Source: Halanaerobiales bacterium
Lineage (GTDB): Bacteria > Bacillota > Halanaerobiia > Halanaerobiales > DATFIM01
NCBI GenBank assembly: GCA_035270125.1
Contig: DATFIM010000005.1
Span: 1-47,288 of the forward strand
Direction of reading: 5' to 3'
DNA: 47,288 nucleotides
Shown one piece after another: positions 1 through 47,288 of this stretch; position 1 is the first letter of the stretch, and every line of letters begins with the position of its first letter. Made by a program: the position numbers and the translations under genes. The notes under the pieces were generated by a model. It was not told where the DNA came from, made no database searches, and saw only the letters and a program-made list of their open reading frames with translations.

Positions 1-9
1 CTTAAAATC

Positions 10-38
10 TTGACATATTTCAATATTTTTGGTATTAT
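10..38 (+). promoter_or_regulatory. SigA-type promoter upstream of the GntR-family gene
   Basis: TTGACA at 10-15, a 17-nt spacer, then TG-extended TATTAT at 33-38. A TGTCaGACA palindrome lies just downstream. Confidence 0.5.
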
Positions 39-150
39 TTAAACAGATGTCAGACAGGTATGATGACTTGTATTAAAATTAAATAATAAAAGTTTAGTTT
101 TTTTAAAATAATATTTAAATAATTCATAAAATTATGTAAAGGTGGTTTAT

Positions 151-894
151 ATGCCTACAATTAATGAGGATAAAAGGCCATTATATTTAAGAATTAAAGA
201 ATATTTAGAAAAAAAAATAGAAAATGGAAAATATAAAGCAGGAGATAAATTACCTTCTGAAAATAAGCTTTCTAAAAGTCTAGATGTTAGTAGAGCTTCA
301 CTTAGAGAAGCCTTGAGAGTTCTTGAAGAAGAAGGTAAAATTATTAAACAACAGGGGATTGGAACTTTTGTAAATAAACCAACCCCTAAATTTAAAAAAG
401 GTATTGAAAAATTAAATAGTGTTACTGAAACTATAGAAAATGAAGGATTTCAGGCAGGAACTAAGAAATTAAATATTAAGGAAATAAAAATTTCTGAATC
501 TTTAAAAGAGAAAATCTATGAAGTTAGTAATGAAAAAGTTGATAAAGTATTAAGAATTGAAAGAGTAAGAACAGCAAATAATACGCCAGTAGTTTATTGT
601 ATTGATCACCTGGTTTTAAAATATCTAGATAATAATTACAAAAAAGAATATTTTGAAAGTTCTTTATTTGATATCTTAAATAATAAATTTGAAATTAATG
701 TAAAAAGAGCTGTTACTAATATTGTTGCTGTTAAAGCCGATAAATATGTATCATCTTTTTTGAATATTAAAAAGAATTCACCCTTGCTTTTATTAGAACA
801 ATTTCATTATGATGAAAAAAATAGAATGATATTATTTTCTCAGAATTATTTTAGAAATGATCAATTTCAGTTTAAGGTTATGAGAAATAGATAA
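151..894 (+). CDS. GntR/HutC-family transcriptional regulator (winged HTH plus UTRA-like C-terminal domain)
   Basis: The N-terminus PLYLRIKEYLEKKIENGKYKAGDKLPSENKLSKSLDVSRASLREALRVLEEEG is a typical GntR HTH. ATG 151 is preferred over the track GTG 142 because AAAGGTGG lies 5 nt upstream. Confidence 0.85.
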   Translation: MPTINEDKRPLYLRIKEYLEKKIENGKYKAGDKLPSENKLSKSLDVSRASLREALRVLEEEGKIIKQQGIGTFVNKPTPKFKKGIEKLNSVTETIENEGFQAGTKKLNIKEIKISESLKEKIYEVSNEKVDKVLRIERVRTANNTPVVYCIDHLVLKYLDNNYKKEYFESSLFDILNNKFEINVKRAVTNIVAVKADKYVSSFLNIKKNSPLLLLEQFHYDEKNRMILFSQNYFRNDQFQFKVMRNR

Positions 895-928
895 TTATTA
901 CTTTATTTAGGATACTTGTTTGATGTTG

Positions 929-961
929 CAACTATAATCTAAAAATGATATATTATAGTTG
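929..961. promoter_or_regulatory. Perfect 10-bp inverted repeat (CAACTATAAT-N13-ATTATAGTTG), candidate operator
   Basis: The arms at 929-938 and 952-961 are exact reverse complements. The repeat sits between the GntR gene and the substrate-binding protein gene. Confidence 0.3.
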
Positions 962-1013
962 TAATTTATAAATTTTGGTACCATTTAAAAAAATATACAA
1001 GGGGGTTTTTATT

Positions 1014-2108
1014 TTGATTAAAAAAGTTTTAAGTATTTCTGTTGTTTTAGTTTTTGCTTTAATGATGGTGTTTTCTGCAGGTTCTCAGGTAGAAGCTCAG
1101 GACACTAAAGTTGGTATTGTTCTTTCTACTGGTGGTCTTGGTGATCTTTCTTTTAATGATGCTGCTTATGAAGGATTACAAAGAGCTGAAGATGAATTAG
1201 GTATTGAATTTGATTATGTAGAACCAGCAAATCCATCTGAAGATGAAACTGCTTTACGTCATTTTGCAGGTGGAGGATTTGATTTAGTAATTGGTGTTGG
1301 ATTTCAAATGGCAGACACTTTAGAATTAGTTGCTAAAGATTATCCAAATGTAAAATTTGCTCACATTGATCAGGATTTTGGAAAAGATATACCTGATAAT
1401 GTAGTATCCCTTAACTTTACTGAATGGGAAGGTTCTTTCCTAGCTGGTGCTTTAGCTGGTTTAGTAACTGAAACTGATGTTGTTGGTTATGTAGGTGGAG
1501 TTAACTCATCTCTAATTCACCGTTTTGAAGGTGGATTTTATCAGGGAGTAAAGCATGTGAATCCTGATGCAAAAGTTCAATCTCAATATGCTGATTCTTT
1601 TGGAGATCCGGCTAAAGGACGTGAAATTGCACTTGGTATGATTGATGATGGTGCCGATGTAATTTATCATGCTGCTGGTGGAACTGGTACTGGTGTATTC
1701 CAGGCAGCCCAAGAAGAAGATGTTTATGCAATAGGTGTAGATTCAAACCAAAACTTCATTCAACCAGGGCATGTAATTGCCAGTATGTTAAAAAGAGTAG
1801 ATAACGCAGTATTTAATACAGTTGAAGATGTTGTTGAAGGAGACTATGAAGGTGGCCGTAATCTATACTTCAGTTTAGCAGGTGGTGGAGTTGGTCTTAC
1901 AAATCTTACATCTATTACACCTGAAGAGAGACAGGCTTATGAAGATGGTATGATTAGTGAAGAAGAACTAAATACAATTGAAGAAATGAAGCAAGAAATA
2001 ACAGCGCCTTATGCTGATCGTATCAATGATATTAAACAAAAGATCATGAAAGGCGAAATAAAAGTAGAAAATTGGGGAGAAACTGGCAGACCTGAAGACC
2101 TTGAGTAA
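1014..2108 (+). CDS. BMP-family (basic membrane protein / nucleoside-type) ABC transporter substrate-binding protein
   Basis: Signal peptide ending VEA/QD, and BMP/PnrA-like motifs (GIVLSTGGLGDLSFND, GVDSNQ). TTG 1014 has AAGGGGG 8 nt upstream. The track start at 975 lacks an RBS. Confidence 0.88.
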   Translation: MIKKVLSISVVLVFALMMVFSAGSQVEAQDTKVGIVLSTGGLGDLSFNDAAYEGLQRAEDELGIEFDYVEPANPSEDETALRHFAGGGFDLVIGVGFQMADTLELVAKDYPNVKFAHIDQDFGKDIPDNVVSLNFTEWEGSFLAGALAGLVTETDVVGYVGGVNSSLIHRFEGGFYQGVKHVNPDAKVQSQYADSFGDPAKGREIALGMIDDGADVIYHAAGGTGTGVFQAAQEEDVYAIGVDSNQNFIQPGHVIASMLKRVDNAVFNTVEDVVEGDYEGGRNLYFSLAGGGVGLTNLTSITPEERQAYEDGMISEEELNTIEEMKQEITAPYADRINDIKQKIMKGEIKVENWGETGRPEDLE

Positions 2109-2134
2109 TTATTTAAAATCATATTTTAACTTAA

Positions 2135-2175
2135 GGGGCTCTGCAATTATGCAGGGCCTCACTTAAATTTTTAGT
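2135..2175 (+). terminator. Intra-operon hairpin/attenuator after the binding-protein gene
   Basis: GGGGCTCTGCA-ATTA-TGCAGGGCCTC stem, followed by ACTTAAATTTTT. Confidence 0.4.
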
Positions 2176-2195
2176 ATTTTCAGGGAGGAATAATA

Positions 2196-3743
2196 ATGTC
2201 CAGGGAAGAAAATTATATTTTGGAAATGAATAATATTACTAAATTATTTCCAGGTGTAAAAGCAAATGATAATGTTAATTTTTCAGTCAAAAAAGGTGAA
2301 ATCCATGCCCTAGTAGGTGAGAATGGTGCTGGTAAAACTACTTTGATGAAAGTTTTATATGGTTTATATGACCAGGATAATGGTGAAATTTTTTATAATG
2401 GAGAAAAAGTTAATTTAAAAGGTCCTCAAGATGCTATAGATCTAGGAATAGGTATGGTTCATCAACATTTTATGTTGGTTGATCCATTAACTGTTACTGA
2501 AAATATAGTACTTGGAAATGAGCCACGAAGTGGTATAATTCTTAATCAAAAGAAGGCTAAAGATAAGGTGAAAGAAATATCTGAAAAATATGGTCTTTAT
2601 GTTGATCCAGAGGCAGAAATAAGAGATATTTCTGTAGGTATGCAGCAAAGAGCTGAAATTATTAAAACTCTTTACCGGGGAGCTGAATTGTTGATTTTTG
2701 ATGAACCAACTGCTGTATTAACTCCTCAGGAAATTGATGAACTTTTTGAAATTTTTAAATCATTAAAAGAGCAGGGAAAAACTATTGTATTTATAACTCA
2801 TAAACTTCAAGAGGTAAAAGCAATTTCTGATAGAATAACAGTTTTACGTAATGGTAAAAGTGTTGATACAGTTGATACTGAAGATGTTACTGAAGAAGAT
2901 GTTGCAGAATTAATGGTAGGAAGACAGGTTCTATTAGAAGTTGAAAAAACCGAGGCAAATCCAGGTAAAAAAATATTTGAAGTTAATAATCTTAAGGTCA
3001 GTGATAATCGTGATATTCCAGCTGTAAGAGGTGTTTCATTAACAGTAAGAAAAGGAGAAATTCTTGGTATTGCAGGAGTAGAAGGAAACGGTCAAACTGA
3101 ATTAGTTGAAGCTTTAACTGGTATTAGAAAAATTGAAAGTGGAAAAGTTAAAGTAAGAGATAAAGATATTACTAAATTTGATGCTCGTGAAATAAAAAGA
3201 GAAAGTGTTGCTCATATTCCCGAAGATAGACAAAAACGTGGTTTGATTATGGATTTTAATCTTCAGGAAAATGTTATTTTGGGTTATCATGATTTAGAAC
3301 CATTCTCTCGAAATGGAATTATGAAATATAATAATATAGCTGATTATACTCAAAAGTTAATTGATGAATTTGATATTCGTGGTGGAGGAATGGAAGCAAA
3401 AGCTAAAAATCTTTCTGGTGGTAACCAACAAAAATTAATTGTTGCCCGTGAATTTTCACAGGATCCAGAGTTTTTAATTGCTTCACAACCTACTCGAGGA
3501 GTAGATGTTGGTTCAATTGAATTTATTCATAAGCAAATAATAGAAAGAAGAGATAATGGTGCTGGAGTATTGTTATTGTCTGCAGATCTTAGTGAAGTAT
3601 TATCATTAAGTGATAGAATAGCTGTTATTTTTGAAGGAGAAATAGTAGATGTATTAGATGCATCAGAAACTGATGAAAGAGAATTAGGGAAATTAATGAC
3701 TGGTTCAACTATTGATGCTGGAGGTGAAGATAGTGGAAAATAG
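2196..3743 (+). CDS. ABC transporter ATP-binding protein with two fused nucleotide-binding domains (sugar/nucleoside type)
   Basis: Walker [10 protein letters not shown], signature LSGGNQQK, and Walker B LLIFDEPT and [12 protein letters not shown]. The 515-aa length fits a duplicated ABC domain. Confidence 0.93.
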
Positions 3744-4845
3744 ATGGGATCATATTAAATCGATGATGACCAATTTTGGTATTTCATTATTATCTATTGT
3801 AGTTGCATTAATATTTGGTATATTTTTTATATTATTAACAGACCAATCACCTGTTACTGCTTATCAGGCTCTATATCATGGAGCATTTGGTAGTTTTAGT
3901 AATATTTTAAATACCCTCTGGCGTTCTACACCATTAATTTTAACCGGACTTGCTTTTGCCTTACCTTTTAGAGCAGGTTTGATTAATATTGGTGCTGAAG
4001 GACAACTTCTAATGGGAGGTTTTGCTGCTGGTGTTGCTGGTTATGTTTTTACTTCTTTACCAGGTTTTATTCATTTACCTCTTGCAATTTTAATAGGTAT
4101 GTTAGCCGGAGCTTTATGGGGAGGATTACCTGGGTTATTAAAAGCTAAATTTGGCTCAAATGAGGTTATTACTACTATTATGTTAAATCATATAGCAATT
4201 GCTCTGACAATTAATTATGGAATTAATAAATTAAGAACTTCTAGTAGAATGGCTACTCCAGAAATTGAACCTTCTGCTGCGTTATTAAGATTTAAGGAAA
4301 TCCCAAAACATCCTATTTGGGGTAAGTTACCTTTTGCTGATATTTTTACCAATCCAGGTATCAGGTTACATATGAACTTTGTACTTGCCATAATTGCTGC
4401 TATTATTCTCTGGTATATATTATTTAAAACAACTCTTGGTTATGAAATGAGAGCTGTAGGATTTAATAGTGATGGTGCTGAATATGGTGGTATTAAGCCT
4501 GGAAAAAGTATGTTTATCACAATGTTTCTTGGTGGAGCTGTAGCAGGTTTAGCTGGTGCAGGAGAGGCCTTAGGAACTCATCTTAGCTTTATGTCCGGTA
4601 TGGATGCTGGCTATGGTTTTACAGGTATAGCAGTTGCTTTGATTGGTCAAACTCATCCAATTGGAGTAATTTTTGGTGGACTTTTATTTGGAGCTTTAAA
4701 TCAGGGTGGTTTAGAAATGCAATTTGCAGGTGTGCCTTCAGAGATAGTTAATATTATTCAGGCACTTGTTATTTTCTTTGTAGCCAGTTTGCAGATTTTA
4801 AAAATGTATCTACGTAAACGTAAAGAAAAAGAGGGGGTTGAATAA
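3733..4845 (+). CDS. ABC transporter permease (BMP/nucleoside system)
   Basis: Polytopic hydrophobic protein. GTG 3733 has GGAGGTGA 5 nt upstream. The start is uncertain (the track gives TTG 3712). Confidence 0.85.
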   Translation: MENRWDHIKSMMTNFGISLLSIVVALIFGIFFILLTDQSPVTAYQALYHGAFGSFSNILNTLWRSTPLILTGLAFALPFRAGLINIGAEGQLLMGGFAAGVAGYVFTSLPGFIHLPLAILIGMLAGALWGGLPGLLKAKFGSNEVITTIMLNHIAIALTINYGINKLRTSSRMATPEIEPSAALLRFKEIPKHPIWGKLPFADIFTNPGIRLHMNFVLAIIAAIILWYILFKTTLGYEMRAVGFNSDGAEYGGIKPGKSMFITMFLGGAVAGLAGAGEALGTHLSFMSGMDAGYGFTGIAVALIGQTHPIGVIFGGLLFGALNQGGLEMQFAGVPSEIVNIIQALVIFFVASLQILKMYLRKRKEKEGVE

Positions 4846-5744
4846 TGGATACTATAAAAGAAATGCTATCACTTTCTTTAATACTAGCAAGTTTTCGCTT
4901 TGCAACCCCATTAATTTTAGCAGCTCTTGGTGGTATATTTTCAGAACGATCAGGAGTTATTAATATAGCTTTAGAAGGTATGATGCTTTTTGGGGCATTT
5001 GCAGCTGCTTATGGAAGTTCTATAAATGGTAATCCATGGACAGGTGTTTTATTTGCAATAATTGCAGGATTGATGTTTGGAGCTATACATGCACTTGTTT
5101 GTGTTGTTTTTAAAGCTGATCAAATTGTAGTAGGAACTGGTATTAATATATTTGCAACAGGACTTACTATATTTCTTTTACAGGTTTTATTTAATGTAAA
5201 AGGTACATCTCCAATGGTTGCTCGGTTACCTTTTATGAGAATTTTTGATGTAAGATTTAGTGTATTAACTTATGTAGCCCTTATTTTAGTTCCAATAGTT
5301 TGGTATTTTTTCTTTAAAACAAGTTGGGGTTTAAGAATAAGATCTATTGGAGAGCATCCAGCAGCAGCTGATACATTAGGTGTGAAAGTTAATCGCTGGC
5401 GTTTTATTTCTGTGCTCATGAGTGGTGTTTTAGCCGGTCTAGCAGGTGCTCATTTGTCTATCGGTGATGGAAGTGCATTTGTTCGTGAAATGTCGGCAGG
5501 ACGAGGTTTTATAGCATTAGCTGCAATGATATTTGGCAAATGGCATCCAGTAGGTGCTTTTGGAGCTGCTATGTTATTTGGATATGCAGAAGCAGTTGCT
5601 GTACGAGTAGATTTTCCATTTATTCCATCAGAATTAATTAGTGCAATACCATATATTTTAACTATTGTTATTTTAGCTGGATTTTTTGGTAAATCAACTC
5701 CACCTGCAGCAGATGGAGAACCTTATACTAAAGGTGAAAATTAA
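4845..5744 (+). CDS. ABC transporter permease (second membrane subunit)
   Basis: Polytopic hydrophobic protein. Its ATG overlaps the upstream stop codon (TAATG). Confidence 0.9.
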   Translation: MDTIKEMLSLSLILASFRFATPLILAALGGIFSERSGVINIALEGMMLFGAFAAAYGSSINGNPWTGVLFAIIAGLMFGAIHALVCVVFKADQIVVGTGINIFATGLTIFLLQVLFNVKGTSPMVARLPFMRIFDVRFSVLTYVALILVPIVWYFFFKTSWGLRIRSIGEHPAAADTLGVKVNRWRFISVLMSGVLAGLAGAHLSIGDGSAFVREMSAGRGFIALAAMIFGKWHPVGAFGAAMLFGYAEAVAVRVDFPFIPSELISAIPYILTIVILAGFFGKSTPPAADGEPYTKGEN

Positions 5745-5799
5745 TATTATTCTATTATATAATATAAAATTATTTGAAGACAGCTTTAATTGATTAGTT

Positions 5800-5858
5800 C
5801 CCCTTATGATAGACAGATTTAATAAAAATAATCTGTTTATTAGAAAGGGGATTTTTTT
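5800..5858 (+). terminator. Intrinsic terminator of the ABC operon
   Basis: CCCCTT...ACAGATT / AATCTGT...AAGGGG interrupted stem, followed by T7. Confidence 0.6.
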
Positions 5859-5968
5859 ATATTTATAAAAGATAAATTAGATTTTTGTTTATTTAGATAA
5901 AGGATATTTACTCTTATTTATTGAATATATTAAAAGAGAAGTAATTTAAATAAGGAGGTATCTGATTT

Positions 5969-6901
5969 TTGAATATAGGAAATGAATTACAAAAAGCTAG
6001 AAAAGAAAATGGATTATCAATTGAAGAACTTCAAAAGAAAACAAAAATAAGAAAAAAGTATTTAATTGCATTAGAAAATAATGATTTTTCTGAAATTAAA
6101 GGGGATGTGTATGTAAAATCATTTATTAAAGGTTATGCTAGAGCAATTGGTATTAATCCAGATCCATTTATTTACGAATATGAACAGTATATAAGCAACA
6201 AAAAACCTGATGAAGAAAATAAAGATGCAGAATTAAATAATATGGATTTAAATAAAAATAATTATTTTAAAAAAATTGCAATAATTATATTAATTATCAT
6301 TTTTATGGGTACGATAGGATTTTTTATTTATAATAATTATATTGCAAATTCAGATACTACAATAGAAAATTCTAATGTAAAATTAGAAAATAGCTTAGAT
6401 GATAATATTAATTTAAATGAAAATGAAATTGATAGTATTACTAGTATTGAAAAAAACAAATTTAATATCAGTGGAAATAGTTATGAATCTAAAAATAATT
6501 TTGATTTAGAGGAAAATGATATTATTTTTGATATTCCAGATAATTTTAATAAAAATAATGATGTGAGTAAAAAATCTACAAGAAATGAAAAAGATGATAA
6601 CATTCCAGATAAAACTGAGGAAAAAGAAAATATAAATATTAAAATAGTTGCAAGACAAAAAAGCTGGTTAAGGGTTACTTTAAATAAAAAAAATAACAAT
6701 GATATTTTATATGAAGGTTTTATGAATAATAATCAAGAAGAAGATTTTATTTTTAATAATGATAATAGTATAACACTAAGAATTGGCAATGGTGCAGGAA
6801 TTTATATTTTATATAATGAAGAAAAATATGGACCCTGGGGAGAAAGAGGAGAAATAATAGAAAAAAATATTTTTTATAAAAATAAATTACAAATAAAATA
6901 A
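5969..6901 (+). CDS. rodZ: RodZ-like cytoskeleton/shape protein (XRE HTH, one TM segment, Asn/Asp-rich linker, DUF4115-like C-terminus)
   Basis: N-terminal GNELQKARKENGLSIEELQKKTKIRKKYLIALE, TM segment IAIIILIIIFMGTIGFFIY, and C-terminal WLRVTL...LRIGNGAGIYILYN. TTG start with AAGGAGG 10 nt upstream. Confidence 0.78.
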   Translation: MNIGNELQKARKENGLSIEELQKKTKIRKKYLIALENNDFSEIKGDVYVKSFIKGYARAIGINPDPFIYEYEQYISNKKPDEENKDAELNNMDLNKNNYFKKIAIIILIIIFMGTIGFFIYNNYIANSDTTIENSNVKLENSLDDNINLNENEIDSITSIEKNKFNISGNSYESKNNFDLEENDIIFDIPDNFNKNNDVSKKSTRNEKDDNIPDKTEEKENINIKIVARQKSWLRVTLNKKNNNDILYEGFMNNNQEEDFIFNNDNSITLRIGNGAGIYILYNEEKYGPWGERGEIIEKNIFYKNKLQIK

Positions 6902-6922
6902 AAAGTTTTACATAAAGTAAAA

Positions 6923-6942
6923 AAACCAGAATTAACTGGTTT
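6923..6942. terminator. Weak bidirectional hairpin between convergent rodZ and the tRNA cluster
   Basis: AAACCAG-AATTAA-CTGGTTT, flanked by A and T runs. Confidence 0.35.
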
Positions 6943-6947
6943 AAAAA

Positions 6948-7032
6948 TGGTGGAGGGGAGAGGATTTGAACCTCTGTAGGCATCGCCGGCAGATTTACAG
7001 TCTGCTCCCTTTAGCCACTCGGGCACCCCTCC
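6948..7032 (-). tRNA. tRNA-Tyr(GTA), long variable arm, CCA encoded
   Basis: The reverse complement GGAGGGGTGCCCGAGTGG...GCAGACTGTAAATCTGC...CCCCTCCACCA folds as a cloverleaf with anticodon GTA. Confidence 0.9.
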
Positions 7033-7037
7033 AAATA

Positions 7038-7113
7038 TGGTACCCTCAAGGGGATTCGAACCCCTGTCGCCAGGATGAAAACCTGGTATCCTGGACCACT
7101 AGACGATGAGGGC
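7038..7113 (-). tRNA. tRNA-Glu(TTC), CCA encoded
   Basis: The reverse complement is GCCCTCATCGTCTAGTGGTCCAGGATACCAGGTTTTCATCCTGGCGACAGGGGTTCGAATCCCCTTGAGGGTACCA. The anticodon loop is TTTTCAT. Confidence 0.9.
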
Positions 7114-7127
7114 AAAATTTTAAAAAA

Positions 7128-7204
7128 TGGTCGGGCTGCTCGGATTTGAACCGAGGACCCCCTGCTCCCAAAGCAGGTGCGCTACCAAACTGCGCCACAG
7201 CCCG
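7128..7204 (-). tRNA. tRNA-Pro(TGG), CCA encoded
   Basis: The reverse complement is CGGGCTGTGGCGCAGTTTGGTAGCGCACCTGCTTTGGGAGCAGG...CAGCCCGACCA. The anticodon loop is TTTGGGA. Confidence 0.9.
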
Positions 7205-7223
7205 TTATCACGACGCAAGTATT

Positions 7224-7252
7224 AGTATATATAAAAACCCGGCTTAGGTCAA
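7224..7252 (-). promoter_or_regulatory. Promoter of the tRNA-Pro/Glu/Tyr operon
   Basis: On the minus strand: TTGACC, 17-nt spacer, TATACT, about 20 nt before the tRNA-Pro 5' end. Confidence 0.55.
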
Positions 7253-7418
7253 TGTTAATTATAACATAATAAGCATAATGAGAATAAATTAGCTGATTTA
7301 TACTCAATAATACTCTATCTTATACAAACAAGTAAAATGTGATATTTAAAATTGAATTTTAATACTGTATAATAAATAGACAAAGAAAAAAATGATTATA
7401 TGAAAGGAGTGTTAAGAT

Positions 7419-8180
7419 ATGAAAATACTTTTAACAAATGATGATGGTATATATGCTGATGGTATTCAGACTTTAGCTAAAGCTTTAGCTAAGGGGGACC
7501 ATGAAATAGTGATGGTTGCACCAGATAGAGAAAGAAGTGCTTCTGCTCATTCAATTACTATTAATGATCCTTTAAGAGCCAAAGAAGTAGAATTTAAAAA
7601 GATACCTAATATAAAAAGTTATAAAATTGATGGTACACCTGCTGATTGTGTTAAATTAGGTATTGAAAAATTTATTAATTTTGAACCAGATTTAATTATT
7701 TCAGGAATAAATGCTGGCGGTAATTTAGGATATGATGTTTTGTATTCTGGAACTGTTTCAGCTGCAATTGAAGCCTGGATGATGGGTTATAATTCTATAG
7801 CAGTTTCATTAGTAATGGATGAATTACGCAATTTTGAAATGGCTGCAAATTTTGTAGCAGATTTTCTTAATAAATTAAAATTAAATTTATTACCAGAAAG
7901 AATGTTATTGAACATAAATGTTCCAGATATAATTGAAGAAAATCTTGATGGTACTTATATTGCTGATCTTGGTAGTAGTAACTATGTTGATACTTTTGAA
8001 AAAAGAGTTGATCCTATGGGGGAAGATTATTATTGGTTATCAGGAAGGACTACAGAAGAGTTTTCTTACAATACTGATATTTGGGCTGTTAATCATAACA
8101 AAGTCGCCCTTACTCCTCTTAAAATTGATTTAACTAATGTTTCTCAAAAAGAGGTAATCCAAAAAATACTGAAAAGTTAA
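7419..8180 (+). CDS. surE: 5'/3'-nucleotidase SurE
   Basis: MKILLTNDDGIYADGI N-terminus and GINAGGNLG motif. Confidence 0.93.
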   Translation: MKILLTNDDGIYADGIQTLAKALAKGDHEIVMVAPDRERSASAHSITINDPLRAKEVEFKKIPNIKSYKIDGTPADCVKLGIEKFINFEPDLIISGINAGGNLGYDVLYSGTVSAAIEAWMMGYNSIAVSLVMDELRNFEMAANFVADFLNKLKLNLLPERMLLNINVPDIIEENLDGTYIADLGSSNYVDTFEKRVDPMGEDYYWLSGRTTEEFSYNTDIWAVNHNKVALTPLKIDLTNVSQKEVIQKILKS

Positions 8181-8217
8181 TTATGAGGTGATCTTAATTA
8201 AAGATAAAGGAAAAGTA

Positions 8218-8673
8218 ATGTATATAAAAAAACTAGATAAAAAAGCACTAAATAACTGGGTGTCTCCTGAGTTAAAGGCTCTGAGTTTTATAGAATTGAA
8301 AAATCCGACTGAAATATTAAATTTTATAAATAATTGCACTAATTATTGTGAAATTAACTATAATAAAGAAAAAATTGAAGATATTATCTACAGTAATAGA
8401 TATTTAGCTTACATTTATTATAAAAATGACAATCCACTTGGCTTTTTAATTTCAGATATAAGTGTAAAAGATAATAAAAAAATATTAAAAATAGAAAACG
8501 TTGGTATTTTAAATAAATATATAGAAAAATCACATGAATTAGATTTTATAAAAAGTATTATATTTAAAGCCTGGGAAAAGAAAGGTATTGATAAAATTAT
8601 AATAACTTTTAAATCTACTGAAAACAAGATGAAAGAAATTATGAAAGATTTAGAGTTCAGAAAAGAATATTGA
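8218..8673 (+). CDS. Hypothetical protein, possibly a degenerate GNAT-like fold
   Basis: The ORF has Lys/Asn-rich composition typical of this genome. ATG 8218 follows AAAGGAAAAG. No diagnostic motif was recognised. Confidence 0.5.
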   Translation: MYIKKLDKKALNNWVSPELKALSFIELKNPTEILNFINNCTNYCEINYNKEKIEDIIYSNRYLAYIYYKNDNPLGFLISDISVKDNKKILKIENVGILNKYIEKSHELDFIKSIIFKAWEKKGIDKIIITFKSTENKMKEIMKDLEFRKEY

Positions 8674-8686
8674 AAGAGAGGAAATT

Positions 8687-9076
8687 ATGTTTATTAAATT
8701 ATTAATTGTTTTTGCAACTGTACCTTTGATTGAGTTAGCATTATTAATAAAAATAGGAGAGTTCATCGGTATTATTCCAACTATTATTATTGTTGGTTCT
8801 ACAGGTATTATTGGTATAACTCTTGCTCGAAGTCAGGGCTATCAAGTTATTAAAAAAATAAAAAATAAAATTGAGTTAGGTAAATTACCAGCTGATGATT
8901 TAATTGGTGGTGTTTTGATATTAATTGGAGGAACAATGCTACTTACCCCGGGAATATTAACTGATATAACTGGATTTAGTTTAATTTTTCCAATAACCAG
9001 AAGTGTTTTTGTAAAAATTGCAAAAAACAAAATAAAAAAATATATTGAAAATAATCGCAGGGGGATTGAAATATGA
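8687..9076 (+). CDS. fxsA: FxsA-family membrane protein (UPF0716)
   Basis: PLIELALLIKIGEFIG and LLTPGILTD-ITGF motifs, with 3-4 TM segments. Confidence 0.8.
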   Translation: MFIKLLIVFATVPLIELALLIKIGEFIGIIPTIIIVGSTGIIGITLARSQGYQVIKKIKNKIELGKLPADDLIGGVLILIGGTMLLTPGILTDITGFSLIFPITRSVFVKIAKNKIKKYIENNRRGIEI

Positions 9077-9654
9077 AGGATTTGAGTTTAATACAGGGTG
9101 TAGAGTATTCTCATCAAATACTTAAAAAGTATATTGAAAAAAAAGATGTAGTTATTGATGCAACAGTGGGTAATGGAAATGATACTTTGTTTTTAGCAAA
9201 ATTAGTTGGGAAAAATGGAAAAATATATGGTTTTGATATTCAAAGAAAAGCTATTAGAAATACCAGGAATAAACTAGTTGAAAATAATTATAGTAAAAGA
9301 GTTAAATTAATTGAAGATGGTCATGAGAATATGAAAGATCATATTGAAAATGAAGATATTTCAGCTATATTATTTAATTTAGGATATTTACCAGGAAGTG
9401 ATAAAAAAATAATTACACGTCCTAATACGACTCTAAAAGCTATAAAAAATGGTTTAGAAATTCTTATAGATGGAGGTATTATTGTTATTGTTATTTATCC
9501 AGGTCATGAAGGCGGAAAAATCGAAAAAGAAAAAATTATTGAATATGCCTCTGACTTAGATAGGAAAAAATATAATGTTCTTCATTATTATTATTTAAAC
9601 CAGGAAAATAAACCTCCAGAAGTATTAGTTATTAGAAAACGTTTAAATATCTAA
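9073..9654 (+). CDS. mnmM: YtqB/MnmM-like class I SAM-dependent (tRNA) methyltransferase
   Basis: VVIDATVGNGNDTLFLAKLVG...GFDIQ...FNLGYLPG.DK..IT closely parallels B. subtilis YtqB as I recall it. The start overlaps the fxsA stop. Confidence 0.72.
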   Translation: MKDLSLIQGVEYSHQILKKYIEKKDVVIDATVGNGNDTLFLAKLVGKNGKIYGFDIQRKAIRNTRNKLVENNYSKRVKLIEDGHENMKDHIENEDISAILFNLGYLPGSDKKIITRPNTTLKAIKNGLEILIDGGIIVIVIYPGHEGGKIEKEKIIEYASDLDRKKYNVLHYYYLNQENKPPEVLVIRKRLNI

Positions 9655-9694
9655 AAATTTTATTATAAAGATTTAATAATTTGGGAGGAATACT

Positions 9695-10264
9695 GTGAGT
9701 AAAGCAAATAATAAAAACATCCGAAAAAAAATATATCATAAGGCTTCACAATATCTTCTTAATTATGGATTAAAGGGTTGGAATATGGATCAACTCGCAG
9801 CAGAAACAGGAATGGCAAAAAATACATTATATAAAATAATTGGTTATAAAGAAGATATGATCAAAGAAATATATTTAAATAAAATAAAATCGATCGAGCG
9901 ACAAGTAAAAGTAACAGTAAATAAAGATGAAAATTATTTTGAAAAATTTTTAGAATTAGATAAAATGTTTCTGGATTTAATTCGATATACTGAAAGTAGA
10001 CAGGCAAGAGAAGTTTTTTTAGAATATCCGCAAGTAGAAAACGAAATAAGAAAAATAAAAGAAAAAATTAATAATCATATAATAAATTTTATAAAATTAG
10101 GTATTGAAAAAAACAAATTAAAAAATAATAATGAAGCAGATTTTTATTTTGATTTAATACTATCTTTGGCCTTTTATTATGTAAAAGAAAAAGAGATTAA
10201 AAATAATAAGGAATTATTTAGAAAGTCGTTAAATACTCTTATAAAAGGAATAGCAAAAGAATAA
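9695..10264 (+). CDS. TetR/AcrR-family transcriptional regulator
   Basis: N-terminal HTH (GLKGWNMDQLAAETGMAKNTLYKII). GTG start after GGGAGGA. Confidence 0.78.
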   Translation: MSKANNKNIRKKIYHKASQYLLNYGLKGWNMDQLAAETGMAKNTLYKIIGYKEDMIKEIYLNKIKSIERQVKVTVNKDENYFEKFLELDKMFLDLIRYTESRQAREVFLEYPQVENEIRKIKEKINNHIINFIKLGIEKNKLKNNNEADFYFDLILSLAFYYVKEKEIKNNKELFRKSLNTLIKGIAKE

Positions 10265-10364
10265 TTTTATAAATAGATTATTTAGAATACCAGAATAAAT
10301 ATAAGAAAATAAGAGTATTAACGTTTTAATCTATTTTAAACTACTCTAATTTATATTTTTAAAC

Positions 10365-10393
10365 TTGACCCATAAGCTTCTCTTAGTTATAAT
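10365..10393 (+). promoter_or_regulatory. Promoter of the tandem tRNA-Thr genes
   Basis: TTGACC (10365-10370), 17-nt spacer, TATAAT (10388-10393), 43 nt before the first tRNA. Confidence 0.6.
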
Positions 10394-10436
10394 TGTTTTT
10401 GCGTTGTGAAAAAAGAAGGATATCAATTGATGTAGT

Positions 10437-10512
10437 GCTGACGTAGCTCAATTGGCAGAGCAGCTGACTTGTAATCAGCAGGTTACCGGTTCAAGTCCGG
10501 TCGTCAGCTCCA
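10437..10512 (+). tRNA. tRNA-Thr(TGT), copy 1, CCA encoded
   Basis: Sequence GCTGACGTAGCTCAATTGGCAGAGCAGCTGACTTGTAATCAGCAGGTTACCGGTTCAAGTCCGGTCGTCAGCTCCA. The anticodon loop is CTTGTAA. Confidence 0.92.
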
Positions 10513-10553
10513 CAATAATGATCAAATTTATTATTACTAATTAAAATAGGTAT

Positions 10554-10629
10554 GCTGACGTAGCTCAATTGGCAGAGCAGCTGACTTGTAATCAGCAGGT
10601 TACCGGTTCAAGTCCGGTCGTCAGCTCCA
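10554..10629 (+). tRNA. tRNA-Thr(TGT), copy 2, identical to copy 1
   Basis: 76/76 nt identical to 10437-10512, separated by a 41-nt AT-rich spacer. Confidence 0.92.
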
Positions 10630-10651
10630 TTTTTTATTTATATACCTTTAT

Positions 10652-10680
10652 TTGCTTCTAATTATTTTTGATGCTATAAT
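10652..10680 (+). promoter_or_regulatory. Promoter of the small ORF plus tRNA-Pro(GGG) unit
   Basis: TTGCTT, 17-nt spacer, TG-extended TATAAT (10675-10680). Confidence 0.5.
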
Positions 10681-10701
10681 GAAGCTAAGGAAGTGGTTTT
10701 A

Positions 10702-10998
10702 ATGAGTGGTAATAAATATAGACATAATAAAATAAAAGAAGAACATACTATTATTGAAGATATAAAACCTCTATTGGAAGAAGTAGCCAAAATTGCTCAG
10801 GTAAAAAGTATTATACCCGGTCGAATAAATCAAAGAAGTGGAAGTGGCGTTCCAGCTTATTTACAGGTTAAATATAATACTTCAAGTGGTATAAAATTAT
10901 TAGGAAAAAATAGTTCATCAATTCAAGAAGTTTTTGTTGTAACAGATTATCCTGATAAGTTAAGCAAATATTTAAATAATCAGGATTATATAAAGTAG
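10702..10998 (+). CDS. Small conserved hypothetical protein (98 aa)
   Basis: ATG 10702 is preceded by AAGGAAG. Basic N-terminus and an IIPGRI...QEVFVV core. I vaguely recall a DUF2103-like pattern but cannot verify it. Confidence 0.6.
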   Translation: MSGNKYRHNKIKEEHTIIEDIKPLLEEVAKIAQVKSIIPGRINQRSGSGVPAYLQVKYNTSSGIKLLGKNSSSIQEVFVVTDYPDKLSKYLNNQDYIK

Positions 10999-11011
10999 AT
11001 AATGTAGCAAA

Positions 11012-11088
11012 CGGGCTGTGGCGCAGCTTGGTAGCGCACTATGCTGGGGGCGTAGGGGTCGCCGGTTCAAATCCGGCCAGCCCGACCA
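11012..11088 (+). tRNA. tRNA-Pro(GGG), CCA encoded
   Basis: Sequence CGGGCTGTGGCGCAGCTTGGTAGCGCACTATGCTGGGGGCGTAGGGGTCGCCGGTTCAAATCCGGCCAGCCCGACCA. The anticodon loop is CTGGGGG. Confidence 0.9.
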
Positions 11089-11095
11089 TTTTGTA

Positions 11096-11126
11096 ACTGA
11101 GGTGAATACCTCAGTATTTTTATTTT
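11096..11126 (+). terminator. Intrinsic terminator after tRNA-Pro(GGG)
   Basis: ACTGAGGT-GAAT-ACCTCAGT stem, followed by ATTTTTATTTT. Confidence 0.6.
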
Positions 11127-11146
11127 AATTGTAATGGAGGTTAATT

Positions 11147-12475
11147 ATGTACAAAGTTTTTTTAAAAACTCTTGGATGTCCTAAAAATGAAGTCGATAGT
11201 GAATATATGAGTGGATCTCTAAAAATACAGGATAAATTTCAAATTGTAGATCAGGCTAAAGAATCTGATGTAATTGTTGTTAATACATGTGGTTTTATAA
11301 ATGATGCAAAGGAAGAATCTATTGAAACTATATTTGATGCTCTTTATTATAAAGAAAATGGATATTGTAATGCAGTTATTGTGACAGGCTGTTTAACTCA
11401 AAGATACTTTGAGGAAATAAGAAATGAAATTCCAGAAATTGATGCAATATTGGGTACAGGCAATTTTGATAAATTAGATACAGTTATAGAAAAAGTGATG
11501 AATGGAAATAATATTTATGAAGTTCCTGATGATCCAAGTTTTGATTATAAATCTACTTTACCACGTAATTATACAAATAATTACACTTCTTATTTGAAAA
11601 TTGCTGAGGGTTGTAATAATAATTGTACTTATTGTACAATTCCAAAGATAAGAGGAAGATTAAACAGCAGGCCTATTGAGGATTTAGTTAAAGAAGCTAA
11701 ACAAATGATTAACAATGGTATTAAGGAAATTATTATAATAGCCCAGGATATTACTCAATATGGAGTAGATATTTATGATGAATCAAAGCTTGTTTCTTTG
11801 TTAGAAAAATTAACTAATTTAAAAGGATTAAAATGGATTAGACTTTTATATGCATATCCTGAACGTATAGACGATGATTTAATAAATATTATTAAAAAAG
11901 AAGATAAAATATGTAATTATTTAGATATTCCAATTCAACATTCAGTAAAAAATGTAAGAAAAAAGATGGGAAGAAAAGGGGATAGTGAAGATTTATTGAA
12001 TTTAATAAAAAAATTAAGAAATGAAATACCTGATATTGTATTAAGGACTTCACTGATAGTTGGTTTTCCCCAGGAAACAAAAAATGATTTTGAAAAATTA
12101 GTTGATTTTGTAAAAAAAATAAGATTTTCAAGATTGGGAGTCTTTCAATATTCAAAAGAAGAAGGTACACCAGCATATCATATGAAGAATCAGGTTGATG
12201 AAGAGATCAAAGAATATCGTTATAATGAAATAATGAAAATTCAGCAAAAAATTTCTTTAGAAAATAACAAAAAACTTATTGGTGAAGAACTAGAAGTTCT
12301 GGTAACTGAACATAATGAAAGATATTATAAAGCTCGTTCTCAATATGATGCACCAGAAATTGATAACCAAATATTTTTAGAAGGAGATTCATTAAATATT
12401 GGGGATTTTGTTAAGTGCAAAGTAACAGATGCAAATGATTATGATCTTTTTGCAACTACAATAAAGGAGAGTTGA
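11147..12475 (+). CDS. rimO: Ribosomal protein S12 methylthiotransferase RimO (radical SAM plus TRAM)
   Basis: LGCPKNEVDSEYM N-terminal motif, CNNNCTYCTIP radical-SAM cluster, C-terminal TRAM-like domain. Confidence 0.88.
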   Translation: MYKVFLKTLGCPKNEVDSEYMSGSLKIQDKFQIVDQAKESDVIVVNTCGFINDAKEESIETIFDALYYKENGYCNAVIVTGCLTQRYFEEIRNEIPEIDAILGTGNFDKLDTVIEKVMNGNNIYEVPDDPSFDYKSTLPRNYTNNYTSYLKIAEGCNNNCTYCTIPKIRGRLNSRPIEDLVKEAKQMINNGIKEIIIIAQDITQYGVDIYDESKLVSLLEKLTNLKGLKWIRLLYAYPERIDDDLINIIKKEDKICNYLDIPIQHSVKNVRKKMGRKGDSEDLLNLIKKLRNEIPDIVLRTSLIVGFPQETKNDFEKLVDFVKKIRFSRLGVFQYSKEEGTPAYHMKNQVDEEIKEYRYNEIMKIQQKISLENNKKLIGEELEVLVTEHNERYYKARSQYDAPEIDNQIFLEGDSLNIGDFVKCKVTDANDYDLFATTIKES

Positions 12476-12477
12476 AC

Positions 12478-13032
12478 ATGAATTTACCTAATAAGTTAAC
12501 ATTACTTAGAATATTATTAGTTCCTATATTTATGGGATTTCTAATTTTAAGTAATGATAATAGCCAATTTTTTCAATTTTTTGCTTTATTAGTATTTATT
12601 TTAGCTGCATCAACTGATGGATTAGATGGGTATCTGGCTAGAAAAAATAATTTAGTGACTACTTTTGGTAAAATTGTTGATCCATTAGCTGATAAATTAC
12701 TAATAACAGCAGCATTAATTTCATTTGTATCATTAGGAGAAATTTCTGCCTGGGCTGCTGTCATAATTATTGGGAGAGAATTGGCTGTTACAGGTTTGAG
12801 AGTGGTTGCTGCTAGTGAAGGTATAGTAATATCTGCAAGTATATGGGGAAAATTAAAAACTATACTTCAAATATCTGCAATAATTGCTTTATTATTAGAA
12901 CCTAATATAATAGACTTTCCTTTTTATTTAGAGAAAATTTTATTATGGGCAGCTGTTTTAATGACAATTTATTCAGGATATATTTATTTTAAAAGATCTG
13001 ATATAGATTTTTTTGAATTAGAGAAGAGTTGA
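12478..13032 (+). CDS. pgsA: CDP-diacylglycerol--glycerol-3-phosphate 3-phosphatidyltransferase
   Basis: CDP-alcohol phosphatidyltransferase motif DGLDGYLARKNNLVTTFGKIVDPLADK. ATG 12478 lies 6 nt after AAGGAGAG. Confidence 0.93.
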   Translation: MNLPNKLTLLRILLVPIFMGFLILSNDNSQFFQFFALLVFILAASTDGLDGYLARKNNLVTTFGKIVDPLADKLLITAALISFVSLGEISAWAAVIIIGRELAVTGLRVVAASEGIVISASIWGKLKTILQISAIIALLLEPNIIDFPFYLEKILLWAAVLMTIYSGYIYFKRSDIDFFELEKS

Positions 13033-13037
13033 TTTTT

Positions 13038-13487
13038 ATGAATAATTATTTACATTTTATTAACAAATTATTAGCTACAGGTTTATTTATTGGTAAAATA
13101 CCAGGTGCTCCAGGTACTTATGGTTCAATATTAGCAGTATTTATTATATTATTTTTTCCACTGGTTACTAATGTGTTTTTTATTATTCCTTTTATAATAA
13201 TAGCAACTGGTATTTCCTATTATGAAGAATTAATAACTGGAGTTAAAGATGCCCCAGAGATAGTTATTGATGAAATTGCCGGTATTCTTGTGACTTTTGT
13301 TTTTATTGATTTAAATTTTAAAATAATTTTTGTAGGTTTTATTTTATTTAGATTTTTTGATATTTATAAACCATTTATAATTGATAAAGTTCAAGAATTA
13401 CCTTATGGTATTGGAATAATGGCTGATGATTTATTAGCAGGTTTTTTTTCCTGGATAATTTTAAACATAATTATCATTATTTTTTAA
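13038..13487 (+). CDS. pgpA: Phosphatidylglycerophosphatase A
   Basis: GKIPGAPGTYGS, DEIAG, FRFFDIYKP and MADDLLAG motifs. Confidence 0.86.
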   Translation: MNNYLHFINKLLATGLFIGKIPGAPGTYGSILAVFIILFFPLVTNVFFIIPFIIIATGISYYEELITGVKDAPEIVIDEIAGILVTFVFIDLNFKIIFVGFILFRFFDIYKPFIIDKVQELPYGIGIMADDLLAGFFSWIILNIIIIIF

Positions 13488-13504
13488 AAATATAATAATT
13501 TTTG

Positions 13505-13540
13505 AAATATCCTTGAATCTTGTAAGGATATTTTTTTTAT
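13505..13540 (+). terminator. Intrinsic terminator after pgpA
   Basis: AAATATCCTT-loop-AAGGATATTT stem, followed by a T run. Confidence 0.65.
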
Positions 13541-13647
13541 TGGTAATATCTATTTATTATTTATTATTTTCTAAAATTTAGAATGATTTAAATATAATAT
13601 TTTCTGTGATATAATTAATTTAAAATAAAGTAACTAAAGGAGAGATT

Positions 13648-14904
13648 TTGTTGAAGGCTGAAATTATATCAATTGGGACAGAAATCTTACTTGGGGATAT
13701 AGTTGATACTAACTCAAAATATATAGCAGAACATTTAAAAGATTTAGGTTATGACATTCATTATATGACAGCTGTTGGTGATAATCAAAAAAGGGTAATT
13801 AATGTTTTAAAAAGAGCTATTGAAAGATCTGATCTAGTAATTACTACTGGAGGATTAGGTCCTACTGAAGATGATTTAACCCGGCAGGCAATTGCTAAAG
13901 CAACTGATAAAAATTTATATCAGGATGAAAATCTTTTAAATTCTATAAAAGAATATTTTGATCAAAAAAATTATAATATGACTAAAAATAATTATAGTCA
14001 GGCATTTTTACCTGAAGGAGCAAAAGTAATTAAAAACAATTGGGGAACAGCTCCCGGTATTTTATTAAAAGAAAGTGATTATATGATAATAAGTTTGCCT
14101 GGTGTTCCTTCAGAAATGAAAAAAATGTTTTCTAACTATATTTTGAAAGAATTACAAAAATATTCAGAAAAAACAATTTTATCAAAAACACTACATTTTT
14201 TTGGGATTGGTGAATCTACTTTAGAAACCAAATTAAAAAATATATTAGAAAATCAAAATAATCCTACCTTAGCTCTTTTAGCTGGCGAAGGAGAAGTAAA
14301 ACTTAGAATAACGGCTAAAGGTGAAAACAAAAACAAATTAAAAGATATGATTTCTAAAAAAGAGAAATTAATAAGAAAAAAGGTTGGTAAATATATATAT
14401 GGAGTAAATAATACTGATTTAGCTAAGGAGATTTATAATATTCTGCTAAAAAGAAAACTTACAATTAGTTTAGCTGAATCATGTACGGGCGGGTTAATAA
14501 GTCATCGTTTAACACAAATCCCGGGAAGTTCTAAGGTTTTTAAAGGTAGTTATGTAGTTTATTCTAATGAAGCTAAAATTAATTTATTAGATATAGATAG
14601 AGAAATTATTAAAAAACAAGGAGCTGTAAGTAAAAAGACAGCACTAATGATGGCTAAAAATATAAAAGACAAGTTTGGAACAAATATTGGAATTGGAGTT
14701 ACAGGTATTGCCGGTCCAGGTGGAGGTACAGCTGATAAACCAGTAGGATTAGTGTATATAGGTATATCTTATGGCAAAAAAAATATAGTTCATAAATTGA
14801 ACTTAAAATATTCAAGATCTTTTAACAAATGGATGACTTCTCAATATGTATTTTATTATTTGTTGGATCATTTTAAAAGGGGGATAAATAAAAATGAAAA
14901 ATAA
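13648..14904 (+). CDS. cinA: Competence/damage-inducible protein CinA (MoCF-binding domain plus PncC-type NMN deamidase domain)
   Basis: AEIISIGTEILLGDIVDTNS N-terminus, and C-terminal LAESCTGGL...GVTGIAGPGGGT. Confidence 0.92.
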   Translation: MLKAEIISIGTEILLGDIVDTNSKYIAEHLKDLGYDIHYMTAVGDNQKRVINVLKRAIERSDLVITTGGLGPTEDDLTRQAIAKATDKNLYQDENLLNSIKEYFDQKNYNMTKNNYSQAFLPEGAKVIKNNWGTAPGILLKESDYMIISLPGVPSEMKKMFSNYILKELQKYSEKTILSKTLHFFGIGESTLETKLKNILENQNNPTLALLAGEGEVKLRITAKGENKNKLKDMISKKEKLIRKKVGKYIYGVNNTDLAKEIYNILLKRKLTISLAESCTGGLISHRLTQIPGSSKVFKGSYVVYSNEAKINLLDIDREIIKKQGAVSKKTALMMAKNIKDKFGTNIGIGVTGIAGPGGGTADKPVGLVYIGISYGKKNIVHKLNLKYSRSFNKWMTSQYVFYYLLDHFKRGINKNEK

Positions 14905-16069
14905 ATATTATTTAGTTTTAATTTTATTATTAGTTTCTGTAATTTTTATAAATTCAAATTTCGGTTTTGCTCAGGAGCAAGATAATATTAAATTGATAAA
15001 TGGAATTGAATATTACTATAATCATGAGTATAATAAAGCGATTGAAAATTTTTCAGATTTTCTTAAAAATGATTTAGTGAATGAAGAAATGTATATAGAT
15101 GCATTATATTATCAAACTTTATCATATATTAAAAATAAAGAAGTAAGTATGGCTAAAAATAATATAAAAAATTTAAAAAATAATGGTTATGAATTTGCCA
15201 GGATTCACTGGGAAATTGGAAAATTATATTTAAATAAAGAAGGTTATTATGATAGTGCTCTATTTAGTGAAGCCAAAAACGAACTAGAAAAAGCAAGTAT
15301 GTTAGGAGTAGATTCACCGGAATTTCATAGTGATTTAGCTTCAGCATATCAGGGATTGAATTTATATGAAAAAGCAATAAAAGAATATGAAATTTCTATT
15401 TTATCTGATAAAAATTTCAAAGATTATTTAAACTTAGCAAATTTGCATAAAAATATTAATGAAAATAAAAAGGCATTAAAATATTATAAACAATATTTAG
15501 AATTCAATAAAGATAATATATCAGTTTACTCAAATATGGGAGAAATATATATAAATAATCAAGAATATGAAAAAGCAATAGAAATATTAAATCAGGGTCT
15601 AGATAAAAATAAAGAAAATTTTTCTATTCAATTTCAGTTGGGAAAACTTTATTTTCTTGAAGAAGATTATAATTCTGCAAAAAATAAATTTGAAAAAGTG
15701 ATTGAATTAGATTCGGATAATTATTCTGCTTTTTATTATTTAGGTAAAATTGCAAACATAAATGAGGATATAGAAAGGGCCAAATATTATTTTGAACAGG
15801 CCCTAAAGTATAATCCTAAATATGCTGATGTATATATTGAATTAGGAGATATTTATCTTAACGAAGATAATGTGTATAAGGCTATTTCACACTATTCATC
15901 TGCTGTAGAAAGTAATCCAGAATATCCTAAAGCTCATTTTCATTTAGCTAAAGCATTTATAGAAAGAGGTATGAAAGAGGCCGCTATTTCTGAATTAAGA
16001 GAAACTTTACATTTAAGTGATAGCCATAAAGAGGCAGAAGAACTACTTGAAAAATTAATGGAGGAATAG
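14894..16069 (+). CDS. Exported tetratricopeptide-repeat protein
   Basis: Signal peptide ending FGFA/QEQ, then repeated A..Y......P....A...LG-type TPR units. Overlaps the cinA stop by 11 nt. Confidence 0.8.
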   Translation: MKNKYYLVLILLLVSVIFINSNFGFAQEQDNIKLINGIEYYYNHEYNKAIENFSDFLKNDLVNEEMYIDALYYQTLSYIKNKEVSMAKNNIKNLKNNGYEFARIHWEIGKLYLNKEGYYDSALFSEAKNELEKASMLGVDSPEFHSDLASAYQGLNLYEKAIKEYEISILSDKNFKDYLNLANLHKNINENKKALKYYKQYLEFNKDNISVYSNMGEIYINNQEYEKAIEILNQGLDKNKENFSIQFQLGKLYFLEEDYNSAKNKFEKVIELDSDNYSAFYYLGKIANINEDIERAKYYFEQALKYNPKYADVYIELGDIYLNEDNVYKAISHYSSAVESNPEYPKAHFHLAKAFIERGMKEAAISELRETLHLSDSHKEAEELLEKLMEE

Positions 16070-16071
16070 AA

Positions 16072-16638
16072 ATGAGACTTTTTATTGCAATTAATCTATC
16101 TGATAGAAATAAAAAATTAATAAATAATAAAGTGAAATTAATAAAAAATAATGTTAATGAAAAAGTGAAATGGGTAAAAAAAGAAAATTGGCATATGACT
16201 ATAAAATTTCTCGGGGATGTAAATAAAAATAGACTCTCTATAATTAAAGAAAAAATAAATGAAATTAAAGATTTTAATAAATTTTATTTTCAAATAAATT
16301 CATTAGATGCTTTTCCAAATATAAATTATCCTAAAGTTATATATTTAGGAGTCCACCAAGGAAAAAATAAATTAATAAAAATAAATGAAGATATTGAAAA
16401 AAAGATGTTTGAATTAAATTTTGAAAAAGAAAAAAGAGATTTTACTCCCCACATTACTATTGGGCGTTCAAAAGATTATTCAAATATAGATAAATTAGCT
16501 AATTCTTTAAATGAATTTAATAAACAAAAACATTTTATTAATATTTATTCTAAAGTAGAAAATATTTCTTTAATGAAAAGTGAATTGACTCAAAAAGGTC
16601 CTGAATATGAAGAAATATTTTCCAAAAATATAAAATAA
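16072..16638 (+). CDS. thpR: RNA 2',3'-cyclic phosphodiesterase (2H family, ThpR/LigT)
   Basis: Two H-x-T motifs (HMTIKFLG and HITIGR). Confidence 0.85.
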   Translation: MRLFIAINLSDRNKKLINNKVKLIKNNVNEKVKWVKKENWHMTIKFLGDVNKNRLSIIKEKINEIKDFNKFYFQINSLDAFPNINYPKVIYLGVHQGKNKLIKINEDIEKKMFELNFEKEKRDFTPHITIGRSKDYSNIDKLANSLNEFNKQKHFINIYSKVENISLMKSELTQKGPEYEEIFSKNIK

Positions 16639-16641
16639 TAC

Positions 16642-16670
16642 TTGCTTTTTTGAAACGTTTGTTCTATAAT
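16642..16670 (+). promoter_or_regulatory. recA promoter with an embedded LexA (Cheo-type) box
   Basis: TTGCTT (16642-16647), 17-nt spacer, TATAAT (16665-16670). The spacer contains AAACGTTTGTTC (16653-16664), which reads GAAC-N4-GTTT on the other strand. Confidence 0.6.
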
Positions 16671-16722
16671 ATATATAAGAGTTGAAATTTAAATCATTAT
16701 ATATTTGAAAGGTGTGATATTT

Positions 16723-17751
16723 TTGGCTAATGATGAGAAAGAAAAAGCATTAAATAATGCAGTAAAGAGAATAGAAAAACAATTTGGTAAAGGTTCTATA
16801 ATGAGATTAGGAGATACTTCTACCTTAGATGTTGATGCTATACCGACTGGAGCACTTCCTCTTGATGTAGCCCTCGGAGTTGGTGGTATACCTAGAGGTA
16901 GAATAATTGAACTTTATGGAAATGAGTCTTCTGGTAAAACTACTTTAGGGCTACATATAATAGCTGAAGCACAAAAAATGGATGGGATTGCTGCTTTTAT
17001 TGATGCAGAGCATGCATTAGATCCCAAATATGCTGGAAATTTAGGAGTTAATATTGATAATCTGCTAATATCTCAACCTAATAATGGTGAAGAAGCTTTA
17101 GAGATAACTGAGGCATTAATCAGGAGTAATGCAGTTGATTTAGTAATCGTTGATTCAGTAGCAGCACTTGTTCCTAAAGCAGAATTAGAAGGTGAAATGG
17201 GAGATTCTCATGTAGGATTACAGGCCAGATTAATGTCTCAGGCAATGAGAAAACTATCTGGAGCTGTAAGTAAATCTAAAACTTCCGTAATCTTTATTAA
17301 TCAAATTAGAGAAAAAATTGGAGTTATGTTTGGAAATCCGGAAACTACTCCAGGAGGAAGAGCTTTAAAATTTTATTCTTCAGTTAGAATTGAATTAAGA
17401 AGATCACAGACAATTAAAGATGGAGACGAAATAATTGGATCTCATGCTAGAGCAAAAGTGGTTAAAAACAAGGTAGCAGCCCCTTTCCGTCAGGCAGAAT
17501 TTGATATAATGTATGGAACTGGAATTTCAAAATCAGGTTGTATACTTGATTTAGGAGAAGAAACTGGAGTAATTGATAGGGCTGGTTCCTGGTATTCATA
17601 TGGTGAAGAAAGATTAGGTCAGGGTCGCCAAAATTCAAAAGAATTTATGGAAGAAAACCCTGAAATTATGGAAGAAATTGAAAATAATATAAGAAAAAAA
17701 GTTGGTTTACTTGATGATGAAGATGATACAGAAGAAGAATCGGAAGAATAA
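16723..17751 (+). CDS. recA: Recombinase RecA
   Basis: [23 protein letters not shown], Walker [10 protein letters not shown], and an acidic C-terminal tail. TTG 16723 lies 8 nt after AAAGGTG. The track start at 16705 is probably too far upstream. Confidence 0.97.
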
Positions 17752-17768
17752 AATAAAAAAATCTTAAA

Positions 17769-17795
17769 AGTCTGCTTTTTAGCAGGCTTTTTTTT
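17769..17795 (+). terminator. Intrinsic terminator after recA
   Basis: AGTCTGCT-TTTT-AGCAGGCT stem, followed by T8. Confidence 0.7.
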
Positions 17796-17802
17796 ATGAG
17801 TC

Positions 17803-17831
17803 TTGACATAATAGGTTAAAAAGGATAAAAT
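17803..17831 (+). promoter_or_regulatory. rny promoter
   Basis: TTGACA, 17-nt spacer, TAAAAT. Confidence 0.5.
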
Positions 17832-17894
17832 GTTTATAGGTGCAAATACTAGTTTTAAATGATTTATATAAATACAATTTAATAATGATAGGGG

Positions 17895-19439
17895 GTGAAT
17901 AAAATTAATGGAGGTGTATTGTATGCCATAATCGCTCTACCAATTGGATTAATAATTGGATATTTTATTCGCAAGTATATTGCTGAAGCCCGGATCCAAT
18001 CTGCTGAAGAAGAAGCTAAAAAGATAAGAAAAGATGCAGAAAGAGAAGCTGAATCTAAAAAACGTGAGTTTATTTTAGAAGCTAAAGAAGAAGCTCACAA
18101 AATGAAAGAAGAAGCAAATGAAGAAATTCAAAATAGACGAAATGAACTTCAGAGATTGGAAAACCGTTTAATGCATAGAGAGGAAAACCTTGACCGAAGA
18201 TCAGAAGACTTAGAAAAGAAAAGTGATAAGTTATCTCAAAAAGAAAAAGAATTAGATAAAAAAGAACAGAAAATTGATGAAATAAAAGCTAATGCTAAAG
18301 AAAAACTAGAAAATATATCTAATTTTACTGAAGAAGAAGCAAAAAATTATTTATTAAATAAAAAAGAAGAAGAACTTGAACATGAATATGCAAAATTGGT
18401 CAAGGAAAAAGAAGCACAAGCAAAAGAAGAATCTGAGAAAAAAGCCAGAGAAATAATTTCAATGGCTATTCAAAGATGTGCGGCAGATCATGTAGCTGAA
18501 ACTACTGTTTCAGTGGTTGATCTTCCAAACGATGAAATGAAAGGTAGAATAATTGGTAGAGAAGGAAGAAATATTAGGACACTTGAAAGTCTTACTGGAA
18601 TTGACTTGATTATTGATGACACACCAGAAGCAGTTGTAATTTCTGGTTTTGATCCTATTAGAAGAGAAATTGCAAGAATTGCTTTAGAAAAATTAATAGT
18701 TGATGGTAGAATTCATCCAGCACGTATCGAAGAAATGGTAGAAAAAGCTGAGGATGAATTAGATAGTCATATAAGAGAATTAGGTGAAGAAGCTACATTT
18801 GATACCGGTGTTCATGGTCTTCATTCTGAACTAGTGAAAAAATTAGGTCGATTAAAATTCAGAACAAGTTATGGACAAAATGTACTTCAGCATTCACTGG
18901 AAGTTTCATATTTAGCAGGTATTATGGCTTCTGAATTAGGTGCTGATGTAAATCTTGCTAAACGTGGTGGTTTACTTCATGATATAGGAAAAGCGATTGA
19001 TCATGAAGTTGAAGGTCCTCATGTTAATATTGGTATGGATCTTGCTAAGAAATATAATGAAAGTGAAGATGTAATTCACTGTATTGAAGCACACCATGGA
19101 GATGTAGAGTTTAAATCAATTGAAGCTGTTTTAGTCTCAGCAGCAGATGCAATATCAGCTGCTAGACCTGGAGCTAGAAAAGAAACTCTTGAAGCTTATA
19201 TAAAAAGACTTGAAGAGCTTGAAGAAATAGGTAATTCCTTTGATGGAGTCAATAAAGCTTATGCAATTCAAGCTGGTCGAGAGATCAGAGTTATTGTTGA
19301 ATCTGATAAAGTAGATGATGTTAAAGCTTCAAAATTGAGTAGAGATATATCTAAGGATATTGAAAGCAATTTGGATTATCCTGGTCAAATTAAAGTTGTT
19401 GTAATTAGAGAGACAAGAAATGTTGAATATGCAAAATAA
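17895..19439 (+). CDS. rny: Ribonuclease Y (N-terminal TM, coiled coil, KH and HD domains)
   Basis: TM helix plus [30 protein letters not shown], and [10 protein letters not shown]. The exact start (GTG 17895 or TTG 17919) is uncertain. Confidence 0.95.
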
Positions 19440-19448
19440 TATATCAAG

Positions 19449-19478
19449 AAAGCTCCTCGTTTTGAGGAGCTTTTTCTA
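19449..19478 (+). terminator. Intrinsic terminator after rny
   Basis: AAAGCTCCTC-GTTTT-GAGGAGCTTT stem, followed by TTCTATT. Confidence 0.7.
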
Positions 19479-19513
19479 TTAAATAAAATATAATTATAGG
19501 GGTTTGGTTAAAT

Positions 19514-20290
19514 ATGAATATTTTCTTAATAGGTGATATAGTTGGAAGAGCTGGTAGACGTGCAGTAAGGAAACTACTAGATAATATTATAGATGAATTT
19601 AGTGTAGATCTAGTTATAGCAAATGGAGAAAATGCTGCTGGTGGATTTGGTATAACTGAAAAAGTTGCAAATGAATTGTATGATTATGGTATAGATGCTT
19701 TGACAATGGGAAATCATACCTGGAACAATAAAGATATTTTTAATTTTATTGATGATGATAAAAGATTAGTAAGACCATTAAATTATATGCCTGGAGTTCC
19801 AGGAAGAGGCTGGACGATTATCAAAAAAAATAATTTAAATATTGCTATTTTAAATTTAATTGGTCAAATATATATGCCAGAGGCTAATTCTCCAGTAATG
19901 GTATTTGATAATCATCTAGAAAAAATTAAAGAATCAGCTGATATGATAATAGTTGATTTTCATGCTGAAGCAACAGGTGAAAAATTAGCATTTGCAAATT
20001 ATATTGATGGAAAAGTATCTTTAGTTGCCGGTACCCATACTCATGTACAAACTTCCGATGAAAAAATACTGAATAATGGTACTGGTTATATTACTGATCT
20101 TGGATTAACTGGAGCTGTTGATTCAATTCTTGGAATGAAAAAGGAAGCAGTTATTAAAAAATATAAAACACAAATGCCAGAAAGATTTTCGGTAGGTACT
20201 GGTCAGTGTCAAATTGAAGGTGCTATTTTTGAAATTGATGAAAATACAAAGGATACTGTAAATATTGAAAGAATTAGTAGAAAAGATTAA
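19514..20290 (+). CDS. ymdB: YmdB-family metallophosphoesterase (2',3'-cyclic-nucleotide phosphodiesterase)
   Basis: FLIGDIVGRAGRRAV, ANGENAAGGFGIT and GTHTHVQTSDE motifs. Conserved position after rny. Confidence 0.9.
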   Translation: MNIFLIGDIVGRAGRRAVRKLLDNIIDEFSVDLVIANGENAAGGFGITEKVANELYDYGIDALTMGNHTWNNKDIFNFIDDDKRLVRPLNYMPGVPGRGWTIIKKNNLNIAILNLIGQIYMPEANSPVMVFDNHLEKIKESADMIIVDFHAEATGEKLAFANYIDGKVSLVAGTHTHVQTSDEKILNNGTGYITDLGLTGAVDSILGMKKEAVIKKYKTQMPERFSVGTGQCQIEGAIFEIDENTKDTVNIERISRKD

Positions 20291-20397
20291 ATTATATAAA
20301 AAAATTCAATAAATATGCAGGAATTTTTTCTAGATATAGCTAATATAATATATGAAGAATATTATTTTCCAAAAATTGAGGAGGGATCTATTAATTC

Positions 20398-20658
20398 ATG
20401 GAAGTATTAAAAGTATCATCAAAATCCAGTCCCAATAAAGTGGCAGGAGCACTGGCTAATGTATTGAGGGAAAGAAATAATGCTGAATTACAGGCTATTG
20501 GTGCAGGTGCCTTAAATCAAGGAGTTAAAGCAGTAGCAATAGCAAGAGGCTTTGTAGCACCTAGTGGTATGGACCTTATTTGTATTCCCGCATTTACTGA
20601 TGTTGAAATTGATGGAGAAGAAAGAACGGCAATAAAATTAATTGTTGAACCTCGTTAA
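20398..20658 (+). CDS. spoVS: Stage V sporulation protein S
   Basis: MEVLKVSSKSSPNKVAGALA...QAIGAGALNQGVKAVAIARGF is near-canonical SpoVS. Confidence 0.94.
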   Translation: MEVLKVSSKSSPNKVAGALANVLRERNNAELQAIGAGALNQGVKAVAIARGFVAPSGMDLICIPAFTDVEIDGEERTAIKLIVEPR

Positions 20659-20682
20659 TAAAAAAACAAATATGAATTTAAT

Positions 20683-20716
20683 AAAACTGTCTGATATTAA
20701 TATCAGACAGTTTTTT
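20683..20716 (+). terminator. Intrinsic terminator after spoVS
   Basis: Perfect AAAACTGTCTGATAT/ATATCAGACAGTTTT palindrome, followed by a T run. Confidence 0.75.
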
Positions 20717-20794
20717 GGTTTTAAAAAATAAAGTTATATGATACTATATTATAGTGGGAATGATAATATTTAATTTGGAAGTGGTGATTATTTT

Positions 20795-21607
20795 ATGTCT
20801 GTAGATCTTCATCTTCATACAAAAGCTTCTGATGGAAGTTTAAGTCCTAAAAAAGTTGTATATAAAGCAAAAAAATTAAACTATAAGGCTATTTCAATTA
20901 CAGATCATGATACTGTTAGTGGATTAGATGAAGCAATCAAAAATGGTAAAAAAATAAATTTAGAAATAATTCCTGGAATAGAATTTAATACAAAATATAA
21001 AGGATTTGAAGTTCATATTTTAGGCTATTTTATTGATTATCACAATAAAAGTTTAATTAATGTCACTAAAAAATTACATGATTCTAGAGTAAAAAGAGTA
21101 AAAAGGATTGTAAATAAATTAAATGAAATGGGGATTAAAATAACTAATAATGATGTTTTTTCATTATCTGATGGAGGTGCTGTAGGTCGTTCACATGTAG
21201 CTAGAGTTTTAAAAAACAAAAATTATGTAGAAACTTTTTCGGAAGCTTTTGAAAAATATTTAGCTATTGGTAAAGAGGCTTATGTTGAAAGATATCGCTT
21301 AAAACCAGATGAAGCTATTATTATTATTAAAAAAGCTGGTGGTATTCCTGTTTTAGCACATCCTGGATTAATAGAAAATGATAAAATAGTAAATAAAATA
21401 CTATCAATGGGCGTTGAAGGTATTGAAGCATATTATTATGAACATAATTTAAATGAAACTAATAAATATATTAAATTAGCAAATGATAATGATTTATTAA
21501 TAACAGGGGGATCAGATGATCATGGTCCTGGCAATAAAGATGGAGCTCGATTGGGTAAAATGAAAATTGATTATAAATTGGTTGAAGCACTAAAAAATTC
21601 AATATGA
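20795..21607 (+). CDS. PHP-domain phosphoesterase (TrpH/YciV-like)
   Basis: VDLHLHTKASDGS, ISITDHDT and GGSDDHG motifs. Confidence 0.85.
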   Translation: MSVDLHLHTKASDGSLSPKKVVYKAKKLNYKAISITDHDTVSGLDEAIKNGKKINLEIIPGIEFNTKYKGFEVHILGYFIDYHNKSLINVTKKLHDSRVKRVKRIVNKLNEMGIKITNNDVFSLSDGGAVGRSHVARVLKNKNYVETFSEAFEKYLAIGKEAYVERYRLKPDEAIIIIKKAGGIPVLAHPGLIENDKIVNKILSMGVEGIEAYYYEHNLNETNKYIKLANDNDLLITGGSDDHGPGNKDGARLGKMKIDYKLVEALKNSI

Positions 21608-21714
21608 TATTTTAGTTCAAAACTCTCTTTTCTGCCTAAGAGGCAGGAATCTAATTATCTGTGTAGAAATTAGTAATAAGGGAAAATAAGAAGAAAATAA
21701 AAGGAGTGGTTTTA

Positions 21715-22371
21715 ATGAATATATTTAGTTTTCAGAAAATAATGGATTTATTAGCCTTAGGAGGACCAATGTCAATACCGCTTTTAATTGCATCAATTAC
21801 AAGTTTGGCAGTTATTATTGAAAAATTAATATTTTTTGCTAAACATAAAGATAATGGCTTTCGATTAATTAAAAAAATAGAAATGTTAGTTGATGAAGGT
21901 GATATTATGGGTGCTTTAAATGAACTAAAAGGTAAAAAAGGACCAAACGCAAAACTTTTATCAACTGCATTGGCTCATTATAGTGAAGATCCTGATCGAG
22001 TTAGGGAAGTAATGCAGGCAGTTGGAGAAGATGAAATAAAGAAAATGGAGAAACATTTAGCAGTTTTAGATGTAATAGCTATGATTTCTCCACTCCTTGG
22101 TTTACTTGGAACAGTGTTAGGTATTATTAGTAGTTTTAATATTTTAGGAACAGCTGCAGGAGCAGCCGCTCCATCACAAATTAGTTCAGGAATTGCAGCG
22201 GCTTTAATAAGTACTGCTTTAGGTTTAATAATTGCTATTCCTACAGCAATATTTTATTCATATTTTACTAATAAGGTTGAAAAAAGAGCACATGAAATGA
22301 ATCTCAGTATGGTTGATATAATTGAAGTAGTTTCTGATAGGGGGCAGGATAATGTTCAAACCTACTCTTAA
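21715..22371 (+). CDS. exbB: MotA/TolQ/ExbB-family proton-channel protein
   Basis: Three TM segments and a C-terminal GLLGTVLGII...ALISTALGLIIAIP core. ATG 21715 lies 8 nt after AAGGAG. Confidence 0.88.
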   Translation: MNIFSFQKIMDLLALGGPMSIPLLIASITSLAVIIEKLIFFAKHKDNGFRLIKKIEMLVDEGDIMGALNELKGKKGPNAKLLSTALAHYSEDPDRVREVMQAVGEDEIKKMEKHLAVLDVIAMISPLLGLLGTVLGIISSFNILGTAAGAAAPSQISSGIAAALISTALGLIIAIPTAIFYSYFTNKVEKRAHEMNLSMVDIIEVVSDRGQDNVQTYS

Positions 22372-22771
22372 AAAGAAGTCATCAATAAATATTATACCTA
22401 TGATTGATGTTATTTTCTTTCTTTTAGTATTTTTTATGCTATTTACTTCTTTTCGTTCTACCCCTGAGGGTTTAGATATGCAATTACCTAAAGCCGTTAC
22501 TACTACTCAACAAACTGAAAACAATATTATTATTAATGTTACTGAAGATGGTGAGTATTTTTATCAAAATAATAATATTTCTTTAAATAGTTTAGGGGAA
22601 AGAATTAAAAATGAACATGAAAATTTAGGAGATTTGACTGCTATTATAAATGCAGATGAGGAGGTAAAATATAGATATGTTGTTGATGTCATGGATAATT
22701 TGCGAAATGCAGGAATCTATAAATTAGCCCTTGCTGCAGAACCAAAGGGGGAGGAAGATGAAGGAGAATAA
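22352..22771 (+). CDS. exbD: ExbD/TolR-family protein
   Basis: INIIPMIDVIFFLLVFFM carries the conserved TM Asp. Periplasmic domain ends ...YRYVVDVMDNLRNAG. Overlaps exbB by 20 nt. Confidence 0.88.
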   Translation: MFKPTLKKKSSINIIPMIDVIFFLLVFFMLFTSFRSTPEGLDMQLPKAVTTTQQTENNIIINVTEDGEYFYQNNNISLNSLGERIKNEHENLGDLTAIINADEEVKYRYVVDVMDNLRNAGIYKLALAAEPKGEEDEGE

Positions 22772-23693
22772 ATTATTTAAATATATAGTGATATCTATAT
22801 TGATTCATGCTTTAATTTTATTCGCATTTCCTCTTGCTAATCAAGCTGGGTTTGGAGAAAAAAATGAAACTCAAGATTTTGGTTTTATTGAATTAGTAGA
22901 ATATAAACCCATTACTCAAACCAGTCAGGAAGCTGGTGAAAAGCAAAATTCTGAAGATAAACGTGAAAAAGAAGAAACTATAGAAGAAGATCAAAATATT
23001 GAGGAAATTGAGGAAGAGGAAAATAATATTGAAATTGATGAAGAAACAGAAGAAATAAAAAAAGATGAAGCACAAGAAACAACTGTTGAGAAAGTAAATG
23101 AGCAAGAAAGTCAAGAAGTACAAAATGAAACAGAAGAAGTTGAAGAAGTTAATGAAAATACTGATTCTACATCTAAAAATAACAATTCTGAAGTAATAAG
23201 TAGTGAAGAAAGCGATATTGAAATGGAAGTTGAAGATAAATCTCAGAATAATGATGAAAATGTAACTAATCAACAAAATGAAGAAGAAACTGAGACTAAT
23301 ACTGATACTAAAAATAAGCCTAATCCTTCAGAAGAAGAACAGGAAGAAGAGGAAGCTCCTCCACCTCCACCAACATCTGGAGAACTTATTGCCAAGTCAA
23401 TCACCCCTCAATACCCTAAAGATCTTGTCGGAGAAAATGAAAAAGGAACAGTTAAATTTGTTGTAAATATAGATAAAACTGGTGAATTATTAAGTCTAAC
23501 AATGACAGATTCTTCCGGTATAGAACAAATAGATAAAACATCAAGATTGGCAATAGAGCGAGGTTGGGAATTTAAATCATATAATATGCCCTATAGTATT
23601 CCAATAGTAGTTGATTTTAAAATTAATGAAGCTGGTAATCCTGTAATAGATCTTAATTTAGGTGAAGTAGACTTTAAGGAGGTGAATAATTAA
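22758..23693 (+). CDS. tonB: TonB-family energy-transducer-like protein with a hyper-acidic linker
   Basis: TM segment YIVISILIHALILF carries the S-x3-H motif. The Glu/Asn/Gln-rich linker is about 170 aa and ends in PPPPP. C-terminal PQYPKDLVGENEKGTVKFVVNIDKTGEL...SSGIEQIDK resembles TonB_C. ATG 22758 follows GGGGGAGG and overlaps exbD by 14 nt. Confidence 0.8.
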   Translation: MKENKLFKYIVISILIHALILFAFPLANQAGFGEKNETQDFGFIELVEYKPITQTSQEAGEKQNSEDKREKEETIEEDQNIEEIEEEENNIEIDEETEEIKKDEAQETTVEKVNEQESQEVQNETEEVEEVNENTDSTSKNNNSEVISSEESDIEMEVEDKSQNNDENVTNQQNEEETETNTDTKNKPNPSEEEQEEEEAPPPPPTSGELIAKSITPQYPKDLVGENEKGTVKFVVNIDKTGELLSLTMTDSSGIEQIDKTSRLAIERGWEFKSYNMPYSIPIVVDFKINEAGNPVIDLNLGEVDFKEVNN

Positions 23694-25705
23694 TGGTTTT
23701 ATCAAATAAATATAATATTTTAATTTTATTAATTATTTTTATTTCAATATTTTCAGGTATTTCAGTTGCACAAGAAAATATTGAAACTAGAGTAGATGAA
23801 TATAATAATTTGAGAATGACCAATGAATATATTGCTATTGTTATAAATCAAAATGATAATTCAAAAGGAAGATTTGCAGTTGAAACTACAGGAGGAGCAC
23901 CTTATAAAGAAAGTGATAAAAATAAACCTTTAGTATATGGAAGACCTAATCCCTGGACTTCATATACAACTATTAGAATTAATGAAGAAAATTATGTTTT
24001 TGGAGGAAATACTGAAAGAAGAGCAGGAAAAAACGCAGACTATGGAGAAATGATAACTGCTCCAAAAGTTGAAGATGGTACTATAAAGACAACTTATAAG
24101 ATAAATGATATAAATATTGAACAAAATTTATCTATTGTAAAAAGTACAACGACTGGATTATACGATACTGCTCAAATAAAATATAGATTGACTAATAATA
24201 GTAATCAAAGTAAAAATATAGGTTTAAGAATTATGCTGGATACTATGTTAGGTGAAAATGATGGAGCCCCTTTAAGAATGGGGGAAGAGGCTATCACTAG
24301 TGATAAATTATTTCCAAAAAATCAATTGTCAAATTTTTATCAGGCATTTGATAGTATTAGTGAACCCAAAGTTACTTCCCAGGGTACTTTGAAAGGACCA
24401 GGAGTTACTGTTCCTGATAAAGTGTATTTTTCTGACTGGGGAAGCCTGGCTGATGGAAGCTGGGATTTTGATTATAATCCTGGTGAAGATTTTATCAGAA
24501 AAGGTGGCTATGAAGTTGATAGTGCAGTAGCTATGTATTGGGAAAATAATGAATTAGCACCTGGTGAAAGTAAGATTTTTATAACCAATTATGGACTTGG
24601 TGGAATTTCAATTGTTCCAGGATTATTATCTTTAGGTGTAACATCACCTGCTGAATTTGTATTTGACAAACCTGATAAAAGTTTTCCAGTTATTGCCTAT
24701 ATAGAAAACACTTCTGATATTGAAGCAAAAAACGTTAATGTTAATTTAAATATATCTGATAACTTTGCTGTAAAAGAAGTAAAAAAAGATCTTGGTAATT
24801 TAAAATCTGGTTCTATTAGACAGGTAGAATGGCAGGTAAAACCAAAAGTATTAGATATTTATCAAAAACAGGATTCTACTGAATTTTCTGTTGAGGTTAA
24901 AGCAGATAATACGGATTCAAATAAAGTAAGAAGATCAATTGATTTAGTAGGTCCTCCAGGTCTTAATACTTCTGTGAAAGTAAATGATGAGTTAACAGTA
25001 AACAAAGGAAGAATTATCCCAAATCCGTTTACTATTACTGCTGAAGTGGCGAATAATGGAGGATCAACATTATATGATACTTATAGTGAAATAGTTTTAC
25101 CACCTGGTATAACTTTAGCAAGTTATGAAAAAACAAGTAAATTTTTAGGACCTGTTAAACCTGGAGAAAAAATTAAAATAAATTGGGAAGTAAAATCTTT
25201 AAATGTTGAAGGTGGATTTGAATATGCAGTAGTTACTGACGGTCTACATGGTTATAGTCAAACTGCAAAAGAAGAAATTAATCTTCCTGGTTTAAAACCT
25301 ACATTATATTTTAAAACAAATAAAAATCCAGTAGAAAACAATTTAATTACAGTAGATATATGTGCTGAAAATTTTGAACGAATTAAAAATATGGACCTTA
25401 GAATTTCTTTTGATGAAGAGAAATTAAAAGCTATAATGGTATATCCAGGTGATATTTTTGTTAAAGATGGTGAAATTGTTAATTGGAATTCAGCTGAAAT
25501 AAAAAGTAATGGTATAATTCAATTAAAAAATATTTTACCTGATAATCATAATGGAAATATTTTGGGAAGTATTCAGTTTAGAATTAAAGAAGGTAATGAA
25601 TTACCTATAAACTGGCATCAATTATTTTTTGCTGATTCTGAAGGTAATGAAATAAAAATAGAAAATATAAAAGGAGTGTTTGTTGATGAAGAAAATATTC
25701 AGTAG
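23693..25705 (+). CDS. Secreted 670-aa multidomain protein of unknown function (novel N-terminal domain, two Ig/CARDB-like modules, cohesin-like C-terminal domain)
   Basis: Signal peptide ending SVA/QEN. Mid-region repeats follow the pattern ...N.G...L......V.LP.G........G.L..G....V.W.VK. The C-terminus (ITVDICAENFERIKNMDLRISFDEEKLKAIMVYPGDIF...GSIQFRIKEG) resembles type-I cohesin. The start overlaps the tonB-like stop (TAATG), with AAGGAGGTGA upstream. Confidence 0.8.
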   Translation: MVLSNKYNILILLIIFISIFSGISVAQENIETRVDEYNNLRMTNEYIAIVINQNDNSKGRFAVETTGGAPYKESDKNKPLVYGRPNPWTSYTTIRINEENYVFGGNTERRAGKNADYGEMITAPKVEDGTIKTTYKINDINIEQNLSIVKSTTTGLYDTAQIKYRLTNNSNQSKNIGLRIMLDTMLGENDGAPLRMGEEAITSDKLFPKNQLSNFYQAFDSISEPKVTSQGTLKGPGVTVPDKVYFSDWGSLADGSWDFDYNPGEDFIRKGGYEVDSAVAMYWENNELAPGESKIFITNYGLGGISIVPGLLSLGVTSPAEFVFDKPDKSFPVIAYIENTSDIEAKNVNVNLNISDNFAVKEVKKDLGNLKSGSIRQVEWQVKPKVLDIYQKQDSTEFSVEVKADNTDSNKVRRSIDLVGPPGLNTSVKVNDELTVNKGRIIPNPFTITAEVANNGGSTLYDTYSEIVLPPGITLASYEKTSKFLGPVKPGEKIKINWEVKSLNVEGGFEYAVVTDGLHGYSQTAKEEINLPGLKPTLYFKTNKNPVENNLITVDICAENFERIKNMDLRISFDEEKLKAIMVYPGDIFVKDGEIVNWNSAEIKSNGIIQLKNILPDNHNGNILGSIQFRIKEGNELPINWHQLFFADSEGNEIKIENIKGVFVDEENIQ

Positions 25706-26501
25706 TCTTGTTATTTTGTTATTTATAATTACTGTTTTTTCAATTTCAGTTAATGCTGCTGAAATTGAAGATATTTCAAAAGATCATTGGGCTTATGATA
25801 GTGTACAAAAATTGATTAACAGGGGATATTTAACTTTATATGAAGATGATACTTTTAAAGGTGAAAATAAAGTTTCGCGTTATGAATTAGCTACTATATT
25901 GGCCAGAATGTTAGATGACCTTCAAACAAGTGATGTACAAATTACTGAAGATGATACTGATGAAATAAGAAAATTGTCTCTGGAGTTTAGAGATGAATTA
26001 GTGGAAATTGCTAAAAAGCAGGAAGATATTTTTAATAATTTAGAAAATAATAAAGAAAAAAATGTTGTACAAACTGAAGCTATTGGTGAAAATCGCGAAA
26101 TAATTAACAATAATAAAGAAGAAATTAATAACATCATTGAAACAATTAATAAATTGAAAAACTTAAGTAATGAAATTGAAAAATTAAATAAAGAACTAAA
26201 AGACCAAACTATCACTATTAATAATTTAGAAGAAAAGTTAAAAGAAAATGATAATGATATTAGTGTAATAAATGAGGATTTGAAAAATATAGGTGAGGAT
26301 TTAGGAAATCAAGAAGCAATTCAAAATATAAAAGACCAACAGGCTGTTACTGTAACTAATGTAGATAGTTTAAATAGTAAGATAAATTCTTTAAATAGAA
26401 AAATTGAAGATCAAAATAAAAACATTGAAGATTTGAAACAACAAAATCAACAACAAAGATTATATTTTATTGCTTTAGCCGCTGCAATGTTAATCTTTTA
26501 A
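25686..26501 (+). CDS. SLH-domain / coiled-coil / C-terminal hydrophobic-tail protein (Omp-alpha-like envelope spacer)
   Basis: Signal peptide ending VNA/AE. One SLH motif (DISKDHWAYDSVQKLINRGYLTLYEDDTFKGENKVSRYELATILARML). About 170 aa follow with heptad-like Asn/Glu/Lys/Ile/Leu repeats. The C-terminus is RLYFIALAAAMLIF. ATG 25686 lies 9 nt after GGAG and overlaps the upstream gene by 20 nt. Confidence 0.8.
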   Translation: MKKIFSSLVILLFIITVFSISVNAAEIEDISKDHWAYDSVQKLINRGYLTLYEDDTFKGENKVSRYELATILARMLDDLQTSDVQITEDDTDEIRKLSLEFRDELVEIAKKQEDIFNNLENNKEKNVVQTEAIGENREIINNNKEEINNIIETINKLKNLSNEIEKLNKELKDQTITINNLEEKLKENDNDISVINEDLKNIGEDLGNQEAIQNIKDQQAVTVTNVDSLNSKINSLNRKIEDQNKNIEDLKQQNQQQRLYFIALAAAMLIF

Positions 26502-26516
26502 CCTTTGGTGATATAA

Positions 26517-27125
26517 ATGAATAAAAAAATATTAAAAACAAGTGATAATCTTATTATATTTTTAGTAATAATATTGACAATTAATTTTATATTTTTACCT
26601 GCCTTTTCTTTAAAAGCCAGGGCTGAGGATTCTATTAATAAAGAAGATATATACACAGGTATAGGTGTAGCTGTTTTGTTAGTAATAATATCAAAAATAG
26701 CAGAAAATAATAATAAAGTATCAGAAACAACTAATAATTCAAGAGTAAATATTGATTATGAAAATCTTGATAATAAAGATGTAGAAATTCTAGCAAGAGC
26801 TATATATGCTGAATCTAGAGGAGAACCATATAAAGGCCAGGTAGCGGTTGGAGCTGTAATTTTGAATAGAGTTAAAAGCGCCAATTTCCCTAATTCTATT
26901 GAAAAAGTAGTTTATCAGGATGGACAATTTTCTTCAGTTCAGGATGGACAGATCAATCTTTTACCTAATAAAACTGCCTTAAATGCTGCCAAAGAAGCAA
27001 TAAACGGTAAAGACCCAAGTAAAGGGGCTCTATATTTTTATAATCCAAAAACTGCAAAAACACTCTGGTGGCTTAATACAAGAGATAAATTAACTGAAAT
27101 AGGTAATCATGTTTTTGCGAAATAA
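26517..27125 (+). CDS. SleB/CwlJ-family cell-wall hydrolase (Hydrolase_2 domain) with an N-terminal membrane/signal region
   Basis: ILARAIYAESRGEPYKGQVAVGAVILNRV...FPNSIEKVVYQDGQFS...ALYFYNP...W is the SleB catalytic-domain signature. Starts 15 nt after the SLH gene stop. Confidence 0.85.
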   Translation: MNKKILKTSDNLIIFLVIILTINFIFLPAFSLKARAEDSINKEDIYTGIGVAVLLVIISKIAENNNKVSETTNNSRVNIDYENLDNKDVEILARAIYAESRGEPYKGQVAVGAVILNRVKSANFPNSIEKVVYQDGQFSSVQDGQINLLPNKTALNAAKEAINGKDPSKGALYFYNPKTAKTLWWLNTRDKLTEIGNHVFAK

Positions 27126-27149
27126 AATATTATTAGAAAATTAAGATTT

Positions 27150-27178
27150 AAGCCCCTTGTAATAAAGGGGCTTTTTTT
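27150..27178. terminator. Bidirectional intrinsic terminator between the envelope operon and convergent parC
   Basis: AAGCCCCTT-GTAATA-AAGGGGCTT stem, followed by T7 and preceded by an A/T-rich tract. Confidence 0.7.
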
Positions 27179-27183
27179 AGTGA

Positions 27184-29568
27184 TTAACTATTATCTTTAT
27201 CAGTGTTTGGTATGATTTTAACTTCTTTTATTTTATCATTATTATTTATATCAATTAATTTGTACATATATCCAGGCCTTTCTACTTCTGTTATTTTGTC
27301 AATTGAAATTTCATGCATATTTTCTTCAATAGTTGTAATTAATAAATTTTCATTTTTATTTGCTAATACTACAGAATGAATAGAATAGTTACTGGCTGCA
27401 GCTATATTCAAACCTTTTCCATTTCTATTTTGTGGTTTAAAATGTTTTTTATGAGAACGATGACCTTTACCAGATTCTGTCACTGCAATAACATAATTTT
27501 TATTATCAACTTTACCCATATTTAATATACTATCTTTGTTTTCTAATTTCATCCCTCTACTACCTTTGGTATTTCTACCGGTATCTGAAAAAGAATCTGC
27601 AGCGAATCTAATAACTTTACCATTACTACTTGCCATCATGATGTCTGAATTATCATTTATAATCGTCATACTTACTACTTTGTCCTTATTATTAAGTTTA
27701 ATAGCTTTAATTTTAGTATAATTAGTTTTATATTCACTAATTTTTGTCTTTTTAATCATTCCTTTTTCGGTTGCTAAAGCTATATATTTATCCTTATTTT
27801 GTTTATTAATACATGTCATACCAATTATATTTTCTTTAAGTGGTATTTTTAAATATTTCTTGAGGTTTTCACCAGTAGAAAGCCCGTGATGTTCTGACAA
27901 TTCATGGACTTCGAGGGTATAGACCTGACCCGTGTCAGTAAAGAATAGCAGATTATCAAAAGTTTTTCCTTCAACAATATTTATTATATAATCATTTTTA
28001 GCTGCTCTTACATTATCAAAATTATCAGTTCTTTTAATTTTATTTCGGTGTGAAAGTGAAATTACTGCTTTTTTAACTTTAATTAAATCTTTTTTATTAA
28101 TTATTGCTTTATCTTCATTTTCTATTATTTCGGTATTTCTATCATCTCCATATTTTTCCTTTATTTCTTTTAATTCTTTACGTAATAACTTATCTAAAAC
28201 TTCCTTTTCATTAAGAATATTATTATATCTGTTTATTTTATCCTCAAGTTCTTTTGCTTCAGTTTTCAATTTTTCAGTTTCCATTCCAACTAACCTTTGT
28301 AATCTCATACTTAAAATAGCTTGAGCCTGTTCTTTAGTAATAAATAATTTTTCTATTAATTTTGTTTTGGCTTCTGAAGTAGATTCAGAATTTCTAATAA
28401 TTGATATTACTAAATCAAGTTTATCAATAGCTTTTATTAAACCTTCAACAATGTGATATCTGTTTTCTGCTTTATTTAAAAGGTATTTAGTTCTTTTGGA
28501 GATTACTTCTCTTCTGAAATCAAGAAAATGATTTAACATTTCTTTTAAAGTCATTACAACTGGTCTATTATTATGCAGAGCAAGTAAATTTATCCTATAT
28601 GATTTTTGTAATGAACTATATTTAAATAATCTATTAAGAATTATTTCGCTTTCTGCCCCTCGTTTTAAATCAATTGCAATTCTCAATCCATCTTGATCAG
28701 ATTCATCTCTAACATCTGAAATGTTGGAGACTTTTTCTTTTTTTACTAAATTGGCTATTTCTTCGATTAGTTTTGCTTTATTAGTTTGATAGGGCAATTC
28801 AGTTATAATAATTTGTTTTGTACGACCACTTTTTTCTATTTTACTTTTTGCTCTTAAGGTAATTTTGCCTTTACCAGTTTCATAAGCATTCTTTATTCCA
28901 TCAGCACCAATGATTTTAGCTCCTGTAGGAAAATCTGGTCCTTTAATTTTATCCATAATTGTTTCTAATCTGGCATTAGGATGGCGAGACATATGTAATA
29001 AAGCGTCAATAACCTCAGTCATATTGTGAGGAGGAATATCAGTACTCATTCCAACAGCGATTCCACTGGCACCATTAACAAGAAGATTAGGAACTTTACT
29101 TGGTAAAACCTCTGGTTCTTTTAATGAACCATCAAAATTATCAGTAAACCCTACAGTATCTTTTTCTATATCTTCTAATATATCAGCAGATAATTCAGTT
29201 AGTCTGGCCTCTGTATAACGCATAGCAGCAGCACTATCGCCATCGATTGATCCAAAATTACCATGTCCATCAATTAAAGGATAATGTAGATTAAATGGCT
29301 GTGCCATACGTACCATAGCATTGTAGACTGCATTGTCGCCATGAGGATGATATTTACCCAATACTTCACCGACTATTCTAGCTGATTTTTTGTGGGATTT
29401 TTTGTGGGTCAAACCAAGTTCATTTGATGCATATAATATCCTTCGGTGAACTGGTTTTAAACCATCTCTAACATCTGGCAAAGCACGACTAACAATTACA
29501 CTTAGTGAATAACTTAAATAAGAATCTTTCATTTTATCTTCAATAGTAACCGGAGTTATATCTGACAT
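27184..29568 (-). CDS. parC: Type IIA topoisomerase subunit A, ParC-like (no GyrA box)
   Basis: [16 protein letters not shown] and the active-site region [10 protein letters not shown]. The CTD position that holds QRRGGKG in GyrA reads VRAAKNDY here. The parC versus gyrA call has confidence of about 0.6. Confidence 0.88.
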
Positions 29569-29622
29569 AATAAAATTCTCCCTTCAATTTTCTAAAATTA
29601 ATAATAAAAGTCCGTATTTGAT

Positions 29623-31613
<1,991 letters not shown>

Positions 31614-31645
31614 TATAATATAAAACCAAAAGAATGTGATAATTC

Positions 31646-32902
31646 ATGAAAAAAAACATAAAAAATAATAGTTTATTAATATTTATTGCTATTTTAATAG
31701 GTGTTTTAGTATCCTTATTATCTTTAATTTATGCTGAACTTATAACTTTTTTGGAAGATAATTTGTATAAAACTTTTTTAAATACTTACTTAATTATTTT
31801 TATTCCGGCAATAGGTGGTTTATTAGTTGGAATTTTATTAAAATACAATGCTTTAAATGCTAGGGGACATGGCATTCCAGCAATTTTACAGACAATTAAA
31901 ACTAAAAAAATACATTTTACTTTTCGAGATTTATGGGTTGAAGGATTTGCTTCAGCTCTTACCATTGGAACAGGTGGATCGGCGGGTAGAATTGGACCTT
32001 TAGTAGAAATTGGTGCTGGAATGGCAGATTTGATTGATAAAAAGTTTGATTTTCCTCAAGATATATATCAAGTACTTTTAGGTTGTGGTGCTGCAGCTGC
32101 TATAGCTGCTGTGTTTAGTGCTCCACTTGGAGGAATTGTTTTTTCAATGGAAATTTTGTTCAGAGATTTAGAATTAAAAAAAATAACTTTAGTAATAATT
32201 AGTGCTCTAAGTTCTTATATTTTTACTAATACTATATTTAATTTAAATCCAATATTTAATATACCTGTTTTTAATGTCAATTCATCCTATGAATATCTTT
32301 TATTTGTAATTTTAGGTATTATAATCGGAATAATTGGCTATATTTTTGTTAAAAATTTATATTTGATTTCTATTTTTTTCAACAATCTAAAAATACCATT
32401 ATGGATAAAACCTACTTTAGGTGGGTTAGTTGTTGGAATAACAGGTTATTATCTCCCTCAAATTATGGGAACTGGAATAAATATAACAAATGAAATATTT
32501 CTTAATGATCATCTAATATTATTAATGATATTTATAATTATTTTCAAATTGATAATGACCGGTATAACATTAGGTTCAGGTGGTTCAGGAGGAATATTTG
32601 CTCCAATTTTGATGATTGGAGGATTAAGTGGATTCGTATATGCTATATCAATTAATAAATTGTTTCATAACTTTATTATATCAAATATATCTTATGGAAT
32701 AATAGGAATGGCATCAGCATTGGGGGCTATTACTCAAGCTCCTTTTACTGCTTCACTGATTGTATTTGAACTTACTGGTGATTATAATACTATAGTACCT
32801 TTACTTTTTGCTTCTGTAATTTCTTCAATTGTATATAGTAAATTTATAGAGGAATCAGTATACTCTCCAAAATTATTTAAAAGATTTCCTAAAAATGATT
32901 AA
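31646..32902 (+). CDS. ClC-family chloride channel/transporter homologue (no CBS domains) with atypical selectivity and gating motifs
   Basis: GHGIP, GRIGP and GGIFAP motifs occupy the positions of canonical GSGIP, GREGP and GIFAP. The protein is 418 aa and polytopic. Confidence 0.87.
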   Translation: MKKNIKNNSLLIFIAILIGVLVSLLSLIYAELITFLEDNLYKTFLNTYLIIFIPAIGGLLVGILLKYNALNARGHGIPAILQTIKTKKIHFTFRDLWVEGFASALTIGTGGSAGRIGPLVEIGAGMADLIDKKFDFPQDIYQVLLGCGAAAAIAAVFSAPLGGIVFSMEILFRDLELKKITLVIISALSSYIFTNTIFNLNPIFNIPVFNVNSSYEYLLFVILGIIIGIIGYIFVKNLYLISIFFNNLKIPLWIKPTLGGLVVGITGYYLPQIMGTGINITNEIFLNDHLILLMIFIIIFKLIMTGITLGSGGSGGIFAPILMIGGLSGFVYAISINKLFHNFIISNISYGIIGMASALGAITQAPFTASLIVFELTGDYNTIVPLLFASVISSIVYSKFIEESVYSPKLFKRFPKND

Positions 32903-32937
32903 ACATGTATATAAAATTATACATATTTATTAAAATA

Positions 32938-32965
32938 TTGACAATGATAAAATTTATGTTATAAT
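32938..32965 (+). promoter_or_regulatory. Promoter of the rubredoxin gene
   Basis: TTGACA, 16-nt spacer, TG-extended TATAAT. Confidence 0.55.
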
Positions 32966-33002
32966 TTAAATAATAATAATTACTAGGGAGGGAGGTATTT
33001 CT

Positions 33003-33161
33003 ATGCAAAAATATGAATGTACAGTATGTATGTATGTTTATGATCCTGAAGAAGGAGACCCTGATAATGGGGTAGAACCAGGAACCCCTTTTGAAGAACT
33101 TCCTGAAGATTGGGTATGTCCTGAATGTGGAGTAGGAAAAGATATGTTTGAACCTGTATAA
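33003..33161 (+). CDS. Rubredoxin (52 aa), absent from the supplied ORF track
   Basis: My translation is [52 protein letters not shown]. It has the two CxxC(G) knuckles and the conserved Y-D-P, F-E-LP and DW residues. GGGAGGGAGG RBS upstream. Confidence 0.9.
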
Positions 33162-33189
33162 TATAAAAATTTAACATAAAGATTAAATT

Positions 33190-33217
33190 AGCCGGGGTAA
33201 CCCGGCTCTTTACATTT
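33190..33217 (+). terminator. Hairpin terminator after the rubredoxin gene
   Basis: AGCCGGG-GTAA-CCCGGCT stem, followed by CTTTACATTT (weak T tract). Confidence 0.5.
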
Positions 33218-33269
33218 AATATTTAATATAGTATAATTACCACAATATATAATGTTAGGGGCGATTTAT

Positions 33270-34610
33270 ATGGCTCTCAAAGAATCAATTAAATTATATA
33301 AATTATCACCTGCTCAAATTCTAGTAGCAGGTTATTTTACGGTGATTCTAACCGGGACTATTTTACTTAGTTTACCTATGGCTACTACAGCAACTGGTAG
33401 TTTAGGTTTTATTGATTCACTTTTTACTTCAACTTCTGCTACCTGTGTAACTGGTTTAATAGTTGTAAATACTAGTTCAGCCTTTACTGTATTTGGCCAG
33501 GTAGTAATTATGTTATTGATTCAAATTGGTGGATTAGGTATAATGAGTATGTCAACGCTTATGGCTTTTTTAATAGGTAAAAAGATTTCTTTAAAAGAAA
33601 GATTAGTAATTCAACAGGATCTTAATCAATTTGGGATTTCAGGTCTAGTTAGATTAATTCAATATGTGCTTGGCTTTACTTTAATAATAGAAGGTGCAGG
33701 CGCAATTTTTATGTTTACTAAATTAATTCATGAATATAAAATTGTAAAAGCAATATATTATTCTATTTTTCATGCTGTTTCTGCTTTTAATAATGCAGGA
33801 TTTGATCTTTTTGGCAATAGTCTTGTTGGTTTTACTGGAAGTATTATTATGAATTTTGCTGTTATGATTTTGATTATTTTAGGTGGTATTGGTTTTGGAG
33901 TTTTGACAGAATCAACCAATGACAAAAGATTTGGTAAATCATCACTACAATCAAAAATTGTTGTAATTATGACTTTAATATTATTAGTTGTTGGATTTTT
34001 AGTTCTTTTAGCTTTAGAATTTAATAATCCTGAAACAATGGGAAAATTACCGTTTGGAGAAAAAATATTATCCGCTATGTTTTTATCAGTTACTCCTAGA
34101 ACAGCAGGTTTTAATACTCTACCAACTAATGCTTTAAGGAGTTCCTCACTGTTTTTTATAATAATTTTAATGTTTATTGGAGCTTCACCAGGATCTACAG
34201 GTGGAGGAATTAAAACAACTACTTTTGGGATAATGGTTATAACAATGTGGAATAAAATTATTGGAAAAAAAGATATAGAAATTTATAATAGAAGAATTGA
34301 TGAAGAAGATGTTTTAAAAGCAATGGCTATTACATTATTGGCAATGGCATTAATTGTATTAATTACAATAGTTTTAACTATTACAGAAAGCAAACCATTT
34401 CTTGATATACTTTTTGAAACCGTTTCAGCTTTTGGAACAGTTGGTCTTTCTACAGGAGTTACTCCTACTTTATCTAAAATTGGAAGAATATTAATTATTA
34501 TGACTATGTTTGCAGGAAGAGTGGGTCCTTTAACATTAGCAGTAGCTTTTGCAGAAAGACAAAGAAAGGGTATTTATCATTATCCAAAAGAAAAAATAAT
34601 GGTTGGCTAA
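33270..34610 (+). CDS. ktrB: Ktr/Trk-type potassium uptake membrane subunit (TrkH/KtrB family)
   Basis: Four MPM-type repeats with filter-like glycines (TATCVTGL, NNAGFD, RTAGFN, GTVGLSTG). ATG 33270 lies 8 nt after TAGGGG. Confidence 0.88.
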   Translation: MALKESIKLYKLSPAQILVAGYFTVILTGTILLSLPMATTATGSLGFIDSLFTSTSATCVTGLIVVNTSSAFTVFGQVVIMLLIQIGGLGIMSMSTLMAFLIGKKISLKERLVIQQDLNQFGISGLVRLIQYVLGFTLIIEGAGAIFMFTKLIHEYKIVKAIYYSIFHAVSAFNNAGFDLFGNSLVGFTGSIIMNFAVMILIILGGIGFGVLTESTNDKRFGKSSLQSKIVVIMTLILLVVGFLVLLALEFNNPETMGKLPFGEKILSAMFLSVTPRTAGFNTLPTNALRSSSLFFIIILMFIGASPGSTGGGIKTTTFGIMVITMWNKIIGKKDIEIYNRRIDEEDVLKAMAITLLAMALIVLITIVLTITESKPFLDILFETVSAFGTVGLSTGVTPTLSKIGRILIIMTMFAGRVGPLTLAVAFAERQRKGIYHYPKEKIMVG

Positions 34611-34626
34611 AAAAGATTAGTAATTT

Positions 34627-34658
34627 AAAAAATCTCTTCGTTTCTGAAGAGATTTTTT
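34627..34658 (+). terminator. Intrinsic terminator after ktrB
   Basis: AAAAAATCTCTTC-GTTTCT-GAAGAGATTTTTT. Confidence 0.7.
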
Positions 34659-34797
34659 ATATTTAACTGAACAAAATTTTTAAAAAATTTACAAATAACT
34701 AATTAAATGCTAAAATAATATTAGTATTAATATAATGTTTTAGCTTAATATTGAATTAAAATTTAAAGTAAATAAAGGTAATTGATAAGGAGGAAGA

Positions 34798-35448
34798 ATG
34801 ATGAAACAATTCGTAGTAGTTGGTTTAGGACGTTTTGGTTCAAGTCTGGCTGAAACTTTAGCAGAAAAAGATTTTGATGTATTAGCAATTGATATAGATG
34901 AAGAAATTGTCCAAAATATGTCTAATATAGTAACACATGCTGTAGAGGCTGATGCAACTGATGAAGAAGCATTAAAAACTTTAGGAGTTAGAAATTTTGA
35001 TGTAGCAGTAGTTAGTATTGGTGATGATATACATTCTAATATTTTAGCTACTCTAATTTTAAAAGAACTAGGAGTACCTTATGTTGTTGTAAAGGCTCAA
35101 AACAAATTACATGGAAAAATACTAAAAAAAGTTGGGGCAGATAGAGTTGTTTATCCAGAGAGAGATATGGGTACGAGAATTGCTCATAATTTAATATCTT
35201 CTAATGTATTAGATTATATTGAATTTGCTAAAGATTATAGTATAGTTGAGATAATTGCTACTCCTAATATGGTTGGTAATTCACTTGCTGATCTTGAACT
35301 TAGAACAAGATTTGGAGTTAATGTTATGGCAATAAAAAGAGGAAAAGAACTCAATGTTACCCCGGGAGCTAATGATAGAATTTTAGAAGGTGATGTATTA
35401 GTAGTTATGGGTAAAAATAAAGATTTAGATGCAGTAAAAGAACTTTGA
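34798..35448 (+). CDS. ktrA: Ktr/Trk potassium uptake peripheral subunit (RCK: TrkA-N plus TrkA-C)
   Basis: Rossmann motif VVVGLGRFGSSLAETL and a C-terminal TrkA-C domain. Confidence 0.9.
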   Translation: MMKQFVVVGLGRFGSSLAETLAEKDFDVLAIDIDEEIVQNMSNIVTHAVEADATDEEALKTLGVRNFDVAVVSIGDDIHSNILATLILKELGVPYVVVKAQNKLHGKILKKVGADRVVYPERDMGTRIAHNLISSNVLDYIEFAKDYSIVEIIATPNMVGNSLADLELRTRFGVNVMAIKRGKELNVTPGANDRILEGDVLVVMGKNKDLDAVKEL

Positions 35449-35460
35449 GGTGGTTTTTAA

Positions 35461-36795
35461 ATGAGTAAAAGAAAGTTTTATAAAATTATTACTTATGGAT
35501 GTCAGATGAATGTCCATGATTCAGAAAAACTAGCTGGTATGTTAGAAAATATGGGTTATGAAAAAACCGAAAATAAAAATAAAGCTGATATTATTTTATT
35601 TAATACATGTGCAATTCGCGAAAATGCTGAATTAAAGGTATTTGGAAAAGTTGGTTCGTTGAAAAATCTTAAAAAAGAAAATCCTGAATTGATAATTGGG
35701 ATAGGCGGATGTATGATGCAGGTTGATGAGATAGTTAATAAAATACATGAAAAATATCCCTATGTTGATTTGGTTTTTGGCACTCATAATATTCATAAAG
35801 TTCCGGAGTTGATTAATGAGATAAAAGCGCAAAAAGAAAAAGTCTATGAAGTTTGGCCAGAAGCAGATGGATTAATTCCTGATACTCCAGTAAAAAGACA
35901 AGGAGATTATAAGGCCTGGGTTACTATAATACAGGGTTGTAATAATTTTTGTAGTTATTGTATTGTACCTCATGTAAGAGGAAGAGAAAGAAGTAGAAAT
36001 TTAAATGATATTGTAAAAGAAGTAAAAAATATAGTTGAAGATGGAATAAAGGAAATTACATTACTTGGCCAAAATGTAAACTCATACGGAAATGATCTTG
36101 ATAATAATGTTAATTTTGCTATGTTATTATCTAAACTAAATAAAATTGAAGGATTAAAAAGAATTAGATTTATGACTTCTCATCCAAAAGATCTTGATTT
36201 AGAAGTTATAAAAACTATAAAAAATAATAATAAAATATGCGAACATTTTCATTTACCTGTTCAATCTGGAAGTACGAAAATATTAAAAAAAATGAATAGA
36301 GGTTATACTAGAGATGAGTATATAGAATTAGTTAATATGATTAGAAATGAAATTAATAATCCAAGTATTACTACTGACTTTATAGTTGGATTTCCAGGAG
36401 AAACTGAAAAGGATTTTGAAAAAACAATTGATCTTGTTAAAAAACTTAGATTTGATATGGCTTTTACTTTTTCATATTCACCTAGAGAAAATACTAGAGC
36501 GGCTAAAATGAATGATCAAATAGATGAAGAAGTTAAAGATACTCGATTAAAAAAATTAATGAGTATTCAAAATGAGATTAGTTTAGAAGAAAATAAAAGA
36601 TTTTTAGGTGAAACAGTAGAAGTTTTAGTTGAAGGTGAAAGTAAAAACAATCCAGAAACATTTATGGGAAGAAGTAGAAGAAATAAACTTATAATTTTCC
36701 CAAAAGAAGATGGAATAAAAGGAAAGATTGTGGATGTGAAAATAAATAATGTAAAAAGTTGGACTTTATACGGAGAAATAGTTAATAAGAGGTGA
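35461..36795 (+). CDS. miaB: tRNA-2-methylthio-N6-dimethylallyladenosine synthase MiaB
   Basis: YGCQMNVHDSEKLAGML, CNNFCSYCIVP and a TRAM C-terminus. Conserved position upstream of mutS. Confidence 0.92.
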   Translation: MSKRKFYKIITYGCQMNVHDSEKLAGMLENMGYEKTENKNKADIILFNTCAIRENAELKVFGKVGSLKNLKKENPELIIGIGGCMMQVDEIVNKIHEKYPYVDLVFGTHNIHKVPELINEIKAQKEKVYEVWPEADGLIPDTPVKRQGDYKAWVTIIQGCNNFCSYCIVPHVRGRERSRNLNDIVKEVKNIVEDGIKEITLLGQNVNSYGNDLDNNVNFAMLLSKLNKIEGLKRIRFMTSHPKDLDLEVIKTIKNNNKICEHFHLPVQSGSTKILKKMNRGYTRDEYIELVNMIRNEINNPSITTDFIVGFPGETEKDFEKTIDLVKKLRFDMAFTFSYSPRENTRAAKMNDQIDEEVKDTRLKKLMSIQNEISLEENKRFLGETVEVLVEGESKNNPETFMGRSRRNKLIIFPKEDGIKGKIVDVKINNVKSWTLYGEIVNKR

Positions 36796-36800
36796 TTTTG

Positions 36801-39422
36801 GTGGCTGAATTAACACCAATGATGAAACAATATAAAAAACTAAAGAAAAAGTATCCAGATGCTATTTTATTTTTTAGATTAGGTGATTTTTATGAAATGT
36901 TTTTTGATGATGCTAAAATAGCAGCTAGAACTCTTGATTTAGCACTTACTTCAAGGAATAAAGGTGGTGGGGAAAAGGCCCCAATGGCTGGTATTCCTGC
37001 AAAATCTTCAGAAAATTATATTGCAGATTTGATAGAAACAGGTCATAAGGTTGCAATTTGTGAACAAATGGAAGATCCATCTGAATCTAGTGGTATTGTA
37101 GAAAGAGATGTTATCCGGGTAATAACACCTGGTACTGTTATTGAAAATGAACTTTTAGAAGCAAAAGAAAATAACTATTTAGCTTCTATAATAGTTCAAG
37201 AAAAAAAATATGGATTTTCTTATATAGATATTTCTACTGGAGAATTTAATTTAACAGAATTTAATAGTATACAAAAAATCTGGGATGAAATTGATAGAAT
37301 ACAACCAAAAGAAATGATTATTGACGAAACTTTAAAAGAAATGGATCAATATAAACGTCTAAAAAAAGATATTGACTTTTTAGTTAATTCTAAAAAGAAT
37401 CTTAATTATAAAAGAGCTTATAATATTTTGACAGACCATTTTGAAGTTAATTCACTATCAGGTTTTGGTTGTGAAGATTTAAATATTGCAACAATAGCTG
37501 CTGGTGAAATATTAACATTTTTAGAAGAAACCCAAAAGAAAATATTAGCACATATTAATAGATTAAATACTTATCATCTAAATCAATATATGGTTTTAGA
37601 TTCTGCTACAAGACGTAATCTTGAATTGTCTACAACAATAAGACAAAATAAAAAAGCGGGAAGTTTACTTGATATTATTGATAAAACTATTACTTCAATG
37701 GGAGGAAGACTAATAAAAAAATGGGTTAATCAGCCATTGATTAATAAAGAAAAAATTAATAATAGACTTGATGCTATTGAAGAATTAAAAAATAATTATA
37801 TGAAATTAGAAAAAATAATAAATGATTTAGAGGGTATATATGATTTAGAAAGAATTTTAAGTAAAATTACTTATGGTAGTGCTAATGCTAGAGATCTTGA
37901 TTCACTGAGGTTTTCTTTAACTAAATTACCACAATTAAAAGAGGATATTTCAGACCTTTCCTCTTCTTTATTTAAAAAATATCAAAATGAATTTGATGTT
38001 TTAACTGATATATCTAAACTTTTGTCTTCTTCAATTGTTGAAGATCCACCAGTTTCTTTAAGTGAAGGTGGTTTAATTAAAAAAGGATACAATGAAGAAT
38101 TAGATGAACTAAGAGAAACTAGAGGTGAAGGTAAAGATTGGATTGCAGAATTGCAAAAAAAAGAAAGAAAAAGAACAGGAATTTCTTCATTAAAAGTTGG
38201 TTTTAATAAAGTTTTTGGGTATTATATAGAAGTAACTAATGCCAATTTAGATAAAGTTCCTGAAGACTATGAAAGAAAGCAAACATTATCAAATAGTGAA
38301 CGTTATATTATACCTAAATTAAAAGAAAAAGAAGCCCTGGTATTGGGAACTGAAGAAAAAATTAATGATTTGGAATATGATCTTTTTGTGGAGATTAGAG
38401 ATCAAGTAGGAGAAAATATAAATCGAATTAAAAAAACTGCATCTATTATAAGTAAAATTGATGTTATATCATCATTGGCTTATATAGCAGTTGAAAATAA
38501 TTATAATAGACCGGAATTAAAAGATAATGATGTTATAAATATTAAGAACGGAAGACATCCAGTAGTAGAAAATATGTTGGATGATGTGTTTGTTCCAAAT
38601 GATTCTTATCTTGATAAAGATGAAAATAGATTTAATATAATTACAGGTCCTAATATGTCAGGAAAGTCTACTTATATGAGACAGGTAGCTCTTATTGTAC
38701 TTATGGCTCAAATAGGTAGTTTTGTTCCTGCTGATAATGCAGAAATTGGAATAGTTGATAGAATATTTACAAGAGTTGGAGCTAGTGATGATTTAACTAC
38801 TGGTCAAAGTACATTTATGGTTGAAATGAATGAGGTCAGTAATATTGTTAATAATGCTACTGAAGATAGTTTGATTATTTTAGATGAAGTTGGACGTGGA
38901 ACTAGCACTTACGATGGGGTAAGTATAGCCTGGGCTGTTAGTAAATTCATTAATGATCCTGATAGAATAGGAGCACGTACTTTATTTGCTACTCATTATC
39001 ATGAATTAACAAGTTTAGAAGAAGAGTTTTCTGGAATTAAAAACTCAAATGTTTTAGTTGAAGAAGATGAAGAAGGTGTTCATTTTCTGCATAAAATCGT
39101 ACCTGGTAGAGCTAATCAAAGTTATGGGATTGAAGTAGCCAGGCTAGCGGGATTACCTAAAGAAATTATTTTAAATGCAGAAAATATTTTAATGAGTCTT
39201 GAAAAAGATAATGAACTAGAAAATTTAAAACAAGAAAAAAGAAAAGAAAAATCAAAAAAGAACCAAAAAGAAAAAAAACAAATGGCTTTATTTAGGTCAA
39301 ATGACCCTATAATATCAAAATTAGAAGAAAAAGATGTCTTAGATATGACTCCGATGGAAGCAATGAATTTTATTTATGAACTAAAAAAAGAATTAAAAGA
39401 AAGGGAAAGAAAAGATGCCTGA
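36801..39422 (+). CDS. mutS: DNA mismatch repair protein MutS
   Basis: TPMMKQYKKLKKKYPDAILFFRLGDFYEMFFDDA, Walker A GPNMSGKST and DEVGRGTSTYDG. GTG 36801 lies 5 nt after AAGAGGTGA. Confidence 0.96.
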   Translation: MAELTPMMKQYKKLKKKYPDAILFFRLGDFYEMFFDDAKIAARTLDLALTSRNKGGGEKAPMAGIPAKSSENYIADLIETGHKVAICEQMEDPSESSGIVERDVIRVITPGTVIENELLEAKENNYLASIIVQEKKYGFSYIDISTGEFNLTEFNSIQKIWDEIDRIQPKEMIIDETLKEMDQYKRLKKDIDFLVNSKKNLNYKRAYNILTDHFEVNSLSGFGCEDLNIATIAAGEILTFLEETQKKILAHINRLNTYHLNQYMVLDSATRRNLELSTTIRQNKKAGSLLDIIDKTITSMGGRLIKKWVNQPLINKEKINNRLDAIEELKNNYMKLEKIINDLEGIYDLERILSKITYGSANARDLDSLRFSLTKLPQLKEDISDLSSSLFKKYQNEFDVLTDISKLLSSSIVEDPPVSLSEGGLIKKGYNEELDELRETRGEGKDWIAELQKKERKRTGISSLKVGFNKVFGYYIEVTNANLDKVPEDYERKQTLSNSERYIIPKLKEKEALVLGTEEKINDLEYDLFVEIRDQVGENINRIKKTASIISKIDVISSLAYIAVENNYNRPELKDNDVINIKNGRHPVVENMLDDVFVPNDSYLDKDENRFNIITGPNMSGKSTYMRQVALIVLMAQIGSFVPADNAEIGIVDRIFTRVGASDDLTTGQSTFMVEMNEVSNIVNNATEDSLIILDEVGRGTSTYDGVSIAWAVSKFINDPDRIGARTLFATHYHELTSLEEEFSGIKNSNVLVEEDEEGVHFLHKIVPGRANQSYGIEVARLAGLPKEIILNAENILMSLEKDNELENLKQEKRKEKSKKNQKEKKQMALFRSNDPIISKLEEKDVLDMTPMEAMNFIYELKKELKERERKDA

Positions 39423-41247
39423 TATAAAACAACTTTCAGAAGAAGTCGCAAATCAAATATCTGCAGGTGAAGTAGTAGAAAGACCTGCTTCAGTAGTAAA
39501 AGAATTAGTAGAAAATTCAATTGATGCAGATAGTGACAGAATCTTAGTTGAAATAGAAAATGGAGGCAAGGATTTAATTAGAGTTAAAGATAATGGAATA
39601 GGGATTGAGAAAGAAAATATTGAAAAAGCTTTTTCACGTTATGCAACAAGTAAAATAGAAAATATAAGTGATTTATATTCTTTAAATACACTTGGATTTC
39701 GCGGAGAAGCTCTGGCCAGTATAAGCTCAGTATCTAAATTAACAGCTTTAAGTAAAGCAAAAGAAAAGTTAAAAGGAGTAAAAATCGTCTACCATGGAGG
39801 CAAACAAATAAAAAAAGAAACTGCTGCCTGTCCAGAAGGAACAGACATTAAAGTAGAAGATTTATTTTACAACACTCCTGCACGTTATAAATATTTAAAA
39901 ACTAAAACTACAGAATTTGGCCATATTAGTAAAATTATTACCCAAGAATCTTTATCTTATCCTGAGATAAAATTTAATTTAAAACATAATAATAAAAATG
40001 TTCTTTCAACTCCTGGTAGTGGAGAATTAAAGGATACCATTTATGCTATTTATGGAGATGAAATTTTTTCTAAACTTAATTATTTAGAATTTGAAGATAA
40101 ATATATAAAAATTGAAGGATATATTTCTGATCCTTCTTTGACCCGTTCTTCAAGAATCCATGAAATGTTTTTCGTTAATAAACGTGCGGTTTATAGTAGA
40201 ACTTTAAGTAAAGCAGTTGAATCAGCATATAAAGGTTTGATCTCTAAAAATAAATATCCAATTGTATTTTTATTTGTTAAGTTAAATCCTATTCTAGTAG
40301 ATGTAAATGTCCATCCTGCTAAAAAACAAATTAAATTTAGTAGAAATAAAATAATCAAATCAGTAGTTAAAGAAGGAATTAAAGAAAAACTTAATGAATT
40401 AAATCCAGCAGTCCAATATAAAGTAAATAATAATAAATCTTATGAAGATAAAGTAAAAGATAATGAAATTAAAAATGATAAAAATATTAAACTTGATTTT
40501 TCTAAGGACAACATTACTAATAAAGATTTAAATACTAAAAATTATAAAGATTCAAGCAATAAAAATTCAAATAAATATGATACTACTAATCAAAATAATA
40601 GAAATAACTTTAATAAAAATAATAATTCTTCAAAAGATTATAAAGTTGTAAGAAATAATAATTCTAATAACTTAACAATCAAAAATATTTTCGGGCAGGT
40701 ATTTTTATCTTATATATTAGTAGAAACTGAGAAAAATTTATATATAATTGATCAACACAATGCCCATGAAAGAATTTTATACGATAATTTTTATAATAAA
40801 TATAAAAATGGTAAAAATGTTTCTCAAAAATTATTAACTCCAATTAATCTTGAATTAACACCATCCGAAATTGAAATAATCAATAATAATCAGGATCAAA
40901 TAAAAAAATTGGGATTCGAATATGAATCTTTTGGAGGAAATAGCGTTTTAATACAATCTGTCCCAGAAATAATAAGTAAAAAATCAGTTAAAAATGAATT
41001 AAGAGAAATAATAGATAAATTAATAAATGAAGATAATATTGATAATAGTGCAGATATGATAAGTGAAATGATTGAGTTTATGGCCTGTAGAAGTGCTATA
41101 AAAGCTGATGAAAAATTAAACAATAATGAAATTAAAAAAATAGTAGTAGATCTTTTTGATAGTTCAAATCCCTTTAGATGTCCACATGGAAGGCCAATTT
41201 TAATAAAAATGTCTAGAGAGGATATTGACAGGGGGGTTGGAAGATAA
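39415..41247 (+). CDS. mutL: DNA mismatch repair protein MutL (endonuclease-type)
   Basis: ANQISAGEVVERPASVVKELVENSIDA, DQHNAHERILY, ACRSAIKA and CPHGRP motifs. It has an Asn-rich linker. Confidence 0.95.
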   Translation: MPDIKQLSEEVANQISAGEVVERPASVVKELVENSIDADSDRILVEIENGGKDLIRVKDNGIGIEKENIEKAFSRYATSKIENISDLYSLNTLGFRGEALASISSVSKLTALSKAKEKLKGVKIVYHGGKQIKKETAACPEGTDIKVEDLFYNTPARYKYLKTKTTEFGHISKIITQESLSYPEIKFNLKHNNKNVLSTPGSGELKDTIYAIYGDEIFSKLNYLEFEDKYIKIEGYISDPSLTRSSRIHEMFFVNKRAVYSRTLSKAVESAYKGLISKNKYPIVFLFVKLNPILVDVNVHPAKKQIKFSRNKIIKSVVKEGIKEKLNELNPAVQYKVNNNKSYEDKVKDNEIKNDKNIKLDFSKDNITNKDLNTKNYKDSSNKNSNKYDTTNQNNRNNFNKNNNSSKDYKVVRNNNSNNLTIKNIFGQVFLSYILVETEKNLYIIDQHNAHERILYDNFYNKYKNGKNVSQKLLTPINLELTPSEIEIINNNQDQIKKLGFEYESFGGNSVLIQSVPEIISKKSVKNELREIIDKLINEDNIDNSADMISEMIEFMACRSAIKADEKLNNNEIKKIVVDLFDSSNPFRCPHGRPILIKMSREDIDRGVGR

Positions 41248-42239
41248 TGAGCAATAATCAGGTTTTAAAAAATTATATTAATAAATTACAAAAAAAAGAT
41301 AATTTAAGATATCCTTTATTCGTAATTTTAGGTCCTACTGCAGTTGGAAAAACAGAATTATCTTTGAAATTGGCAGAAATTTTAAACGCTGAAATTATTT
41401 CTGCAGATTCTATGCAGATTTATAAAGAAATGAATATTGGGACAGCAAAAATTTCTAAAAAAATAAGAGAGAAAATTCCGCATCATATGATTGATATTAT
41501 TGAACCCAATAAGAATTTTTCAGTTGCTGATTATCAAGAATATATTGATAATTTAATTCCTGAAATAATAAATAAAGGTAAGGTTCCTCTAATGGTTGGA
41601 GGAACAGGATTATATATTAATGCTGTGGTTGATGGATTTATGTTACCGGATATGGAACCAAATCATGATTTGAGAAAAGATTTAAGACAAAAAGCAAATA
41701 AATATGGTAATGAATATGTTCATGATATATTAAAAGAAATTGATCCACCTTTAGCAAAAAAACTTCATCCTAATGATTTACGTCGTGTAATTAGAGGAAT
41801 AGAAATATATGAAATAACCGGAAAAACAAAAAGTTATTATAAAGCTAAACAGGAAAATAAAAAAGAAAGATATAAAACTATAAAAATAGGTTTAAAAAGA
41901 GATAGAGAAGAGTTATATCAAAGAATTAATGAAAGAGTAGAAAAGATGGTTGAAAAGGGATTAATTGAAGAAGTAAAATATTTAAAAAACAAATATAATT
42001 TAAGCAAAACTGCCGTTCAAGCTTTGGGGTATAAAGAGATTATAGCATATTTAAATGATGAATATGATATAGAGGAAGCTAAAAGAATAATTAAAAGAGA
42101 TAGTAGACATTATGCAAAAAAACAATTAAGTTTTTTCAAAAGAGATGAAAAGATAAATTGGTTCAATTTATCTAATGTAAAGCAAACTAAAATATTAAAG
42201 AAAATATTTACATTAGTAAATAAAAAATATCAAGTATAA
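41247..42239 (+). CDS. miaA: tRNA dimethylallyltransferase MiaA
   Basis: ILGPTAVGKTELS P-loop, SADSMQIYKEMNIGTAK and GGTGLY. Confidence 0.93.
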   Translation: MSNNQVLKNYINKLQKKDNLRYPLFVILGPTAVGKTELSLKLAEILNAEIISADSMQIYKEMNIGTAKISKKIREKIPHHMIDIIEPNKNFSVADYQEYIDNLIPEIINKGKVPLMVGGTGLYINAVVDGFMLPDMEPNHDLRKDLRQKANKYGNEYVHDILKEIDPPLAKKLHPNDLRRVIRGIEIYEITGKTKSYYKAKQENKKERYKTIKIGLKRDREELYQRINERVEKMVEKGLIEEVKYLKNKYNLSKTAVQALGYKEIIAYLNDEYDIEEAKRIIKRDSRHYAKKQLSFFKRDEKINWFNLSNVKQTKILKKIFTLVNKKYQV

Positions 42240-42307
42240 TATTTAAAATATGCAGGATATTTGATTAATTTCTTGAATAAGAATAGTAAAAGAAAGGAGA
42301 GATTTTA

Positions 42308-42556
42308 ATGTCTAATAAATATGATTTACAAAATAATCTTTTAAATTATGTTAGGAAAAATGAAATTCCTCTTATAGTTTATTTAACAAATGGATTCCAA
42401 TTACGAGGTAAAGTTCTTGGATTTGATAATTTTACAATAATTATTGAAGAAAATGATAAGGAAAAATTAATTTACAAACATGCTATTTCTACTATTGAAA
42501 CAGTTAAAAATATTGAAAATTTTGATCAATTACTTAAAGGAAATTCTGAACAGTAA
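42308..42556 (+). CDS. hfq: RNA chaperone Hfq
   Basis: Sm1/Sm2 motifs (LQNNLLNYVRKNEIPLIVYLTNGFQLRGKVLGFDNFTIII...IYKHAISTI). Confidence 0.93.
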   Translation: MSNKYDLQNNLLNYVRKNEIPLIVYLTNGFQLRGKVLGFDNFTIIIEENDKEKLIYKHAISTIETVKNIENFDQLLKGNSEQ

Positions 42557-42581
42557 AAGTGACAGCAAAATTGGAGGTATT

Positions 42582-43427
42582 ATGAAGCATTTAGATTTTC
42601 TCAAAATACATGGTATTGGTAATGACTTTATATTAGTTGATGGTAGAAAAATAAATTTAGATTATAAGCCTTTAGCTTTAAAATTATGTCCTAGACATTT
42701 TAGTATTGGGGCTGATGGTTTAATAATTTTGGAGAATGCTAATAATTATAATAATGATTATAAAATGAGGATATTTAATCCTGATGGTAGTGAAGCTGAA
42801 ATGTGTGGTAATGGTATAAGAACTTTAATACATTTTATTAAATACTTAGGAATAAATAATAAAAAAAATTATAATATAGAAACTAAAGCTGGTATTATAA
42901 GAACTGAAGTACTTTCATATAATGATAAATTTAGTAAAATTAAAGTCAATATGGGAAAAGCTAAATTTCATAAAGATAAAATACCAGCTAATGTAGACAA
43001 TAAATCTGAAATTAATGATCATAAAGTTATTATTAATGGAAATGAAGTATTTTTAAATTCTTTATCTATTGGAAATCCTCACACAGTAGTATATGTAAAT
43101 AATATTGATGAAGTTCCTTTAGTAAAATGGGGAAAAGAAATAGAAAACCATGAAATATTTCCTGATAATACAAATGTAGAATTTGTTAAAATTATTAATA
43201 AAAATAATTTAGAAATGAGAGTTTGGGAAAGAGGAGTTGGTGAAACATTAGCCTGTGGTACTGGAGCATGTGCTTCAGCAGTTATGTCAGCTAAAAAAGG
43301 TTATACTTCTAATAATGTTAATGTAAAATTAAAAGGCGGAAACCTAAAAATAAATTTAAAAGATGATATTATTTATATGACTGGAAATGCAAAATTAGTA
43401 TTTGAAGGAAAAGTAAAAATTGAATAA
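42582..43427 (+). CDS. dapF: Diaminopimelate epimerase
   Basis: FLKIHGIGNDFILVDG, with catalytic Cys motifs MCGNGIR and ACGTGACAS. ATG 42582 follows TGGAGGT. The track extension back to 42480 overlaps hfq and is rejected. Confidence 0.92.
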   Translation: MKHLDFLKIHGIGNDFILVDGRKINLDYKPLALKLCPRHFSIGADGLIILENANNYNNDYKMRIFNPDGSEAEMCGNGIRTLIHFIKYLGINNKKNYNIETKAGIIRTEVLSYNDKFSKIKVNMGKAKFHKDKIPANVDNKSEINDHKVIINGNEVFLNSLSIGNPHTVVYVNNIDEVPLVKWGKEIENHEIFPDNTNVEFVKIINKNNLEMRVWERGVGETLACGTGACASAVMSAKKGYTSNNVNVKLKGGNLKINLKDDIIYMTGNAKLVFEGKVKIE

Positions 43428-43468
43428 AATTTATATTATTTTTGATGCAAAATCCAGGAGTGCTAACT

Positions 43469-44095
43469 ATGAAGATATTTAACAAAAAATATATTATATT
43501 AATGATATCTATTTTTATGATATTTATTATGACTGAATCAGCTTATATGGTTGATTGGCAGGATTATAAAGAGCAAAATATAAATAATTTAAAAAATGAT
43601 ATTTCCTTAAAAAAAGAGGTTATTTATAATTATAATCTTGCTATTTCTTATGCCAATTTAGGAGAAATCACAAATTCTCAAAACACACTGGATAAAATTG
43701 AGAGAAAATTTGGAAAAAATAAATTTAATAAAATTATATATCCATATATTAAAGAAATAGATTATAATAATACTGAAAATTTATTAGACTTAAATTATGC
43801 GGCTTTTTATTATCTTATTAATGAAAATTATACTGAATCATCTAAATATTTTAATCAAATAATAACTATTGAACCAAAAAATGTCTGGGCTATTAACTAT
43901 CTTGCAGGAAACTATATTATATTAGAAAAATATAAGATAGCTGAAAATTTATTAATAAAAGCTGATAATATTAAATCTAATGAATTTACTAATTTGCTTT
44001 ATGGTTATATTTATTATGAAAAAGGAAATTATTTAAAAGCATTTTCTAAGTTTTCAAAAACAGGCAATTTAATAGAAGAAAATATATTAGAATAA
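43469..44095 (+). CDS. Membrane-anchored or exported TPR-like protein
   Basis: N-terminal hydrophobic segment, then TPR-like Tyr/Asn/Ala-patterned repeats. ATG 43469 lies 8 nt after CCAGGAG. Confidence 0.65.
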   Translation: MKIFNKKYIILMISIFMIFIMTESAYMVDWQDYKEQNINNLKNDISLKKEVIYNYNLAISYANLGEITNSQNTLDKIERKFGKNKFNKIIYPYIKEIDYNNTENLLDLNYAAFYYLINENYTESSKYFNQIITIEPKNVWAINYLAGNYIILEKYKIAENLLIKADNIKSNEFTNLLYGYIYYEKGNYLKAFSKFSKTGNLIEENILE

Positions 44096-44114
44096 AATAT
44101 TTAAGGAGGAACAA

Positions 44115-44894
44115 ATGTATTTAATTGACTATCATACTCATCCCTTATCACATTTAGAAAAAAGAGTTAGACCTTTTCATAATGTAAAATTATTAAAAGA
44201 ATTTGTTAAAAAAGCTGAAAATAAAGGTATAAAAGAACTTGGATTTTCTGATCATGATCAATTTATTGATGATTTTAATTGGGAGAACTTACTAAAAATA
44301 AAAAGAGAAAGTAAAATAAATATAAAATTAGGATTAGAAATAGATTTTATTAGTGAAGAAAAAGAAAGAATCAAAAAAAATATAAATAAGTATGATTTTG
44401 ATTATATTATTGGATCAGTACATAAAATAAATAGATGGCCTGTAGATCATCCAGATTATATAGAAGGTTATAAAGAATGGAATCTAAAAAAATTATATAA
44501 AGAATATTTTTCTATAGTTGAAGAAATGGTAAAATGTAATTTATTTGATATTATAGGACATATAGATTTAATTAAAATTTTCGATAATAAAATACCTAAA
44601 AAGGATTTAAATAAGATTATAAAAAATTTATTAGTAATAATTAAAGAAAAAAATATAGCTATTGAAATTAATACAAATGGTTATAACAAACCGGTTAACG
44701 AATTTTATCCTTCAGATTATATATTGAAAAAAATTATTAAAATGGATATCCCTATTGTATTTGGTTCAGATGCTCATACTCCTGATCGAGTAGGAGAAAA
44801 TATAGAAAATGTATATAATAAGTTAAAAAAATTTGATGTAAAAAAAATTGCTACTTTTACTAAACGAAAAAGGAGCGATGTAGATGTTTTTTGA
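44115..44894 (+). CDS. HisJ-family PHP-domain phosphatase (histidinol-phosphatase-like)
   Basis: IDYHTHP, GFSDH, GSVH, GHIDL and FGSDAH metal-ligand motifs in the HisJ order. Confidence 0.8.
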   Translation: MYLIDYHTHPLSHLEKRVRPFHNVKLLKEFVKKAENKGIKELGFSDHDQFIDDFNWENLLKIKRESKINIKLGLEIDFISEEKERIKKNINKYDFDYIIGSVHKINRWPVDHPDYIEGYKEWNLKKLYKEYFSIVEEMVKCNLFDIIGHIDLIKIFDNKIPKKDLNKIIKNLLVIIKEKNIAIEINTNGYNKPVNEFYPSDYILKKIIKMDIPIVFGSDAHTPDRVGENIENVYNKLKKFDVKKIATFTKRKRSDVDVF

Positions 44895-45516
44895 CAATAA
44901 TGGTAATATAACTATTCAAAAATTAATACAGTATCCTAATGATGATTATCAAAAATTAAAGGAAAAAGCTCTAAAATGTGAAAGATGTAAATTAAGAGAA
45001 GGATGTAAACAGGTTGTTATGGGAGAAGGTTCTTTAGATAATAAAATTATGTTTATAGGAGAAGGTCCTGGTGCAAATGAAGATAAGATAGGAAGACCAT
45101 TTGTTGGTAAAGCAGGTAAGTTGTTAGACAAAATATTACATTCTGTAAATATTAATCGTGAAGAGGTATATATAAGTAATATTATTAAATGTCGTCCTCC
45201 AAATAATAGGACTCCTTCTATTTCTGAAGCAAAAGCTTGTATGCCAATTTTAAAATCTGAAATAGAATTAATAGACCCTAAAGTAATAGTAACTCTAGGG
45301 TCAACAGCTTTAAAATATTTAGTTGATCCAGAAATGTCAATTACAAAAAAACGAGGTCAGTGGATAAAAAGAGGTAATTATTATATATTACCAACTTTTC
45401 ACCCAGCATATTTATTGAGAAATACTCATGCTAAAAAATCTGTATGGAGAGATTTCAAATTAATAAGAAAAAGTATTGATAGAATTAATGAGTTAAAGGA
45501 AAGAGGTGAACTATAA
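44884..45516 (+). CDS. Family 4 uracil-DNA glycosylase (4Fe-4S type)
   Basis: CERCKL...GCKQVVMGEGSLDNKIMFIGEGPGANED...GRPFVGKAGKLLD and HPAYLLR motifs. Confidence 0.9.
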   Translation: MFFDNNGNITIQKLIQYPNDDYQKLKEKALKCERCKLREGCKQVVMGEGSLDNKIMFIGEGPGANEDKIGRPFVGKAGKLLDKILHSVNINREEVYISNIIKCRPPNNRTPSISEAKACMPILKSEIELIDPKVIVTLGSTALKYLVDPEMSITKKRGQWIKRGNYYILPTFHPAYLLRNTHAKKSVWRDFKLIRKSIDRINELKERGEL

Positions 45517-45520
45517 TATT

Positions 45521-46147
45521 TTAAAATTTTCGATATAAACCTACCACTTTTCCTAAGACTTTTATATTTTTACCTAATATTGGTTCATAGCTATCATTCT
45601 CTGGTTGTAGTTTAATATGATCTTTTTCTTTATAATATGTTTTAACTGTTGCTTCATCTTCAATCAGTCCTATCACAATTTCGCCATTTTCTGCATGATT
45701 TTGTTTTTGAGCAATTACAAGATCCCCATCATGAATACCTGCGTCTATCATACTATCTCCTCTAACTTCTAACATAAAAAAATCTTTTTTACTATTTTTT
45801 AAATAACCTGCTGGTACTGGGAAATAATCATCTATATTTTCTTCTGCTAAAACCGGTACCCCAGCTGTAACTTTTCCTACCATAGGTATATATAACATAT
45901 CTTTTTCTAATTTATTTTCTTGATTTTTATTATTTTTGTATAAAATTTCTATAGCTCTTGGTTTTGATGGATCTCTTCTTATATAGTTTAATTTTTCTAA
46001 TGTTTTTAAATGACTATGAACAGAAGCTGGTGATTTTAAACCTACTGCTTTTCCAATTTCACGAACAGAAGGTGGATATCCCTTTTTATTAATTTCTTGA
46101 ACAATATGATCAAAAATCTGTTTTTGTCTATCAGTTAATTCTTCCAT
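45521..46147 (-). CDS. lexA: SOS repressor LexA
   Basis: LTDRQKQIFDHI...GYPPSVREIG HTH, Ala-Gly cleavage site (VTAGVP), and the Ser/Lys dyad (GDSM, TVKTY). Confidence 0.96.
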   Translation of the reverse strand: MEELTDRQKQIFDHIVQEINKKGYPPSVREIGKAVGLKSPASVHSHLKTLEKLNYIRRDPSKPRAIEILYKNNKNQENKLEKDMLYIPMVGKVTAGVPVLAEENIDDYFPVPAGYLKNSKKDFFMLEVRGDSMIDAGIHDGDLVIAQKQNHAENGEIVIGLIEDEATVKTYYKEKDHIKLQPENDSYEPILGKNIKVLGKVVGLYRKF

Positions 46148-46256
46148 TTTAATAGTTCCTCCTTATGAAATAAATTTTCTTAATAATTATTTTGTTTAAT
46201 AGAATAATATTATCTTTAAATTTAATTATAAGAATATATTAGTATTATTTACTATT

Positions 46257-46295
46257 ATTATAACACATACAATTCATTTTCACAAACAACCGTTC
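46257..46295 (-). promoter_or_regulatory. Putative lexA promoter with an overlapping LexA box
   Basis: On the minus strand: TTGTGA (46285-46280), 17-nt spacer, TATAAT (46262-46257). The AAACAACCGTTC box at 46284-46295 overlaps the -35 element. Confidence 0.4.
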
Positions 46296-46314
46296 AATTA
46301 TTTTAGTTTTTTCC

Positions 46315-46343
46315 TTGACACAAAACAAGTGTTCTGTTATAAT
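46315..46343 (+). promoter_or_regulatory. Promoter of the yneA-like gene with a LexA box in the spacer
   Basis: TTGACA (46315-46320), 17-nt spacer containing AAACAAGTGTTC (46323-46334), then TG-extended TATAAT (46338-46343). Confidence 0.6.
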
Positions 46344-46351
46344 TAATAGTA

Positions 46352-46377
46352 GAACAGATGTTTTCGAACGTAAGTTT
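46352..46377. promoter_or_regulatory. Two tandem LexA (Cheo-type) boxes downstream of the yneA-like promoter
   Basis: GAACAGATGTTT (46352-46363) and GAACGTAAGTTT (46366-46377). Both fit GAAC-N4-GTTY. Confidence 0.6.
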
Positions 46378-46403
46378 TTTTACTTTCAAAAGGAGGAATG
46401 AAG

Positions 46404-46775
46404 ATGTATGAATTAAGTGGTGATTATCAAACAAAAGGTAGAAATAATAAATTAAACAAGAAAAGTAACAATTGGTATATTTCTTCTATAAAAAGTTTAA
46501 AAAATAAAATATTTTTTATTTTAAAGATTTTGTTAATACTATCAATAAGTGCATTACTGATAGTTGTATTTCAATTTGAATCAATAAGTTCCTCTGAACC
46601 TAATATGATTGAAGTGAAAGTTGTAGAAGGTGATAATTTATGGAAGATTGCTGATAGATATTATGGAGATAATACAGATCTAAGAAAAAAAATATTTAAA
46701 ATCAAAAAAATAAATAAACTTGAAACCGCTATGTTAAAACCAGGTCAAAAAATAATTATTCCAGTCTCTGAATGA
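46404..46775 (+). CDS. yneA: YneA-like SOS-inducible LysM membrane protein (candidate cell-division inhibitor)
   Basis: One TM segment (IFFILKILLILSISALLIVVFQF) and a C-terminal LysM domain (VKVVEGDNLWKIADRYYG...LKPGQKIIIP). Divergent from lexA and preceded by SOS boxes. ATG 46404 lies 7 nt after AGGAGG. Confidence 0.72.
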   Translation: MYELSGDYQTKGRNNKLNKKSNNWYISSIKSLKNKIFFILKILLILSISALLIVVFQFESISSSEPNMIEVKVVEGDNLWKIADRYYGDNTDLRKKIFKIKKINKLETAMLKPGQKIIIPVSE

Positions 46776-46808
46776 ACAACAAATAAAAATATCATTTTTA
46801 ATCAACTT

Positions 46809-46836
46809 AAATAGCCTTTAAATAGGCTATTTTTTA
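46809..46836 (+). terminator. Intrinsic terminator after the yneA-like gene
   Basis: ATAGCCT-TTAAAT-AGGCTAT stem, followed by T5. Confidence 0.6.
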
Positions 46837-46850
46837 GTTATTTCTTTAAT

Positions 46851-46893
46851 AATTTCGTAAAATGTTCATTTTACGAAATTATTATGTTTTTTT
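46851..46893 (+). terminator. Second strong hairpin plus T tract
   Basis: Perfect 13-bp stem AATTTCGTAAAAT-GTTC-ATTTTACGAAATT, followed by ATTATGTTTTTTT. Confidence 0.5.
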
Positions 46894-47151
46894 AAAAAAT
46901 CAAACTAAAATTATTCCATTATTATAAAAATTGGTTTATAATAATTTTCAATGATTATCTAATAAAAACTATATAATTAATAAAAAAATATTCCTCTTAT
47001 ATTGCGAAAAGCTGATCAATGATACAGTTAATAAAAAACTTTTTCCAATATGAGCGGCTAATAAAAAAGGAAATTTATAAATAACTATATATAAATCATT
47101 ATATTATAAAAATATTATAAAAACATACTTTATTAACCATAAATTACATTA

Positions 47152-47180
47152 TGTGGAAAAGTATTAACAATTGTGGATAA
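47152..47180 (+). promoter_or_regulatory. Two same-orientation DnaA-box-like 9-mers
   Basis: TGTGGAAAA (47152-47160, one mismatch) and TGTGGATAA (47172-47180, the exact complement of TTATCCACA), 20 nt start to start. Confidence 0.3.
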
Positions 47181-47183
47181 AAA

Positions 47184-47226
47184 AGCCTCCTACATGGAAT
47201 TTTAATTTGTAGGAGGCTTTTGTTTT
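47184..47226. terminator. Bidirectional intrinsic terminator
   Basis: 11-bp stem AGCCTCCTACA / TGTAGGAGGCT, flanked by A5 upstream and TTTTGTTTT downstream. Probably terminates the minus-strand gene that enters at the window end. Confidence 0.6.
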
Positions 47227-47239
47227 ATATATTGTTGTA

Positions 47240-47288
47240 TTAATCAATATTTTTAGAAGCTAAATTCAATCCAAACCATATTATGATC
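47240..47288 (-). CDS. 3' end of an unidentified minus-strand gene (partial, runs off the window)
   Basis: The minus-strand frame is open from the window edge, reading ...IIIWFGLNLASKNID-stop (TAA at 47242-47240), just upstream of the bidirectional terminator. It is too short to identify. Confidence 0.3.
   Translation of the reverse strand, partial: IIIWFGLNLASKNID

Follow-up and report, generated by a model that had tools for sequence, protein, structure and literature searches.

A five-gene envelope module is conserved in diderm Terrabacteria. We describe it here from a Halanaerobiales bacterium, in positions 1 to 47,288 of contig DATFIM010000005.1 (the window, meaning the whole 47,288-nucleotide stretch analysed). 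The module encodes a TolQ-like and a TolR-like stator subunit, a TonB-like transducer, a secreted 670-aa protein (p670) and an SLH/coiled-coil tether. We give roughly an even chance to the function that we infer for it, a PMF-driven, Tol-Pal-like system that maintains or remodels the connection of the outer membrane to the cell wall and is not a nutrient importer. Terrabacteria lack Pal and Lpp and tether the outer membrane through SLH domains (10.1101/2021.05.31.446380; PMC10628300). The module is a testable candidate for powering outer-membrane attachment in two-membrane lineages without classical Tol-Pal.

Operon organization

Six genes form a packed unit on the + strand at 21715-27125. Both the ORF listing and inspection of start codons and ribosome-binding sites (RBS) reproduced the junctions of the sequence-only reading, which overlap by 20, 14, 1 and 20 nt in gene order and end with a 15-nt gap; the genes are translationally coupled. 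The TolQ-like gene (21715-22371) runs from an ATG at 21715 to a stop at 22371 behind the RBS AAAGGAG, and the TolR-like gene (22352-22771) overlaps it by 20 nt. The TonB-like gene (22758-23693) starts with ATG and has the RBS GGGGGAGGAAG. It is followed by the genes for p670 (23693-25705) and the tether (25686-26501, ATG start), and by a SleB-like gene (26517-27125). The best terminator-like site, an intrinsic terminator on the + strand at 27150-27173 (9-bp stem with 5 GC pairs, 6-nt loop, T-run), ends the operon before the convergent topoisomerase A-subunit gene. It is the single convincing one, as had been proposed; the second + strand match of the scan within the operon, at 24445-24464, has no T-run. 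The module is set among housekeeping genes (rny, ymdB, spoVS, topoisomerase) and not among genes for nutrient uptake.

Five genes are conserved in order

Among Halanaerobiales and Limnochordia-type Bacillota, 60 loci were fully covered, and in all 60 the five genes keep one order. Where the flank is long enough, the three motor genes precede p670 (67/67 loci); a tether-type gene follows p670 in 74/74, and p670 and the tether gene always adjoin and often overlap. Natronospora, H. praevalens and Halothermothrix orenii have this order too, and it recurs in three Margulisbacteria contigs, one Armatimonadetes-labelled MAG and one further lineage. The module is distributed vertically across whole orders with its position conserved, and its five genes are inseparable across several lineages. 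Synteny therefore reaches far past close relatives into further classes of Bacillota and further phyla of Terrabacteria, and the idea that the system is confined to diderm Firmicutes falls. The original six-gene module must likewise be trimmed: the first five genes are the conserved unit, and the SleB-like gene is an addition found only in Halanaerobiales-type loci (L001-L003, L054, L060, L075 and L078).

A stator and a TonB-family transducer

The 218-aa TolQ-like protein belongs to the TolQ/ExbB family of stator subunits (PF01618 MotA_ExbB, 4.6e-33), and the 139-aa TolR-like protein to the TolR/ExbD family (PF02472 ExbD, 1.3e-33). The NCBIfam TolQ model outscores the ExbB model on the former (105 against 72 bits) and the TolR model outscores the ExbD model on the latter (85 against 58 bits), with all four scores below the equivalog cut-offs. 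The 311-aa TonB-like protein comprises an N-terminal TM helix, an acidic/polar linker of ~194 aa and a TonB_C domain (PF03544, 2.3e-8; 34.8 bits against a cut-off of 24.6). Its C-domain carries the YP...SSG pattern of the true TonB family and weakly matches the TonB C-domains 9ddz and 9dc4 in the PDB. Both motor signatures claimed earlier are visible in the sequence, the TM Asp of the TolR-like protein (IPMIDVIFF) and the S-x3-H motif in the TonB-like TM helix (SILIH). S-x3-H is present in 65/65 TonB-like sequences examined, the window's among them, and in eight more loci without a phmmer match to the TonB-like protein the gap is filled by an ORF with S-x3-H.

p670 and the tether

p670 consists of a signal peptide, a beta-supersandwich (residues ~27-320), two Ig-like domains (~325-535) and a cohesin-like domain (~540-660). 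AF2 models reached a pLDDT of 80.7 for the full length and of 86.8, with a pTM of 0.87, for the N-domain. Foldseek matched the N-domain model to the N-domains of GH94, GH116 and GH65, to aldose-1-epimerases and to YidC P1 (E down to 3e-8, TM 0.45-0.56). The N-domain is thus predicted to be a galactose-mutarotase-like beta-supersandwich, a fold of the carbohydrate-binding type. It also occurs in unrelated secreted proteins and is therefore a generic binding module. A profile comparison matched the C-terminal region to type II cohesins (E 3.9e-4), and a Pfam scan of p670 gave only sub-threshold Cohesin and NPCBM_assoc matches. The p670 family comprises 900 clusters at 50% identity (E<=1e-30). 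The protein does occupy the TolB slot, as had been suggested, but it has no similarity to TolB, and its supersandwich, Ig-like and cohesin-like fold is not TolB-like.

In the 271-aa tether a signal peptide precedes one SLH domain (PF00395, 3.2e-7; signature W-x-Y...G-x5-RYE) and a coiled coil; the protein ends in a hydrophobic tail (LYFIALAAAMLIF) and has no beta-barrel. It is homologous to D. radiodurans SlpA (7zgx, 4.1e-11) and V. parvula OmpM1 (8bys, 2.8e-10; 8bz2, 5.6e-10), and by sequence it appears to be an OmpM/SlpA-type stalk in which a hydrophobic helix replaces the barrel. That tail terminates nearly all complete orthologues. Coiled coil and tail are the features that never vary, even in proteins with a degenerate or missing SLH, and the fifth protein of the Armatimonadetes-labelled locus has no SLH. 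The coiled coil is ~170 aa long here and about 70-488 aa across lineages, and its length, 113-488 aa in the set compared, does not co-vary with the periplasmic length of the TonB-like protein (rho 0.04, p 0.74). The tether stands in the place of Pal but shows no similarity to it, and its C-terminal tail is alpha-helical, as in Thermotoga Omp-alpha. An alpha-helical tail behind a Sec signal peptide normally stays in the inner membrane, so the putative tether could instead link the inner membrane to the cell wall.

Gene 6 encodes a 202-aa SleB/CwlJ-type hydrolase with N-terminal hydrophobic segments (PF07486 Hydrolase_2, 2.1e-37). It scores 168.5 bits against the SleB equivalog, whose cut-off is 236.5. 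The Hydrolase_2 domain, shared with the SleB/CwlJ spore-cortex lytic enzymes, is full-length and includes the segment YAESRGE, which we take to be the catalytic-Glu motif. Unlike those enzymes, gene 6 has hydrophobic segments where the N-terminal PG_binding domain, undetected here, would be; its setting is an envelope-motor operon, and H. praevalens retains it.

The motor genes adjoin no receptor gene

No Plug or TonB_dep_Rec domain was found in the window ORFs of at least 600 aa (p670, topoisomerase subunits A and B, MutS and MutL), in agreement with the sequence-only reading. There was likewise no TonB-dependent receptor among 40 non-redundant ORFs of at least 560 aa in 1.48 Mb of orthologous flanks, and no receptor or other beta-barrel gene was linked in 87 loci. 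The receptor survey covers the window, the flanks and, through the literature, one complete genome, that of H. orenii, in which no TBDT was detected and "a different function" was suggested by its authors (PMC2626281). With synteny reaching far beyond close relatives and no adjoining receptors, the positional analogy to tolQ-tolR-tolA-tolB-pal holds, and the earlier Tol-Pal-analogue interpretation is partly supported.

Comparison with Tol-Pal and Ton systems

As in Tol-Pal (tolQ-tolR-tolA-tolB-pal-cpoB), the module starts with a stator and a TM-anchored, long-linker transducer with S-x3-H, continues with a secreted periplasmic protein and ends with an envelope tether that binds peptidoglycan; the operon is a tight housekeeping one without an associated receptor, and the stator is better matched by TolQ/TolR than by ExbB/ExbD models. 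In contrast to Tol-Pal, these TolQ/TolR scores lie far below the equivalog cut-offs, the transducer ends in TonB_C and not TolA domain III, p670 is no beta-propeller, the tether combines SLH, coiled coil and helical tail in place of an OmpA-like lipoprotein, and CpoB and YbgC are absent. The module's hosts belong to the Terrabacteria, which are reported to lack Tol-Pal: Tol-Pal was detected only in Gracilicutes and, among diderm Firmicutes, Ton systems only in Negativicutes (PMC12204202). With Ton systems (ExbB-ExbD-TonB plus transporters) the module shares a homologous motor, the TonB-family C-domain and the TM S-x3-H and Asp, but p670 and a cell-wall tether always accompany its motor, with no transporter in the window or flanks.

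The sequence-only reading had called the system unrecognised. The motor genes were noticed earlier, as orphan ExbB/ExbD/TonB in H. orenii (PMC2626281) and as TolQ/TolR, the only division-associated genes specific to diderm Firmicutes (PMC8136486). Neither account includes p670 or the tether, and we found no description of the five-gene module in the literature.

In a Tol-Pal-like cycle, the stator would turn ion flow into mechanical work on the TonB-like protein, whose C-domain would engage p670, the tether or both in the periplasm. The p670 supersandwich may bind peptidoglycan or an attached polymer, and its cohesin-like domain a partner. The tether would trimerise, bind modified peptidoglycan through SLH and be anchored in the outer membrane by its tail, as proposed for Thermotoga Omp-alpha. 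Energised cycles could then redistribute or release attachments in growth and division, much as TolQRA acts on TolB-Pal. The Halanaerobiales version would also have a means of cutting peptidoglycan locally, its membrane-anchored SleB-type enzyme.

Alternative functions

Ton-type uptake through an unconventional or unrecognised outer-membrane gate, such as an OmpM-type porin, is an unlikely account. Here p670 would capture glycan and pass substrate to the gate while the TonB-like protein energised import, which fits a TonB-family rather than TolA-family transducer (TonB_C above cut-off, nearest PDB matches TonB C-domains) and an N-domain whose fold is typical of the accessory domains with which glycoside hydrolases and phosphorylases bind carbohydrate; H. 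orenii receptors may also be "too divergent to be detected" (PMC2626281). Yet the 87 loci lack a linked receptor or other beta-barrel gene, the neighbourhood is housekeeping, glycoside hydrolase, ABC importer or regulator genes are not consistently adjacent, and the partner that never changes, a coiled-coil tether binding peptidoglycan, has no obvious import role. The invariance of coiled coil and tail, but not of SLH, would suit a biogenesis or insertion machine dedicated to the tail-anchored tether, in which p670 escorts the hydrophobic helix across the periplasm and the motor powers release into the outer membrane or tensioning. This inferential scheme would account for the constant adjacency of the p670 and tether genes. 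No pathway is known for alpha-helical anchors into outer membranes; Thermotoga Omp-alpha is nevertheless toga-associated (PMC3387000, PMC10160955). Its genes, however, are described beside porin genes and not beside a motor (PMC3387000; 10.1101/2021.05.31.446380), and we consider such a machine quite unlikely.

A role in sporulation or germination, remodelling the cortex or the forespore-derived outer membrane of diderm spore-formers, is very improbable. The terminal SleB/CwlJ-type gene and the upstream spoVS point that way, as does the Limnochordia-type module, which lies between what we read from translated sequences, not from a family scan, as spoIIAA-spoIIAB-sigF-like and spoVAC/spoVAD-like genes. 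But the SleB gene is absent outside Halanaerobiales, and Halanaerobium praevalens, which is described as non-sporulating, keeps both the module and the SleB-like gene. Endospores are formed exclusively by Firmicutes (PMC13018214), whereas the five genes also occur in other phyla (Margulisbacteria and the Armatimonadetes-labelled MAG). Weak ZorA matches to the TolQ-like protein (E 1.4e-4, 19 bits) raised Zorya-like or other MotAB-type anti-phage defence, to which we assign next to no probability. They reflect only the shared MotA/ExbB superfamily; ZorB, ZorC and ZorD-like components and a nuclease are absent, and the remaining matches are coiled-coil noise. The missing Zor parts, together with the conserved housekeeping position and vertical distribution, effectively refute that reading.

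Related tethers, SjdR and the upstream gene

Gene 5 shares an N-terminal SLH domain, the W-x-Y...G-x5-RYE signature, a coiled-coil stalk and significant sequence homology with the OmpM/SlpA tethers but lacks their porin barrel. By description it can be likened to Thermotoga Omp-alpha (OmpA1), which likewise ends in ~20 hydrophobic residues and not in a beta-barrel (PMC3387000); gene 5 lies in a motor operon and not beside a porin gene, and its coiled coil is much shorter, ~170 aa against 316 aa. Anabaena SjdR (TonB1) is a Terrabacteria precedent for a TonB-family protein that shapes septal peptidoglycan and does not serve siderophore transport (PMC8597729). SjdR is an exceptionally short protein, considered unlikely to extend to the outer membrane (PMC8597729), and its description mentions no linkage to p670 or a tether, whereas the window protein has its ~194-aa linker and dedicated partner genes.

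Upstream of the operon lies a PHP-domain gene (20795-21607, + strand; PF02811, 1.4e-15) of uncertain membership. Because the 98-nt gap before the TolQ-like gene holds no convincing terminator, this gene may be co-transcribed with the operon. PHP homologues are frequent but inconstant neighbours, found upstream of the module in 28 loci; in Natronospora and H. praevalens Gate-family or two-component genes take this position.

Organization of the operon

Six consecutive ORFs occupy the + strand between 21706 and 27125 of the window, whose GC content is ~28%. With gene starts placed at start codons carrying a Shine-Dalgarno sequence, they encode a TolQ-like protein (21715–22371, +), a TolR-like protein (22352–22771, +), a TonB-like protein (22758–23693, +), the 670-aa secreted protein p670 (23693–25705, +), an SLH/coiled-coil/hydrophobic-tail protein that we term the tether (gene 5; 25686–26501, +) and a SleB-like protein (gene 6; 26517–27125, +). 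Inspection of the start codons and Shine-Dalgarno sequences returned the junctions exactly as an earlier sequence-only reading had counted them, with overlaps of 20, 14, 1 and 20 nt followed by a 15-nt gap. The terminator which that reading placed at the operon end was recovered as well: 27150–27173 is the strongest terminator-like site within 20300–29800, and it separates the operon from a topoisomerase A-subunit gene that converges on it. Another terminator (20683–20714) follows spoVS. The 98 nt separating the upstream PHP gene from the TolQ-like gene contain no predicted terminator. Since this leader has no Rfam match and folds no better than its shuffles (z = −1.15), it offers no evidence for a riboswitch or attenuator.

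Immediately downstream, the genes for the topoisomerase A-subunit (DNA_topoisoIV plus GyrA C-terminal repeats; 27184–29568, −) and B-subunit (29700–31613, +) are divergent. The A-subunit gene converges on the operon terminator, an arrangement also seen in H. orenii and H. praevalens.

A TolQ/TolR-type motor and a TonB-like transducer

The TolQ-like protein matches PF01618 MotA_ExbB (4.6e-33) and the TolR-like protein PF02472 ExbD (1.3e-33), so that a MotA_ExbB gene adjoins an ExbD/TolR gene, as in a stator pair. In translation, the single TM helix of the TolR-like protein carries a conserved protonatable Asp at residue 19, within IPMIDVIFFLLVFF, which we take to be the counterpart of E. coli TolR D23 and ExbD D25. 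Neither protein reaches its Tol equivalog: the TolQ model TIGR02796 gave 105.4 bits against a cut-off of 221, and the TolR model TIGR02801 84.9 bits against 127.3. The NCBIfam ExbB and ExbD models score below the TolQ and TolR models, and all lie far under their equivalog cut-offs.

The third protein has the TonB family architecture: an N-terminal TM helix with an S-x3-H motif (SILIH), an extended acidic/polar linker of ~194 aa (33% Asp+Glu), and a C-terminal TonB_C domain (PF03544, 34.8 bits; gathering cut-off 24.6). Both the TM Asp of the TolR-like protein and this motif-plus-linker arrangement had been picked out in the sequence-only reading. TIGR01352 scored 23.2 bits, under its cut-off of 27.1, and TonB C-domains are the closest solved structures. 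A TolA-type C-terminal domain III was not found, Pfam at E≤0.1 returning TonB_C and TonB_2 only. Homology and motif conservation support a PMF-driven TolQ/TolR-type stator that would act on the TonB-like protein.

p670 defines an uncharacterized family

In sequence libraries, p670 gave only sub-threshold matches to Cohesin and NPCBM_assoc, and a profile built from 30 relatives aligned residues 535–645 with type II cohesins of the PDB (3.9e-4). Conservation in the alignment is by far highest over the first 300 residues (e.g. LDTMLGxNDGAP), and we found no Pfam or NCBIfam model for this domain. AlphaFold2 predicts an all-beta protein (pLDDT 80.7; isolated N-domain, pLDDT 86.8 and pTM 0.87). Foldseek with the full-length model gave generic tandem-Ig matches only (integrins, transglutaminase C-domains, complement) and became informative once the N-domain was isolated. 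The N-domain then matched galactose-mutarotase-like beta-supersandwiches, with E down to 3e-8 and TM ~0.45–0.56, including the N-domains of GH94 phosphorylase and cyclic glucan synthase, GH116, GH65, aldose-1-epimerases and YidC P1. The same domain stands at the front of other, unrelated secreted proteins, where it is joined to RHS repeats, PKD arrays or, in Priestia, a lipase-like hydrolase; because of this sharing, a portable binding module fits better than an enzyme. The models describe p670 as a secreted, elongated protein with a probably glycan-binding head, two Ig-like spacers and a predicted cohesin-like, protein-binding end.

A free TonB-box-like strand at the N-terminus of mature p670 was looked for and is not supported, as the first conserved strands (NEYIAIVIN) are modelled inside the supersandwich with high pLDDT. 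Carriers of p670-type N-domains include P0267 (Priestia, 1201 aa), P0266 (an RHS-repeat protein), P0263, P0257 and P0261; these are large secreted proteins of unrelated bacteria, in which the fusion partners are PKD arrays, RHS/YD repeats, CarboxypepD_reg domains or an alpha/beta hydrolase of lipase-like type. Among p670 relatives, P0175 (937 aa; locus L086, 9001–11814) has a long C-terminal extension that, read by eye, repeats a cohesin-like segment, and P0185 (983 aa) has a 340-aa acidic low-complexity N-terminal extension.

An SLH tether with a helical tail

Gene 5 encodes a signal peptide, one SLH domain (3.2e-7) and a coiled coil, and its product closes with a hydrophobic stretch, LYFIALAAAMLIF. 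Its SLH-plus-stalk plan is that of OmpM and SlpA: it aligns with Deinococcus SlpA (7zgx; 4.1e-11) and with V. parvula OmpM1 (8bys/8bz2; ~3e-10 to 6e-10) over the SLH domain and the start of the stalk. These alignments keep the W-x-Y...G-x5-R-Y-E pattern, whose positions are those considered in how OmpM binds polyaminated peptidoglycan (PMC10628300). Unlike OmpM and SlpA, gene 5 lacks a C-terminal beta-barrel porin, and a hydrophobic helix follows the coiled coil instead. This tail ends nearly all complete gene 5 orthologues (174–606 aa) among the best 80 of 326 loci and three Halanaerobiales loci. Thermotoga Omp-alpha (PMC3387000) shares the plan of SLH, long coiled coil and ~20 hydrophobic C-terminal residues, a match of architecture only. 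Whereas Omp-alpha has an adjacent porin (Omp-beta) gene and a toga location, the downstream neighbour of gene 5 is SleB-like or variable, and no barrel gene follows the tether among the neighbours examined.

These results reshape two assignments of the sequence-only reading, which had put the SLH protein in place of the OmpA-like Pal and p670 in the TolB slot. Gene 5 does hold an SLH domain and the tether position, but its tail is helical and it is no Pal-type lipoprotein, having neither an OmpA domain by Pfam nor a lipobox Cys in its signal peptide. Similarly, p670 is a secreted protein in the slot after the transducer, but AlphaFold2, Foldseek and Pfam give it no resemblance to TolB: in place of an alpha/beta domain and six-bladed beta-propeller, the models show a beta-supersandwich with Ig-like and cohesin-like domains, and there is no TolB, WD40 or PD40 Pfam match.

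The coiled-coil length of the tether varies four-fold. A periplasmic ruler shared between components was rejected, this length correlating neither with the periplasmic length of the TonB-like protein (rho 0.04, p 0.74, n = 60) nor with p670 length (rho 0.20, p 0.13, n = 60). Gene 6 belongs with SleB/CwlJ proteins, matching PF07486 Hydrolase_2 at 128.2 bits over profile positions 1–100 of 100 behind hydrophobic N-terminal segments. It scored 168.5 bits against the 236.5 of the SleB equivalog TIGR02869, and Pfam at E≤0.1 gave no N-terminal PG_binding domain.

The conserved unit is five genes

Close p670 relatives (45–87% identity) are all from Halanaerobiales, and the same six genes stand in the same order in Halothermothrix orenii, Natronospora and Halanaerobium praevalens, behind differing immediate upstream genes. 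A profile search of 1.84 billion representatives extended the family to 900 clusters at E≤1e-30 (clusters at 50% identity), with Limnochorda pilosa and Hydrogenispora among its named members; single-linkage clustering of the family was uninformative. In a scan of one genome per species, p670 relatives occurred in 326 genomes.

We counted synteny by script in the best 80 of these 326 loci, most of them from Limnochordia-type or unclassified Bacillota MAGs, and in the three Halanaerobiales loci. TolQ-like and TolR-like genes lie upstream of p670 in 67/67 loci with enough flank. An S-x3-H-bearing TonB-like gene is also upstream in 67/67, detected by phmmer in 59 and as an ORF filling the gap in the other 8. 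Downstream, an SLH/coiled-coil gene is present in 74/74, and every locus with both flanks (60/60) has all module genes. In this set the SleB-like gene follows the module only in Halanaerobiales-type loci; elsewhere the downstream neighbours, read from sequences, vary (CheW-like, SpoVAC/AD-like, cysteine-desulfurase-like), and no conserved enzyme replacing SleB was found there. The six genes proposed as a unit in the sequence-only reading form an operon here, but the conserved unit is the five genes from TolQ-like to tether.

The gene order also reaches well past close relatives. Three Margulisbacteria contigs carry MotA_ExbB, ExbD, TonB_C and p670 genes followed by a small protein, which in the two contigs readable as DNA is a miniature gene 5: its signal peptide is followed by a degenerate SLH, a short coiled coil and a hydrophobic tail. 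One further lineage also has all five genes, and its SLH is clear. An Armatimonadetes-labelled MAG keeps the order, with a fifth protein of coiled coil and tail but no SLH. What stays constant throughout is the motor, the TonB-like transducer, p670 and a secreted coiled-coil protein that ends in a hydrophobic helix. For MAG contigs we give the deposited taxon labels, some of which are suspect. Locus L025 is deposited as 'Betaproteobacteria bacterium' and the p670 relative P0189 as 'Thermoproteota archaeon'; since both group with Bacillota or Margulisbacteria sequences, these contigs are probably mis-binned.

In Limnochordia-type loci, where neighbours were assigned from translated sequences read by eye, spoIIAA/spoIIAB/sigF-like and GNAT-like genes precede the module in 34–40 loci (L004–L083, e.g. 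L005 5093–5895; L014 13085–14600). SpoVAC/SpoVAD-like genes follow it in ~17 and a CheW-like gene in 21. The module there appears to be inserted between spoIIA- and spoVA-like genes; in Bacillus, the spoIIA and spoVA operons neighbour each other. In Margulisbacteria (L084 11859–17453; L085 14923–17941), it is followed, a few genes on, by an lptF/lptG-family gene and a long TPR protein, a neighbourhood that may concern outer-membrane biogenesis. An 800-aa-class ORF without a Pfam match follows on L084 and on the P0193 contig.

A possible counterpart of Tol-Pal

In Proteobacteria and related groups, Tol-Pal has a central part in keeping the outer membrane stable and constricting it; from Terrabacteria the system is reported absent. 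Strict co-occurrence and domain content suggest how the five-gene module would work. The TonB-like C-domain would engage p670, the tether or both; the p670 head would bind wall glycan and its cohesin-like end a protein partner; and the tether would trimerize like OmpM and bind modified peptidoglycan through its SLH domain. By analogy with Omp-alpha, the tail would be anchored, probably in the outer membrane. We consider the likeliest function to be a Tol-Pal-like role in maintaining or remodelling the attachment of outer membrane to wall, and judge the case for it evenly balanced. More tentatively, the module might be the Terrabacterial functional counterpart of Tol-Pal, an ancient PMF machine whose TonB-type transducer and glycan-binding adaptor, p670, handle an alpha-helically anchored tether. 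Working through p670, the transducer would load, tension or relocate this tether between cell wall and outer membrane.

An uptake system with an unrecognized gate would also employ a TonB-like transducer, and we regard it as unlikely. The window has no TonB-dependent receptor (TBDT) among ORFs of 600 aa or more, in agreement with the sequence-only reading. Next to orthologous motor sets, a census of every ORF of ≥560 aa in 1.48 Mb of flanks gave 106 ORFs in 40 clusters, with no Plug or TonB_dep_Rec domain in any of the 40 representatives scanned. These large ORFs encode CheA, MutS, PASTA kinase, topoisomerases, penicillin-binding proteins and similar, or have no Pfam match; none of the window and flank ORFs scanned is thus the Plug-plus-22-strand-barrel partner, with TonB box, of Ton transport. 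In the complete genome of H. orenii, ExbB, ExbD and a putative TonB were reported together; its authors detected no member of the receptor family and proposed 'a different function' (PMC2626281). A 2025 survey found Tol-Pal confined to Gracilicutes and, within the diderm Firmicutes, Ton systems confined to Negativicutes (PMC12204202). A machine for the biogenesis or tensioning of the tail-anchored tether seems marginally more doubtful still. A sporulation-specific role is improbable: spoVS and SleB flank the module here, and genes read as spoIIA-like and spoVA-like do so in Limnochordia-type loci, but the module also occurs in Margulisbacteria and the Armatimonadetes-labelled MAG, and endospore formation is exclusive to Firmicutes (PMC13018214). 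To a defence system we give almost no credence, the scan having yielded superfamily-level ZorA and coiled-coil noise only.

Non-transport roles for such proteins have precedent in Anabaena, a Terrabacterium, whose TonB-like SjdR has a peptidoglycan-structuring role (PMC8597729). In Terrabacteria, Pal and Lpp are reported to be missing and SLH proteins to tether the outer membrane (10.1101/2021.05.31.446380; PMC10628300). In the work of Garcia et al., TolQ/TolR were the sole division-associated genes separating diderm from monoderm Firmicutes (PMC8136486). Motor and transducer belong to established types that had already been noted in diderm Firmicutes. The system had been called unrecognized in the sequence-only reading; this does not hold for the motor genes (PMC2626281, PMC8136486), but does for their partners, as the literature searched contains no description of an obligatory partnership with p670 and an Omp-alpha-like tether, of the p670 family, or of a five-gene module spread across Terrabacteria.

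The way in which Terrabacteria keep outer membrane, wall and inner membrane coordinated is a question tied to the diderm-to-monoderm transition. A strictly linked motor-adaptor-tether module is a concrete gene set on which to test it. Ranging over Halanaerobiales, Limnochordia-type Bacillota, Margulisbacteria and at least one Armatimonadetes-labelled genome, the module accounts for the long-standing 'orphan' ExbB/ExbD/TonB of Halothermothrix as well as for the TolQ/TolR genes that are specific to diderms among Firmicutes. If the module is a Tol-Pal counterpart, energized outer-membrane tethering either predates the Terrabacteria/Gracilicutes split or arose twice from the same Ton-type motor, and a route for putting helical anchors into an outer membrane would be revealed.

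Other features of the window

Two antisense ORFs, 22893–23276 (−; 127 aa) and 25922–26215 (−; 97 aa), run antisense to the low-complexity linker of the TonB-like protein and to the coiled coil, respectively. They do not look like genes, their Ile/Phe/Leu-rich translations resembling artefacts of Glu/Lys/Asn-rich coding on the sense strand. Six tRNAs are the sole Rfam matches of the window and form two clusters of three genes each on opposite strands, at 6951–7204 (−) and 10437–11085 (+).
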